Below are positions 1 to 64,000 of a stretch of DNA of 64,000 bases, in pieces. The translations under genes were made by a program, and so were the position numbers. This stretch comes from Sphagnum compactum (Eukaryota). The DNA is taken from the NCBI GenBank assembly GCA_965153455.1, contig OZ234493.1, forward strand, positions 34,400,213-34,464,212. Direction: 5' to 3'. A model generated the notes under the pieces. It had not been told where the DNA came from. It ran no database searches and saw only the letters and a program-made list of their open reading frames with translations. Numbering within the stretch: the stretch's first letter is position 1; the number at the start of each line of letters is the position of its first letter.

Positions 1-790
1 TTCCTCTTTCCAAGGTGATGTGTTTATAAATTTCCAAGTCTTGATCAATTGTGTTCATCAAAGCATAAATCTTTATTGGATTATTAATTTAAATACAATA
101 GCAAATTATTTGGCATTTGAATTTGTTGGGTAACATATTTGTGTCACATTTGTAATTCAAATGGGGGCATATGGTTTTGTTACAAAACCTATATATGCAA
201 AGGTGATGGCATTTGTGAAAAGGTAATGTGAAGAAGCTAGTGGTTAGTTTAGTACATAAATTGCAAGGCCAATTCCTAGCCCAAAACGTGATGGATGTGT
301 TTGGTATCATGAACCCACAATATTGGCTACAACTTAAGTTTGGAACAAGGATTGTTGCTATTTGGTAGTGTTCAAAGATGCCTTTTACCAACTTAAGAAG
401 ATAAGACCTAATGAGTTATGGGTTCTAGGACTATTTTTAGATGTTGCTATAAAGATTTTTGTTTGTCATTACCATGAAGAACAATTCAAAGTTGGCAATG
501 CAAAAACCTTTTGATGTGAACCCACTTACCAAACAAAGGAGAACTTTTTTCCTCATTAGGGATTATTGTTAAAAAAGTTTGGAGTACATCAAGTTGGCTA
601 AACTTGTTATTGTGCAAGTTATTGGTTCAATTGAAGATGAACATTATTTTTCTACACTCACATTCATGAAGACTAAATTATGAACATGCATTTTAACTAG
701 GCATTTGGAGCTAGTCATTGGGATGTTTAATTAAAAGTTTTTCACCTTGCAAGGCTTTCCTTTTGGAGTAGTGATTTAAAGTTGGAAAAT
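1..790 (+). mobile_element. Degraded hAT-type transposase C-terminal (dimerization domain) remnant
   Basis: About 590-730 translates to KLAKLVIVQVIGSIEDEHYFSTLTFMKTKL* and, after a frameshift, HLELVIGMFN. This resembles the hAT dimerization motif S-x-x-x-ER-x-FS-x6-K-x3-RNRL. Stops and frameshifts present; boundaries approximate. Confidence 0.55.
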
Positions 791-2479
791 TAATAGAACA
801 TGGTACAAAATTTGAAGATTGTCCAAGTTTCACATTTTTCTCTTTTAAAACATGATTTCTTAGGCTTGATTTAAATTTATTTTTTTTCACAATTTGGTTG
901 GATATTGGAATGTTTGGGAAAGTTGGAAGTTGGATTTGTACATGTTGCAATTTGCTTTACTTCTTTATGGGCCCACCAAAATTTTGACTTGGTGGGGTCC
1001 TTAACCTTGTTGTAAAAATATATCAAGTTTGTGTACGAAGTTCTTGTTATTCAAAATTGGCTTTTACAATCAAGAAAATAGTTAAAAAAAAATTAAAGGC
1101 CTTTTGCACATTATCTAACACATCAATTGCACATTTTCAAAAGTCTTTAATTCACACCAAAACTTAAAATTGAACTAGATGATTTATTACTCAAATTCCC
1201 TAATAGTCATATTAATCATTTAACACAACTTGTCATGATTATCATGATTATGATCAAATGACAATACATTAATATATTCATAATTGTTTGTAATTTCTAT
1301 TAAGATCTAACACAATTTTTGACTCCTTTGATTATGATCACAAAATGTGCATTCCACCTTCATCAAACAACATATAAGTTTTTATATACTTTACTTGGAT
1401 CTGTTTTTATGTTCTTAGTTATTTTATTTATTCTTTTAAAATAGGAAGCATTGATTTATAAATATTGACCATGTAATTTAATGAACATAAACAAATTATT
1501 AAAGTTTTCAATTTTGTATCATTGATTCACGTATTTTGACAGATCAAAATTTACCATTATTATTAAAAATGTTAATGTAGATTCATATTTTATATTTTTT
1601 GATGTTCACATTTGCAAATGGGAATTCAATGATTGAAGGATTGCAATGTACAACCTTTTTTCAAAATTGTGGATTGGAAGTAACTTTCCTCTTCTTACAC
1701 ATGACCATGAACAACTTATCGATCACTTCTCCATCATTTGAGAAATGTAAAAATTTAGAAGACAATTTGAAGAAGTAGGATTTCATAAATGGGATAAATT
1801 TAGTATGTAAAAGTGATCCCAAAGGAAAAAAAGTTCCTTATGTGGAACATTACCCCCAAGTCGAACCAAAACACAATTAAATTTATTTAAAATAAAGATG
1901 TATCATTAAATTCCATGCTTTTTGTTGTAAAAAGATATTATTCAACATTAATTCAAAGATATTTTCCAACTATGATGTTTGAATTGTTAGAAACTAAAAC
2001 TTAGAAAAATTATTACACGTTTATTTATTATTTATAACATGATGTCACCATAAAATTGTAACATGTTAAAAAAAAGTGTGAAGCCAAATTTGAATCATAT
2101 TCTTTGGCCAAGTAATTACATCCAATACCATTTTTGAAGCATTTGCAACTTCACAACATGAAGTTGACAAATTTTGAAAAAGCTACAATGGAAAGTTCCA
2201 ATTTTATAGTGTATAGTCATTAATAACTACATCAAATTCAATGTTCCCAATCTCATTATAACCCCTAAAACAAATAAATTATGTTGTCAAAGCTTTGGAT
2301 TTTTTTGTTAGACAAACTTAAACTATTGATAAACTAAAAATATATTCATCTAGAAAAGAAGAAAAACCTTATAAATAAAAATCAAGGATGGGAACCCATC
2401 TAACAAAAGTACAAGGCAAATGAGAACACAAGTAGACATAACCAAAAGAAAAAATAAAAGCAAACAATAAACAAAAATC

Positions 2480-2900
2480 AAGTAAAGACCTTATGCAAAG
2501 CAGACTCATGACTATGAAATGACAATCAATGATAACAAAGAAGACCTAGGAAGAGAGAGTTGTCATTTGCCACAAACTAGTTAGTGATGGAGGTGCACTA
2601 ACTATGATGTGTGGAAGAAATGAGAAATTTTTACCAAGTGCAACAACCCTTTGAAGAATTGCTACGGCTTGTGCACACCTTAGAGCTATGGATACGTGTT
2701 GTCAATAGTAAAAAACAAGCATTGAAGGAACTAAAAAAAACCGCTAATGACGTGCAATAGTGGTATGTGCACAAGTGGTCAAAAATGAATCAAAGCGAGA
2801 ATGAAGACACCCATAAGTCTCAATAGCAAGGGGAATAAAATCATCACCTAGTGCTCGCTCAACGTATGATCGTGTCTTCTGCTGAGCAACCAAACTCTCA
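2480..2900 (-). mobile_element. 3' remnant of a CRE-like non-LTR retrotransposon (restriction-like endonuclease C-terminus)
   Basis: Translates to AQQKTRSYVERALGDDFIPLAIETYGCLHSRFDSFL, then RVSIALR..QAVAILQRVVALG after disruptions. K-x2-(K/S)Y...F-x-P-x-x-x-ET-x-G is typical of RLE-bearing non-LTR elements. Confidence 0.6.
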
Positions 2901-5676
2901 TAATTGTCACTTGTCACCTCACATCTTTCATGAAGTTTAATAAACTTTCTCAAGAAACATCAAATACCCAAAGGAACATTCAAATACTAGCATCATCTTA
3001 TGAACCTTATGGATAAATGTTTGGTTATGGATTGATAGCTTAAATTTATATAGTTTAACAACCATTAATATGCTCAAAATTTCATCTCACTTAAATGTAA
3101 TTCAATGACATGAATTCTAATATGTAAATTTGATGTTGTTAGCTTTTCGAAATGAATTATATTTGTGTTGTTGAATCATTTATTATTAATCAAAAAACTT
3201 GAAAATGCTTTCCCTTATTTTTTGCAAAATCTTCCATGCAACTTTTTGTGCAAGTATGGCCATATATTTTCAATAGTGGGGAGGTTTGTTTCACATGGGT
3301 ACAGAAAGTCAATTTGTGCACCTTCTATCATGGATGACAAAGGATGAAAGCTTGTGATTTCCATAGAACTAAATATCAAAAATTTGATTTATGAATAATG
3401 TATCCCCACCAAAAGTAAGTATTGATTACCTTCAAGAAGTTTAAATTTTCTTTTTTTAAAATAAAACATTTATTCCAAGTTCTCAATTTTTTTGTTAATT
3501 GTCCCTATGGAAAGCAAAGTTGTAGCAATAACACCTAAGAAAAGAACACAACAAGACCTTGTACACACCTAATAGACTACCACCCAATATGAAACTTTTT
3601 AAAAGGTCAGTCTATGTACAATTTGGGATGACAATAGACATCTACAATTCTTTCCAAGAAAATAGACCCAAAGATCATAGATAAATTTTAACCAAATTGT
3701 TCAACTTATAAATTTCATAGTATTTTGCCATGGGTTAAATTAATTTTCTTGAAATTTCCTCATATTCCTCCATATTGGCTCCTCTGTGCATTAGAGAGGG
3801 GATTTTCTTTTTCGTTCAGAATTAGGTTTATAGTTTAAGGTTTTCATCTAAAACCATGTAAATCTCTACTATGGCTTTTCGCTAGGACGTTACATGTACA
3901 ATATAGCCCAACATGCTTTCAGACTTCGAACCCATGAAGGATATTTATGAAATAAACTTTTCAATACAAAGGTGGATTGAATAAATTGAAGCCTTACACA
4001 CATACACACCCAACCTTTTGAACACACCATGAGTTCATTAGGTGCATTATAATTTGCATATAAGACAATAAAGCTTTAAGGAGAAAATTCAAACCTAATG
4101 CCTTTCAAACATTCCCTTCAAATATTGGAACAATGAATATAGCGAACAATTAATCCCCCCCCGCCCCCCACTTTTCATTTAGGTTTGATCAACATTTAGC
4201 ACGCATCAACAATATATATTATCTTGTGACCAATTGAATTATATGCCACCTATTAGTAGACTTGTAAAATATTCATCTTTCTCGTGGATGAACTTTTGTA
4301 TTGTTTGGCATTCCCTCTCCCTAAAATCTAGCATGTTTGGCAACTATGAAGTCAACCAAATTGACTTCCATCCATGCCTTTAATGCTATTCTCACTTGAA
4401 ATCACTAATTTAACATTTATTTAGTTATGAAATTATTCAGATAATGTTTGGGTGAATCCCACATGCATCCTTATGATAATGTCACAGGTTCCAATCCAAG
4501 GGCACAAATTCCCCCCTACCTTGCCATGGTGAACATGTTCACACAATCTTCACCATATTTAACAACTATTAACACCTACAAACTCCCACCATTTTTATCA
4601 ATTTTTGATGTCCTGTCACATTTCCAAACATGTTTTGACCTGTTGATGCTTTGGCTTCTCCAAATTGCCCAAATTGTGCAATTGATAGTTGCATGAGAAA
4701 TGGATTTGGTACAACATTTGTCTTTTGATGGCAAGTGTAGACGAAAGTGGACATCTTTTGTTTGAATAGGTAACTATCTTGTATCTTCCCTTCAAGTGTT
4801 GGTTGCAAGGTTGGCATGAGAAAGATTCTTCCGGACTGATAATGGAGAAAGTGCTGAAAACATATGCAGCAAGAGTACAAAGGTTGAATGGTTTACAATG
4901 GTTCAGGAACAGAGCAGTACCTCAGTCTTGTCTTTCCATCACCATTCGTGACACTTAACAGCTGAGCATAGAGCTGAGGGTTACATTTGCTGATTCCGGA
5001 CTGAAAGGCAGAACATTTGATCATAACAAATGCAGGTTATCAGATTGTAGTACCAGGACATCTAAAAGCACAAAACATTTACCTCCATGTAGACATCTTA
5101 GCAAAAATGCAATTTCAAACATTGAACCAAGAGCATCATCCACCTAAGACCTTGCACAGTACAATCAGGAGGTGCCAAGGCATTCAAATTATTTCCTTTC
5201 TGGGGACTGATATTGATAAACCTTCAGGATCAGAATTTCTAGAACAAGAATAACTGCACTGAGGATTCCTGCTTTTGCCCTTTCAGATAAAGGTGTCAGA
5301 TACAAGACCTTGGCTGGCCTTGATGACGAAAAGTCACTTGTATCTGCTATCTGACTGAACCAAATCTAGATGATGCAGAACAAGTGCTACTAAAACACCT
5401 TCGTTAGCATCTGCATCACAGTTCGACTTCACCAGTATTCAATGCTGTCTTAACAAGAGTGTGGAATCTGCGCCCATGACTGGCACTTTAATAGAAGCAG
5501 GACGACCTTGACTAGTGTGAACTACATGGCAACTCACAAAGGAATTCCACCAAACTTACCACAGCTGGCTGAAGTCCACTATTCACAAGGGAAACATGCA
5601 GGCAATGTTACCATCCAAAGCAAAGCACTGTAGCTGCGCTGGACAACTATACCTGACATTCTCTCTATACAGGCCA

Positions 5677-8600
5677 TCAGGCCAAATAGCGGTACAGTTT
5701 TCTGTCTACACTGTCCCTTTCCAGGAATTCCCTCTCAATTAAGGATTCAATTCGTTTCTTGATCACAGCAGGATTAGGAAGAAAGCGAGCTTGTAGTTGC
5801 TTTGTCACCTCACTGATGATATTATTGTGATCCAAAAGCCGTCTGGCCTTCATAATTCTGACAATAGCAGCCTCAATCTGTGGCTTCCTATCTTCCTCCA
5901 CCTTCTGGCGTGTTTCCTGTTTCTCAGGTTCACTCTCCTTCTGTGCAACGACAGTACTAATCTTCACCTTGTAGAACTTGCTCGAAAACTTGTCATTAAC
6001 CAAAAACACATCATCCTCACTGATGTCCTTGCTCATAGGTTCCTTACGCAAGACATTTTTACCCTTCACGCATGCCAAAGACTGCAGACTTCTCTGTAGA
6101 TCTGATGCAGGTATGTCTGTTGCCTGCTCAATTTCTCTGTACATCAGGCGATCTGCTTTGTTGAACAGACAAAGAATGCACATTTGGTATGTGGACACAT
6201 TGAGCTCATGTTTATTTCCATTTCCAAATGTGGCCTTCAAGTCTGCCGTACCCATGTTGGTTTGCCATGTTAATCGCCGACCTGTGTGAGTAGATAAGTA
6301 ATACAGCTTGAACTTGTCACACATGAAAATAATCTCTGTTGGCAGGTTGCACCTTGCACCAGACTGTGTTGGCCATGATCCTGTTGTGAGCACTTGCACT
6401 GCAAGAGTTGGCCCTTCATTGGTTTCACTTCCTGCCAGTGTTGCATTGAAACCCTGCATTGTATCTCGTGAAGTCTTCATATCTGTGAACATACCTTCCA
6501 GCTTTGATGTGAACTGATAGCCACATTCAGTCTTCAGCTTCACAATGAGACTGCGCTCTGCATCATCTGACACAGTTCTGCCTGACAACAGGCGTTTTGC
6601 CAGGTGCTGCTTATAGTACTTCTCAAAGACATCCTTCTCTTGCAAGTAGCGAAACAGCATCATCACCTTATCAAGCACTGACTCCACATCCTCTTCACTC
6701 ACCCCTTTCAAACCCTTCCTTAGCTTGTCATCCACAAAGAGTGAGATGAACTCTGGTGACCTAACATTGAGATTGATGAAATACTCAAATGATGAATTCA
6801 GTGCATTTTGGAATGTCTTGTCATTGCCAAATGAAAGCTGGATAACCTTGTCATACTTGTCCTTCTCGTCAAGCAACCGTTGCACAAACTCAACAGGATC
6901 TTTCAATCTCTCTGGGTCCAGAACAAGCTGCCTTCCAGTGTCCCGCAAATGAGCTGTCATGAGGTCACGGATTGTCTGCAGGCCTGTTGACACCCGGCGG
7001 AACATATTGTACATGCGTCCCAAATCATCATACTTGTCATCAATGAGCATGGACACCAACCCTGAATTCTCCATCTCAACCAAAAGCTTCATGCGGTTCC
7101 CAATGACCTCCTTCTCAACTACAGCGGTAATTTTTGGCTCACTTTTTGCATCTAAATAGTGAGTTACCCTGTCTATCTCCTCATTGAGCCTTTTCTCTGC
7201 CTTCCTCAAATAATCAGCACAGTCACATGTTTCCACGAACTGTTGCGACTCCACCCTGTAGAAGTCTGATGCAGCATCCAGAAATGGTCTCTCAAAGTCT
7301 TCCTGATAAACTGTTGGACCCAGATCAACCAGCATCTTTGTAATGTTCCGCATTAGGCCTCTATTGATCACCTCCCCTGTTCGCTCTCTGTGCACAAGGT
7401 CTAGTAGCGTATGCAGCAATCGATCCCTTATCCTTGGAGACCTCACAATGTTATCTCGCCACAAATTGAGGCCAAGTTCATGGACAGGGGTCTTATTGAA
7501 ATTGTTCACATATGTTCTGTCCATGTACATGAGAATATCTCGGATCATCTGCAGCGACTTATTGTGCTCACGCCACTTGGAGTTGAGCTCCTCCAGAAAC
7601 AGTCCTCCTTGGGCAGCCTCTACAGTCCTTGCAATCTCACGCATGTGCTGTGTCATTGTGTTCACAAGCCCTGAATACAGCTTCTCACCATACTTGTGGA
7701 GCACCATGTTGTAGGCATTCCTGCATAACAAACTGATATTCTTAGACCAAAAATGGCAGACTTCTATGCTGCAAGTTACCCTTCATTCTATACAATGTCT
7801 ACACAAGAAAGTAGCACATTATTCATTCATGCCTCTTTAGGCAAATACATGTGTTTACCAACCAAACAGACAAGGCACACATCTGATGGCCAAAAAGGGC
7901 TAATAATTCCCACAATCAAATAAGAATTACAACATACAAAATCCCTCATTCAAGCAAAAATTATCATGCAGTACCCTTGTTGTGACACTTGCCTCCAAAA
8001 AAACCAAGCCAAACCTTTGCTTGTCACATTGAATTTTGCAAACTAGCTTATTCTTCAGTAATCAAAAGCTCTACTGGTAATATCACAATTCCCGCTGGCA
8101 TATATTCAAAACTCACAGAACCAAACCCTATGAAAAAAAGCTATGAGCAGCCAATTATTCTTCCACATAAGAGCACGTCTGCCACCACAAGCACACATTA
8201 CTGCAGAAGAATTGCGAAAATACTAACACAATAATAAGTGAACCTAACAATCTTTCAGCACTAGATTTGCAAACCCTAGATGGGCAATACTGAGACCAGA
8301 TAAAGTCACCTACAACCAAAAGGCCTTACAGCAGTTCCTACAATGGTGCCAACAAGTCCATGAAAGAGATGAGCAGGGATTCAAATCCAACAGGTCATCA
8401 TCAACAACAAAGTCGCCAGCAAAATTTGGCCATTCCAGAAAAAATGACAAGATAAAAACAAGAACATCCAAACAGGTTAGGTCCAGTCCAAAAGAGCAGC
8501 AGCTGAAAAACGGGTAGCGCAGGCAAGAAGGAACAACGGCGTTGATTCCGCCAATATACACACCTAATTGCTAAACAAAAAAGAAGCCTATCTCTCTCTC

Positions 8601-8782
8601 TCTCTCTCTCTCTTCTCATACCTGTAAAGTTCTTCAAAGCTCAAGCCACTGGCATTGTGGTTATAGATTTCGTGAATTGCGTCCTCTAGGATTTTCCACG
8701 TCTTCTCCGCATACTTGGGATCCATCTCCACCTTATGCTTGAACGGCTCTATCTTGAAATTCTTCTTCTTTGCCTGACTCAT
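5677..8782 (-). CDS. CUL3: Cullin-3 (scaffold of BTB-CUL3-RBX1 E3 ubiquitin ligases), about 734 aa; exons 8782-8622 and 7720-5677
   Basis: Exon 1 MSQAKKKNFKIEPFKHKVEMDPKYAEKTWKILEDAIHEIYNHNASGLSFEELY joins through a GT..AG intron (8621-7721, phase 2, AG+G=Arg) to NAYNMVLHKYGEKLY. Contains cullin homology motifs DVFEKYYKQHLAKRLL and VLTTGSWP, the neddylation motif IEAAIVRIMKARR, and the C-terminal KRIESLIEREFLERD..YRYLA. CDS is 2205 nt. Confidence 0.97.
8591..8612. repeat. (TC)11 microsatellite (GA repeat on the coding strand) just inside CUL3 intron 1
   Basis: Directly visible TCTCTC run. Confidence 0.9.
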
Positions 8783-8975
8783 GGTGCTCAACCTTCGGCG
8801 CACAAAAACCACAGATTCCTCCTGTTCCAACACGAGGCTCCCTCCCAAAAGTGAAAAGCCAAACCACAGGACAAACTGCACGCTTGCTCTAGAAATTTTA
8901 CCCTCCTCGCCGCAGCAACCCAGAGGTCAGCAACGACAACCGAGCTCGGTGAAAGAACCCCACGCACAAAACACG

Positions 8976-8984
8976 AAACCCTAA
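8976..8984. promoter_or_regulatory. Telo-box (AAACCCTAA) about 200 nt upstream of the CUL3 ATG
   Basis: Exact match to the plant telo-box motif in the presumed promoter/5' UTR. Function is inferred. Confidence 0.45.
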
Positions 8985-9009
8985 TGCAAGCCCCTTCTCT
9001 CCCACTTCA

Positions 9010-9700
9010 TTCCGTCTTTCCTCAAGCGACTCTCTACACCCCCCACGTCCCAAACCACATTCCAATCCACGTCCCGTCATGACCTGGCGAGATGACACTG
9101 ATATGTCCTATCCATGTCATCATGTGTGAAACCTCTCATTATGGACCCCAACCCAATTTTCATTTCCTTGATCTCTTTTGTGAATGGCTCTCTACATCCA
9201 TGTCCCAAAACACATTCCAATCCATGTATAATCGTGACCTGGCACGATGACAATGCCATGTCCTATCCATGTCATCATTTGTGAAACCTCTCATTATGGA
9301 CCCCAACCCAATTTTCATTTCCTTTATCTCTTTTGTGAATGGCTCTCTACATCCATGTCCCAAAACACATTCCAATCCATGTATAATCGTGACCTGGCAT
9401 GATGACAATGCCATGTCCTATCCATGTCATCATTTGTGAAACCTCCCATTATGGACCCCAACCCAAATTTTCATTTCCTCTATCTCTTTTGTGAATGACT
9501 CTCTACATCCATGTCCCAAACCACATTCCAATCCATGTCCAATTGTGACACGGCAAGATGATAATGACATGTCCTATCCATGACATCATTTGGGAAACCT
9601 CCCAATATCAACTCAACCCAATTTTCATTTCTTGTAGGCACTTTTGGGAATGGATCTCTAACACCCACATCCTAATTCACATTCCAATCCCGATCCCATG
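9010..9700. repeat. Tandem array of about 155-bp units, about 4 copies, abutting the CUL3 promoter
   Basis: CATCCATGTCCCAAAACACATTCCAATCC recurs near 9196, 9351 and 9506, with a variant near 9041. Duplicate spurious ORFs starting at 9259 and 9414 are 155 nt apart. Confidence 0.9.
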
Positions 9701-11578
9701 GAGTTGTGGCATTCAAATATGTATCCATGTCATCAATATCAAACACCCCAATGCTTCTTCTTTGTCCTCTCAAATTATTATGTGTTCACATTTTACACAT
9801 CTTGCGATGACTTGGTGCGATGATATTTGCATGTCTTAACTATTACATGCATGATAATTATGAAGATGAATGACGAAAGATAAGACTTAAGTTTGAATCC
9901 AAACACAAAACATAAAAATTCAAAACAAAATCATAAGAAGTTAAAATCAAGAATATAAATTATACAAAATAAAAGTGTAAACAATATTTAAAAAACATAA
10001 TAAAAATAATTTTAAAAAACTTACTTTTATTTATACCTTTTTAAAGATTTAACTCAAAGAAGTTTCTATGAAAGTTTTCATATGCTCATCAACCAAAAAT
10101 TTAATTTAATTTTTTGAAATTATAAGTTAATTATAAGTTAATTAAGACTTAACAAATTAATTAAAAATAAACTAAAAGAATTTAAGAGTGAACTAATAAT
10201 TAATTAAAAAATGATCTAAAAATTAAATTGAGAGTTAATTATAAATTATGAAAAGTGAATTGAAAGTTAGTTATAAATCATTTACAAGTGAACTAAAAGT
10301 TAACTAAAAGTTATCTTAAATGAATTGAAAGTTAATTATAAATTGTTTAAAAATAAATTTAAAGCTAACTATAAATTATTTGAGAATGACTTACAAATTA
10401 ACTATAAATGAATTACAAGTACAAATGAACCATGAATGAATTACAAAATCATAGATGAAAATTCATATGAATAAACTCCATTCATCATGGAACTATGTCC
10501 AATATTAATGTCCATAACACTAACAATGTCATCATTTGTAAAAGCTCCCCTTGTCATTAACCTAATCCGCAATGACATCTTGATCCAAATGGTCACACAA
10601 TCTAAATGACCAAATCCACATGCCATGATCTCAAGTGCATAATTTCAAACCACATGAGAACAACACCCAAATGCTGATGCTTAACTATTGGGTAACCTTT
10701 TTTGTTGCACAAGGATGAGAAGAGTCAATGGATCAACAAAGAAGACACTAAAAACCTTGCCTCATGGAAATTTGCAAATACTTCTACCATTTGCGTTTTT
10801 GTTTAGTATTTATCACGCATGCTTTTACCAATGAAATGATGTCATTTGGGCGGGCAAGGAATTTTGAAGAGTTGGGAAACTCAAAAAGCTACAATTTACT
10901 CAAACTTGTTTCAACATTTGGCTTAATGAACATCGGAGGTCATTTTCATCCTTTGTTGCACCAAGTGGCTTCCACATGTTCTAATGAGCTCCTTTTAACT
11001 CATGAACTTCAGTCTTCAATGTCCCACATCTCCTGCTTAATGGTGAGTTTTGAAGGAGAAAGATAAGTGAAGAAAGATGTTACTAAGATTATCATAGATT
11101 TGCTATTTCATTACTAAGATAAAGCAATGAAAACCAGAGTGGAAGCTTGGTAATTTCAAACCTGTAGGCATAACAGGTGGCTATTATCGAAAGAAGTAAT
11201 GGAGGAAATTGAGGAATCTGAATGTATATTGCACATTTATGATGCTTGAGTTTTCTGAGGCAAAAGCACTCATCTGAATGTATGTTGCACATATGTGATG
11301 CTACTTGATAGTTGAAGGGGTTTCTGGGTCTTGTGGGTGTTAGAAAACCGGAGCCACAAGTACTACTCTTTAGGGGCTACAAGCATAAGAGAATATGTTG
11401 AGTTTATGGAGGATTCTGATCTTGCAATCAACTTCAACCCTTGAGAATATGTTGATTCTGCAAAACATTATGATCCACAATTGAACTTCAGCAATTTCAG
11501 AGCAAAGGTTACGGTCTTGTAATTTGGTATGCATCAAATTCTGATGGTTCAAGAAATATGAAGTCACCTTTCATTGAG

Positions 11579-14374
11579 TCAAGTTGCTGGACAACTTCTT
11601 GCCGAGGATTGCATTGTAAATCGCCAGAGGTCCAAAGCTATTGTTGCCTCCTGTTCCTCCTCAGGCATCTTGTATGGGGCTGGAAGCTCATATCTCAGCT
11701 ACAAAAAACCATCATCTCCCTCAGTCTAGTTAAGAGACTATTAAATGGGTAGTATACAGGTCCTGCTCTTGCAGAATACAAGAAAATAGTCTCCTGGGTA
11801 TTGCCATTTGCCTATCAACAGCATCCTGGGGAGTGGGAGTGGACAGGATATAAATTTGACACAGAGATGTGTAGCCACTTTTCAAGCCATAATCCACATG
11901 TTCTAGACATACCTCACACAAAACTTCAGTAGACTGTGCTCCCGCACCCAACGCAGCCTGCTTCACTTGCTGCCACATGTGAAAGCAATTGCTGCCATTG
12001 AAATTTCCACTCACAAGACATGTTCCTCAATAGGACCAAAACAAGATGAGGAGAAAATACCTTTCTAGTGGCTGTTTTGTGCAAGGAATAGACTGTCTGA
12101 GCCACCTGTTCACAAACCTCAACAGTGATGTTGATGAGCCTAGAGACCACAAATTTGAATGGTCAGTCGACAGTATGGTCCTGTGTGACTACAACCAATT
12201 ACAGTTGACTTGAACCATTAACCTTGTTCAATTTTCACGTGCTTGAACAGGCTAGAACAGCCTTGAATCTTATAAGGTTACTGGAAAGAGAACAATCATC
12301 AATCTGCTAGAATGTGGATCATGACCTTGAATGCATTTGAAAGAAACTCCATGTCAGGCATTCCTTTGTGGCGATGACCAAGTGGGGGAAATGTGACAAT
12401 GGTATCCACCAATGACCCTACAATTTTGACAGCATGCAATGCAATGTACTCTGTTTAGTTTGTGATGTATTAGATACAAGGAGAAAACCAGAAGTTTCAA
12501 CACATCATACAAAATGTGATAGCTCAAGATTACCACGCCATGGTAGAGGTTGAGCAAGGTCACATTGCATCAGTTCCATATCCACCTGTTCCCTACACTC
12601 TGCCATGGTAAGCATCACCCAAAGCCTTCATGACAGTAATGTCACAGTTTTGGTGAAAAAAATTGGCAACAGTTTGCAACTGCATCCATTAAACTCAAAA
12701 TAGCATTGCAGAACTGCACCATATGTAGATTAGACCTAAAATGTGCCACTTGCACTAGAACTAACCTCTGATATCCAACATCAATGTAAGCATATTTGTG
12801 AAAAGAGCAATTGGATTGGTCCTTCGCTCTGTGGAGTGACAATAAAACTACCTCAAGCTCCTTAGAGTTGTGTAAAGCCATGTTCAAAATATCAGCATCA
12901 ACATCGACACCTATGACTTGCCTGCCCACCTGTCCTCCTACATTTAGAAAGTCCAGACAACTTGAACACTGCCAAAGAGTGAAACATAAATGCAGCACCA
13001 TTTTGCTCTCTGTTGTGTCCTGTTTCAATTTCTCAAAAAAAGGGGTGGAGAGTCATGATAATTTACGCTGCATCATACAAACAAGCAGCAATTCCAAGTG
13101 TGCCAACTCCACAGCCAAGGTCTGCTACAATCTTGCCTGCTATGTCCCCATATTTGGTTTCTGCCTGGAAATGTGATCAGACAAATTCATTGTAATTTTT
13201 TCAACTTCTGTCTTGCATCATTTTAACTTATAGCATTAGGGTTCTTGAATCTCCAGAAGACAATCCACCCCTGTACAGTTTATGGTGTAATCTGCAGAAG
13301 AACATCAATTTTTTCCCATGAAACTAACATACTCGAAAATTGATTGCAACATGGACTGTCCTGATCATGCATGTTGTACCCAATCACAGGACTCAGACCA
13401 AGAGGGTTGCAAGGGACTGATAGGGATTGCATGCATATGAATGGAGAGAATGGTCCAGTTTTTGACACAGTAATCAGCATCACTAGTACTTGGCGCACCG
13501 TTAACAGCTTGACGTAAAATCAAATCACAAAAGAACAATTTGTATCTATCCCTCTGATTTCATGTGAATTGTGAAAACTGCTTGTTCCATAGAGTAGAAA
13601 TTACAGTTGCTTCTTGTTCATGGGAGACACAAGAATACAGCTCAACAAATCTCACTTTGGTCATTAGTTGAAATCATCATCCCAAGCACTAAACTAAAAA
13701 CAGATTGGGGATCGACACAATCTATGAACAAGGATCCAGAGCTATGGAGATCATTGTTGAACCTGCCAATTTGCCTTCTAGGGTTAGGATCCTTGGTATA
13801 TCAAATTACCATAAAAAGCATGCAGGATGCAAGATTTGCACCAATTGGGTATTGCTCCAGTTCCCACTGTTCAATGATTGCACAAACACAATGCAAGGAT
13901 TACCTTCTGACACCAAAATCTGCTATGAAACTGGGTGCAGTCAGACAGTGTTTCTTCTTTTCCTTTTTTTCCCTTTCTTTTCTTTTTTTGGGAGGGTGAT
14001 GGGTTTTTTCTCTTCCTTTGGATACTTTCACGTGGCTGGAGAAAATGAAATGAAAGGAAAGTGGGAACACAAAAGAAAATCTTGTGCAGCTTCAACTCCA
14101 TGGGGTGTATATAATTCTCCAAAAGAAAAAAAAGAATCTTTGCAAAATTTTGCAACTCTCACGCACTTTTTTTTTTGGGGATGCAAATGCGCAAAAAAGA
14201 AATCCGAGATGGAGGAACTCAAAAAAAGAATCACAAAAACTGCAAACCAGTGAAACATTGGATTAGGTCATCACTTACTTTGGGTGACCCAAACAGTTTG
14301 ATGTTGCTCAAACTCGACTCCAGTTTCCTGTCTCTTCCAGCTTCCTTTGGTATATGATCTCTAGAAGTAGACAT
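11579..14374 (-). CDS. METTL5-like (rRNA N6-adenosine methyltransferase family) protein, about 228 aa, with degenerate catalytic motif; exons 14374-14279, 13866-13810, 13164-13067, 12921-12852, 12585-12534, 12417-12326, 12105-12061, 11969-11913, 11698-11579
   Basis: All eight introns are GT..AG and phases match (687 nt, no internal stop). Family motifs: KLESSLSNIKLFGSPK|WELEQYP, YGDIAGKIVADLGCGVGTLG (SAM motif I), VIGVDVD, VDTIVTFPPLG (canonical VDTVVMNPPFG), DMEFLS, VYSLHKTATR, EVLCELRYELP, LDLWRF. Confidence 0.88.
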
Positions 14375-15865
14375 GGGTGAGACGGACAAACAGACGGGAT
14401 TCCACAATCGCCACGACACTTGCGACAATTCTAGCGTGGACGTGCTGCTGCAACGACGAGCTGTTTTTCCTGCTCTTGTCTGAGCGACGGTTGTTTGGTT
14501 GTTTGTTCTTGGAACTGAATTCAATGTGAACAGGATCCCAATTTTTTTCTTCCTTTTTTCTTTGTGAGAGTGTTTTTTTTTCAAGGACTGTTTGTGGAGT
14601 CTCATCTTCAGTGTTTCAAATTTGTGTCCTTGTTTGAATTGTGTGACTTTGTTAATTTCAATACATTACTTGAATATCAGGACATGTAGTAGGAGGAACA
14701 ACTTTGATTGATGGTGCTTTTGTTGTCCAAAATCCAGTTTGTCTTGTTTTTGTTGGACTTTCACGTGATACTCTCAACATCTTTGTTCCCTCTCTAGCTC
14801 CCCATAGCTTGCTCCTTTCCAGATTGCAAGGCAGCATGCAAATGAAATATACAAATGGGATGTGCATGACTGGCTACTCAACGAGGGGAATGCACCTCTG
14901 GTGGACATGGTGTATAACGTAAGTGCAGATATGGTGCACTACAACCTTGCTACCATCTTTCAGTGTCAGAGTTATAAAACCAATAACCTCTGGATTCAGC
15001 TACATGCATCATGATGGCATGAGGTTTAGGCACACACCAAATTTGCAATTTTCAATTGTGTTACAATTATCAGAAGTTATGAAGGTGTTCAGCATTGTAG
15101 CTGTGGACCTTAAAGACAAAACATTTATTGGATGAGCCTATTTTGGAGCACAATCTCCTAACTGGGAAGCTCACCTTTGTGAACCATGCTTGAACAAACT
15201 GGGAAGCCCTCTATAGGTATGGGAGTTTGATGGGCGGTTATGTAACCCACTTAGGTATATCATACCTGTAACTGATGTTTGGCATTTAATAATCCCCAAG
15301 ATGGGTGGTTGGAGAAAAACAAAATTGACATTGTTCTTCCAAACTCAGAAAATCTCCAAAACTGTGCATCTTGATACAACAATTTTAGTGATCTTAACAG
15401 TACTTTAGAGAGATATATGTTACAGAAATGTGCTGATTTTCTCATTTTCTTTCACTTCTAGAGAAGGTTATATTACACAAACAATTTTAGAATCCTTCAT
15501 CATGAACCGGACTGCACACAAGACATTACATTCATGTCCTCCAAATTTTGAAGTACCTGGAGTGTTAGTCCCAATCTTCTCAAAATCCCATCCATAAATA
15601 CTGAGATTGTAATAACCACACACTTCCTTTTTATGACTCTTCTCATGGATTGAGTGTTGCCTTGCTAGTGACTTTTGAAATGGCTAATTCAGGTCACAAA
15701 CATGTAACGAACAAAGGGGAAAAAACAGTCAATTAGTTACCCACTCCTCACCTAAACCTACTATGCTGGTGAAGTAAATCCAATCCAATACAAGCACTTT
15801 GGGAGTGAAGTGGAGTAGTTCACCAGCTCATGTTTTGAAATGGATGTGAGCCGGTTGCCTTGATT

Positions 15866-17363
15866 TTATGAGGATTGATTGTCTTCTGGAGGACCATCAC
15901 CTTGTTGCTCTTCCATTTGTTTCTTGAGTTGTTCCAGGGGTCCCCAAACATGTTGTCGTGTGCTTTTGATCGTCTTTCCCGCACATTTGCAAACAGTTTT
16001 GTTCATGTTGACTCCACAATCGATGCAAAGACCTTTGCATGAAGGGTCACAGAGTGATGATGATGGAATCTCAAGGTGAATTGTGTCCCGCAGGTACTTC
16101 GAGATGTCCACCTCTTTGGCATCAAGAGGGAAATGGAGCTTGTCATCCAAGTCAAGGTCTAAGACTGCTTCTCCTTCATCATCCTCATCTCCTTCAAATC
16201 CATATTTGCTGCTTGTGTCTGCCCCAAGCACCACTCCCACTGTTTGTTGTGGGGGCTCACTCACTGGATTTGTTGTCAAAGTAAGGTTGAAGGTTGCAAA
16301 CACTCGCTCAGCTACTGGTGCTAGACACCTTGCAAACACAGTATTTATTCCAACACCCACATTATCAAACACAGTTTCACATTTCCCAGGTTGAGAGATT
16401 CACGTTCTTCTGTGTGAAAGAAAAGGAGGAAAATCTCCACCCACCAACCCTAAACCCTAAAGTTGAACTTACACATATGAGAGAGTTTACTGGATATGCT
16501 AATGTTTGCAAAGAATTTCCACCATCAGGACTTACCGATTGCAAACCAAGCCAAAAGCAGTTCTTATGATTCCATCAAGTTGAATATCTCGCCCGTCTCT
16601 AGAAGCATCAATGGAGATCTGCACAGGAGTGATGAGCTCCTCTGTTTCCGATTCCAACTCATCGAGCAGCCCCATTGACAAGGCCAAGGCCCTCGATAGT
16701 TCTGATGAAAGGATTGAGAGCCCAAGTCTTTCCAATGAAGTGACATGCTCAACCCGTGCCTGCACTGCACTTCGCTTGAAGATTATGGCACCTTCCCATG
16801 GTGTGTCTGCTTCTTCCTCATCTTTTTCCGTCACACCTAACATTAGGAAAAAAATTGTCTCAGATGACATCACACACAACTCATCATGCACAGTACCCTA
16901 AAAGATATTGAAATTCCTAGAGGCAGCAGATGGGGCTAAGCATCTGATCAATTTGTGCTTGCAATTATGATGATGATGGCATGTAGCACATGGACTTACG
17001 AACTGGAAGAGCATTGCATAAGTGGAGAGTTGCCAACTGTGTGCTGCATTTCTTGAATGGTGGAATTGATAGCCTGGAATGCAAGTGCCTTGATGATTGC
17101 TCTTCTTCCCGTACTCCAGCCAAACTGGTATGAAACCTGTGGTGTCTTCTGGTGTCAATCACACTCCAATTGACTCTAAGAAATGGTGATGATGATGCTC
17201 CTGTATTATCTCCTGTCTTGAAGAGAGCAACATCACTGCGCAAGGATATGCTGCACAGATTCTTACTTGAACACCCAACTGAAAATTTTGTTCCTGCCAT
17301 ATGTAGCAGCAACAAGCTCTCAGGGGTCCAAGTTGCAGCAGGAGCACAAGAAGAGATTGCCAT
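15866..17363 (-). CDS. YCED1: Plastid large rRNA subunit accumulation protein YceD/DUF177 homologue 1; exons 17363-17000 (least certain), 16836-16536, 16328-15866
   Basis: Conserved blocks: TPWEGAIIFKR...VEHVTSLERLGL, TPVQISID...LDGIIRT...CNR|CLAP, DKLHFP..KEVDISKYLRDTIHLEI...CDPSCKGLCIDCGVNMNKTVCKC...WGPLEQLKKQM. The Ser/Ala-rich N-terminus is transit-peptide-like, and splice phases are consistent. Confidence 0.9.
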
Positions 17364-17704
17364 TTCCTTCCAAGGTTTTTTCTTTCTTCACCCCTGCACC
17401 CAGGAACAAAACAAAATAAATCTCCTCTTGGATTGTGTTGTTGTCATAGTCTTCTGTAGTAGCTACTGGTGATGGGACATTTGAATGGTGGGTGCTTGCA
17501 TGCGACATTGCAAGCACTGAAGAAAAACCTTAGACATTTGAGGCCTCCATTTGCAAAATCCTGTTCTCTCTTTTCCTCTCAAAAAAGACAAGATGCAAAC
17601 CAGGTTTCTTTGATGATTGTCCAAAGCAGAGGGGAAGAATTTCTTGCTTACCCTAATTGTGATAGAGTATTCACTCGCATGGAGAATAAAACACTGGGTG
17701 GGTT

Positions 17705-18472
17705 CTAGAGCCCACGCTTCTTGCCACGTGGCTTCTCCTTCTCCAGTTCCTCTGCTACAAAAAATTAGGATCATGTATTTGGATCAGATACCAGAGCGCA
17801 AGCACTTCTCAGATTCCAAAAGACTCTGAAGTCAATCACACACACACAGAAGAAGGAGATACGTATCTAACAGAGACGTCAAGGATTGACAGAGACACTT
17901 GGAGCACTCGTTTCACTACACACCCTTTTGCACATAGAAAAAGGGGGGAAGAAAGAAGAGTGCAGGAGGCGGTGGTGCGGTCCCTCACTTTGCTGAGACT
18001 TTGTCGCCGCTGCCACTGTTGAGCGGAAGAAAATGGTTCCTCGCTTCTCGTAAACTGCCTGAAAAACCCACAAAACTCGGAGTCGCAACAATACTGACAA
18101 CATGCAGAAATCCGAAATTTGGACCCAAACATTCAAAGAGGGTTTAGGGTTTAGGGCTTAGGGCGCTTACTCTTTTTGGAGGCAAGCTTGTGATCTCTGC
18201 AAGAGCAACCTCCAGCTGATGAACCTGCAAGCAAAATTCGTCTCCCCCGTCAGTCACACAGGCTGGGGGGTTGGTTGGTTCATCATCATGAAAACATCAA
18301 CGAGAGAGAGAGACAGAGAGCATGACTGCACAAGAAGAATTTCAAAAGACGAGGAGGAAAGCTTGCTTGACTTGACGCGAGAAACAAACAATGCAAGCAA
18401 AAGATTGTGCAGACAGACCTTAGATGCTTGCTGCTGCTGCTGAGAGGATGGATCAGCAACGGACGAAGACAT
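17705..18472 (-). CDS. ASDURF-like beta-prefoldin-type microprotein, 74-75 aa; exons 18472-18419, 18224-18171, 18058-17989, 17754/17751-17705
   Basis: Spliced product: MSSSVADPSSQQQQQASK|VHQLEVALAEITSLPPKR|AVYEKRGTIFFRSTVAAATKSQQ|(K or TE)ELEKEKPRGKKRGL*. All introns are GT..AG with matching phases. The core E-x-x-x-L-P-x-x-R-AVY-x-K-x-G-x-IFF matches my recollection of ASDURF-family proteins (helix - beta hairpin - helix). Confidence 0.8.
18139..18163. repeat. Short interstitial telomere-like tract (AGGGTTTAGGGTTTAGGGCTTAGGG) in microprotein intron 2
   Basis: Visible TTTAGGG repeats. Related motifs at 16446-16461 (YCED1 intron 2) and 18660-18668. Confidence 0.7.
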
Positions 18473-18659
18473 AACTACCCACCTCCGAAATCCAAACAAA
18501 AAGCTTCATGAAAAGATGGGCAAACTGCTGTTGGATGGATGGGTGCAGCAACAGAATCCAAGTCCTAACAACAACAACAACAACACTGGCCGCAAACCAT
18601 CTACCGAAGAGAAGAAGACGATGACTAAGAAGCAACCAACAAGTGGCTTGGAGTTCTTC

Positions 18660-18668
18660 AAACCCTAA
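18660..18668. promoter_or_regulatory. Telo-box (AAACCCTAA) about 190 nt upstream of the microprotein ATG
   Basis: Exact motif in the presumed promoter/5' UTR. Function is inferred. Confidence 0.45.
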
Positions 18669-19049
18669 CGGATAAAGCTCGTAACTTTGGCGCTGCTACC
18701 GGTACGCTCTTCTTCTGTTGTAGGCAGGGTAGAGTGGCCGGTGACCGAACACTTAGTGTGTCAGTCGCCTCCCTCTCACTCGGTACACCTCCTTTCTTTA
18801 TGGGGTCTGAAAATAAAGTGTAGAGGACTTGAAGGTGCACCCACAGCCCTTTACATCACTCAAAACGGGTGAAAAATGAGAAAGAAATGCCTCTCTAAAG
18901 TTCGGGTGGTAAAAAGATTTGAGAAAAAGAAACCCTTAATACACATGGCAGCTCAGCTCATGGGAGAGTTTTTATTTTGTCGCTTCCAAACCAAACAGTA
19001 ATATGCTGATTACTGGACTTTACTTACTCGCATGGATGAAGAAAATTAC

Positions 19050-19495
19050 AATCAATTTTTTTTTTCAAAATGATCTTTCATTTTTAAACATACGGTTGAA
19101 ATTTAATTTAATTTAATTTAGAGTTTTAAAATCAATGATAATGTTTTAAACAGATGGTTGAAATTTAATTTAATTTAATTTAGCGTTTGAAAATCAATGA
19201 TAATGGTTTTTTTTTCAAAATAATCTTTCATTTTTAAACATATGGTTGAAATTTACTTTAATTTAGAGTTTTTAAATCAATGATAATGTTTTAAACATAT
19301 GGTTGAAATTTAATTTAATTTAATTTAGCATTTGAAAATCAATGATAATGAGTTTTTTTTCAAAATAATCTTTCATTTTTAAACATACGGTTGAAATTTA
19401 ATTTAATTTAGAGTTTTAAAATCAATGATAATCTTTTAAACATATGGTTGAAATTTAATTTAATTTAATTTAGCGTTTGAAAATCAATGATAATG
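19050..19495. repeat. AT-rich tandem repeat, about 148-bp unit made of two related subunits, 3 copies
   Basis: TTTTTCAAAAT(G/A)ATCTTTCATTTTTAAACATA recurs near 19061, 19211 and 19356. GGTTGAAATTTA(ATTTA)n...AAATCAATGATAAT occurs six times. Confidence 0.9.
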
Positions 19496-21167
19496 GGTGT
19501 GAAATCTTTCCATTCACCAAACCCTTGTGCAATTCTCAAAGTTTGTGCGCCTGAGGTACTCATCTTGATCACTCCGTTGTTTCTTCTTGTCATTGTGATC
19601 TTGGTTCCTCTTAGTCATTGTGGTCTCAGTTCCCGTCAGGCATTGTGCTTGTGTCTTTTTTCTTATTGTTATATTTTTGGTATTTTTCTTGATCACCATG
19701 CTCTTGGTGTTATTTTTTGGAATTGTGGTGTTTTTTTTTTTTTTTTTTCTTATTCGTGGTTTTATATTTCTCTTAGTCATGTTGTGGTGCTCTTGTTTTT
19801 CTTGATGATTGTGGTCTTGGTGTTCCTCTTCATCACCATGGTTTTACTATTTTTCTATTGCCATAGTTTTGGTCTTCCCCTTAATTGTTGTGGTTTTGTA
19901 TCTTTTGTAATTGTCATGGTTTTGGTGTTCCTCCCAATTGTTATGGTCTTGTGTTCATCTTTATTGTTGTGATCTTGTGTTTTTCTAGTTGTCATGATTT
20001 TGTGTTTTACGTTTATTTTTTACTTTGCTTCAGGTGCTTTTATTTTGTTTATTCTCAATGCCCGTAATCAATAGAAGGTAGCAACCTTGTTACTTTGTGT
20101 CTTCATGTTTACTAACTAGCCCATGCTTGTTGTCTAGTCTCCCGTTGAAACCATGTTTGCATCTAAGATTCATGCCTTTATACCTACAAGGATTTGTTAA
20201 CAAACCTATTTAAAAGTTTTGGTGGAATCTATGACCCACCTCCCTTACAATTGCTAAAGTCCAAGCTACAACAAATTATGCTTTAACATGTTTTAAACAA
20301 CTCTTTGGGCTACTCAATATATTGCAATCCCTAGATTTGCTATTCTTTTCAATCAATTGATCTCTTTTTTTTTTTTGCATCCTTTTCTAATTTCTTGTGC
20401 AATTGTTTTGTCCATGGTTTTTTTAAAAAGAAATATTGAAGTATCCAATAGATGTTACAACATGTGACTAAAAATAATCAACTAATGGTTATTTTTCTTT
20501 TGTTTCTTCTACAAGTAAATGAAGCATTGAAGAAAATTTATGCAAACACATGGGGTCTTGGGGTTAGATTTGGAGGAGGTTGAGTTTCTTGGAGCACTTT
20601 AGGACTACGTTCATTTAAGTTTTCAACATCGATATCCTTTGGTTGCTTTTTAATCACCATAGGGCTTTAAAGCATATGTACATAGTAACATTGGTCATTT
20701 TTTGACTTATTAGTAGGCATTTTTCATCTATTATTTATTGAACCGTTTTAATTACATGTAGAAGTTTTACAACAAAAGACTTTTCCCCCCAAGCTTGATT
20801 GTGATCAGTTTCTTCATTTATATTATATTCATTTTCATTTTTGTGGCCATTGATGTTTATTGCAATGCATATATCTAAAGGTTGAATCTTGTTGTCCATT
20901 ACCTTAAGGCTGAAAGGCCATCTACTCATAACATTGAATTTAGATTTGATGTTTTTTTTTATGAGTGATTATTAAAATTTGATCTACCCATCCAACTAAG
21001 GATATCTAATCGAGTTCCATGTGATTGTTTTTAAACATAGTTGCATCTCTAACCTTTTTGAATATTATTTTAAATGGTTTAAAACAAAATATATTTAATG
21101 GTTGTAGAACATGTGATATGTGGGGGCTAAAATCACACTAAAGTGCTACACTTTGGATGTTCGGGAA

Positions 21168-21989
21168 TGACGCGCTCCTTGGTCCCGGGGTGAACCCACT
21201 TGAGGGTTCACCAATGTGAAGTTGCGGAAAGTTGGGACCAAAAGGCACGCTCCCGACTTCCAACTCTAGAAAGGGGTAGAGGGTCGAGTTAGAAGCCCCG
21301 GGATTAGACTAGGAAGAGGGACTAGATGATCAAGCTTGAATCTGCATCCAAAAACCAACCACGGGAGGTTAGTTTAGCATTCAGGACACTCTTTGGTGTT
21401 GGGACTTGCCACGGGCACTTGGACACACAAGACTCACCACGGCCCGGACTCGGGGGGGAAGCCACCACCTTCCCCCTTATAGTTATCTCTGCAGCTCGCC
21501 GTGGAGGCTACATCCAAATGGCACATTTTGTTGGGACTCCCGAAATGGAGTCCCGAAATTGTCCCGGCTGGACTCCCGGAACTTTGAACGGCCATAACTC
21601 CCGACTGCAGAGTTCGATCACGACGAGGTCTAGACCAAAGTTGTAGCCCTTGTCGAGATCTTTCCAACGCCATGTCGCACTCTCAAATCGGATGTCGGGA
21701 AGAGGTCGATTCCCGACTTTTAGTGGTCGGGAGTCAAACTGCCAGTTTGACTCCCGGCCCTTCTTTTGCCCATAACTTGGGCTGCAGAAGCCCAAATGAC
21801 CAATGCGAGGCCATTTTCGATATCTACGTTTCAAGACCTTTTCAATGACACCAAGAACACCCCAATGCGAGGTGTTTTGGGCCTTGCTGTCGAGCTCCGA
21901 ACATTCGGGAGTCCCAGAGGACTCCAAACCTCCAACTTTTCCAAGTGTTGGGCTTCACCCCCACACTTGGACAAAGTGGGGTTGCGACA
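21168..21989. mobile_element. Solo LTR (822 bp)
   Basis: TG...CA termini (TGACGC...GCGACA), flanked by the 5-bp direct repeat GGGAA (21163-21167 and 21990-21994). GC-rich and homologous end to end with 23226-24045. Confidence 0.88.
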
Positions 21990-23225
21990 GGGAATCTATT
22001 TTTCACAGTTTTTTAAAGTTCAATAATAGTTTATTCCAATTGATATGTGCAAATGATGAAATGGGATTCATGTCAAGAATGAATTCATACATCAAAACAC
22101 TATGTTCATGGTCAAATCTTTGGTATTCAATTTGTTATGGATTTTTTAAGTTATACAAAAACACTTGTCTGGTCAAGGATAAATTAAATGAACTCAATAC
22201 ACCTTAATATAATGTCTTTTATGAATAAATGAATCAATGGTAAGATAATATTGTGGTAAATTGATATTAAATAAGACAATTTGAAAAGATTTGATGATTA
22301 AATTTTGAAATGTATATCAAGTATGAAGCTTCTAAAAGAAGTCCTCCATTTGTTGAAAACAATGATTTTGATGTTCATATTTCAAATATTAGATTATCAT
22401 AAAATAAGTTAAAGATGCTTAAATCCTTATGGAAAAATATCTTATAACACCCTACCGCATGGCCCATTTGATTCAAGGTATCTTGTTTTTGCCTATTTTG
22501 TCATACTTTCCTATTGTATTTTATTTCATAATGGACTAAAAATGGAGTATTACGATGTGTTGTTTTTGTTCCACTCTAATGTGCTTTCACCCTAGGATGA
22601 TAAAGTGCTCATGTCTAACCCACATTCTCATGCATGTTCTATTGCTTCTAAAGTAAAATGGTTGCCATGCCCCCAAAACTAAAAAATGAATATTGGTGAG
22701 AGTCACACCCCTATAAACTTTATGAAATATAAAAAATTCTTTGAACAAGAAAAAAATCATATGAACTCTCTTTTGCATTGTAATGCAAATCCCTGGTTTA
22801 TAGAATTTAATGTAATCATTGTGTAGTCTCTTTCCTTTGAAAATGTAGAACCCTAATAAAACACCTCTTACAATGTTTATAGCACAATTTATAATTAATC
22901 ATTAGTAAGACTTGGGGATGGTGCTATAAATTACATTTGATCTTTTTTTTACTTGTATCATGTCAACTTGAATGTCAATTTCATTTAGGAATAATTGTGC
23001 TTATAATTGTACTAATTTATAGCATAATTGTGTTGACTATATAATGCTTGTAGGTTATTGTAGAAAAAATGATAAGAATTAGGTGTTAATCATTGTGTTT
23101 TATAAATTTCCAATCCTTCTACTTGTTGAATGTTCATGTCTGAATGTCTATACTTGAACCAATACCACTAGCTCTTACATGGTATCCCATCTTGGAATGG
23201 TGTAACCCTTGTTTGTGTGAGATTT

Positions 23226-24045
23226 TGACGCACCCCCAAGTTCCTTGTTAGACCCAAAAAGGGTCCAACTATGTTAAAGAGCGGAAGTAGTTGGAACTTG
23301 GTGCCGCTCCCAGCTTCCAGCACTGAAGGGGGTGAGAGGGGCGTGCTGAAAGCTCCGGGATTAGACTAGGAAGAGGGACAACGTATTTAGTTAGTCGGTC
23401 CTGCATCAAAACCAACCAACAAGTTGGTTAGATCGCATTCGGAATCAACCTTGGTGTTGGGACAAGCCACGGGCAACACGGATTCACTTGACTCATCACG
23501 GCCCGGACTTGAGGGAAGCCACCACCTTCCCCCATATAGTATTCTCTGCGTTTGCCCACAGCACCTACATCTGAATGGCTTTTTGTCCCGGGACTCCCAA
23601 GGAGAAGTCCTGAAACTGTCCCAATTTGGACTCCTGGGAGTTTGGAAGCTCATAACTTCCAGCTCAGACCTTTGATTGGGATGAGGTCTAAAGCAAACTT
23701 GTAGCTCTCCTCAAGAGCTTTTCAACGATGTGTTGCACTTCACCTTCACAGACCGGGATCGGGTCGATTCTTGACTTTTAGTGGTTGGTAGTCAAACTAC
23801 TAGTTTGACTCCCGGCCCTTCTTTCGACCATAACTTGTGCTGCAAATGTCTGAATGGCTCATGCGAGATCATTTTCGACATTTACATTTCTAGACCTTTC
23901 CAACGATATAAAGAACACCTCAATGCGAGGTGTTTTGACCCTTGCAATCAAGCTCTGAGTTTTTGGGAGTCCGGAGGACTCCAAGTTCCCACTTTTGGGA
24001 GTGTGAATTTCATCCTCACACTTGCCTCAAAGTGGGGTTGCGACA
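23226..24045. mobile_element. Solo LTR (820 bp), same family as 21168-21989
   Basis: TGACGC...GCGACA termini with 5-bp TSD GATTT (23221-23225 and 24046-24050). Confidence 0.88.
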
Positions 24046-27000
24046 GATTTGCAACCTTCATCTTTAGTTGTTGCAGGCTTATGAACACCCACATTCTTAT
24101 AGAACTAAAGTTCAAATAATTATAACATCATCTTTTTCTTCTATAGAAACACCTCTTCACTCCATTTTCTTGGATCTTATTTTGTCTTTCAAGTGATCAA
24201 AAAGTGAGTTTAAGGGAATGTTCCATCACCTGTTGGTCCGTTTTAACGAATATGTCCTTCTTTCAATATCTATTACTGATCTAATGTTTCATTTGTCCAC
24301 ATACCTTTTTACCTTATTGTAAAAACTCGATTCAATTTTGGTGTTGATCTTTTGTTCTCTAATTAAAAAATAGGGGACACATTTTCATTATTTATTAATT
24401 GTAAATCCAACATGTTGTTTTGTCACCTTTGAAGCATAATTAGGTTCATGATGGTTAATTTGGTTATTCTTGGTCTTAACCTCCAAGAACTCAAGGATGT
24501 GTGTCTTGGCCCAATTAATAGTATGCCCTTCAATTTTTTATATGCAACCCAATAATATAAAAAAGTAATTTTGAAAATGTTGCTAATGCATGTTCAAAAG
24601 TGTTATAATAGAATTGATGAACGTATATAAATCTATAAAATCTTCTCACATTAAATCAATTTCTTTTATAGAAATGTAGGTTGTGGGAATAAATCTATAC
24701 AAATGATTAATATAACTTAGTTGATCCTTTAGTCTTTTGAATCTCCTTGATTCAACATTTTGGGCTATAGATTGTTAGATTCAACAAGAATACATGTATT
24801 TTTTGAACCTTTGGTTGTAAATCTAATCTATGATTTTTTATCCTTACCTTTCACGGTAATCTTTATTTTACATGTTGTACTTTTCTACATTATCTATTTT
24901 CTCATTGAATTTTATTTCTATAGATATAATTTAAAACTTGGCCTATCCTCTTCTACATGATCTACTTATATTGGTAGATCTAAATTGTCATTTATTGCCA
25001 ATATTACAACATTAGGACCTAAAAATTCCAAGCAAAGTTAGAATTGTAGAGGACATATTTGAGAGAGAATTGAAAATAAAAATGAATTACTCATTTGATT
25101 GTAGCTTAGGTTAAAAATTGATCTTGTGTTAAGTTTTTTTGGAAGGAATTCAAAATGTTTAATAGGAATTTGCAAAGGTCTTTCCTTTGAAGGATTAATA
25201 AATGTGATTATTTGAAGGACTCAAAGATTTGATGTCCTTTGGTGATTTTTGTGCATTGTATCCTTGTTAGGGTTTAAGGTTTATTTATGAATAGTTGCAT
25301 GCCTTTTAATGTGGCAAACAAATCCCCATAATTAAACACTCTCTTTGGATTTGTTGGTGTTATTTTGTGAAAATGAATCCAACCTACCCTTAAACTAAAC
25401 AACAAATTTGAAAAAATTGCTTGCATTTTTTAAAAAAATTGTCTTAAAACACACCCATAACCAAATGTTCGAAACTTGATTGGAATATTTTTCGCCTTGT
25501 TTGTTTTCAATTATATGTATGAAAATGTGTTGTTTCTTTCCCATCACAAACACACTTAGATATAATAGTGACTATTATTGTTTATATATTGAGTTTTTCT
25601 CACACCCATAACCACACACAAAAATAACATTCCATTTGGATACCTTAAAAAAATCGAACAAGATTTCTCAAAATCAAATGTTCAATCATATGGCTTTTTT
25701 TGAACATTGATTTGCACACATGTGACCATCCACCAACATTGGTTTGCATTGGACTGATGTTTGATTACGATGTGACATTCAATGGGGGGCACTTCTACTC
25801 TACTCAAAATAGAAAACATGTAAATTTGTTTTGTTGCAATTCAATAATGAAATTTGCTTATTGGCAATAATGTTTCTTTTTCCAATTTGTGGGTGGCAAT
25901 CATCCACATGAGGATTTAACCAAATTTGGCTATAAGCTAAAGGATAATAATTGTATTTTTTAAGGAATTGTTTTATGTTTTGGTGACATGTTTAAAGCTG
26001 TTGTCTACATATGGCAATTTTGAGATTTGTTTTGTCATAATCAAGGTTTCTTTTTTCAAATTCCTCAAATAGGTCCCTTGACAAGGATCCGAAATAATTA
26101 GTGACTATCATAGATGGGCAATAACATTTTTACAATAGTATTAATACAAGTGGTGATTTAGGAAATGACTAGGTCTACATGTGGTTAAATTAATTATTTT
26201 TATTTCAAAATGACAAAATAAATCCTTAAAAGTCACAAAAATCACCAAGAATTCATGTTTTTTTCATCTATTGAAAAATAATTCGACAATTTATGAAATT
26301 TCACCACAAAGCAAAACACTAGTCATAATGTGACAAACTTGGGCCCATTTTTCCAAATTTATTTTTGGGTCATTAAGATGTGAAAATTCATAATTAAAAA
26401 AAGAAATTGATTGTTAGATTTTGCTTGATAAGAAAAGACAAATTTTGCAAGATTCATGATTTTTTATGCCCATCATGGTTGGTGACATTCTAACATAAGA
26501 ACCTTGGGGAAGTCATTTCCATTTTATTTTAAATGAGGTACCAAAAAAATATAAGGTGCAACTTATTGACTTTTATTTATTTATACTTAAGTGTAAATAA
26601 TGTGCTTATAATTCATTATGAAACTATACCTAATATATTCTAAAATATAATTAAAATATATTTCAAATATGTTATTATTTGATAACAAATTTAAAAATAT
26701 CATTTTACTTCATGGGCTTTCTAAAACATAGGAGCAATAGCTTCCCCAAGATAGGAAGGATGGTTGTTTTTTGAAACATGGGGTTTTGATCATCGTTCAC
26801 CAAAACATGATTCTCGATCAATTTTTTTCTTTGAATATTAACATCTTGGTGAATGATAACCAAAAGTAAAATGGTCCCAAGGTTGTCACTTTATGACAAA
26901 ACAAATTATGAAATTACCATATTTAGACAACAAATTCCAAGTTCCAACATGTCATAGAAATACATGAGGATTTCTATTTTTAAAAATTCTTTTTGGATTT

Positions 27001-27830
27001 GGACCTATAGCCAAATTTGGCTAAGTCGTCTTGTGGATGATCACCTACACACCTAACTCACAAACTTGAAAAAAAAAAAACAGTTGGGAAGTAACAAAAT
27101 TTTGGCTTGAACTTCAGATATAAATTAGAATATTTTAGGTCCTAGGACCCTAAGAGATGGAATATTCACTTGAGTATGGGGTAAGAATTGAAATATTCCA
27201 TGTCATGGAACTTAGGTAGTCTAAGGTCCATTTTGTGCTAGGTCCTAAACAACCCATGATCAAAGTTTTGGTGGGTACAACAATCTTGCTACTAAAAGCC
27301 TCCTCCTTCCCTACTCCGAAACAAAAGAAAGACCCTTCCTAATTACTACATACATGTTCACTTAAACATCTTTTTCCTTACCCACCTTCCTATGATTTAG
27401 GTAAGTCGAAAACCAAGTAAGAAAATAAATATGTAAGTAGGTTGCCTATGTGGGTGGGTTAGTTGGGAACCTAAGTAAGTGAGAAAATAGTTTAGGTAAG
27501 CAAGTAGGAAATGGGTAGGTAGTTTATTTAGGTAGGTAAGTAGGCACACTAGGTAGATTGGTAGGTCATCAATACCCCCCCTACCCACTTTCTTGCTCAC
27601 CCCTCAACCCCAAAAACAAAGATGTTTGGGTAGGAAAGGAATGAATGGGTGTTGAATAATTATTTTATTTTTCAAAATCCATTTCAGTAGTAAAAATAAT
27701 AATTATGAAGTTTCAACAATAAATATAGGGAGCTTTTTTTTGGCATGTTTTAAAAACTCTGAATCTTTAACATACTGAGACCTTTTGCAACAATTTTTCT
27801 TGCATCTTTTTTGGCAAAATTGGGGAGACA

Positions 27831-28248
27831 TAGACTTATCCGGAAAGTAACCCTGTCTTCAACCTGTCCTTGGGCCTCCTTTCACCCCCTATCCCCTTTT
27901 TCAACGGTATCCGCAAAGTAAGGACATTTTATTAAATCTCAGTATGAAATGCTGCAACTCAATACGAAATGCTCAAACTCAGCATTTAATGCACAAGGTT
28001 CAGAATTAATTATAGTAGTTGTACAGATAAGAGCAGTGAAATTATATGTCGGAGCAGTGGAGGCGCTCAGGAAAAAGGAAAGACAGGATGAAACTCAGTT
28101 TACCACCAAAATTGATGGTATTCTGAGTTTCAGCCCCTTTGAATGCTAATGTACTTTTATGCAGGTTTTTAAAAAAAAAATCTCACCCTCTCTATGACCA
28201 AACTCAGGGTTCCGGTGCTGTGTTAATCTTACTTTGCGCATAACTCTA
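27831..28248. mobile_element. MITE (about 420 bp), copy 1
   Basis: Imperfect 20-bp terminal inverted repeats TAGACTTATCCGGAAAGTAA / TTACTTTGCGCATAACTCTA with TA at both ends. A second copy lies at 61149-61590. Confidence 0.75.
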
Positions 28249-30778
28249 ATGTTCCACTAAATTATAAGATAGAGAAACGTTGTTTTATTATTGGATACTC
28301 TCCAATGGTGGACTGGCCTGAAGCAAGAAGCTCCTGGGTTTCCAGTTCTCACCAAGCTGTTGTATTTTTCCCTCTCTAGTAATTTCTTTAAATTTCAGCA
28401 TTTCATACAAGTTTTTTAATTGAAAAAAATTGGCATTTTCAGAAATAATTCAATTACAGCCAAAGCTGAAAAGGTAGTGCAATATTCGTGTACTAATATA
28501 TGGTGTAGCCTATATGTTTGTGAGAATTTTAGAGGACCAATGGAAAAGGTAGAAAAGGGACTATTATTTCAATGTTCTGCAGAATAGGGTTGTGTGTAAG
28601 CTTGAAGATTTTTGTTTCAGGCCAATGGTATTGCTGGATTTGGTGGTCTGAGTTTGCTTTCTTAGTTATCTTGAGTGAACTCAAGAAGTTCAATGTTTAA
28701 TACCCACCGGGTTGCCATGGTTCTAGCACATCACTTGTGCACTTTGTTTATCTTATTTTATTTTATTTTGTTGATTTTTCTACTGTGGTTGCGGTGGAGG
28801 CTGCAATTTTTCTAGTTGTTGCACAATTGCATTCTTTGCTATTCTCTTTTACATCAAAATCAGATCCATGCTTCCACAGGTACTAGGGTTTGTGATCTTG
28901 TTATGAACTTTTTGTGTAGAAGCAGGCCCTTACATGATTTGAGATCTGTGCCCGAGGCCGGTAGGCCGAAGGGACAAGTCGAAAATCATGGAAGGGCCTG
29001 TACTTAGGTCCTTTTCCTACGTAAAGCAGAGCTGGGATTTTTCCACTTTTTAGAAATCGTGACAGGCTGGCTGGTACGTTCCGCTGGTCAGAAAAGTCCT
29101 AGTACAGCCTAGCTGGTACCTTCCTCCGCAGAACATCCCACTTCCTGACAACAGGTTTCTTCAGGCAGGCAAGGGAGCTGAAATACAAAGAAAAAATCCA
29201 GGCAGTGCTTTACGAATACCCTACTCATGCAATAGTTGTGTTTCTCTAGAAATGTGCATTGCTCATTAAATGGAGGAGTCTTTGAAAACCCTTGCTGATT
29301 GCGGGATCTGGAATGTGTCTGATAAGGTTTCTCTCTGATTGTGTGATCTGAATGCAGCAGATATTGGGAGGAGGTTGGGAAGAGGGGTGTTTGTTCTATC
29401 AGCAAGAACCTCCACCTTTGGACTTCTATGCAGGTGCACACACACCCCTCGCATTTCTCTTAGTCTGTAGTCCATGTCCAAATCTGCAGAGAAATTTTGT
29501 CAAGTCTGTAACCTTGTGCCACATGTTTAGCTTTCAGAACCACCCAGACCAATCATTATGTTTGACCAATCAAAAACAGGGACCAGGAGACAGATCATAT
29601 TTATTACATTCTTGTGTAGCAGGTGCACAACTTTGCTGTGCCTTTCACCAGTCTTAACAAACAGAGGAGAACTTTGCAGGAGCAAAACCATTTTCCTGAG
29701 CTAAACCAACATATTTTGACTTGTTCTTCATCCGATTTTAATGTGCAGGGTCACTACTGAGCACCAGTGGGATGCTCTCAAAGCCCTCGAGGAGCCCTGG
29801 AAGAAGGTATCTAAGAAATACCTTACCCTAAGGTCAGTTTCGTCATTAAATAATCCTCAAAATAGTGAAATGAAATTTTGTGAAAATATGAAGTTGACAT
29901 GTTGAAAATCATCATTAATTATCATATGCCACATTCTGAATAAATTCACCACTCATATCACAATATCATAGTAGATGATGGAAATATATATAATTTCAAA
30001 ATCTAAAAACAAATTCCATTTTTGAAAAGAGAAAACTATTCGTTTTGTCAATGTGGAAACTGAGCCTAGGCCACGGTATATATTTATTGACTGCTCCCTG
30101 TTTCTGATTGACTAGATAGTGTGATTGGTCGAGGTGGGCTGCTATTACGTAGGAGTCTCCCACCTATTTGCAATCCCAGTTTCAGTTTAATGGGTGTGGT
30201 TGGAAAAAGGTACTTATTAAATAACTGAAAACTTGGATGTGAGATATACTTTTCGAGGGTCACATACTGAACAGCACTGGAAATGCTCTTACAGTGCCAG
30301 ACTCATCAGGATCTCTTTTCTTCTTCATGCGGCTGTCGCATCCATCTACACAGCCAACAACAGTCGAGAATTTCTTCCTCCAACGAATATTTCAGGAGAA
30401 GCTGCCGCAGTTATTTCAAGCAGGTCCCACCAAACTCTCTCACTCACGGCAGCATCGGCAAGAAGGAGCAGCAGCTTCTTCCTCCTGTTGTATCGAGAGA
30501 CATGCAGAGGAAGATAAAAAGCTATGTCATGTACGAGGACAATGGAGGTACAAGAGGAGGTGGACCAGCCAGGGCCCACCCACCCATCCCTTTATTCTCC
30601 TGCAAACAAATCCAAAAGCTAAACTCCTGCCCCTTTTGTGGGACATTGTCTGCTTCTTCTTCTTCTTCTCCTTCCTGTTGTTTGTCTTTCTCCTGCTGCT
30701 GGGAAGGGAAAGGAAGGAGAATTGGAGCTGTTGGGTGAAGAAGAAGAAGAAGAAGAAGAAGGAAGGGAGCAACCAAAG

Positions 30779-33700
30779 ATGGGAACTTACAGTGTGGCGG
30801 AGGTGATAGTGTATCCCGTGAAGGCATGTCGAGGTATATCTGTCCCTAGTGCAGCCATCTCTGCAACAGGTAACAACAACAACTACAGATGTTTCCATAG
30901 CCCAAAAAAACAATCCTTTTTTTCGACCATACTGCAAATTGTTCTCGACCATTCTCGACCCACCATCGACCGCAAGCAATTGTTTGTTGTTGTTGTTGGA
31001 GAATGATTTTGCGTTGCTTTTGTTGTGGGTGGTGTTTTTTTTTTTGGGGGTCAGGTTTCTTGTATGATCGAGAATGGATGATAGTCAATGCTGACAATGG
31101 TCGTCTGATTGCCATGCCAAGAGCTCCAAAGCTTGCACTAGTGCAACCATCTCTTCCTGCAGCTGCATTCAAAGGAGATCTGTTGCCAGATGATGCTGTA
31201 TTGGGTATGTCATCAAACTCTTCTACCACACTGTTATGGCCAGCAGCAGCGACCTCTCAAGGAGCCCAGAGACACAGAGACAGAGACAGAGACAGAGAGA
31301 AGTTTGTGTGATTTTGTGGGTCCCTCCGACATCCATTTGCTTGGTTTTCTGCAATGATTTTGTAGAAACCTCTTTGTTGCACACTCTGATTGATGCATCA
31401 ATCTTTGTGTGGGGTTTATTTTTTGTTCTGTTTTGGTTTTTGAGAATCCTAATTTGCTTGAAACTTTGTGTTCTGGCAGAGATCAATGCTCCAGGTATGC
31501 TTCCATTGAAGGTGCCATTGAAGCGGAGTTCCAAGACAGGGAAAGCAAAGGAGGGAAATCGTGGAAGCGTAGTGGATGTGGTGGTATTTTCTTGGTCAGG
31601 ACGAGGAGTTGATGAAGGCCCAGATGCAGCAACTTGGTGGTCCACTTACTTAGGTTGCAATGCACGTCTTGTTCGCTTTGATTCTGGTACCAAAACTTGC
31701 CCTCTTTTTTTCTTTTTTTCTATCTTTTTCTCCATGAAAACAAAGCAAAATGTCCACTGTCTGTAATGACTTTGTGGGCAGCAGCCAAACATGGTCTTCA
31801 TCATTCTGAGATGTGATCTAGTAATGAATTGTTTGTTGTTGTTTCTAGGACTAAATTTGAGCATTTCATGCATCTATCTATGATGCCTCTTCTTCAGTCA
31901 TGCACAATCAAAGCCTTTTGAAGCTGGTGTTTTTTTTGTTTGCATACTCCTCAAAGGAATTTTTTTGGGAAACAATTTACACCAAGGAGAGGGTGCCTTC
32001 TGCTTTGTGGGTATGTAATGTGTGCAGCGGCTTTGAGGGAAGATCGGCAAGCTGCACTTGCACCTAATGGTTACACCACCGGATTTGCAAATTCAGGCCA
32101 GTTTTTGTGTATATCTGAGGTTGGTTCACATCCACATTCTTTGAGTGTGAATACCTACCTCATAGGTAGGAAATTGAATTGAATCTGCAGATAATAACAC
32201 TATCAAGTCTGGACTCTCTTTGGCTTCTTGGGTGGGGCTACTACTACTACCTATGTACATTAAGTTCTTGAAGATTGGTTGAAGATGAAGAAATTCTGTA
32301 AATTATTGGCTTCTAATTAGGGAAGATTGGTTGCAGCAGGATTCTGCAATTTATAATACCTCCTAATTAGGGGAAGATCATGGGTTGCAGAAATTCTTAC
32401 CTCACAAATTGCATCCTTGTGGCAGGCATCACTGGAAGAAGTGAACACACATTTTCCCAATGCACCACTGGCAATGAACCGCTTTCGTCCCAAGTGAGTC
32501 CACCTCTTATCCATTGGTCTATCTGAAGTTGCTGATGCATTCCATTTGTTCCGTCAAAAAACTTTTTGGGTTCAGATAGAGGTGGGGGATTAGAGAAACT
32601 GATTATTCTGCTATAACCCATTTAGCAATGTGATCAAATCCTCAGTTGATGATTTTTTTGGTGTTATGACTCAGAATGGGTATTGAATTATTTCTTTGAA
32701 AAATGGTGTGTGTGTGTGTGTCCACATGCACATTTTAGCATTATTGTGCATGGGCCTAGTGCATTTGAAGAAGACAAGTGGCACACTTTCACAATAACAC
32801 ACAATTATGGCACCACATTGAAGTTCCTTCATGTTATGCCACGAGCGCTCTGTAAGGTGAAGTTCCATTCAAACTGTTCTGCACTTCATTCACTATTTCC
32901 TCAGATTTTTAAAAAAGAAAAAAAAGCAAAGAAATTTTGTTTTGTTCAAGGTTTCTGCATCACAACAAAAAATCTTTTATGCCTCAAAAGTGATGGTAGA
33001 ACCAAGCTTTCAGTGCAACCTCTTTTTGTTTGGGAACTGAATGAGTAGCAACAAACAACATAGTAGTTGGGGGCTCATGATTGATGACCATGCAAGTGGT
33101 ATTTTTTTGGATCATCATATACTAGGTTACCATAGTAGTTAACCCAGCTTCACCAAAAACAAATGTATAATATTTTTTATAAAAAACTAAGAATTGGTTT
33201 GTTCTGAAGGTGCCCACTATTAATATGGAACAACCTGATGGCACGGGTGAAGAGCCTCTGAAGGTAAGAGTTGTGCTCACAATGTTGTATCGCTAGGTTT
33301 TCTTACAGGGCAAACAAGCCCAAGCAATGTGGTGAGGAAAAGAATAGGAACAAACTGAAGAGGGTTTACTAACTGACACTACATGTCTGAAAGGTTCTCT
33401 TTGGCAGAGGGAAGGCAGCAGTGTTCTATGAAAACTCTATAAATTGATCATGATGAGGAGCATGTATATTGGGAGTAATTCTGAGACTTATGTTTTGGTC
33501 CAATTGGTTCTCATTCAATTGATTTGATGAGCATCTATTGAGGACCTATAGTAAATGGGCAAACACATACATATTTGTTTCTAATGTTAATATGAATAAT
33601 AAGAAGCAGCTACATTATATATATGCATATGAAGTCAGTGCATCAAAGTCATCATTTTACAAGACAAAAGATAGGCATCTGCATGTTCTATTGTATTGAA

Positions 33701-34308
33701 TCCATGTGTGAATTGGAAGCTGTCTTCATGTCTTACTCCATGGCAATCAGCACTTATGTGGGAATCTTTTAATCCAATAGGGTTGTTGAAATGGCAGACA
33801 CTTGGAACATATCGCTCCGGAACACATTTGGGTTTGAACATAGGGAATGGAAAGCAGGTACATGCATGATGATGGTTATTGAACCTTTTGATGGGCATCC
33901 CAAAAGTTGTTTAGTTTTTACTAAACATTTGTGTTGCAACAGCTAGCTAGCATTTCATCATGGTCTAAATGCAACACATTCCTATTCATTTCAGAAGTAA
34001 AAATTGCAAAGGTATTGTGGGTTTTCTTCATGCCAATCCTGAGGCAGCCAAGTTGTGTTTTGGGGAAGGGTGCAGTTGGGTTGTATGCTTGCTCTTCTTG
34101 TCGAGGGTGGAAGAAACTCTGGTATATCTGACATGAATTATTGTTAACTTGGGCTTTGTCACAAATGTTATAACACGTGCAATTTTGTGTGCAGATATAC
34201 TTTGGATCCTATTTTGTGTGCAGCTCTACTCTCGACAAAAAAAGCATGTCCCACCGAGCCTTTTGCGTGGCACCTGGAGACACTTTGGATGTTTTAGAGA
34301 TGGCATGA
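30779..34308 (+). CDS. MOSC-domain / mARC (amidoxime reducing component)-like protein, about 317 aa; exons 30779-30869, 31055-31204, 31480-31686, 32028-32119, 32426-32493, 32739-32856, 33210-33263, 33798-33857, 34195-34308
   Basis: Motifs: VYPVKACRGISV, GFLYDREWMIVN, PKLALVQP, VDEGPDAATWWSTYLG..RLVRF, ASLEEVN, MNRFRPNIIVHG..AFEEDKW, LCKVPTIN, GEEPLKTL..YR, IYFG, PGD.L.VL. All introns are GT..AG and in phase (954 nt). Confidence 0.9.
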
Positions 34309-36654
34309 TTGGATTCAAGGAGAGTCATCTATTTGCTCACATTATGTACATTTGTTTGCCAAACTAAATGCTTCAATGCACAGGAAGTTGAGATTATTAT
34401 TCAGTGGACATTGAAGTTGGAAACTCTGTATTGAGTTAGCTACTATTACTTGAGCTTACAAAAGGGTTTGATGTTGCTCACTATCTTTATTGGGCCTGGA
34501 ACTCCTAGATGTTGTATGGCTGATGCTCATTCTAGTGCCTTACGTGGGCTATTCTAGGATATACAATGCTTAACCAAATCCAATGATCCGGGGTGAAATT
34601 TGTACTTGTGATTTAAGACATTTTACAGCTTGAGGTCCATCACTATAGAGTGACTATCCATGTTTATTATGGACAATAATTTGTTGTATGTAATTGCAGT
34701 TGTGGGAGTTGTGGCGTCTTTAGTGAACTTTGATGGTAAGTTCACTTCCCATTCACCATGATTTCTTCTTACATGTCAAGGCATTACTTAAAAGATATAT
34801 AGATTTGCAACCCTTTTACACAATGGCAAATTGTTAAATGAGCATAACAAAGTCAATGAAGAATTGGTCTCAAATTGCGTGCATGATGAATAAAGTTTTT
34901 GCACAAAGCCCCATATCATTAAGGATGACAAATTGATGTTTCTTACAATGAAGGAGAGTAGTCCTTCATGTAATGGTCAAGGCTATGTTGAATTATGTGT
35001 GGATCTGTGATGAGTTTGTGACCCAATTGTGTGCATCCAATAACCTTTAAGGTACAATTATCAAAGACATGTTCTTTTCCTTGACAAGGATTGATTGAGC
35101 ATTTTGCAATATGAGCCTGATGCATGGGCCCATTCCATCAAAACCACAATACTCCATTGACTAGTTTGACGTCCACTAATTTTATAAACTTGCCTAGCTA
35201 GTTCATGATTCTTCCAACAAACTCCATTAGTATGCTATGCCAATCCCAGGATGTGTCCTAGATAATTCGTGAATTTTCCCAACTATCTTTACTGAAAGTT
35301 TCTATCAAGGTCATGATATTGGACATTTCACCATGATAATTTCATGTATCTTCTCAACAAATTTCGATATAAATGTACCATGTTCATGGTACTTCCATCT
35401 TCCACTTTGCATTCATAAGTCCATTATCAATGGCATGGCAACCTCATAGATATGATTGCATAGATGATGTCCTTCATTCAAAAATCAAATGTTATATCCT
35501 CAATGAGGGCCAAATCTTACATTGACACAAGTAACCTACATGATCCATTAAAGGGGAGTACACTCAAGGATGAATAGAAAAGGTTAATGGAAATTTTGAG
35601 CTATCCAAGGGAGATGATTAGGCTAGGGGAAACTATTAAAATAGAAAAATTAAAAGTGACTACAATTATTGTAGCAGTAGGGTAAGTAGGAAAATTACCT
35701 AGGCTAAAGTTATTAGACCACTTGATCTGCACCAGTGTTGAAACCATTTTTATATGATGCCTTCTACTTCCCAGTAGAGAGTCACAATGTAGTCACAACA
35801 AGACTACAACACTATTGGGTCACGAAAAAGAGGACTCTTTTTCAGAAACATATATATGATGTACTTTATGATGAAAAATAAAAATGATTATTTTCACTTT
35901 ATTTTGGATCTTTTAGGCTTGCAAAATACATGAATAAATCATGTCTTGGGTTGAAACTTGTAGTGAAACTAGTTCAAAGTTTGTGCTAAAATGGTTGCTC
36001 ACATCATGAACTTGGTAAAACTTGTAGTGATTTGGGTTGAAGGATTTGCCAAATTGGTTGATCAAACCTACACAAAAATGGTGGATCATTCTCTTTACCA
36101 CAAGGAACATAATTAACAAGAAAACAATCAAGAAGATCAAGTTTTGATTGATTGTTTTCTTGTTAATTATGTTCACTTCTTGTTGATGTAATGCATACAT
36201 AAAAGCAAATCGACATCACATAGAAAACAAATTGGTGTTGTGGTATTAGACAACAATTCTTTGTCCATTCAACGTAGCTTATTTTTCATCATTCTTAATG
36301 AAGATCCTTGGACTTGTGTTATCTTGATAAAGATCTTGGGGTATTGTGATCTTGATGCTTATTGGCATACATTGTAGTATTTAGCCTTTATTGTGGATAG
36401 GCTTTGGAAGTTGTGTGGTTTGGCCAACTTCTTCCCTTTTGGAGTTTATCAACAATAAGGTGATAGGAACCAAATTGGTTGGTGGTGAGATTCATGTAAG
36501 CTAGAATTGAAGGCAGATGTAAATTAAAAAAATTCTTGATTTCAAAAACTTGCATCATCCTAGGTTTGTTAAACAATATTGTTGGTAAAAAAAAAAAAAT
36601 TGTTAATTTAACAACATTATGCAAACTAGAGGTACATTCCTTCATTTTGAACAA

Positions 36655-37410
36655 AAAGAGGTTGGAAAAGCTCCTAGATAGGACTAGGACAAGTTTATCA
36701 ATTTAAACTTTCAATTATATAAAATTGCACAAACCAACTAAAGAGAATGGTTAATGCATTTGGTGCATGTATGAACCACGAGCTAACATAAATTCACAAA
36801 ATGATCATCATTGGTCACCATTGATCAGACATAGGAGAAGACATCACCCTCTTCCCTATATTACATTATGTAGCTCTCCATGGACCTACATCAAAATTGC
36901 CAAATTGTGGGGGATCCTAAAATGGGACTTTCAATTTTTTCCAAATTATGAATCCCAAATGTTCAAAAGTTCATAATGTCCCAAAGGAAATCAAAATTCA
37001 ACAATATATAAATATTATAGCCCTTGAAAAGGGCTTTTTAAAGCCATATTAAGCTCTTTAAGCATAGTTTATTTGACCTTTCAAAATGTTTTTTGAAGTG
37101 GTTGAAAGTCAAATGTTTTGACAATTTGATTCTTGACCTTTCAAATAACCATAACTTATGCTACATGTCTTTTTTTTTTTTGGAAATGTGACTTGATTTA
37201 CTTATTACTTTTCAAAAAAAATCCAACCATCAAGAAGACCAAATTTGGACAAGGTTTGATCCCCCAAACCTTGATACAAAGATTTGAGATGCTTAAGGAT
37301 TTCCAACTATCAAAGTGAGAGTTCAACTTGGGAGTCAAGGGATTGCTTCCCTTTCATTCTCACAAAGTCTCATGCTTCATGTGGGAATGTGTTTGAACAT
37401 TCTTGCATGT
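36655..37410. mobile_element. Old, eroded LTR-like relic related to the solo LTRs
   Basis: Colinear degenerate matches to the solo LTRs (AAAGCTCCTAGATAGGACTAGG, TGTAGCTCTCCATGGACCTACATCAAAAT, CCATAACTT). Ends unclear. Confidence 0.5.
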
Positions 37411-38748
37411 CAATTTAGTCCCTTGTTCAACATGATTCCAATTGAAAAGGTTTCAACTTTTTTTTGTTTCAAGAACAACATTTTGTTGTTTAACTTAGGA
37501 GTTAATCGTGTAATCAAGTTGGTTCATGACAAAAAGGCAATTTCAAAAGACAAAGGTTCTCCCACTGTACACTTTATTTGCATGCTACATGTAGGTTGAA
37601 GGTTAGTGAATTGGTGCAGGCAATAAGGGGATTGCTCGGGATGGTGAATTGACTCCGTGGGTGTGGCATGAGATGGATGCACCTAAGAAACAATCCAAAG
37701 TAGGTGGCTCAGGCATGTCGGGTATAATCTGCCAGTAAATTCATAGGCTTAGCATTCCTATCTAAAAATCTGGATGATAGTGGAGGCAAGTGTGAAGATT
37801 GAAGAATACAAATGCTTATCTTTGCATGCCCAGCAAGTGGACACTAGTGCTTGCCTGGATTTGCAATGCAAGTTTTCATGATTTTGATCATCTGCTTTGG
37901 ATCTTAATCCTTCCTCTAGAACTTTAGTGCCTAGTCTCTACTGGAAGCTCAATTTTGTTATTGACATTATTTTGCCTCTTCCTTACTTGAACATGGAGCA
38001 TCTAAGCTTATAGATGAACATCACAAAGCATGCAACAGAGTTTAGCATGAGGTGGGCACTTGCACAAGCCTTTCAGAAATTTGCAAACTACCTGAACACA
38101 GCTGGAGAAAGAGCAGGATAATTTGCACCAGGCTACTCAATGTACTCAGAATTGTCCCCTCCATTATATTTACGCGATCTGGGCCATTGTGTACCAATCA
38201 ACTTCTCTGAAACCCATTTGAATAGGCCAGTTCATGGGCCATTGTGCTAATTTACATATCTGATTTTGTAATTCTTGCCAAATTTCAACATTATGACTTC
38301 CATGTCTCTGGCCTACTGGGTAGGTTACTTGCAAGTCCAAGCAGTTTTCAGACATTTACATTCTGGAGAGCTGAATCTAGGCTTACAGAGTTCATGACTT
38401 ACAAGCAAGCTTGTCATGTTTTCATGTTGGCATACTGATTCCATTTGTATGAACAGAGCTTGCCAATGCCTATCATGGGGTTAATAGCCAATGAGATTGT
38501 TGGAAAAACACTTAAGCCTCCATCCGCATCACCTGCACCAAACCATGCTAAGATGTGAGCTGAAATAATGGGAAGTTTGCAACCTTTCTACAGGAAACCA
38601 TCCAAAGTGACCTTTCATACATGAGAACATAACTACCTTGTTCTCAGAGCAGCTACAATTCTACTAGATGAATCTTATACCCCCCCCAATTTGCTGAAGA
38701 AATAAGACAACCTCAGAACGCTGAAGTGAGGAATCTGCCCATCTTGTA

Positions 38749-39819
38749 TCAGCTTCTTTTGGAATTCATCTCCATGCAATTCAGGGGATTCAAGACAGAA
38801 AGTACAGAAGATCCACTGTACCTTAGAAGGGGTGTCTCCAAGGCCCGGAATATTGGTATGGTTGGTCCTACTGAGAGAGCTTTCAGCCTTCTCTCCACAC
38901 TTTGGCCCGATGTTACGAAGAAGAGGCCAGAAAGAATCAAAGTTGTGCCAATCACACTGCCCAACAACCCCCAACAGCAGTGGGCATGGTCCATAAAAGA
39001 CTGAAACATCAGAGAAAAGAGATTTTTGTAAGGGAAAAAAGGTATGTATAAATCTTCTCAAATTTGAAGACCTGCTAGTCACACACCTGTTCACTGACTT
39101 GCAAAAACATGGAAGCTCCCTTGTATGCATGATTGCCTACCACAAGTATTATCAAGAGATAAATTATCACATATCAAAGTTGAGGGAAAGTACCAGCCTA
39201 GAAAAAGAGATTCACCAAGAATGAAAGTCCTGAATATTGATGATAGCATAGGCATCACTGGGGCATATGATGCCACAAAAATTGGTCCCCGATTATGAAC
39301 AGACCAACATTTCAGCACATTGTTTATGCTGGTTATTATCAGGCCCTGCAATTCACTTCCAGACTTTCATTTAGGAAAATTCCACCAAATGGTGTACGTG
39401 AAAGAACTGTGTTAGTTAGAACATTTCAATGACATATGGTCTCATATCAGCTTTATTCCACCCATTTGTTACTGAAGAATCCTATTAGTTTTCACTACCC
39501 CAACAATCCTGCCAGTCTAATCAAAGTGCTGGAACTATGAAACAAGAAGCAAATTGGCTGGATCATTCTATCAGCCGAAATGGAAACATGGTAATGAACT
39601 CTAAATTTGTGAAACACAAAGTAGCAAACATTGGATAATGGTTTGGAAAGGGAGATACCCCATAAGCAGCAGCCAGAAACTCTGATACATGATGGAAACC
39701 GCATTCTGATTGTTCTTGGACTGTGTAATAACATATAATAACCATCAATAGGAACCCTGTATAAGTGTCATCCCTGCTATGACAGTTATTGGTGCTGGAA
39801 ATCTAGCCATAATTGCACC
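38749..39819 (-). pseudogene. WAT1-related / UMAMIT (nodulin MtN21, EamA) transporter pseudogene, 3' three exons only (39819-39659, 39345-39194, 38956-38749)
   Basis: Translates to GAIMARFPAPITVIAGMTLI-[frameshift near 39760]-GFLLMVIIC...EFLAAAYG|GLIITSINNVLKCWSVHNRGPIFVASYAPVMPMLSSIFRTFILGESLFLG|CVIGTTLILSGLFFVTSGQSVERR...ETPLL. Uncorrected, the first exon hits TGA. No recognisable 5' exons were found. Confidence 0.75.
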
Positions 39820-40114
39820 CTGGCATGATCACAATTTCTCATCAGAGGCAACAATTTTGCCTGTGTTGATCAGAAGAAAACCAGCAATCCTTGGCCATGA
39901 AACACAATGTACACTAATTAAGCAAGTTTCCTAAGACCAAGGAGGATACTTACAACTCTCTGCACATTACTAATAGTTTGCTCATGTAGTGCTCACTTTC
40001 ATGCTCAAAAATCACGGGCCATATGAGTTTACTGTCAGAATTTGAGTCCCAACTTTAGACCTAATATGACCACTTCGGTGTGCAGAAAATCACAATATAA
40101 TCAGTTGCTCATTT

Positions 40115-40450
40115 GAGTTGTTTACTGTTTTTTACTGTTTATTGTTTACAATTTTACGTCCGTTTGGGACCAGAGAGTCCATTAGATGAAAAGTAGATCA
40201 TGGAGGACAGATTGTCCTCTGGTACTGGCAGCATGCCACACACTTGGCCAGGGCGATCGTGTTTGTAGTCTGCATGAGCTCAGCAAGAGTGCTAGTGTGG
40301 GTGAGGGGCAGGGCCAAACAAAAGCGTTCCTTAACTTTTTGTGTATTTGGACAAACAAGAAGCAAGTGCTCTTCATCCTCAACCTTCCCCAAATCGTAGC
40401 CTCGACAAAACCTCTTTGCGAATGACACGCCCTTCCACGCACCTAGCACT
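40115..40450 (-). mobile_element. 5'-truncated LINE 3' end (ORF2 C-terminal zinc knuckle plus short-repeat tail)
   Basis: RFCRGYDLGKVEDEEHLLLVCP resembles the C-x2-C...E-D-x-x-H-x4-CP knuckle. It is followed by a stop and a repetitive AAACAGTAAA tail. Confidence 0.7.
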
Positions 40451-41856
40451 ACCTTAATCTTAAAAGCTTAATCTGTCAAAATCATTAAATTTTATGGTGT
40501 TTCTTTTTTGTGCCAGTCTCTTGTACTGGTATTGGATACTTTTAAAAACGTTCTTACCAGTCCTGGTATTAGGTCCAACACTGACTTTTGGCTTGTATGA
40601 GGCAGGTATATATACCTGATACTGAGATTGATATAAAACTGGTAGAAAACTGGTATTCTCTCAACTACCTTTCCAGTTCATATTGGTATAAGGTTGGTAT
40701 TTGCCTTCACAGCAGACTGGTTAGGGTCCTTGCTACCAAATGTTGATAGTTGAAACCAGTGTTGACAGGTTCTTGGATTTTAAGTTTTATAAAATCAGAG
40801 GTTTAGGTTTAAGTTCTTGTGACTTGGAGCTGAACAACCTCCTTTCTACAAGGAAACAGCATTAGGATCAGACCTTGGAACTAGCCTTTTGCAATAGCTG
40901 AAACCCAATCAGATTCATGAATAATTTTTTTTTTCAAAACAGGATCAGGTTGTTTAAGAAAGAAAGATGAACTTTATTGAAAAGTTAGCAAACTATTAAG
41001 AGGCTGAATTTTGTGGGCAGATAATCTGGTCTAATTGACGATAAAACTTGGTACCTTCAACAAATCCAAGTTTTTAATTTTATTGTAAAAATTTCATTCC
41101 TATACAATTTTAAACCTTGGATGATAGTGTGTACTGTGTACATGGAACCAGATCCTATTCTTAAAATAGTCTTGGAGGTTCTTGAATTTGAAAAATAATG
41201 CCAAAGCCAAAATCATATGGGTTTTGAAAATTGAAGATACCGGGCTCAAACATGGACTCAAAAGAAGTGAGAAAAACAACTTTAAGTATCAAAACCAGGA
41301 TCAGCTCTAAGTTCTTTGGAAAGCCAAGAACTGGACAACACAGGCTGATACCAAGATAATTCTGGGGGCAGCATTCATCATCCATTCCTTGCTACCCATT
41401 CATTCGATAAATTTTGTGCCAAGTTTTGAACACTGGGAATATTTTAGCCTCATGAATCGTGCAGGCTTTACACACAAAGAGCGCAAGAATTTCAACTCTG
41501 CAGAACTCCTGCAAGTGAACTACAAAAAAAGCCCACAAGCTAAGGTCAAGAAATTACACTTAATCAACTCATTCATGGGTGAATGCATAGGAATGTGGAT
41601 CCAAATGAGACAAAGAAAAACATCCTCATAAGTCCCATCTCCTTTGTATTTTTTCAACTAGTCAGCTAACTAGCTAGCTGGTTGTATAGGCGTTCTATAC
41701 ACTGATTCTAGGGACCTAAACTAATTCTTTCTTGTTATGTAAATTTTTTTTGTATGTACAAGCTTCTGCCCTGGCTCAAGGCTTCATCAAAAGCCAGCTA
41801 ATTTTGCAGCAGCTTGGGAGAGGAGAATATTCTGATGAGAGATTTTCTTAATGCTA

Positions 41857-43570
41857 CTAATTGCTCCTTGGAGGATGGTTTTGTGGGTCCTTATAGTCGC
41901 CAAAGAAATCATTGGAATGAGTATGAGGAAATGCAGCTGCTGGTGCGGAATAATATTTGGATTGATCAGCTCCTGCAGGTATAAGCTTTCGCCTTGCAAT
42001 CCACCTCCGTTGTTGTCGTCGGCGAAGTCTCATTTGAAGCTGATGGGTTGCAACAGCAGCAGCAGCAGCATCTGGAGACATGACCAAAGTTCTGATTTCA
42101 TGATCTGTTGATCTAACCGTCAGTAGTTGCATTTGGTTCCACCACCTGATCTCCCAAAGGAACTGCAAAACTCGATGCATTGACGCTGCAGCAGCAGCTG
42201 TAATAATCTCCTGCAATGTCATTCCCTTTTCATTGCCACCAGCTGCTGCTGCAACCGGATGGTGAAGAACCTCCTGCTGCTGCTGCTGCTGGGAGCGACG
42301 ATGCTGCAGCAGTAGTAGCAGCTCAGTCACATATTGCCGCCACATGCTCCCCCACGTTCGATGTCTGTTGGAGCTGGGCTGATCATCATGTATTACTGCT
42401 GCATTTCTGACACTAATATTTGTGTGCAGCAGGCGTCGGCCTCCTGAGCCTCCTGAGCGTTGTTGTTGCGAATCATGATCTATTATAACTACTGGTGATC
42501 CATGATCTTCAGCTTCCAGCAGCTGCGCCTGCACTGCTAGTTTCATGGAATTCTTTTCAGTTGAGTCTTGTTTTCTGTCTATCTGCGGCCAAGACCCACA
42601 ACAAAATCCACCGACATTTGGTTAGAGATAATCCAGGTATCTCTTCTGGGTGGTTCCTAGAGGAGCCCAGCCTGCATCGACCCAATTTTGAGAGCTCTCA
42701 TATCATGCGGGTGCTAAAATCTCAGTAGATTATGAACCCTGAGCCTTCGAATCTTTTAGTTCGCATTCCAGTTATTTGAAGATTGCACCGTCCATTCATG
42801 ACCAACAGGTGTGGCTGCAAGTCAACATCTTGTGTTTCAAGTTCTGGAATCAAAACACAGGATATATAAAAACTGTGGTTCGAATTCTTTATATATACCT
42901 CCGATTTTGTTGTTGGATTTGATGCATCTGGGTGATCTTGCACTGCCGCCTTTTGGGTGGTGATGAGTGCTGCAGCCTGCTGAATATACTCCTTTGTAAC
43001 GTCGATGACGACATTGCTGTCATGCTTTTCTCCTGAAACATCATGAGAACAAATCAAGACCTTGCAGACATCAGCAGCAGAATAACAAAGCTCTTCCAAA
43101 GTTGTTGTAACTAGTTTGGGTCTGATTATAACGCAAGATCGATCTTCACCTGGGTTTCACAACATTCAAGACTGCGATCTTATACAATGATCCTGATGAA
43201 CACGAATCCATGAGCTTGCAGAAAACAAAGTCCAAACTTATAGCTATGCATTCTTTTCTCAAGCTGGTATATATAATTCACGAACTCGAATGTGTGAAGG
43301 TGTTCTAGACCACTTCTAGTCTCCATCTATATGCGGAAACAGCTACTACGAGCAAGCAAAATTGACAATATGTGCACCGGGCGACCCGGGATTACCGGGA
43401 GGTAGATAGCTGGCGGAAGTGCAACGGAGTTGTTGGAGCAAGACGATCGACAGAGATACAGTGATCATGGCGCACCAGTATAATATTGCAGTGCAGGCTG
43501 GTGATGGAGCTGTACACCACAAGCTGCTGCTTCCTACTGGAGCTATTCTCTTCCCCACAGAGAGTACCAT
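41857..43570 (-). CDS. RGF/GOLVEN/CLEL-family sulfated peptide hormone precursor, about 344 aa (310 aa from the second ATG at 43468); exons 43570-43396, 43032-42899, 42582-41857
   Basis: The last 13 residues before the stop are DYKDPQNHPPRSN (41898-41860), matching the RGF consensus DY-x-x-P-x-x-HPP-x-x-N (Arabidopsis RGF1 DYSNPGHHPPRHN). Exon 1 has a signal-peptide-like MITVSLSIVLLQQLRCTSA. The pro-region is low-complexity with RRLL and RRKL sites, and both GT..AG introns are in phase. Confidence 0.85.
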
Positions 43571-46500
43571 TCTCACAGCTGCTTTTGCATAGCTGCTACT
43601 GCAAGTTTGATTCTCCAGCTGCTGCCTCTTGTTCTCTTCGTCGAGCTCCGTCTCGCTAATTACTTCTGCAGTTCATGGAATCGATATTCTGTAGCACGTT
43701 CTGGATCTGGTCATAGACGAGCATGAAAGTAGTATCTAACGCAGATTGACGGATGCACTAGGAAAAGCACTAAATGGGTTCTAAAATATAAATAAACTGG
43801 CCAGAGACAGCAGCTAATTCTAATACAACCTCATCACTAGCAACAAGGACCTCTCAGGAATAATTATTAGAGTAGTTAGAATCGGAGAAAAAAACACTCA
43901 CAAATGAACACATGAACTTGCAACACTAGAGATCTTCAGTACATGAGTAATTGCAAAATTGGGAATCAGTCTAAACAACTAGACTAGCTGATGATTAGAA
44001 CTTCAATGGTGCACAAGCAGCTTATAGAAGGATTGACGTTGTCTAGATGTCATGTGTTATATGATCTTGAGCTGCTGCTTGATCAGCCACCTGCTTGTTT
44101 GAACACTACGTTACTACACTGGCGTCTGGAGGACGTCGAGGAAACGTTGCAGATTGAAACTGGTGATCAAGACTACTTCATGAGCAAGACTCCAAAGAAA
44201 TACAAGGAAGAAGAAAAGATATATAGCAGCTCTAGCTAGCTAGCTAGCACGGTGCTTCTAGCTAGATGAGTAGCGGGCGTACGTGTCATGTACTGGCGCA
44301 TTCATGAGGTGCAGAATTAGAGAAAGTCATGAGGGGGGGGGGGGACAACAAGAGATGCAACAGATGGTTTTCTGATCTGCAGCTGCAGTATGCACGCCTG
44401 CATACTACTACTACTACAACAGCTTCTGATGATCAGTACTGTTACATAATATGTATGTATGTATGTATGTCTGTATATGCGACAATACTAGAAACCAAGA
44501 CTGCAAAACAGCAGCTAGCCCCATCGATCAGGCAGGCAGGCAGGCAACCAACACTAGTAACTCAATTGATCATGAGCTCTATCTTGATGATCACCTGCTT
44601 CTAGCTAGCTGTAGATTATACAAGTTCCTGCAAGCTTATTTATGTCTAGGCTGCGGTTTGGCCTAGTCTCCTCCTCCTCCTCCTCCTCCTCAGGCTGAGC
44701 AGCAGCTAGCTGCACTCATACAGTGCTCATGATCGACGATGTTTGCAATCAATGTTTCTTTCTTTTTTCTTCTCTCTCTCACTTTGCGAAAGTTTGCTTG
44801 CAGCGTGGTGACAAAAAGAAAATCCAGTGCCAAGGATCCAAAGGGGTTTTTTCTTTATGGGGAAAAATGGGTCAAAGTCACCAAACTTTGACAATGAGTT
44901 CTTGGAGGTTTGCCAAAACTAAGATAAATTCTTAAATTGTTTTTGACTTTCCTCTCTGACTTCTTGCCAAATCCAGTGCTTAGGATATACAAAGGGTATT
45001 TTTTTGGGAAACAAAATGGTGCCAAAGTAACCAAATCTAAACGATGAGTTCCTGGACGTTGCCAAAACAACTTAGCAGGATTCGTAATTCTTTTTACTTT
45101 CCTCTCTGCTGACCTCTAGCCAAATTTGGCATTTGGCTCATTCCTCTTGAGGAGGATCGCCAATCCACCTACTCCACAAAATCCAAGGAAAAAAAAAACC
45201 CCTTGGATTGATCTACTACTACCAGCTGGTACTGTAGCTGAATAAAACTCAACCTTTGTAGCTGCTTCTGCATCATCAGCATCCTCTAGCTAGCTAAGAG
45301 GCGGACTTTTTCTTTGTTTCTAAATTAAAATTTTAGCTGTGATCATATTCTATCTCTTTCTTTCTTTGGTTGGTTTTTTGCCTCCCCCAGCTGGGCATGA
45401 GAAAAAACAAGCTAGGCTTCGGGATCTGCACCAAAGTTTGGTGTGAGTGGTGACACTGGGGTCATCTGCAAGCAGGCTGCCATATGTCTTGGGAGCAGCA
45501 GCTGCAGCCGCGCCATATCTGCTTCTGACATGCACCATGTTATACCATTTGTATACCAATTTTCTTTAGTACTAAATTCTCCCCCAGTGCACATTCATCC
45601 TTAAATTGGGTCTTCTTTTCCCATTTCGAGAGTTGTTGCCTAGTCTCTGCCCTCTTTGGGATAAATTTCGCAATAAAATTTTCAAAAACAAACCGACCCA
45701 TCACTCACTCAAAAGCAACGACATCAAGACTTGTACTTCCTTCTTCTTCATAATGGACCCCACAAGTTGTGCATGAATCTTCAAAAGTCTAGTCTAGAAA
45801 TCTAGATTGCCCCCCTTGAATGCAATTATTCCTGGGAAAATTAGAAATTAACAAGAATTGCTTGCCACAAATGCCTTACAAGCACGGTTTTTTTTTCTTC
45901 ACAAGAAGAATTAGCTAAATTTGGCTACAGATTGCAGAGAGTCAAGTAATAACATTTCTAAATCCTGCTATATTTTTTGGGGAGGTGCTGGAGCCAGTAG
46001 TTGTGTTTCAAATTTCAGATGTTGCATCATTGACTAGCTCCACCCCAAGAGATATTTAGCATTAAATTGTGACAGCCTTTTTCGAAAAAACAAATCTGTC
46101 TTCACAGTAAAAGAAACTAGTTTAAAAACTGCTAAACCAAAGTAAAAGTGGAGATCCAAATGTGGTGAAATTTCTTTTCTAAAAACAAAACAAATACATT
46201 CTCGAAACTTGACAATTTTTTCAGAAAAAACCAGAATATTTCAACAGACTATTTATTTGCGGAACCTATTGTCTAAATATGGTGATTCCGGAGTTTTTTG
46301 TCCTTCAAAATCTGGTGACTTTGCTGCATCTTTTTCACAAAATTCCTTTGTATCAATGGCACTGGATTATTTTTTTTGGTCATCAATGGCAAAACTTCAG
46401 CCCAAAGAAAACCAACTCCTCTGCTATTTATTAGCATTAAAACAGAGACTACCTAATAAAAAATCATCACTGCAAGATCAAAAGTGAGCCATTTTACTTT

Positions 46501-46656
46501 ACTTTGCATCCACCCTATTGTTTAGGAAAACAATATAATTTACCTGCCAAACTTAAATTAGTCATGTAATTTGTTGTGTGATGATGATGGCTAATCAAAG
46601 AAAGATTTGGGTTGTTGCATGAATCTCCAAGAGCCCAGATCTATGTAGATTGCAAC

Positions 46657-46953
46657 CAGGGTTTTTTTAAAAGCATTTTGTGATGTAGCCAAAGTGGTCA
46701 TGGTCATCCAGAAAAGAATTTAGCCAAATGTCTACATACTAGATATGAAAGTAGAAAAAAAACACAGAATCCTCCTATATATTCTTGGCTGCCTACTGAA
46801 ACTTATCATAACAATGTGGCAATTTGGAATTTTTTCTTTCAAATCTGGCGAATTTGGGTCTTTTTTTTCTCATGAAAAAACCCCATTTGTATAGGCTGCA
46901 ATCAAAATTTCTGGTTGAAATTTGATGAATTTTTTCCCAAAAAAAAGACATTG
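46657..46953. mobile_element. Non-autonomous hAT-type MITE (297 bp)
   Basis: 8-bp TSD ATTGCAAC (46649-46656 and 46954-46961) and degenerate CAG(G/T)GTTTTT-type TIRs. Carries the TAGCCAAA(TTTGGCTA) motif shared with other copies in the window. Confidence 0.75.
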
Positions 46954-49900
46954 ATTGCAACCCTTATGGAAAGTAATTAACAACAAAATATTTTACATTA
47001 AGATAACCAGTAGTGAATGTGGTGTTATTGATGTTTATTATTTATTTTAATACACCTTCATTAACCATAATTTCAATGAAATTAAGGCTTAAAGAGAGTG
47101 TGACTTCTTCAAGGAAAACTTGAATGTGTGTGATGATTAGAATGGCTATATGATCAAAGCATTTGTGTGTAATGTGTGTGATTAAGTAGCATGGGTAATT
47201 AAGTTCTAGTTAATACTATTTATCGTGCCAGCCATAGGTACGCACAAATGGACAGTAACGCACAAGACTTCAAATATTAGTTCAAATTTATTCTTTGCCC
47301 TTGGGAACATTAGCATTCATAATACCAGCATTAGAAACACTATTCATGCATGCCTGCCAAATATGTGGGAATTTTACAACTCTTACAGTTGTTTCCCTTT
47401 ACACAACTGAACCTTTTTTTTTGGGGGGTCCAATCACCTCACTCTCTAGTGCACCTAGCAACTCCCACAAAAGAAAAAGAGTCACCATTGTGCTTCACTT
47501 CTTCTGTGTCGCATACTCCATTCAACAAGGTCAGTCGTTTCGGTTGTGGACAATTTTTGTTTCTCATATATATACATGTACATAATATTTACATGTTGCC
47601 CACTACTTGTTTCTGCACAAGTCTGGAGAGCCAAAAGTCAATACCTACTGGTAACGTAGACCAGCTTTCCATAATTATGTCATAGTTTTTTTGCAAAACA
47701 AACATTTTATTTATTTGTTGGATAGAAAGGTGTTTTTGCCCATATGTCTGTTCAGTGTGGTTCAGTTCCCCTCTGTTTGCAAAGGTTAATGGGGACCATG
47801 TCAAGATTGTGGACCATTCTAATGGGGAGAGAGATAGGAGGACCCAAAAGAGGAAATTGCAAAATACTAGATGTCAGTTTTCAAACCCATCTTTTGCAGC
47901 ATTAGCATGTGCAGTCGCTTACTTATTTGGAATTGCTACAAAATCCAACTCTTTGCTGCTGGCAATTTTATTATTATATTTTTACTTTGTTTATTCACAA
48001 TTTAATTATTGGTGTTATTTTGTGGGGACCAAAGCATAGAAAGGCTTTTGACAATTTGTCTCAGGCTTTCTAGGCTCACAACCATGATCTCAAAGGCTTT
48101 CTTCCAAGCATGTAGGTGGCCCTTCCTTATATATACGTGCACATGTTGCTAAAATAGGAAGCAGAAGAAACCCACCACTATTATGTTATGCTTCACTACA
48201 CTGACATAACCTAACACTCTGTATGTTGTCCAGAAGAGCCTTCCAAAGGTTGCTATGTTTTTTTGTATGTAATAACTTGCTGTACTTTGGCAAGGTGAGG
48301 TGATGGGTGGGGGAGCACTTGTTATGCTCCAATCCTTGCTAAAACCGTGCAGTCCTATTCTTCGTCTTCTTCTTCTTTTCCCATTAGGTCAGGGAATCAA
48401 GCAAGTTGAGTCTGTCTGGTAGTTCAGTGAGCTCCCTGAGCCTGGATAAGTTACTTAGGGCAGGCAAAGCAATTGAATTTTGGAGTCACTTGGTGCAAAG
48501 GAATCATCAGCATGTGTATGGGCATTGGGGCCTGTCATGCAGTTGACTGACTCATTGCTTCATTGCTCCAGTGTTCGAGACAAATGTCAAAGTATTACAA
48601 AAGTCTACCACACAAAAAGATTCATCAGTAGACTACTTTCACATCTCTCCCCCGCTACAACAAGTGGTGTCTTGTTACATCAACTGATTTCTCTATATTT
48701 TAAGTGAATTCACTAATCTCAATAAACAGGGACTAGTTGAAAATAGTGAATTCGTTACTCTAATTAACGGGGACTAATGAATTGCACCCACGTTTTCTAG
48801 TACCTCCAACGAACAAAGAAACCAATGAATTGCACCCACATTTTGTAGTACCCTCAACAATCAAAGAAACCAATTGTTTTTGAGAGGATTTTCAGTGTAG
48901 CCAAAGTGGCAATATGCCATACAAAGCTGTAGAAAAAGTGATGATCATCTCTAGGAAGATTTAGCCAAATTTTTAATCATCTTTCTATACTTTTTGCTAC
49001 AAGTTGTAGAAATCTAGTTTTTCTTTTTTCTCCCACTTGGAGATTGAGACTTTAAAACATAATCACTTCATATTTGAATTTTTGAGTTTTTCTTTTTCTT
49101 TTGGCAATTTTTTGCTAGTAAAAGGAAGGTTCTACAATAAATTAACCTCAGTTTTGTATTGTTTGAGTAGTGCAATCAACGTGCAAAAATCACTAATCAA
49201 AACCTTACAAAATTTTGGGTTTCAAGGTCGCATCACAAACTTGCCCTCTCCATGTTGTTGTGCTTTTTACAACACTTCAATAATGTATTTAAATGAACAC
49301 ATTGTTAAATATTGTAAAAGCACAAATGCATGGAGGGGGCAAGTTTGAGATGCAGAGTGAACCAACAGCCACAAGCTCATCATTAAGGTCCAGGGTGACA
49401 CATTATCATGGTACCTTGGCAGCTTTGACACTAATTATATTATTTTCAGAAATGTTAAAATTTTCACACAAAAAAATTCAAAGAACAAAATCTTGTGAAG
49501 GAAACAATTGGATTTTCAGGTATACTCTATTTGTTGAAATGAAAATTTCAAAGTAAATTAATTATTCAACAAACATATGTCAAAGTTGCCAAGGTACTAC
49601 AGTATATCATTTTCTTGACCACAATATATGACATAATCTTGAAGTGACAACCATACACTTCTACTAGTGACCAAAATATCTATTGAACATGAATTTTTCT
49701 TTAAATAGTTGAATCTGCTTCTTGAGCCCTTAATGTGCTCATCCCTGATGTTGGGTGCATCTCCTAGATCGTCCTAACAGGCTCACCTGATGCCTAACCC
49801 AACATAATGAGGGTAGGAACCCCCAAACATTATTTGTGCATATAGTGGGCATTGCAAGTAGCCTCTTTTTTCCCTTGTCTGCCTTGGGCCGATGGCTGAT

Positions 49901-52900
49901 GCCCAGATACATTTTGGACCCATGTTATGCATGTATTAAGCTTGTAATGGCCTAGTGTGCATTAGAATCACGAAACATGGATAACATGACCTAAAAGCAT
50001 GTGTGGGCAGGCACCAAGATGTGTCTGGGCACCACCAGACACATCTTGGACAGGCGCAAGGGCACTCAGAGGGAAAAAAGAAGCAAGCAATACTTTTGTA
50101 CTGGCTGCACTGACTACTACTGCCTGCAATAATAACTGTGTGCACACATAATGTTGGGGGGCAGGGGCTTGACCATTCCATAATACATTAGGGTGGCTCT
50201 TACAAACACTGGCGTTGTGCACACTTTTTAGTCAGGGGGTGAAGTCATTTTAAAAGGAGAGCCCCATTTGCTCTTTGTATGTGACATTTTGATTGTAATT
50301 TCTGCCTGGAGCTGGCTCAGTGCCAGCACCCTTTGAATCATCTTGCAACCCTCTGATACACCTACCACCTCTCTCATTGACTTTTGAATTGCAGAATGAC
50401 CATATTTATCTCCATATGAATTGTGTATACTTATGTGTATATAACACTCTTTGCAAGGCACAAAACTGTTTTTAGGTTTTTCAATTTCTAGGCTAGTTGC
50501 TGTCTTTATTTATCCATGTCCCACTCAATCAAAACTAACAAGGGGTGTGTCACACTGTGGCCTTGCCATTTACATCAAAAATATATCTTAATGCAAAAGA
50601 AGAACTATGGAAATTTAAATGTTTCACCATGCAAAAATATAATCTTCAAAAAAATCCTCTGAAAGAAACCAAAATCCTTCAAGATACTATAACTCTATAA
50701 CTTATCTCAAGTTTCAGCACAAGCCAAAATACCACCTTTCAAAAAGCCTTGTATAAAATAGACCTACTACCTAGGGGCCAAAATCCATTAAGCTACAATA
50801 CTCTATAATCAATCTAAACCCAATATCCTTGCCTTGGTAGGCAAGGCCAACAAAGTCACATAGACAAACATAAAACATGAGTGTTATGCTCAATTTAGTG
50901 TGAACATGATTATCTGACAAGAACCACAAGTCAATGGCGTGGTCCTTAGTTGCTTACTTCGATAACAAATTCAATAACAAAATACTATGAATGCTGAATG
51001 AACTCCAATTCTGTTCTCACAAAGCTGCCACTCATATGCCATCACCTAGTACTGTGAGCATGAAAAAACATGACACAACAGCGAATGGTTTTGATCAAGG
51101 GATTAATCAATTTGCGACTATCGTACAGTAAAAGGACATGTTAAGAATGCATGGAATATTATGATTGTGTCTACACTAACAGGTGCTCCACATGCTTCAA
51201 GACCCAGCTCCCCTAACACCAAGTTTGCACTTTGAGGTCCTTCAAATAGTAGTGTAAAGCACACCCTACATCAATTGTAAGCTTCAGGCATTGTGAATTC
51301 ACATCAAGCTCAGCTTACAATCTTTGGATTCCAGCAATCTGACATTGGGTTCAAACCGGTGTTGTGTGGGTATACCTTTTACTTAGATATATCTGTTGAG
51401 TATGGACATGGTATAATTTTTTATTTTATCTTATTTTGTTGTAATCAATATATCTTAATGTATTATGGAGTAGTCAAACTCATGCCCCCAACCCATAATC
51501 TACTTTGTAGGTTGTGACATTTGCTTGAATTTTGATGAATATATACAAATTTATTTTAAACATGTGATTTTTAAAATATAATTGAAACAAACTCAAAAAA
51601 ATTTATATAACTAATCACTAAAGAAAATAATATTTTTAAATTCAATATACTGAGGTCTACTTGATGACCACTTTTCATTTACGTTGTAAGGTAATTTTCT
51701 GGTCTATTTTATCGTGCTTTTGTCCAATCAAGATTTTCGATCAAACCTTTTAAATACGAAGTTTTATTGTTCATGAAAGACTAATCCCAAGTGATGGTAC
51801 GTCTTAGAAGGTCCTTGAATGTTGTATTTCAAGTCATTTAAGAGGCAACACAAGACATTGAAATAAAGATATAGAAACAAGGGGCATCTTTGTTCCATAA
51901 AATGTGAAAGGTGAAATGCTTGACCTAGCTCCCTCTCTATTTTGATTAACAAAGAATAGTAAGACCACTTAAAGACAAGTATGAGTGGAATTTAGAAATT
52001 TGTTGAAACATTTAACTAAATAAATCTAAAATATTTTTTTTAAAAATTTGTAAGAGCTAGGAGATGCCAAAGTTAGAATTCTAGAATTGTAAAACTTCAA
52101 ATAGAAGTTTTACAATGCAAATTGTTTTACTAAACAATTTCAACCATTGGCAATGAGAAATACTAACAATTCCAAAACTATATAAAATTCACAACCCTTT
52201 TTTTCTACAGAAGCAAACATTTAATTTTTTAATTTTCTTAATGCAAAAGAAACAACATTTGTGATGAAAAATACTCAACTGTAGAAGAAAAGTTTCGAAA
52301 GAAATATTCCAAAAGTAGATTTTATAGCAAAAAAGAATATTGCAAAATGCATCAAGAGCAACAAAAGAAAAATTTCATCATTTTTGGAATAGGTAAAGTT
52401 GTTTTTTTAATCAATTTAGTCATCTATAACCCAATGGCTACCAAATTATAACAAAAAATTTCAAAATTTAAATTATTTGTTGCCTTTTATTAAGGAAGAG
52501 GTTCTTTTGTATAATGATGAAACCCATCAAACCCAATCAAGTTGAATCTATAGACTTTTAAAATCAAAAATCAAAAACCCCAATCAAATTTGTCAAAAGC
52601 CTTTTCAAAGTTGAATAGGAAGAGGGCTAGGTCATAGCCACTCTCTTCCAACCATGCCATCACATCATATGCAAGGTTAATGTTGTTTATGATGTTGTGC
52701 CCTTCAATGAACCCAATTTAGTTTAAGTTGACAATCGGGGGATGGAATTCTTTAAAGTTGTTAGGCGAAAATTTTAACTAGGATTTTGTATGCATTGCTA
52801 AGTAATGTTATCAATCTCTAGTTTCCTATTTTCGATCGGTCACTGATTTTGGGAATTAGAATTATGTTTCCTTTGGAAAGAATTACCAACATGGAACCTT

Positions 52901-55079
52901 GCATCTTATTTCTTTCAATGCTTCCATCTTGTTCAATGCAGTTTAAGTTGTGATCTCCCAAGAAACATGGTTGCAATTCATGTTCTCTGAAGACCTTGCC
53001 TTTGGGGAATCAACTATGGTTTTGTTGAGTTCATTGAAGGTCATGTCTTTCACGAGTTTTCAATTCATGGCATCATCAACTTCCTTTGGCATGCTTACAC
53101 AACATTGTGAACAGATGTCTCTAAGTACTTTTCTTGAAGTTGGATCCACTTAGTCAATATAGTTGTCAATAAACTTGGTTGATATAAATCAATAATATTT
53201 TTTTTAGGATGTGAGCTTGTGATTGTCGATAACAAGCCCTTAGATCGTGGAGCTTTCTATGTTCCACCATGTGGATGTGAAAAAAGGTTTGGAAACAACT
53301 ATCCTCAAATCTTTGCCATTTAGCTTCATTAAGCATGGATTGAGAGTTTAGGTTGGCTTACATGTTGTCTATGAAAGATGCATGAACCATGGAGAAATTA
53401 GTTTAGATCCTAAAGTTTTGAAGATTAATTGAAGGTGCAATTTGACCAACATGATTTTTTTAGTTTAATTTTGATCTCCTTTTTTTGGGGGGCCTTCCCC
53501 ATGCACGTATTGCATTTGCAAACTTATATGAAGACAACTTTTAATTCAACCTTATGATCAACAAGGTGGGATTGTTGAATGTATCTTTCTAAACTTGTAT
53601 CAAATTTATTTTTTGTATTTTAAGTCAGGGGGTAACACTTTGTCAAAATAGACCTTCACAATAGGTCAAGTAAGTAGTTCAAGTTAGATCCAAAGGACCA
53701 ATGATGAGGATCTAAGATGTGCCATATAACTGTGATTTGAATGTGGTTGTCACACTTGTCTAAACCTTGTAAAAAGTAAAATTGTTCTATCAAAGAAATT
53801 GTGGATTACATTTCAAAATAACCATTGTTGATAGAAATTTTTTTATGTCCTAAATGGGTGCAATCACAATAAAATGAGCGAAAACGAATGTCAACTGACG
53901 CTTTAAACTAATCAAAATTGGAGAAATACTTAAAACCATGGCAATTATGGCAAATTATTATTTTTTTCATTTATATAAATGTTGAGAAATTCAAATGGAA
54001 AATCCATTTGATAAATTTTAAGTTTCAATTTAGGACCTTTGAAAGTGAACTCCTATTGAGTTAGAAGGAATCAATTTAACAAAGGATTGTCAAAAGGACT
54101 CATATAATAAAACAACATTGATGGGAAAAACATTAAAAACATAAAGACCTATTAATCACATTCAAAAAGCATTCACACCCTAAAATATGTGGAAATCTAA
54201 AACTTTAAAAATTCAAAGAACTTTCCAAAATTGATTTAGAATTTTAGAACTTCAAAATTCTTTTACCACATATAAATGGGGTATAATGTAGATGATGTGT
54301 TAAAAATATTGAAGCATATTATACAAGAAAATTTAAAAAAATTAAAATTAATTTTTGGTTATGATTTGAAATTGTTACATTTTTAAAGACGAAACACTAA
54401 ATTTACAAGGAATTAACACACTTTTAAAAATTATAAACAAAAATATATTTCATGTACTTGGATGATTATATGTATTTATTATAATAATTTGCAAAACAAA
54501 TTTTTCAAAAATTCATTTGTATGAAAAAATTATTTTTGGGCAAAAAGCATGCAATTCTTTTCTAAAGTAACTTCATTGGCTCATTTTCTCTCATTTGCAC
54601 CCAAATGCCCATTTTGAAGGTGAATTGGAACCAAATATCCATTTCCTCTTGCCTCATGTTGTGGTTAGTGATTTTGACTCAAAATTGTAGGAATTCAAAC
54701 TAAAAATAATTACACAAATCTAATGTATAGATATTCATGTCATTCATAACAAGAAATTTTGTCCTTTTTCATTGCTAGCCCATGTAACTAATGTTTCATA
54801 AATTTAAAACAATGTGACCAATTTATAGTGTTTTTGACATATAGTAAAACTTTGCATTAATTGTTAAAGACAAATTAGTAATGTTGTAATGTTCATTATG
54901 TGGTTTAAATTAGTATGAAAATCATAGTCCCAATTTTTTTTTGATAATTCAAAAAACTAATTAAAGTCCTCATTTTCAAACCAAAAAACGTTTTAATAAT
55001 TTTCTCCATATTTTGTCCATTATCAATAGATCACTATATATGTGTATCCATTCACATATAACAAGTTTTTGTTACCAAT

Positions 55080-55640
55080 ATGACACATTTTGCACCCATT
55101 GAAGTGAAGACTTTTTTTAGTGAGTTTCATTGTGATAAAACTTCAAATGTTATAGTTTGAGCTTTCATTATGACATGAATTTCACATGTGACATGAGGAT
55201 TTTTTTTCATTGTGACAAGCTAACCATAAACATCATGGTTTTGATTTGCATCATGACAAAAGTTGTGAGATTTTTTGGACCCATTGAAACAAGGATTTGT
55301 TTTTGGGACTTCATTGTGATAATACCTTAAATGCCATAGTTTTAACTTGTATCACAACATGAGTTTCACACATGTCATGAGATTAATTTTGCCATGACAA
55401 GACCTTAAATGTCATAGTTTAGTTTACACCAGGACACAAATTTCACACACAACAAAAGTGTTTGTACCCATTGAAATGTGAATATTTTTTGGGGGATTTC
55501 ATTATGATAAAACCTTAAATGTCATAGTTTTAAATTGCATCATAACATGAATTTCACATGTGAAGTGAATTTTTTTCTTTGATGTGATGAGACCTTATAC
55601 ATCACAATTTCAATTTGTGTCATGACACAAGTTTCACACG
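55080..55640. repeat. Tandem array, about 186-bp unit, 3 diverged copies
   Basis: ACCCATTGAA at 55094, 55279 and 55466, each followed by TTCATT(G/A)TGATAA..CTT.AAATG..ATAGTTT. Confidence 0.8.
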
Positions 55641-55849
55641 TGGCGGTAGATTTTAATTCAATTCATTATTCATCTATCAATATAGATCAATATTTCAATC
55701 TAAAATGAAATTGAATGGCACTTTACTAATTTTGGATTCAAAAGCCAAAGATTCAAAACACACATTATTCATAAAGTTAAAACACAAGTTAGAACCCATA
55801 CATAGAATAACAAGCATATTTTTCAAGCCCATATTAATTTCATCCATAA

Positions 55850-56770
55850 TGTATTAGCTAAGGTTAGCTTAGGTTTAACCTTGGTTAACATAGGTTTAGC
55901 CTAGATTTGTTACCGTAAATTTAACCTAGGCTTCAATAGAGGTTAACTATGTTTAACCAAGTTGGTAACTTCAATTGATTTTAGGTTTAATTTTGGTTAG
56001 TCTTAATTTAGCCTAAATATAGTCAAGATTAACTTAAGTTTAGTCAAAGTCAACCTAAGTTTGCCTAGGCTAAGTTAAGGTTAATGTCAAATGATTAACT
56101 TCAGTTTAACTTTGGTTAGGTTATGTTTAACCAAGGTTTAGCCAAAGTTTATGCCTAATATAAACAAGGTTTAATTTGTTTTAGCCTAGGTTTAACCAAA
56201 ATGTAACAAAGTTTTAACCTAGATTTAACGCATTTTAACCAAGGTAGAGCATAAATTTAAATTCCAAGGTTTAGCCAAAGTTTAATCAAGGTTTAACTTA
56301 GGTTTAACGAAGATTTGGCCAAAATATAACTTTGATTCAACATAGGTTTAACCAAGGTTAGCTTAAAGATTAACATAGGTTTAGTTGAGGTTAATCTATG
56401 TTTACCCAAGATTAATTTAGGTTTCACTTTAGTTAGGCTAGGTTTAGTTTAATTGAGCTTTAATTGACTTAGGTTTAACCTTGGTTAACCGAACTTTAAC
56501 TTTTTAGTTCGCCATGGTTTAATTTAGATTAGGCTAGGTTTACCTTGGTTAGGTTAGGTTTAACTTGGGTTTAACCTTGGTGAGCTTAAGTTTAACATTT
56601 TGGTTAACTTAAATTTAACCAAAATTAACCTTAGTGCACTTACAATAGCTTCTTGGTCAACCTAGGTTAGTTTAGGGTTAACCTTTGTTAGCCTATAATA
56701 ACCTAAATCAATTTAGTTTAACCTAAATTAATCCAAATTAAGCTAAATTGCCTTGGTTAGCCTAGATTGG
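55850..56770. repeat. Low-complexity array of mixed-orientation AGGTT(T/A)/AACCT units
   Basis: Dense TAGGTTTAACC, AACCTAGG and AACCTTGGTT motifs. Shorter related tracts at about 57520-57700 and 57830-57980. Confidence 0.8.
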
Positions 56771-57747
56771 ATGAATGCACAATCGAATGGCTCAAAAATG
56801 ACAAAAATTATAATCCCTATGAATCCAAACAAGATTCTTTAAAATGATTCAAATGGACATGGTTGATACTTCAAAAAATGTTATTATTCTAATATTTGAA
56901 TCATACATGCTCAATCACCTACAAACCTTTCCAAATGTATGTGAAATTATATGTTTAATGTAACTAATGTCATTTCTTAACTTGGAAATCCTAAGAGGAA
57001 AACCCACAAAGTCCATATGATTAACAACCCATTTAAAGCTTTCAAAAAATATGCTTTTGGGACAAAAAATTTGAAAAAAAATAAAAAAATTGCAACTCAT
57101 ATTGACTTACGGAAATATGGTCAAATTTGAGCCATTCAAAAGTCCCTAACTATTAAATGGTTGAGGTTTTCAAAGAAAATATTCATGATATGAATTTATC
57201 ATTTTGTATTTCATCATAAATTGAATCCCAATAAAAAGTCTAGAATGTGAATTAATATAAAATTTTCCATTTTATGATGTTCCAGTCAAATGACTAGTCC
57301 ATATTTTTCAACTTCAAAAGTCCATTACTAGTAGTAAATGAGTTTTTTATCAATAATTAATCACATAGTTCATTTCATAATGAAGTTGTTAGTTTAGATC
57401 CAAGTCCCAATTAGTAAATCTAAGGATATATTAATCACTATACGCATTTGGTTTCCAAAAAAAAAATTGTTTTGTCACAAAAATGAACCATTTGATTGTG
57501 CATCTACCCTATACTCTAAATTATCCTAGGTTATTTTAAGTAGCTTATGTTAGCCTTGGTTATCCTAACTAGCTTAAATTAACCTATGTATGTCTACCTT
57601 AATTTAGCTAGGTTTAAGATAGATTGGGTAGACCTAGGTCTACCTAGGTTAAGTTAAGCTTAATTTAATTAAGGTATTTAAGTTTTTTTACTTAGGTTTT
57701 ATTACTCTTGTTTATAATTTTGTGGTAAGTAGTTTTGTTAACTAAAA

Positions 57748-57820
57748 AAAGTCATGGTGCAATGGTTAAAAACTTGAACCTTCAAAATGTTGATGAAGGG
57801 TTCAAGTTCTCACACTTGCA
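57748..57820 (+). other. Degenerate tRNA-derived sequence (pseudo-tRNA or SINE head)
   Basis: A-box-like TGGTGCAATGG (57755-57765) and B-box-like GGTTCAAGTTC (57799-57809) at tRNA-like spacing. Acceptor and anticodon stems do not pair properly. Confidence 0.5.
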
Positions 57821-58439
57821 ACCTATGCAAATGGCCTAGATTACTTAGGTTTGCATTTAGTGTAAGCCATTAAGGCCAAGCCTCCTAAGGTTCTTAGGTT
57901 AGGCTAAACGGTGAACTTCTTAAGCTAACCACCTAGGTTAAGCTTTTTAAGTTTCGTCATCTAACTTTATTTGACTAGGCCTTGATTGCCATGTGGCATC
58001 ATACATTTGGCCCAAAAAAATATAATTTTTTCATTTTAGGTTGACACATGGCAATTCATTAGCAGGTGACAAATTCTTTAATTGTCTTAGGTTACCATAT
58101 GGAAATTTCCTATGTTAGTGAAAAGCTTCACTAATTTTAAGTGGAAAGCCACACTAGCATTTCAATAACATTTTTCACTACTGCATCTTTTATTTTGGGA
58201 TCTCAAATTTTCCATTTAAAAAAAATTACTTAGTGAAAAATTTGACTATTTGAAATGACCAAACATGGTTCCACTAAAAATGTTTTAATCAACTAATGTT
58301 TTTTCAACTAGTTAGGTCCAAAATTAGTGAAAAAATCCATTTTCACTGCTATTTTTACCAAATTTTGATAGTGGAAAAAAACATCATTGCTTATTGTGAT
58401 TTTTTACAATTTCGCTGACTTTACAATGAGACAAAGACA

Positions 58440-58940
58440 CACAACATGTTAGCAATCATGTTTTAAAAACTTAAAAGTTATTCAAAGGACTTTGTGGGCA
58501 ATGCATAGGCCATTCAAATTGTTGTTAAATATGATATTAATATTGTCTGCCCTTTTTAGTATAAGTAATCTTGTGTTTAAACCTTGTAAGGACATTAATA
58601 AAGGTAGTATTAGTTGAAGATAATGATTCATTCTTTGGGTAGGTTGTGTTTGATGATGATGTAATCATGTTTACCTTGAAGAATGAATTACAATTGTTTC
58701 AATGGCTTGTTATGGGGTCAACAAAAATTGAAAATGCCTTGGTTTGGTGGTCACAACATGTGGTGCAAATTTCACACATGTATTTTTTGGCTTGTTGAAA
58801 TTTTGGCATTATTAATTTATAAATTGAGATTGAAAAAAATGTTAATGTGGCTGGAATCATTACAATCTATGGTCATTTAGGTTGAGGATTGAGAATTTGG
58901 ATTGCCTCATCATGGTTGTCAAAAATTAGCCCAACGATGC
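58440..58940 (+). mobile_element. Degraded hAT transposase C-terminal remnant
   Basis: About 58820-58940 reads across frameshifts as IEIEKNVNVAGIITI...LG*GLRIWIA / NLDCLIMVVKN*PNDA, resembling the hAT motif ERIFS-x-AG-x6-R-x-RL-x3-N-x3-L. Confidence 0.5.
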
Positions 58941-61148
58941 TTGTTTAGGAAAAACTTTTTGTCATTTGAAGCTCCTATGATTGAAAAGAACAACAAGCTC
59001 ATGGAGGATAAAGGCCTTTTGAAGAAGACTTTAACTTATTTTGAAAGTTTGTTGGTTTGTTTGTTTTGACTTTGTGTTGTTTTCATTCTTTGTTGTTTGT
59101 TTGTCATTTTTAAAACTATTTTTATGTTGATTGTTATTTGTCGGTGTATAATATATAGGACAAACACATATGGGTTACTAGCAGTACAAAGGTTTGAAAA
59201 TTTCTCCATGCAATTTTGCTTTTTGCAACATTCCAAGGATGAAATGGGCATTTTCGTGAAAAATGATTTTCATGGTCTTCAAACATGAACATGTTATTAA
59301 TTTATTTTGTTAGGTTTTGTTTTCACCACATTGTGTTCCATAACTTAAAATTATATATATTATCCATTTGAGGGTTGTTATTCGAGGGTCTAGGGTGTCC
59401 AATTTACAAGCTTTAGACCTACATGTCCAATTGCTATGATTTTATCAATGTTTGTCAATTCTAATCATGTGTCAGTTCAATCAATCTTAAGTCCTAAATA
59501 TTTACTGTCTTTAAATACTATTTTTTCAAGTTGTGTTGTGCCCAAAACCTCCTCCCTTTTTGAGGAAACACGTGTTGTAAAATTCATTATAAAATCAACA
59601 ATTCAATTACATCTCCAAAGGTGATACAAATCAGACTTTAGAATTAGAGACTATAACTTTTTCTAAATTAGAAATGGTTAAGTTAACCATGAGTAAATCA
59701 ATTTGGTTAAATTAACCACTAATAAAGTTAATATGGCTAAACTAACTAATGAATAAATATTTTTGGCAAAACCAATCATGAAAAAATTAATTATGGTTAA
59801 AATAGACATGAATGGAATAATTATGGTTAAAATAAAAATGGTTCAATTAATTATGGGAAAACCAACCATGGTTAAATTACTAACCATGAGTAAATTGAAG
59901 GCTTTTGTTGGGTAGAGACTACAAATGCTTGAACTCATAACACAGTAGAGCAAAATGTGACATAATAAATATGTGATCTGTTTCAAAATATGTTTTTTTT
60001 CACATTGTTCTTCTCTTTCTGAGCACACTGTGTGTTGAATAGAAAAACTAGAGAGATCATGACAATTTGAATTAACATCAACCTTTTAAAATTATAACCC
60101 TCAATCCAAACTGCATCCTCTTCAGAAAACCCTAAACCCAATAACTGTCCTCTTTGGGCAAAGCAATATTGGGCAAAGGAATATGACCCATATGCACAGG
60201 TTCTGGCATTTTGCCAAAAAAATTAAAGCCCTAATCAAGAGGTTTCACTACATTTGTAAAGTATATGATATTGAAATATATTTCAGAATAGTCCAAAAAG
60301 ATGCTTCATTTTCCTTCACAAATTTTTATTTTTCTTTTGAGAAAAAATATTTTTTGAGAATTTCAGCATGTCTAAAGATAATATAAATTATTTCAAACCT
60401 GCTATTCAAGTAGGGTTACTTGGGTTCGAGTCTGATTGATCTTGTCATATGGGGGAGGGCCTGGGTTGCAAGCTGATCATCAGTACACAACCCGTCTTAG
60501 GTAGGTCCTAGGTTTCATGTTTTCTCCTCTTAGGGCTCCCCATTGTGGGTTCTGCACTTTTGGGTGTGGTCTTTTGTTTGGACTTTGGTCCTTTCCTTTT
60601 TTTTCTTCTTTTGTTTCCTTGTCAGGTGTCTTTCCTTTATTTTTTTAATTATTTATTTTTTGACCCAACAATTTTCAGAACTCTAAAAGACAATCTGTTA
60701 CTTTCTTACTGGAGGAAATTGGGGAAAAAAACACTGCTAGGGGCAACCCTACAAACTAGGGTTTTTATAAAAAAAACAATGATTTATAAACTTGGGATGT
60801 AACTAAACTGGTCATAATCGATTTAGCCACATTCGGCTATAGCCCAATATGAAAGTAAAAAAAACTTAAGAATCCTTTTATATTTTGGCTACTCGCTGGA
60901 ACCTGGTTGTAGAGATTTGATGATTTTCCTTTTCTTTGTTTTTTGGGAAATCTGGTGAATGCAGGTCATTTTCTTCGCAAAAATCCTTCATATATATCAA
61001 AATCATATTTTTGAGGTTGAAAAAATGCCAAAAATTCACCCTCAATTCTTTAATTTGGCCTACAAGTGTCTCTGTAAAGACTTTAACCAAAGGCACCAAA
61101 TAATAATTTCAGAAGTCTTCTGCAGATCCACAAATATATAAAATATAT

Positions 61149-61590
61149 TAGAGTTCTCGGTAAAGTAACCTTGTCTTCACCCTGTCTTTGGGCCTCCTTT
61201 CACCCCCTATCCCCTCTTTCAGTGGTATCCGCAAAATAAAGGCATTTTATTAAATCACAGTAAAAATGCTGCAACTCAGTACGAAATGCTGAAACTCAGC
61301 ATTAAATTCACAAGGTTCGAGAGTAATTATAGTAGTCCTACACGTAGGAGCAGTGAAAATATATGTAACAGCAGTGGAGGCGCTCGGGAAAAAGGAAAGC
61401 AGTGGAGGCGCTCAGGAAAAAGGAAAGACAGGATGAAGCTCAGTTTTCAACCAAAATTGATGGTTTTCTGAGTTTCAACCCACCTTGAATGCTAATGTGT
61501 TTTTTTGTTGGTTTTTTTTTGAGTTCGCCTTGTGTATGACCAAACTCAGGGTTCTCGTGCTGTGTTTGTCTTTCTTTACGGATAACTCTA
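61149..61590. mobile_element. MITE (about 440 bp), copy 2, with an internal 28-bp tandem duplication
   Basis: Colinear with 27831-28248. TIRs TAGAGTTCTCGGTAAA / TTTACGGATAACTCTA. GCAGTGGAGGCGCTC(G/A)GGAAAAAGGAAA is duplicated at 61371-61426. Confidence 0.75.
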
Positions 61591-62959
61591 TTAGTTCGTG
61601 GAAAATCCAAAAGGATAACTCAAAACCACCGTGAACCCGATTTTAGAAGATTTTTCCAGAACTTGTTTTTAGAGATTGTGGTAATAGTGACAATGGTTTG
61701 GCACAAACAGTTGCAAGAGATCATCAGATTTAGTAATGTTTCAGCATGACCTGGGGATCTTCTATGGCATTTACGGAGTACTTTTGATGAAGTACATCCT
61801 TTAAAGAGTGTTCAATCCAGTTTGGACTTGGGACCAGTTCATACCCAACCCACACTGTAATTCTTAGAAGGCCAGTTGACAAAATAATTTCTTTTGATTG
61901 GTTGATCATAATGATTGGCTGAGGTGGTGCAGTGGTTTTTTTTCAATCATACTAGGTTATCACCAGTAGGAGTAAACTAGCCCACACAAAATATTTTGGA
62001 GTACAACTTTTTGATAAGAAAGAGAGCCAATAAAGTTAGTAAATGTGCACAAGATAGAGCAAAAGGAATTTCTAGATTGTTTTAAAATTTCAGAAATTTC
62101 AAGGGCAAAATGTTGAAAGTGTAAAAAATCTCAAGACAATGTTGCCTTCAAATTGGCAAATGTGAAAACACAATAATTGATGTATTCATATGTTTTGAAG
62201 TCAAAAGATAGAGAACTTGTAACCACATGAAATTTCAGATCTTTTCATATAGAAAGTGACTTGACAAGGTGAAAACACAATGTTAAGTTTCAAACAATTA
62301 CTATCTTGAAATAACACAAAGCTTCAAGCTACAACACAATTTACCATTAATCTTGAGCAACTTCTTTAAAAATCTTGGTCTTCAACAACCTCCTTTGACA
62401 TGACATGGTCATCAACAACAACAACAAAAAATATAAAGAATGTTTTTGAACCACCATCCCTTGCACAAGTTGTTAAAATATTAAGATCTAACTTGTGCCA
62501 ATAATTATTAGAAAAGTTTAACTTGAGATGCTGCTGAAAGCTTCCCTTGTTCTAAAATGAATTCAGCTCCACACTTGATTGTTGATTCTGATGACGAGGC
62601 AAAATGCTCTTGATTGGCTTGCTTATAATGATTGACCGAGCCGATTGCATTAAATAGGTTTAGTCTCACTCATTTTATAGTGTCTCACTTTTCATGTATA
62701 CAGGGTAACAATTGGGAAACAATAAATACATTGCGGTGAATGTGATAAATAGTGCCAGAGGGTCAACATTGCCGGAGTATGGGTAGAACTGCTCTAATAA
62801 CATAAGAGTCTGATTTTTCTCTCTTCAACAACATGCAGTATACATGTGTATTCGTACATTTGCTCGGTGTTTAATTTTGAGCTCTGATTCAGTACCTCTG
62901 CAGGCTTGTCTCGTGTTGACACTGGGTATGGCATTTCAAAGATTTAACTTAGCAGTTCC

Positions 62960-63680
62960 CGAGATAGGAAGAGCAAAGTTAGACTTTTTAGTCTTTGGGG
63001 GTGTCACATTGCATTTGTAGATAACTTTTTGTATCATATGGGAATCCACTTCCTTCGCTACGTGCATGGTGGGGGAAAGTACGTGTAAGGTGAGGAGAGG
63101 ACAGTTTCGTATAATGTTATGTGAAATGCTTTCGCAACCATTGCGAAAAATGTAATTTTTCATGTGTCGCGAGAGTAGACCCATGTCCTTCCATCCTCAC
63201 GCTATAATTTTCATGACATTGAATTAACATTGTGTTATTAATCAATGGTGTACCCACGTTGGCAGACGTTGTCATTGTCGATCCACTTGAGTTGATTTAA
63301 TTTCACAAACTGCTCTTTCTCGTGGGGTTACCATAACAATTGCAGCTCATATGAAAAATGGTTTTTATCATGATCAATTTTTAGTGGACATGTTTTTCCC
63401 TCTAGTTGTAGACATTTTTGAATGTCTACACCATCATGGCATGGAGAGTGAAAAGCATTGGAGGCTCTCTTCTCTCAATTTTGTGTGCATTTTATAGGCA
63501 GAGGGTGTCACTGACGATACAACAAGTGCAAACAATCTATTTTTAAATAGATGGGCAGTTGTAATAGGTGAAGGTTCTTCTAGGCTAGGCATCCTTTCAG
63601 AAGGTCCTCCCCTTTCCTTATTTGATATGCTTCTTGCGATTGGAGGCGGTTTGAGAACTTGATGTTCCCCTTGTGATTCG
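62960..63680 (+). mobile_element. Degraded CRE-like non-LTR retrotransposon 3' region (zinc knuckle plus RLE)
   Basis: Translates to IHFLRYVHGGG..EERTVSYNVM*NAFATIAK..FHVSRE*THVLP, INIVLLINGVPTLADVVIVDP, FFPLVVDIFECLH and FYRQRVSLTIQQVQ. Same clade as 2480-2900, with many stops. Confidence 0.6.
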
Positions 63681-64000
63681 CCCTCTTAGGTGATTCTTTT
63701 GTCTTCTTGGATGTGGGTCCTTCCATTTTGTTCCTTGTATTCCCCCTTTTTTGGTTGCTTTGGTTTTTATTTGATTGGCATGGGTCCATCATCATTATCA
63801 TTTTGAGACACTGGCTTATTTACTTCACTTACAATCCATTGGATATTTTGTTTCGGTTACTCCTTTTGATGACTACTGGGTCATCACGGTTTGTCTCCTT
63901 AGCACCATATGTGCCGACTTTGCCTGCTGGTTTCCAGCAGCTGTGCAGCTGGGTTTATGTTTGTGAAATCGTTGGTTGCTAAAGATTCCTACTAGTGGCA

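Follow-up and report, generated by a model that had tools for sequence, protein, structure and literature searches.

Results

Gene structure and transcription

The window, meaning the whole 64,000-nucleotide stretch of the Sphagnum compactum genome analyzed here, carries on its minus strand an open frame (42621-41857) that terminates in DYKDPQNHPPRSN and a stop codon. Joining the exon segments 43570-43396, 43032-42899 and 42582-41857 yields 1035 nt encoding 344 aa with a single stop. The locus comprises the following features:

43571..44184, minus strand: 5' leader; its length is 614 nt or more on a spliced RNA contig, and another contig, from X1, carries it to 44659
43573..43590, minus strand: micro-uORF of five codons, MQKQL plus TGA, starting at the last upstream ATG and ending 2 nt ahead of the main ATG
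43396..43570, minus strand: coding part of exon 1, 175 nt, with Met1 (the same start in orthologs) and the signal segment
43033..43395, minus strand: intron 1, 363 nt, GT..AG, phase 1 as in the modelled paralogs, absent from RNA contigs
42899..43032, minus strand: exon 2, 134 nt, variable pro-region
42583..42898, minus strand: intron 2, 316 nt, GT..AG, phase 0, absent from RNA contigs
41857..42582, minus strand: coding part of exon 3, 726 nt, with low-complexity pro-region, processing motifs, mature peptide and stop
42427..42438, minus strand: RRLL, candidate S1P/SBT6.1-type site, confined to this ortholog group
41983..41994, minus strand: RRKL, candidate S1P/SBT6.1-type site, 28 residues ahead of the peptide
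41860..41898, minus strand: predicted mature 13-aa group H RGF peptide DYKDPQNHPPRSN, with TAG at 41859-41857
41253..41856, minus strand: 3' UTR, reached by RNA contigs as far as 41609 (X6/X9) or 41253 (X1, gapped)

The 13-mer, RRLL (42438-42427) and RRKL (41994-41983) thus lie on the minus strand exactly where the initial annotation had placed them. Elsewhere in the window are a minus-strand frame of 701 aa (5677-7782), presumably cullin-like, and exons of what we take to be a DUF177/YceD-like gene (15866-17387, minus strand); no link between either of these and the RGF gene was seen.

A search of RNA runs returned 23 runs from 14 studies that overlap the stretch in part, each sharing less than half of its words, and the assembled contigs come from related Sphagnum plants (mostly 95-99% alike), not from the sequenced individual. 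In three of the four runs compared (X1, X6 and X9), contigs lack precisely the sequence of both predicted introns; since their depths are identical, X6 and X9 are treated as a single data set. Read on the plus strand, the skipped segments are bounded by CT..AC, which means that the RNA derives from the minus strand. One X6/X9 contig of 1930 nt covers 44184 to 41609 with both introns removed and links the signal exon with the final exon, which is the transcript that had been named in advance as a test of the gene. Both introns and their exon joints therefore stand as proposed, being GT..AG, leaving an open 344-aa frame and missing from the RNA contigs. X1 additionally contains intron-bearing contigs of low depth (approximately 7, against 61-150), which we interpret as pre-mRNA or DNA, while the raw reads of X24 include only 2 reads at the locus. 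Other donors for intron 1 (43425 and 43377) would keep the frame but do not occur in the RNA contigs, and a sigma-70 promoter scan was set aside as inapplicable to a plant gene. Within the 3' UTR, the X1 contig omits 96 nt (41453-41550), the ends of which are not GT-AG, and has 313 differing letters at 41355-41360; we regard these differences (window 41355-41550) as indels of the related plant.

The mature peptide and its family

DYKDPQNHPPRSN has D1, Y2, P5, H8, P9, P10 and N13, as in the definition of group H in the RGF/GLV/CLEL family, and its last three residues, R-S-N, conform to the moss RGF-like C-terminus R/K-G/S-N. The peptide sits at the extreme C-terminus of an open precursor, with TAG directly after N13, and in all six frames of the window a loose DY..N-stop pattern matches only this site and one junk site with an internal stop. 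Assignment to RGF group R was rejected, as that group needs R/K at positions 7-8, where this peptide has N7-H8; CIF and PSY sulfated peptides were rejected because they are longer after DY (18 aa in PSY1), whereas here 13 residues lead to the stop. A Pfam scan of the three exons found neither RGF nor another family (one chance match, E 0.12), and the last 25 residues matched nothing in a sequence search of the PDB.

Across the genome, the pattern D1-Y2-P5-H8-P9-P10, which misses variants lacking any one of these residues, gave 12 matches against 4 in a reversed control. Seven of these matches end in N-stop after 13 residues (L001, L002, L003, which is the present gene, L004, L009, L010 and L012), two read 19 residues and three look like chance. 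The genome therefore holds at least seven RGF paralogs, this gene included, and for all seven a counterpart could be picked out by eye among the available supplement rows of PMC8329595. Over the last exons of the seven, 7 of the 13 peptide positions are invariant and only one other column is. Among the four closest paralogs, with 29-42% amino-acid identity, the figures are 9 of 13 peptide columns and 21 of 214 ungapped columns elsewhere; raised conservation of the 13-mer among relatives, also set beforehand as a test, is thus clearly present.

The two 19-residue matches, L005 (G000:C3:14259136, minus strand) and L008 (G000:C6:13530587, plus strand), are paralogous genes with terminal DY peptides of the form DY-x2-P-x2-HPP-x-EPPSL-x-DP-stop, preceded by an RF-S motif, and each has a signal-peptide-like frame 1.0-1.2 kb upstream. 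Short-term searches did not find these peptides in the available supplement portions of PMC8329595 and PMC8462819. By their sequence they could be extended RGF-like, CIF-like or PSY-like, and are possibly unreported sulfopeptides.

Orthologs in public records

A protein search with exon 3 recovered one cluster among 8000 scored candidates. At least 15 of its 48 members were inspected, and the 13-mer is the same in 15 of the 15 compared. The named members come from five Sphagnum species and, among the members listed, all are unnamed or hypothetical. CAK9880858.1 (S. jensenii), KAH9553551.1 (S. magellanicum), CAM6025678.1 (S. balticum), CAK9233552.1 and CAM6074649.1 have the same gene model (340-344 aa, 93-96% identical) and carry such labels, not RGF, which bears out the earlier remark that the gene is easily annotated as hypothetical. 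Altogether, seven full-length orthologs share 93-96% identity with the window protein, all of them with open frames.

The family itself is not new in bryophytes, as the initial annotation had stated. Furumizu and Sawa (2021) list in Data Sheet 2 a full-length S. palustre ortholog, RCBT-2030149 (PMC8329595), which shares with the present gene the start Met, both splice joints, RRLL, RRKL and the length (about 345 aa, judged from cell size); apart from the last residues of the row, the two differ by scattered substitutions only. The partial S. lescurii (GOWD-2064845) and S. recurvum (UHLI-2089780) rows of the same source have a 13-mer identical to ours. According to its legend, Fig. S2 of that study aligns such precursors and marks the mature peptide and potential processing sites, and the study reports that early-diverging mosses have RGFs and that Bryophytina have lost them (PMC8329595). 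Because the S. palustre ortholog stands in that supplement at full length, the gene is not new: it belongs to a known family as an ordinary member and adds nothing to the 2021 catalogue.

Precursor length, pro-region and processing

The three closest paralogs were modelled at 283, 315 and 320 aa, and their intron phases agree with those found here, splice sites having been picked by score and by match to published rows (L015 is the least certain). As counted from the available published rows, the Takakia precursor has 197 aa and three full-length liverwort rows have 211-216 aa (PMC8329595). The present precursor had been described as unusually long: it is indeed the longest of the paralogs modelled, and its length accompanies homopolymer runs, but a long precursor is common to the clade, and from the 283-320 aa of the closest paralogs we conclude that length is a lineage trait.

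The pro-region spans residues 54-331 (278 aa) and is rich in Ala (11.9%), Gln (10.1%), Leu (7.9%) and Arg (7.9%). RRKL and RRLL both fit the RxxL/RxLx motif of SBT6.1-type sites and are thus candidate cleavage sites; RRKL recurs in five of the seven genome paralogs and in the Takakia and Andreaea rows. At the N-terminus, Met1 in a strong context is followed by a basic n-region, Trp-Cys and a hydrophobic stretch covering roughly residues 28-45 (Kyte-Doolittle mean over 11 residues peaking at 2.4), with putative cleavage after Ala53. A hydrophobic segment and a plausible cleavage site are seen, together with an n-region of approximately 27 residues after Met1, longer than is usual in signal peptides. 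Met35 (43468) was rejected as the main start, as it is not common to the paralogs. By the family definition of PMC8329595, a signal peptide is not required of an RGF.

Receptors and modification enzymes

The genome has 101 LRRNT_2 matches, of which 20 with long open frames were examined. One locus has RxGG within an LRR together with RxR, motifs said to mark RGIs (PMC8708909, PMC8462819), and continues to more LRRs, a transmembrane segment and a kinase. Its RxGG region matches two paralogs at 77-79% identity, both also with RxGG and RxR, and the next LRRs reach at most 48%. The putative receptor genes are:

L068/L069, C8 at about 316-320 kb; L070, C1:17058475; L071, C7:18926904: RGI-like LRR receptor kinases with RxGG and RxR

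In these receptors the motif reads R-G-G-G-N, which is why two RGI motif patterns run over the genome found nothing relevant: they gave 3 and 12 matches, and none of those translated (L024 and 8 of the 12) is an LRR. Three chance matches (L037, L039 and L044) are presumably fructokinase-like (PfkB) exons. In a PDB search with one receptor, RGI3 (5HYX) was the sole top match as one continuous 411-residue stretch; by summed repeat scores GSO1 reached 584 bits against 574 for RGI3, and with a 100-aa piece RGI3 ranked third. The ectodomain frame of L068 is broken just past RxR by an apparent intron with tandem repeats. The genome search for RGI-clade receptors suggested earlier thus points to three RGI-like genes, as judged from motifs and similarity.

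TPST has been reported in P. patens and M. polymorpha (PMC8462819). Genome searches for it with Pfam profiles, a weak approach for a many-exon gene, gave one intronless match for PF13469 and none above the cut-off for PF03567. The former, a Sulfotransfer_3 match on a small contig (L021, G000:C136:5409-6065), may be bacterial contamination of the assembly.

A micro-uORF before the start codon

The 5' leader contains 9 upstream ATGs as far as 44184 and 17 as far as 44659. The last of them opens the micro-uORF, an element kept in four of the seven RGF paralogs and missing from the other three: L013 and L017 have MQKL-stop with a 2-nt gap to the main ATG, and L015 has MQKQL-stop with a 7-nt gap. 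The four leaders otherwise barely align, and the sole 10-mer common to all four 1200-nt leaders sits in the micro-uORF; when the leaders were resampled by a third-order Markov model, any shared 10-mer appeared in 12 of 2000 trials. Fourfold sites between those paralogs are only 49-62% identical. The differences among paralogs preserve the uORF (a whole-codon indel, CTG/TTG, TGA/TAA), the change in run X1 at 43576 gives another Leu codon and leaves it intact, and a published S. recurvum transcript alters only the gap between uORF and ATG (PMC8329595).

Two other readings of the element are disfavored. As a conserved in-frame N-terminal extension it would need a common frame, yet the frame differs in L015 and changes in that frame are non-synonymous; as a splice donor it corresponds to no joint in the RNA contigs, and the X1 variant at 43576 removes the GT. 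An in-frame upstream ATG in L017 offers another reading, and because synonymous positions in it are also fixed, the element may work at the RNA or DNA level. The uORF pattern occurs at 20 genome places against 1 in a reversed control, a count not used as evidence; 12 of the 20 were examined, and the 8 non-RGF ones lead to no signal-peptide-like frame.

Discussion

We identified at this locus a Sphagnum group H RGF/GLV/CLEL prepropeptide gene, and we put the probability of this explanation as a whole, including the pro-region as a disposable spacer lengthened by Ala/Gln/His runs, at about 0.88. The initial annotation had called it an intact, spliced ligand gene of a probably rootless plant, and the open 344-aa frame, the introns skipped in RNA and the 13-mer all agree with that view. 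By analogy with Arabidopsis, the precursor would enter the ER via its N-terminal hydrophobic segment and undergo a first cut by S1P/SBT6.1 in the Golgi, with the conserved RRKL as the most likely site; Tyr2 would be sulfated by TPST and one proline hydroxylated, and an aspartate-dependent subtilase would trim ahead of Asp1 before secretion. An RGI-type LRR receptor kinase would then bind the peptide, with cell proliferation or growth control in the gametophyte as the likely outcome. Two-step processing, by SBT6.1 and then SBT3.8, is reported for CLEL6 (PMC13082318), and bioactive RGF forms are known only from Arabidopsis, according to PMC8329595. The suggested role in gametophyte growth draws on the overexpression of MpRGF, which affects growth, giving dwarfed Marchantia, and produces RGF-like root effects in Arabidopsis (PMC8329595). 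Our literature search, by title or abstract start, found nothing on RGF function in Sphagnum, and none of the moss papers found addresses the part in meristem or branching behaviour that the initial annotation had suggested.

The long pro-region had also been suggested as a possible source of additional peptides besides the RGF, which would make the precursor a polyprotein. When the pro-region was shuffled 10000 times, two RRxL motifs did arise in only 81 cases and at least one in 1235; the whole pro-region is 93-96% identical across Sphagnum orthologs, and paralogs also have a helix-like segment containing Trp and an H-R..W patch. However, the identity among orthologs mirrors recent species divergence and falls to 29-42% among paralogs, each precursor has a single DY, and RRLL is absent from the paralogs. 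AlphaFold, given exon 3 with seven paralog rows, returned isolated helices and no compact domain (pTM 0.27), which is weak evidence given the shallow alignment, and an ESM Atlas query with an ortholog, itself a weak test, gave no usable match. With one DY per precursor, 21 of 214 columns invariant and RRLL unshared, we find no support for extra peptides and consider a polyprotein improbable. More improbable still is a degenerate or non-functional duplicate: seven paralogs permit redundancy and insertions of low complexity are present, but the frame is open in seven of seven full-length orthologs, the 13-mer does not vary among the 15 cluster members compared, the transcripts are spliced and receptors are kept in the genome, so that this reading is largely refuted.

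A third alternative concerns the same gene and only the way in which its product is released. The precursor could be a type II signal-anchored membrane protein whose luminal part is freed by S1P at RRLL/RRKL, not by signal peptidase. The long, basic 27-residue n-region ahead of the hydrophobic segment fits such a topology; moreover, the MV start and Trp-Cys are common to four paralogs and the Takakia and Andreaea rows, and the automatic UniRef name of one ortholog is 'membrane-associated protein'. Against this, the small-residue context after the hydrophobic core (T-S-A then S) is typical of cleavage, and its SA is invariant in four paralogs. We therefore regard anchoring as unlikely, and it would yield the same end peptide as the prepropeptide with a cleaved signal that we prefer.

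The micro-uORF is the only new lead at this gene. We tentatively suggest, at somewhat less than even odds and from sequence comparison, that the four-gene clade may be held under translational control by a conserved M-Q-K-[Q]-L-stop element that a signal could switch. Since the uORF ends 2-7 nt before the ATG, too close for efficient reinitiation, hormone output would depend on leaky scanning. This proposal should be interpreted with caution, as the paralogs have a common ancestry, the site was chosen post hoc and the element is short. The available main text of PMC8329595 makes no mention of a uORF, upstream or UTR element, and a literature search of titles and listings turned up no work on the control of an RGF gene by a uORF. 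If the element works, it would provide a simple, testable case of translational dose control of a peptide hormone.

Marchantia MpRGF (Mp6g09180) and the other liverwort RGFs share with the present gene a C-terminal group H 13-mer, RRxL-type sites and, putatively, a signal peptide, but in the rows available liverworts have a single near-invariant gene of approximately 200-216 aa ending in SSN or ESN, in contrast to at least seven Sphagnum paralogs ending in R/K-G/S-N. Arabidopsis RGF1/GLV11/CLEL8 shares D1, Y2, P5, H8, P9, P10 and N13 with the Sphagnum peptide, and its receptor RGI3 (PDB 5HYX) has the RxGG and RxR also found in the Sphagnum candidates. The Arabidopsis precursors, in contrast, are reported at approximately 79-182 aa (PMC8708909) against 344 aa here, position 12 is H or N instead of S, and the peptide acts in sporophytic roots. 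The model moss Physcomitrium, by the accounts at hand, has lost both RGF ligands and RGI receptors, whereas no fewer than seven ligands and three RGI-like receptors persist in Sphagnum; peat moss is therefore well suited to asking what role this signaling has in a leafy moss gametophyte.
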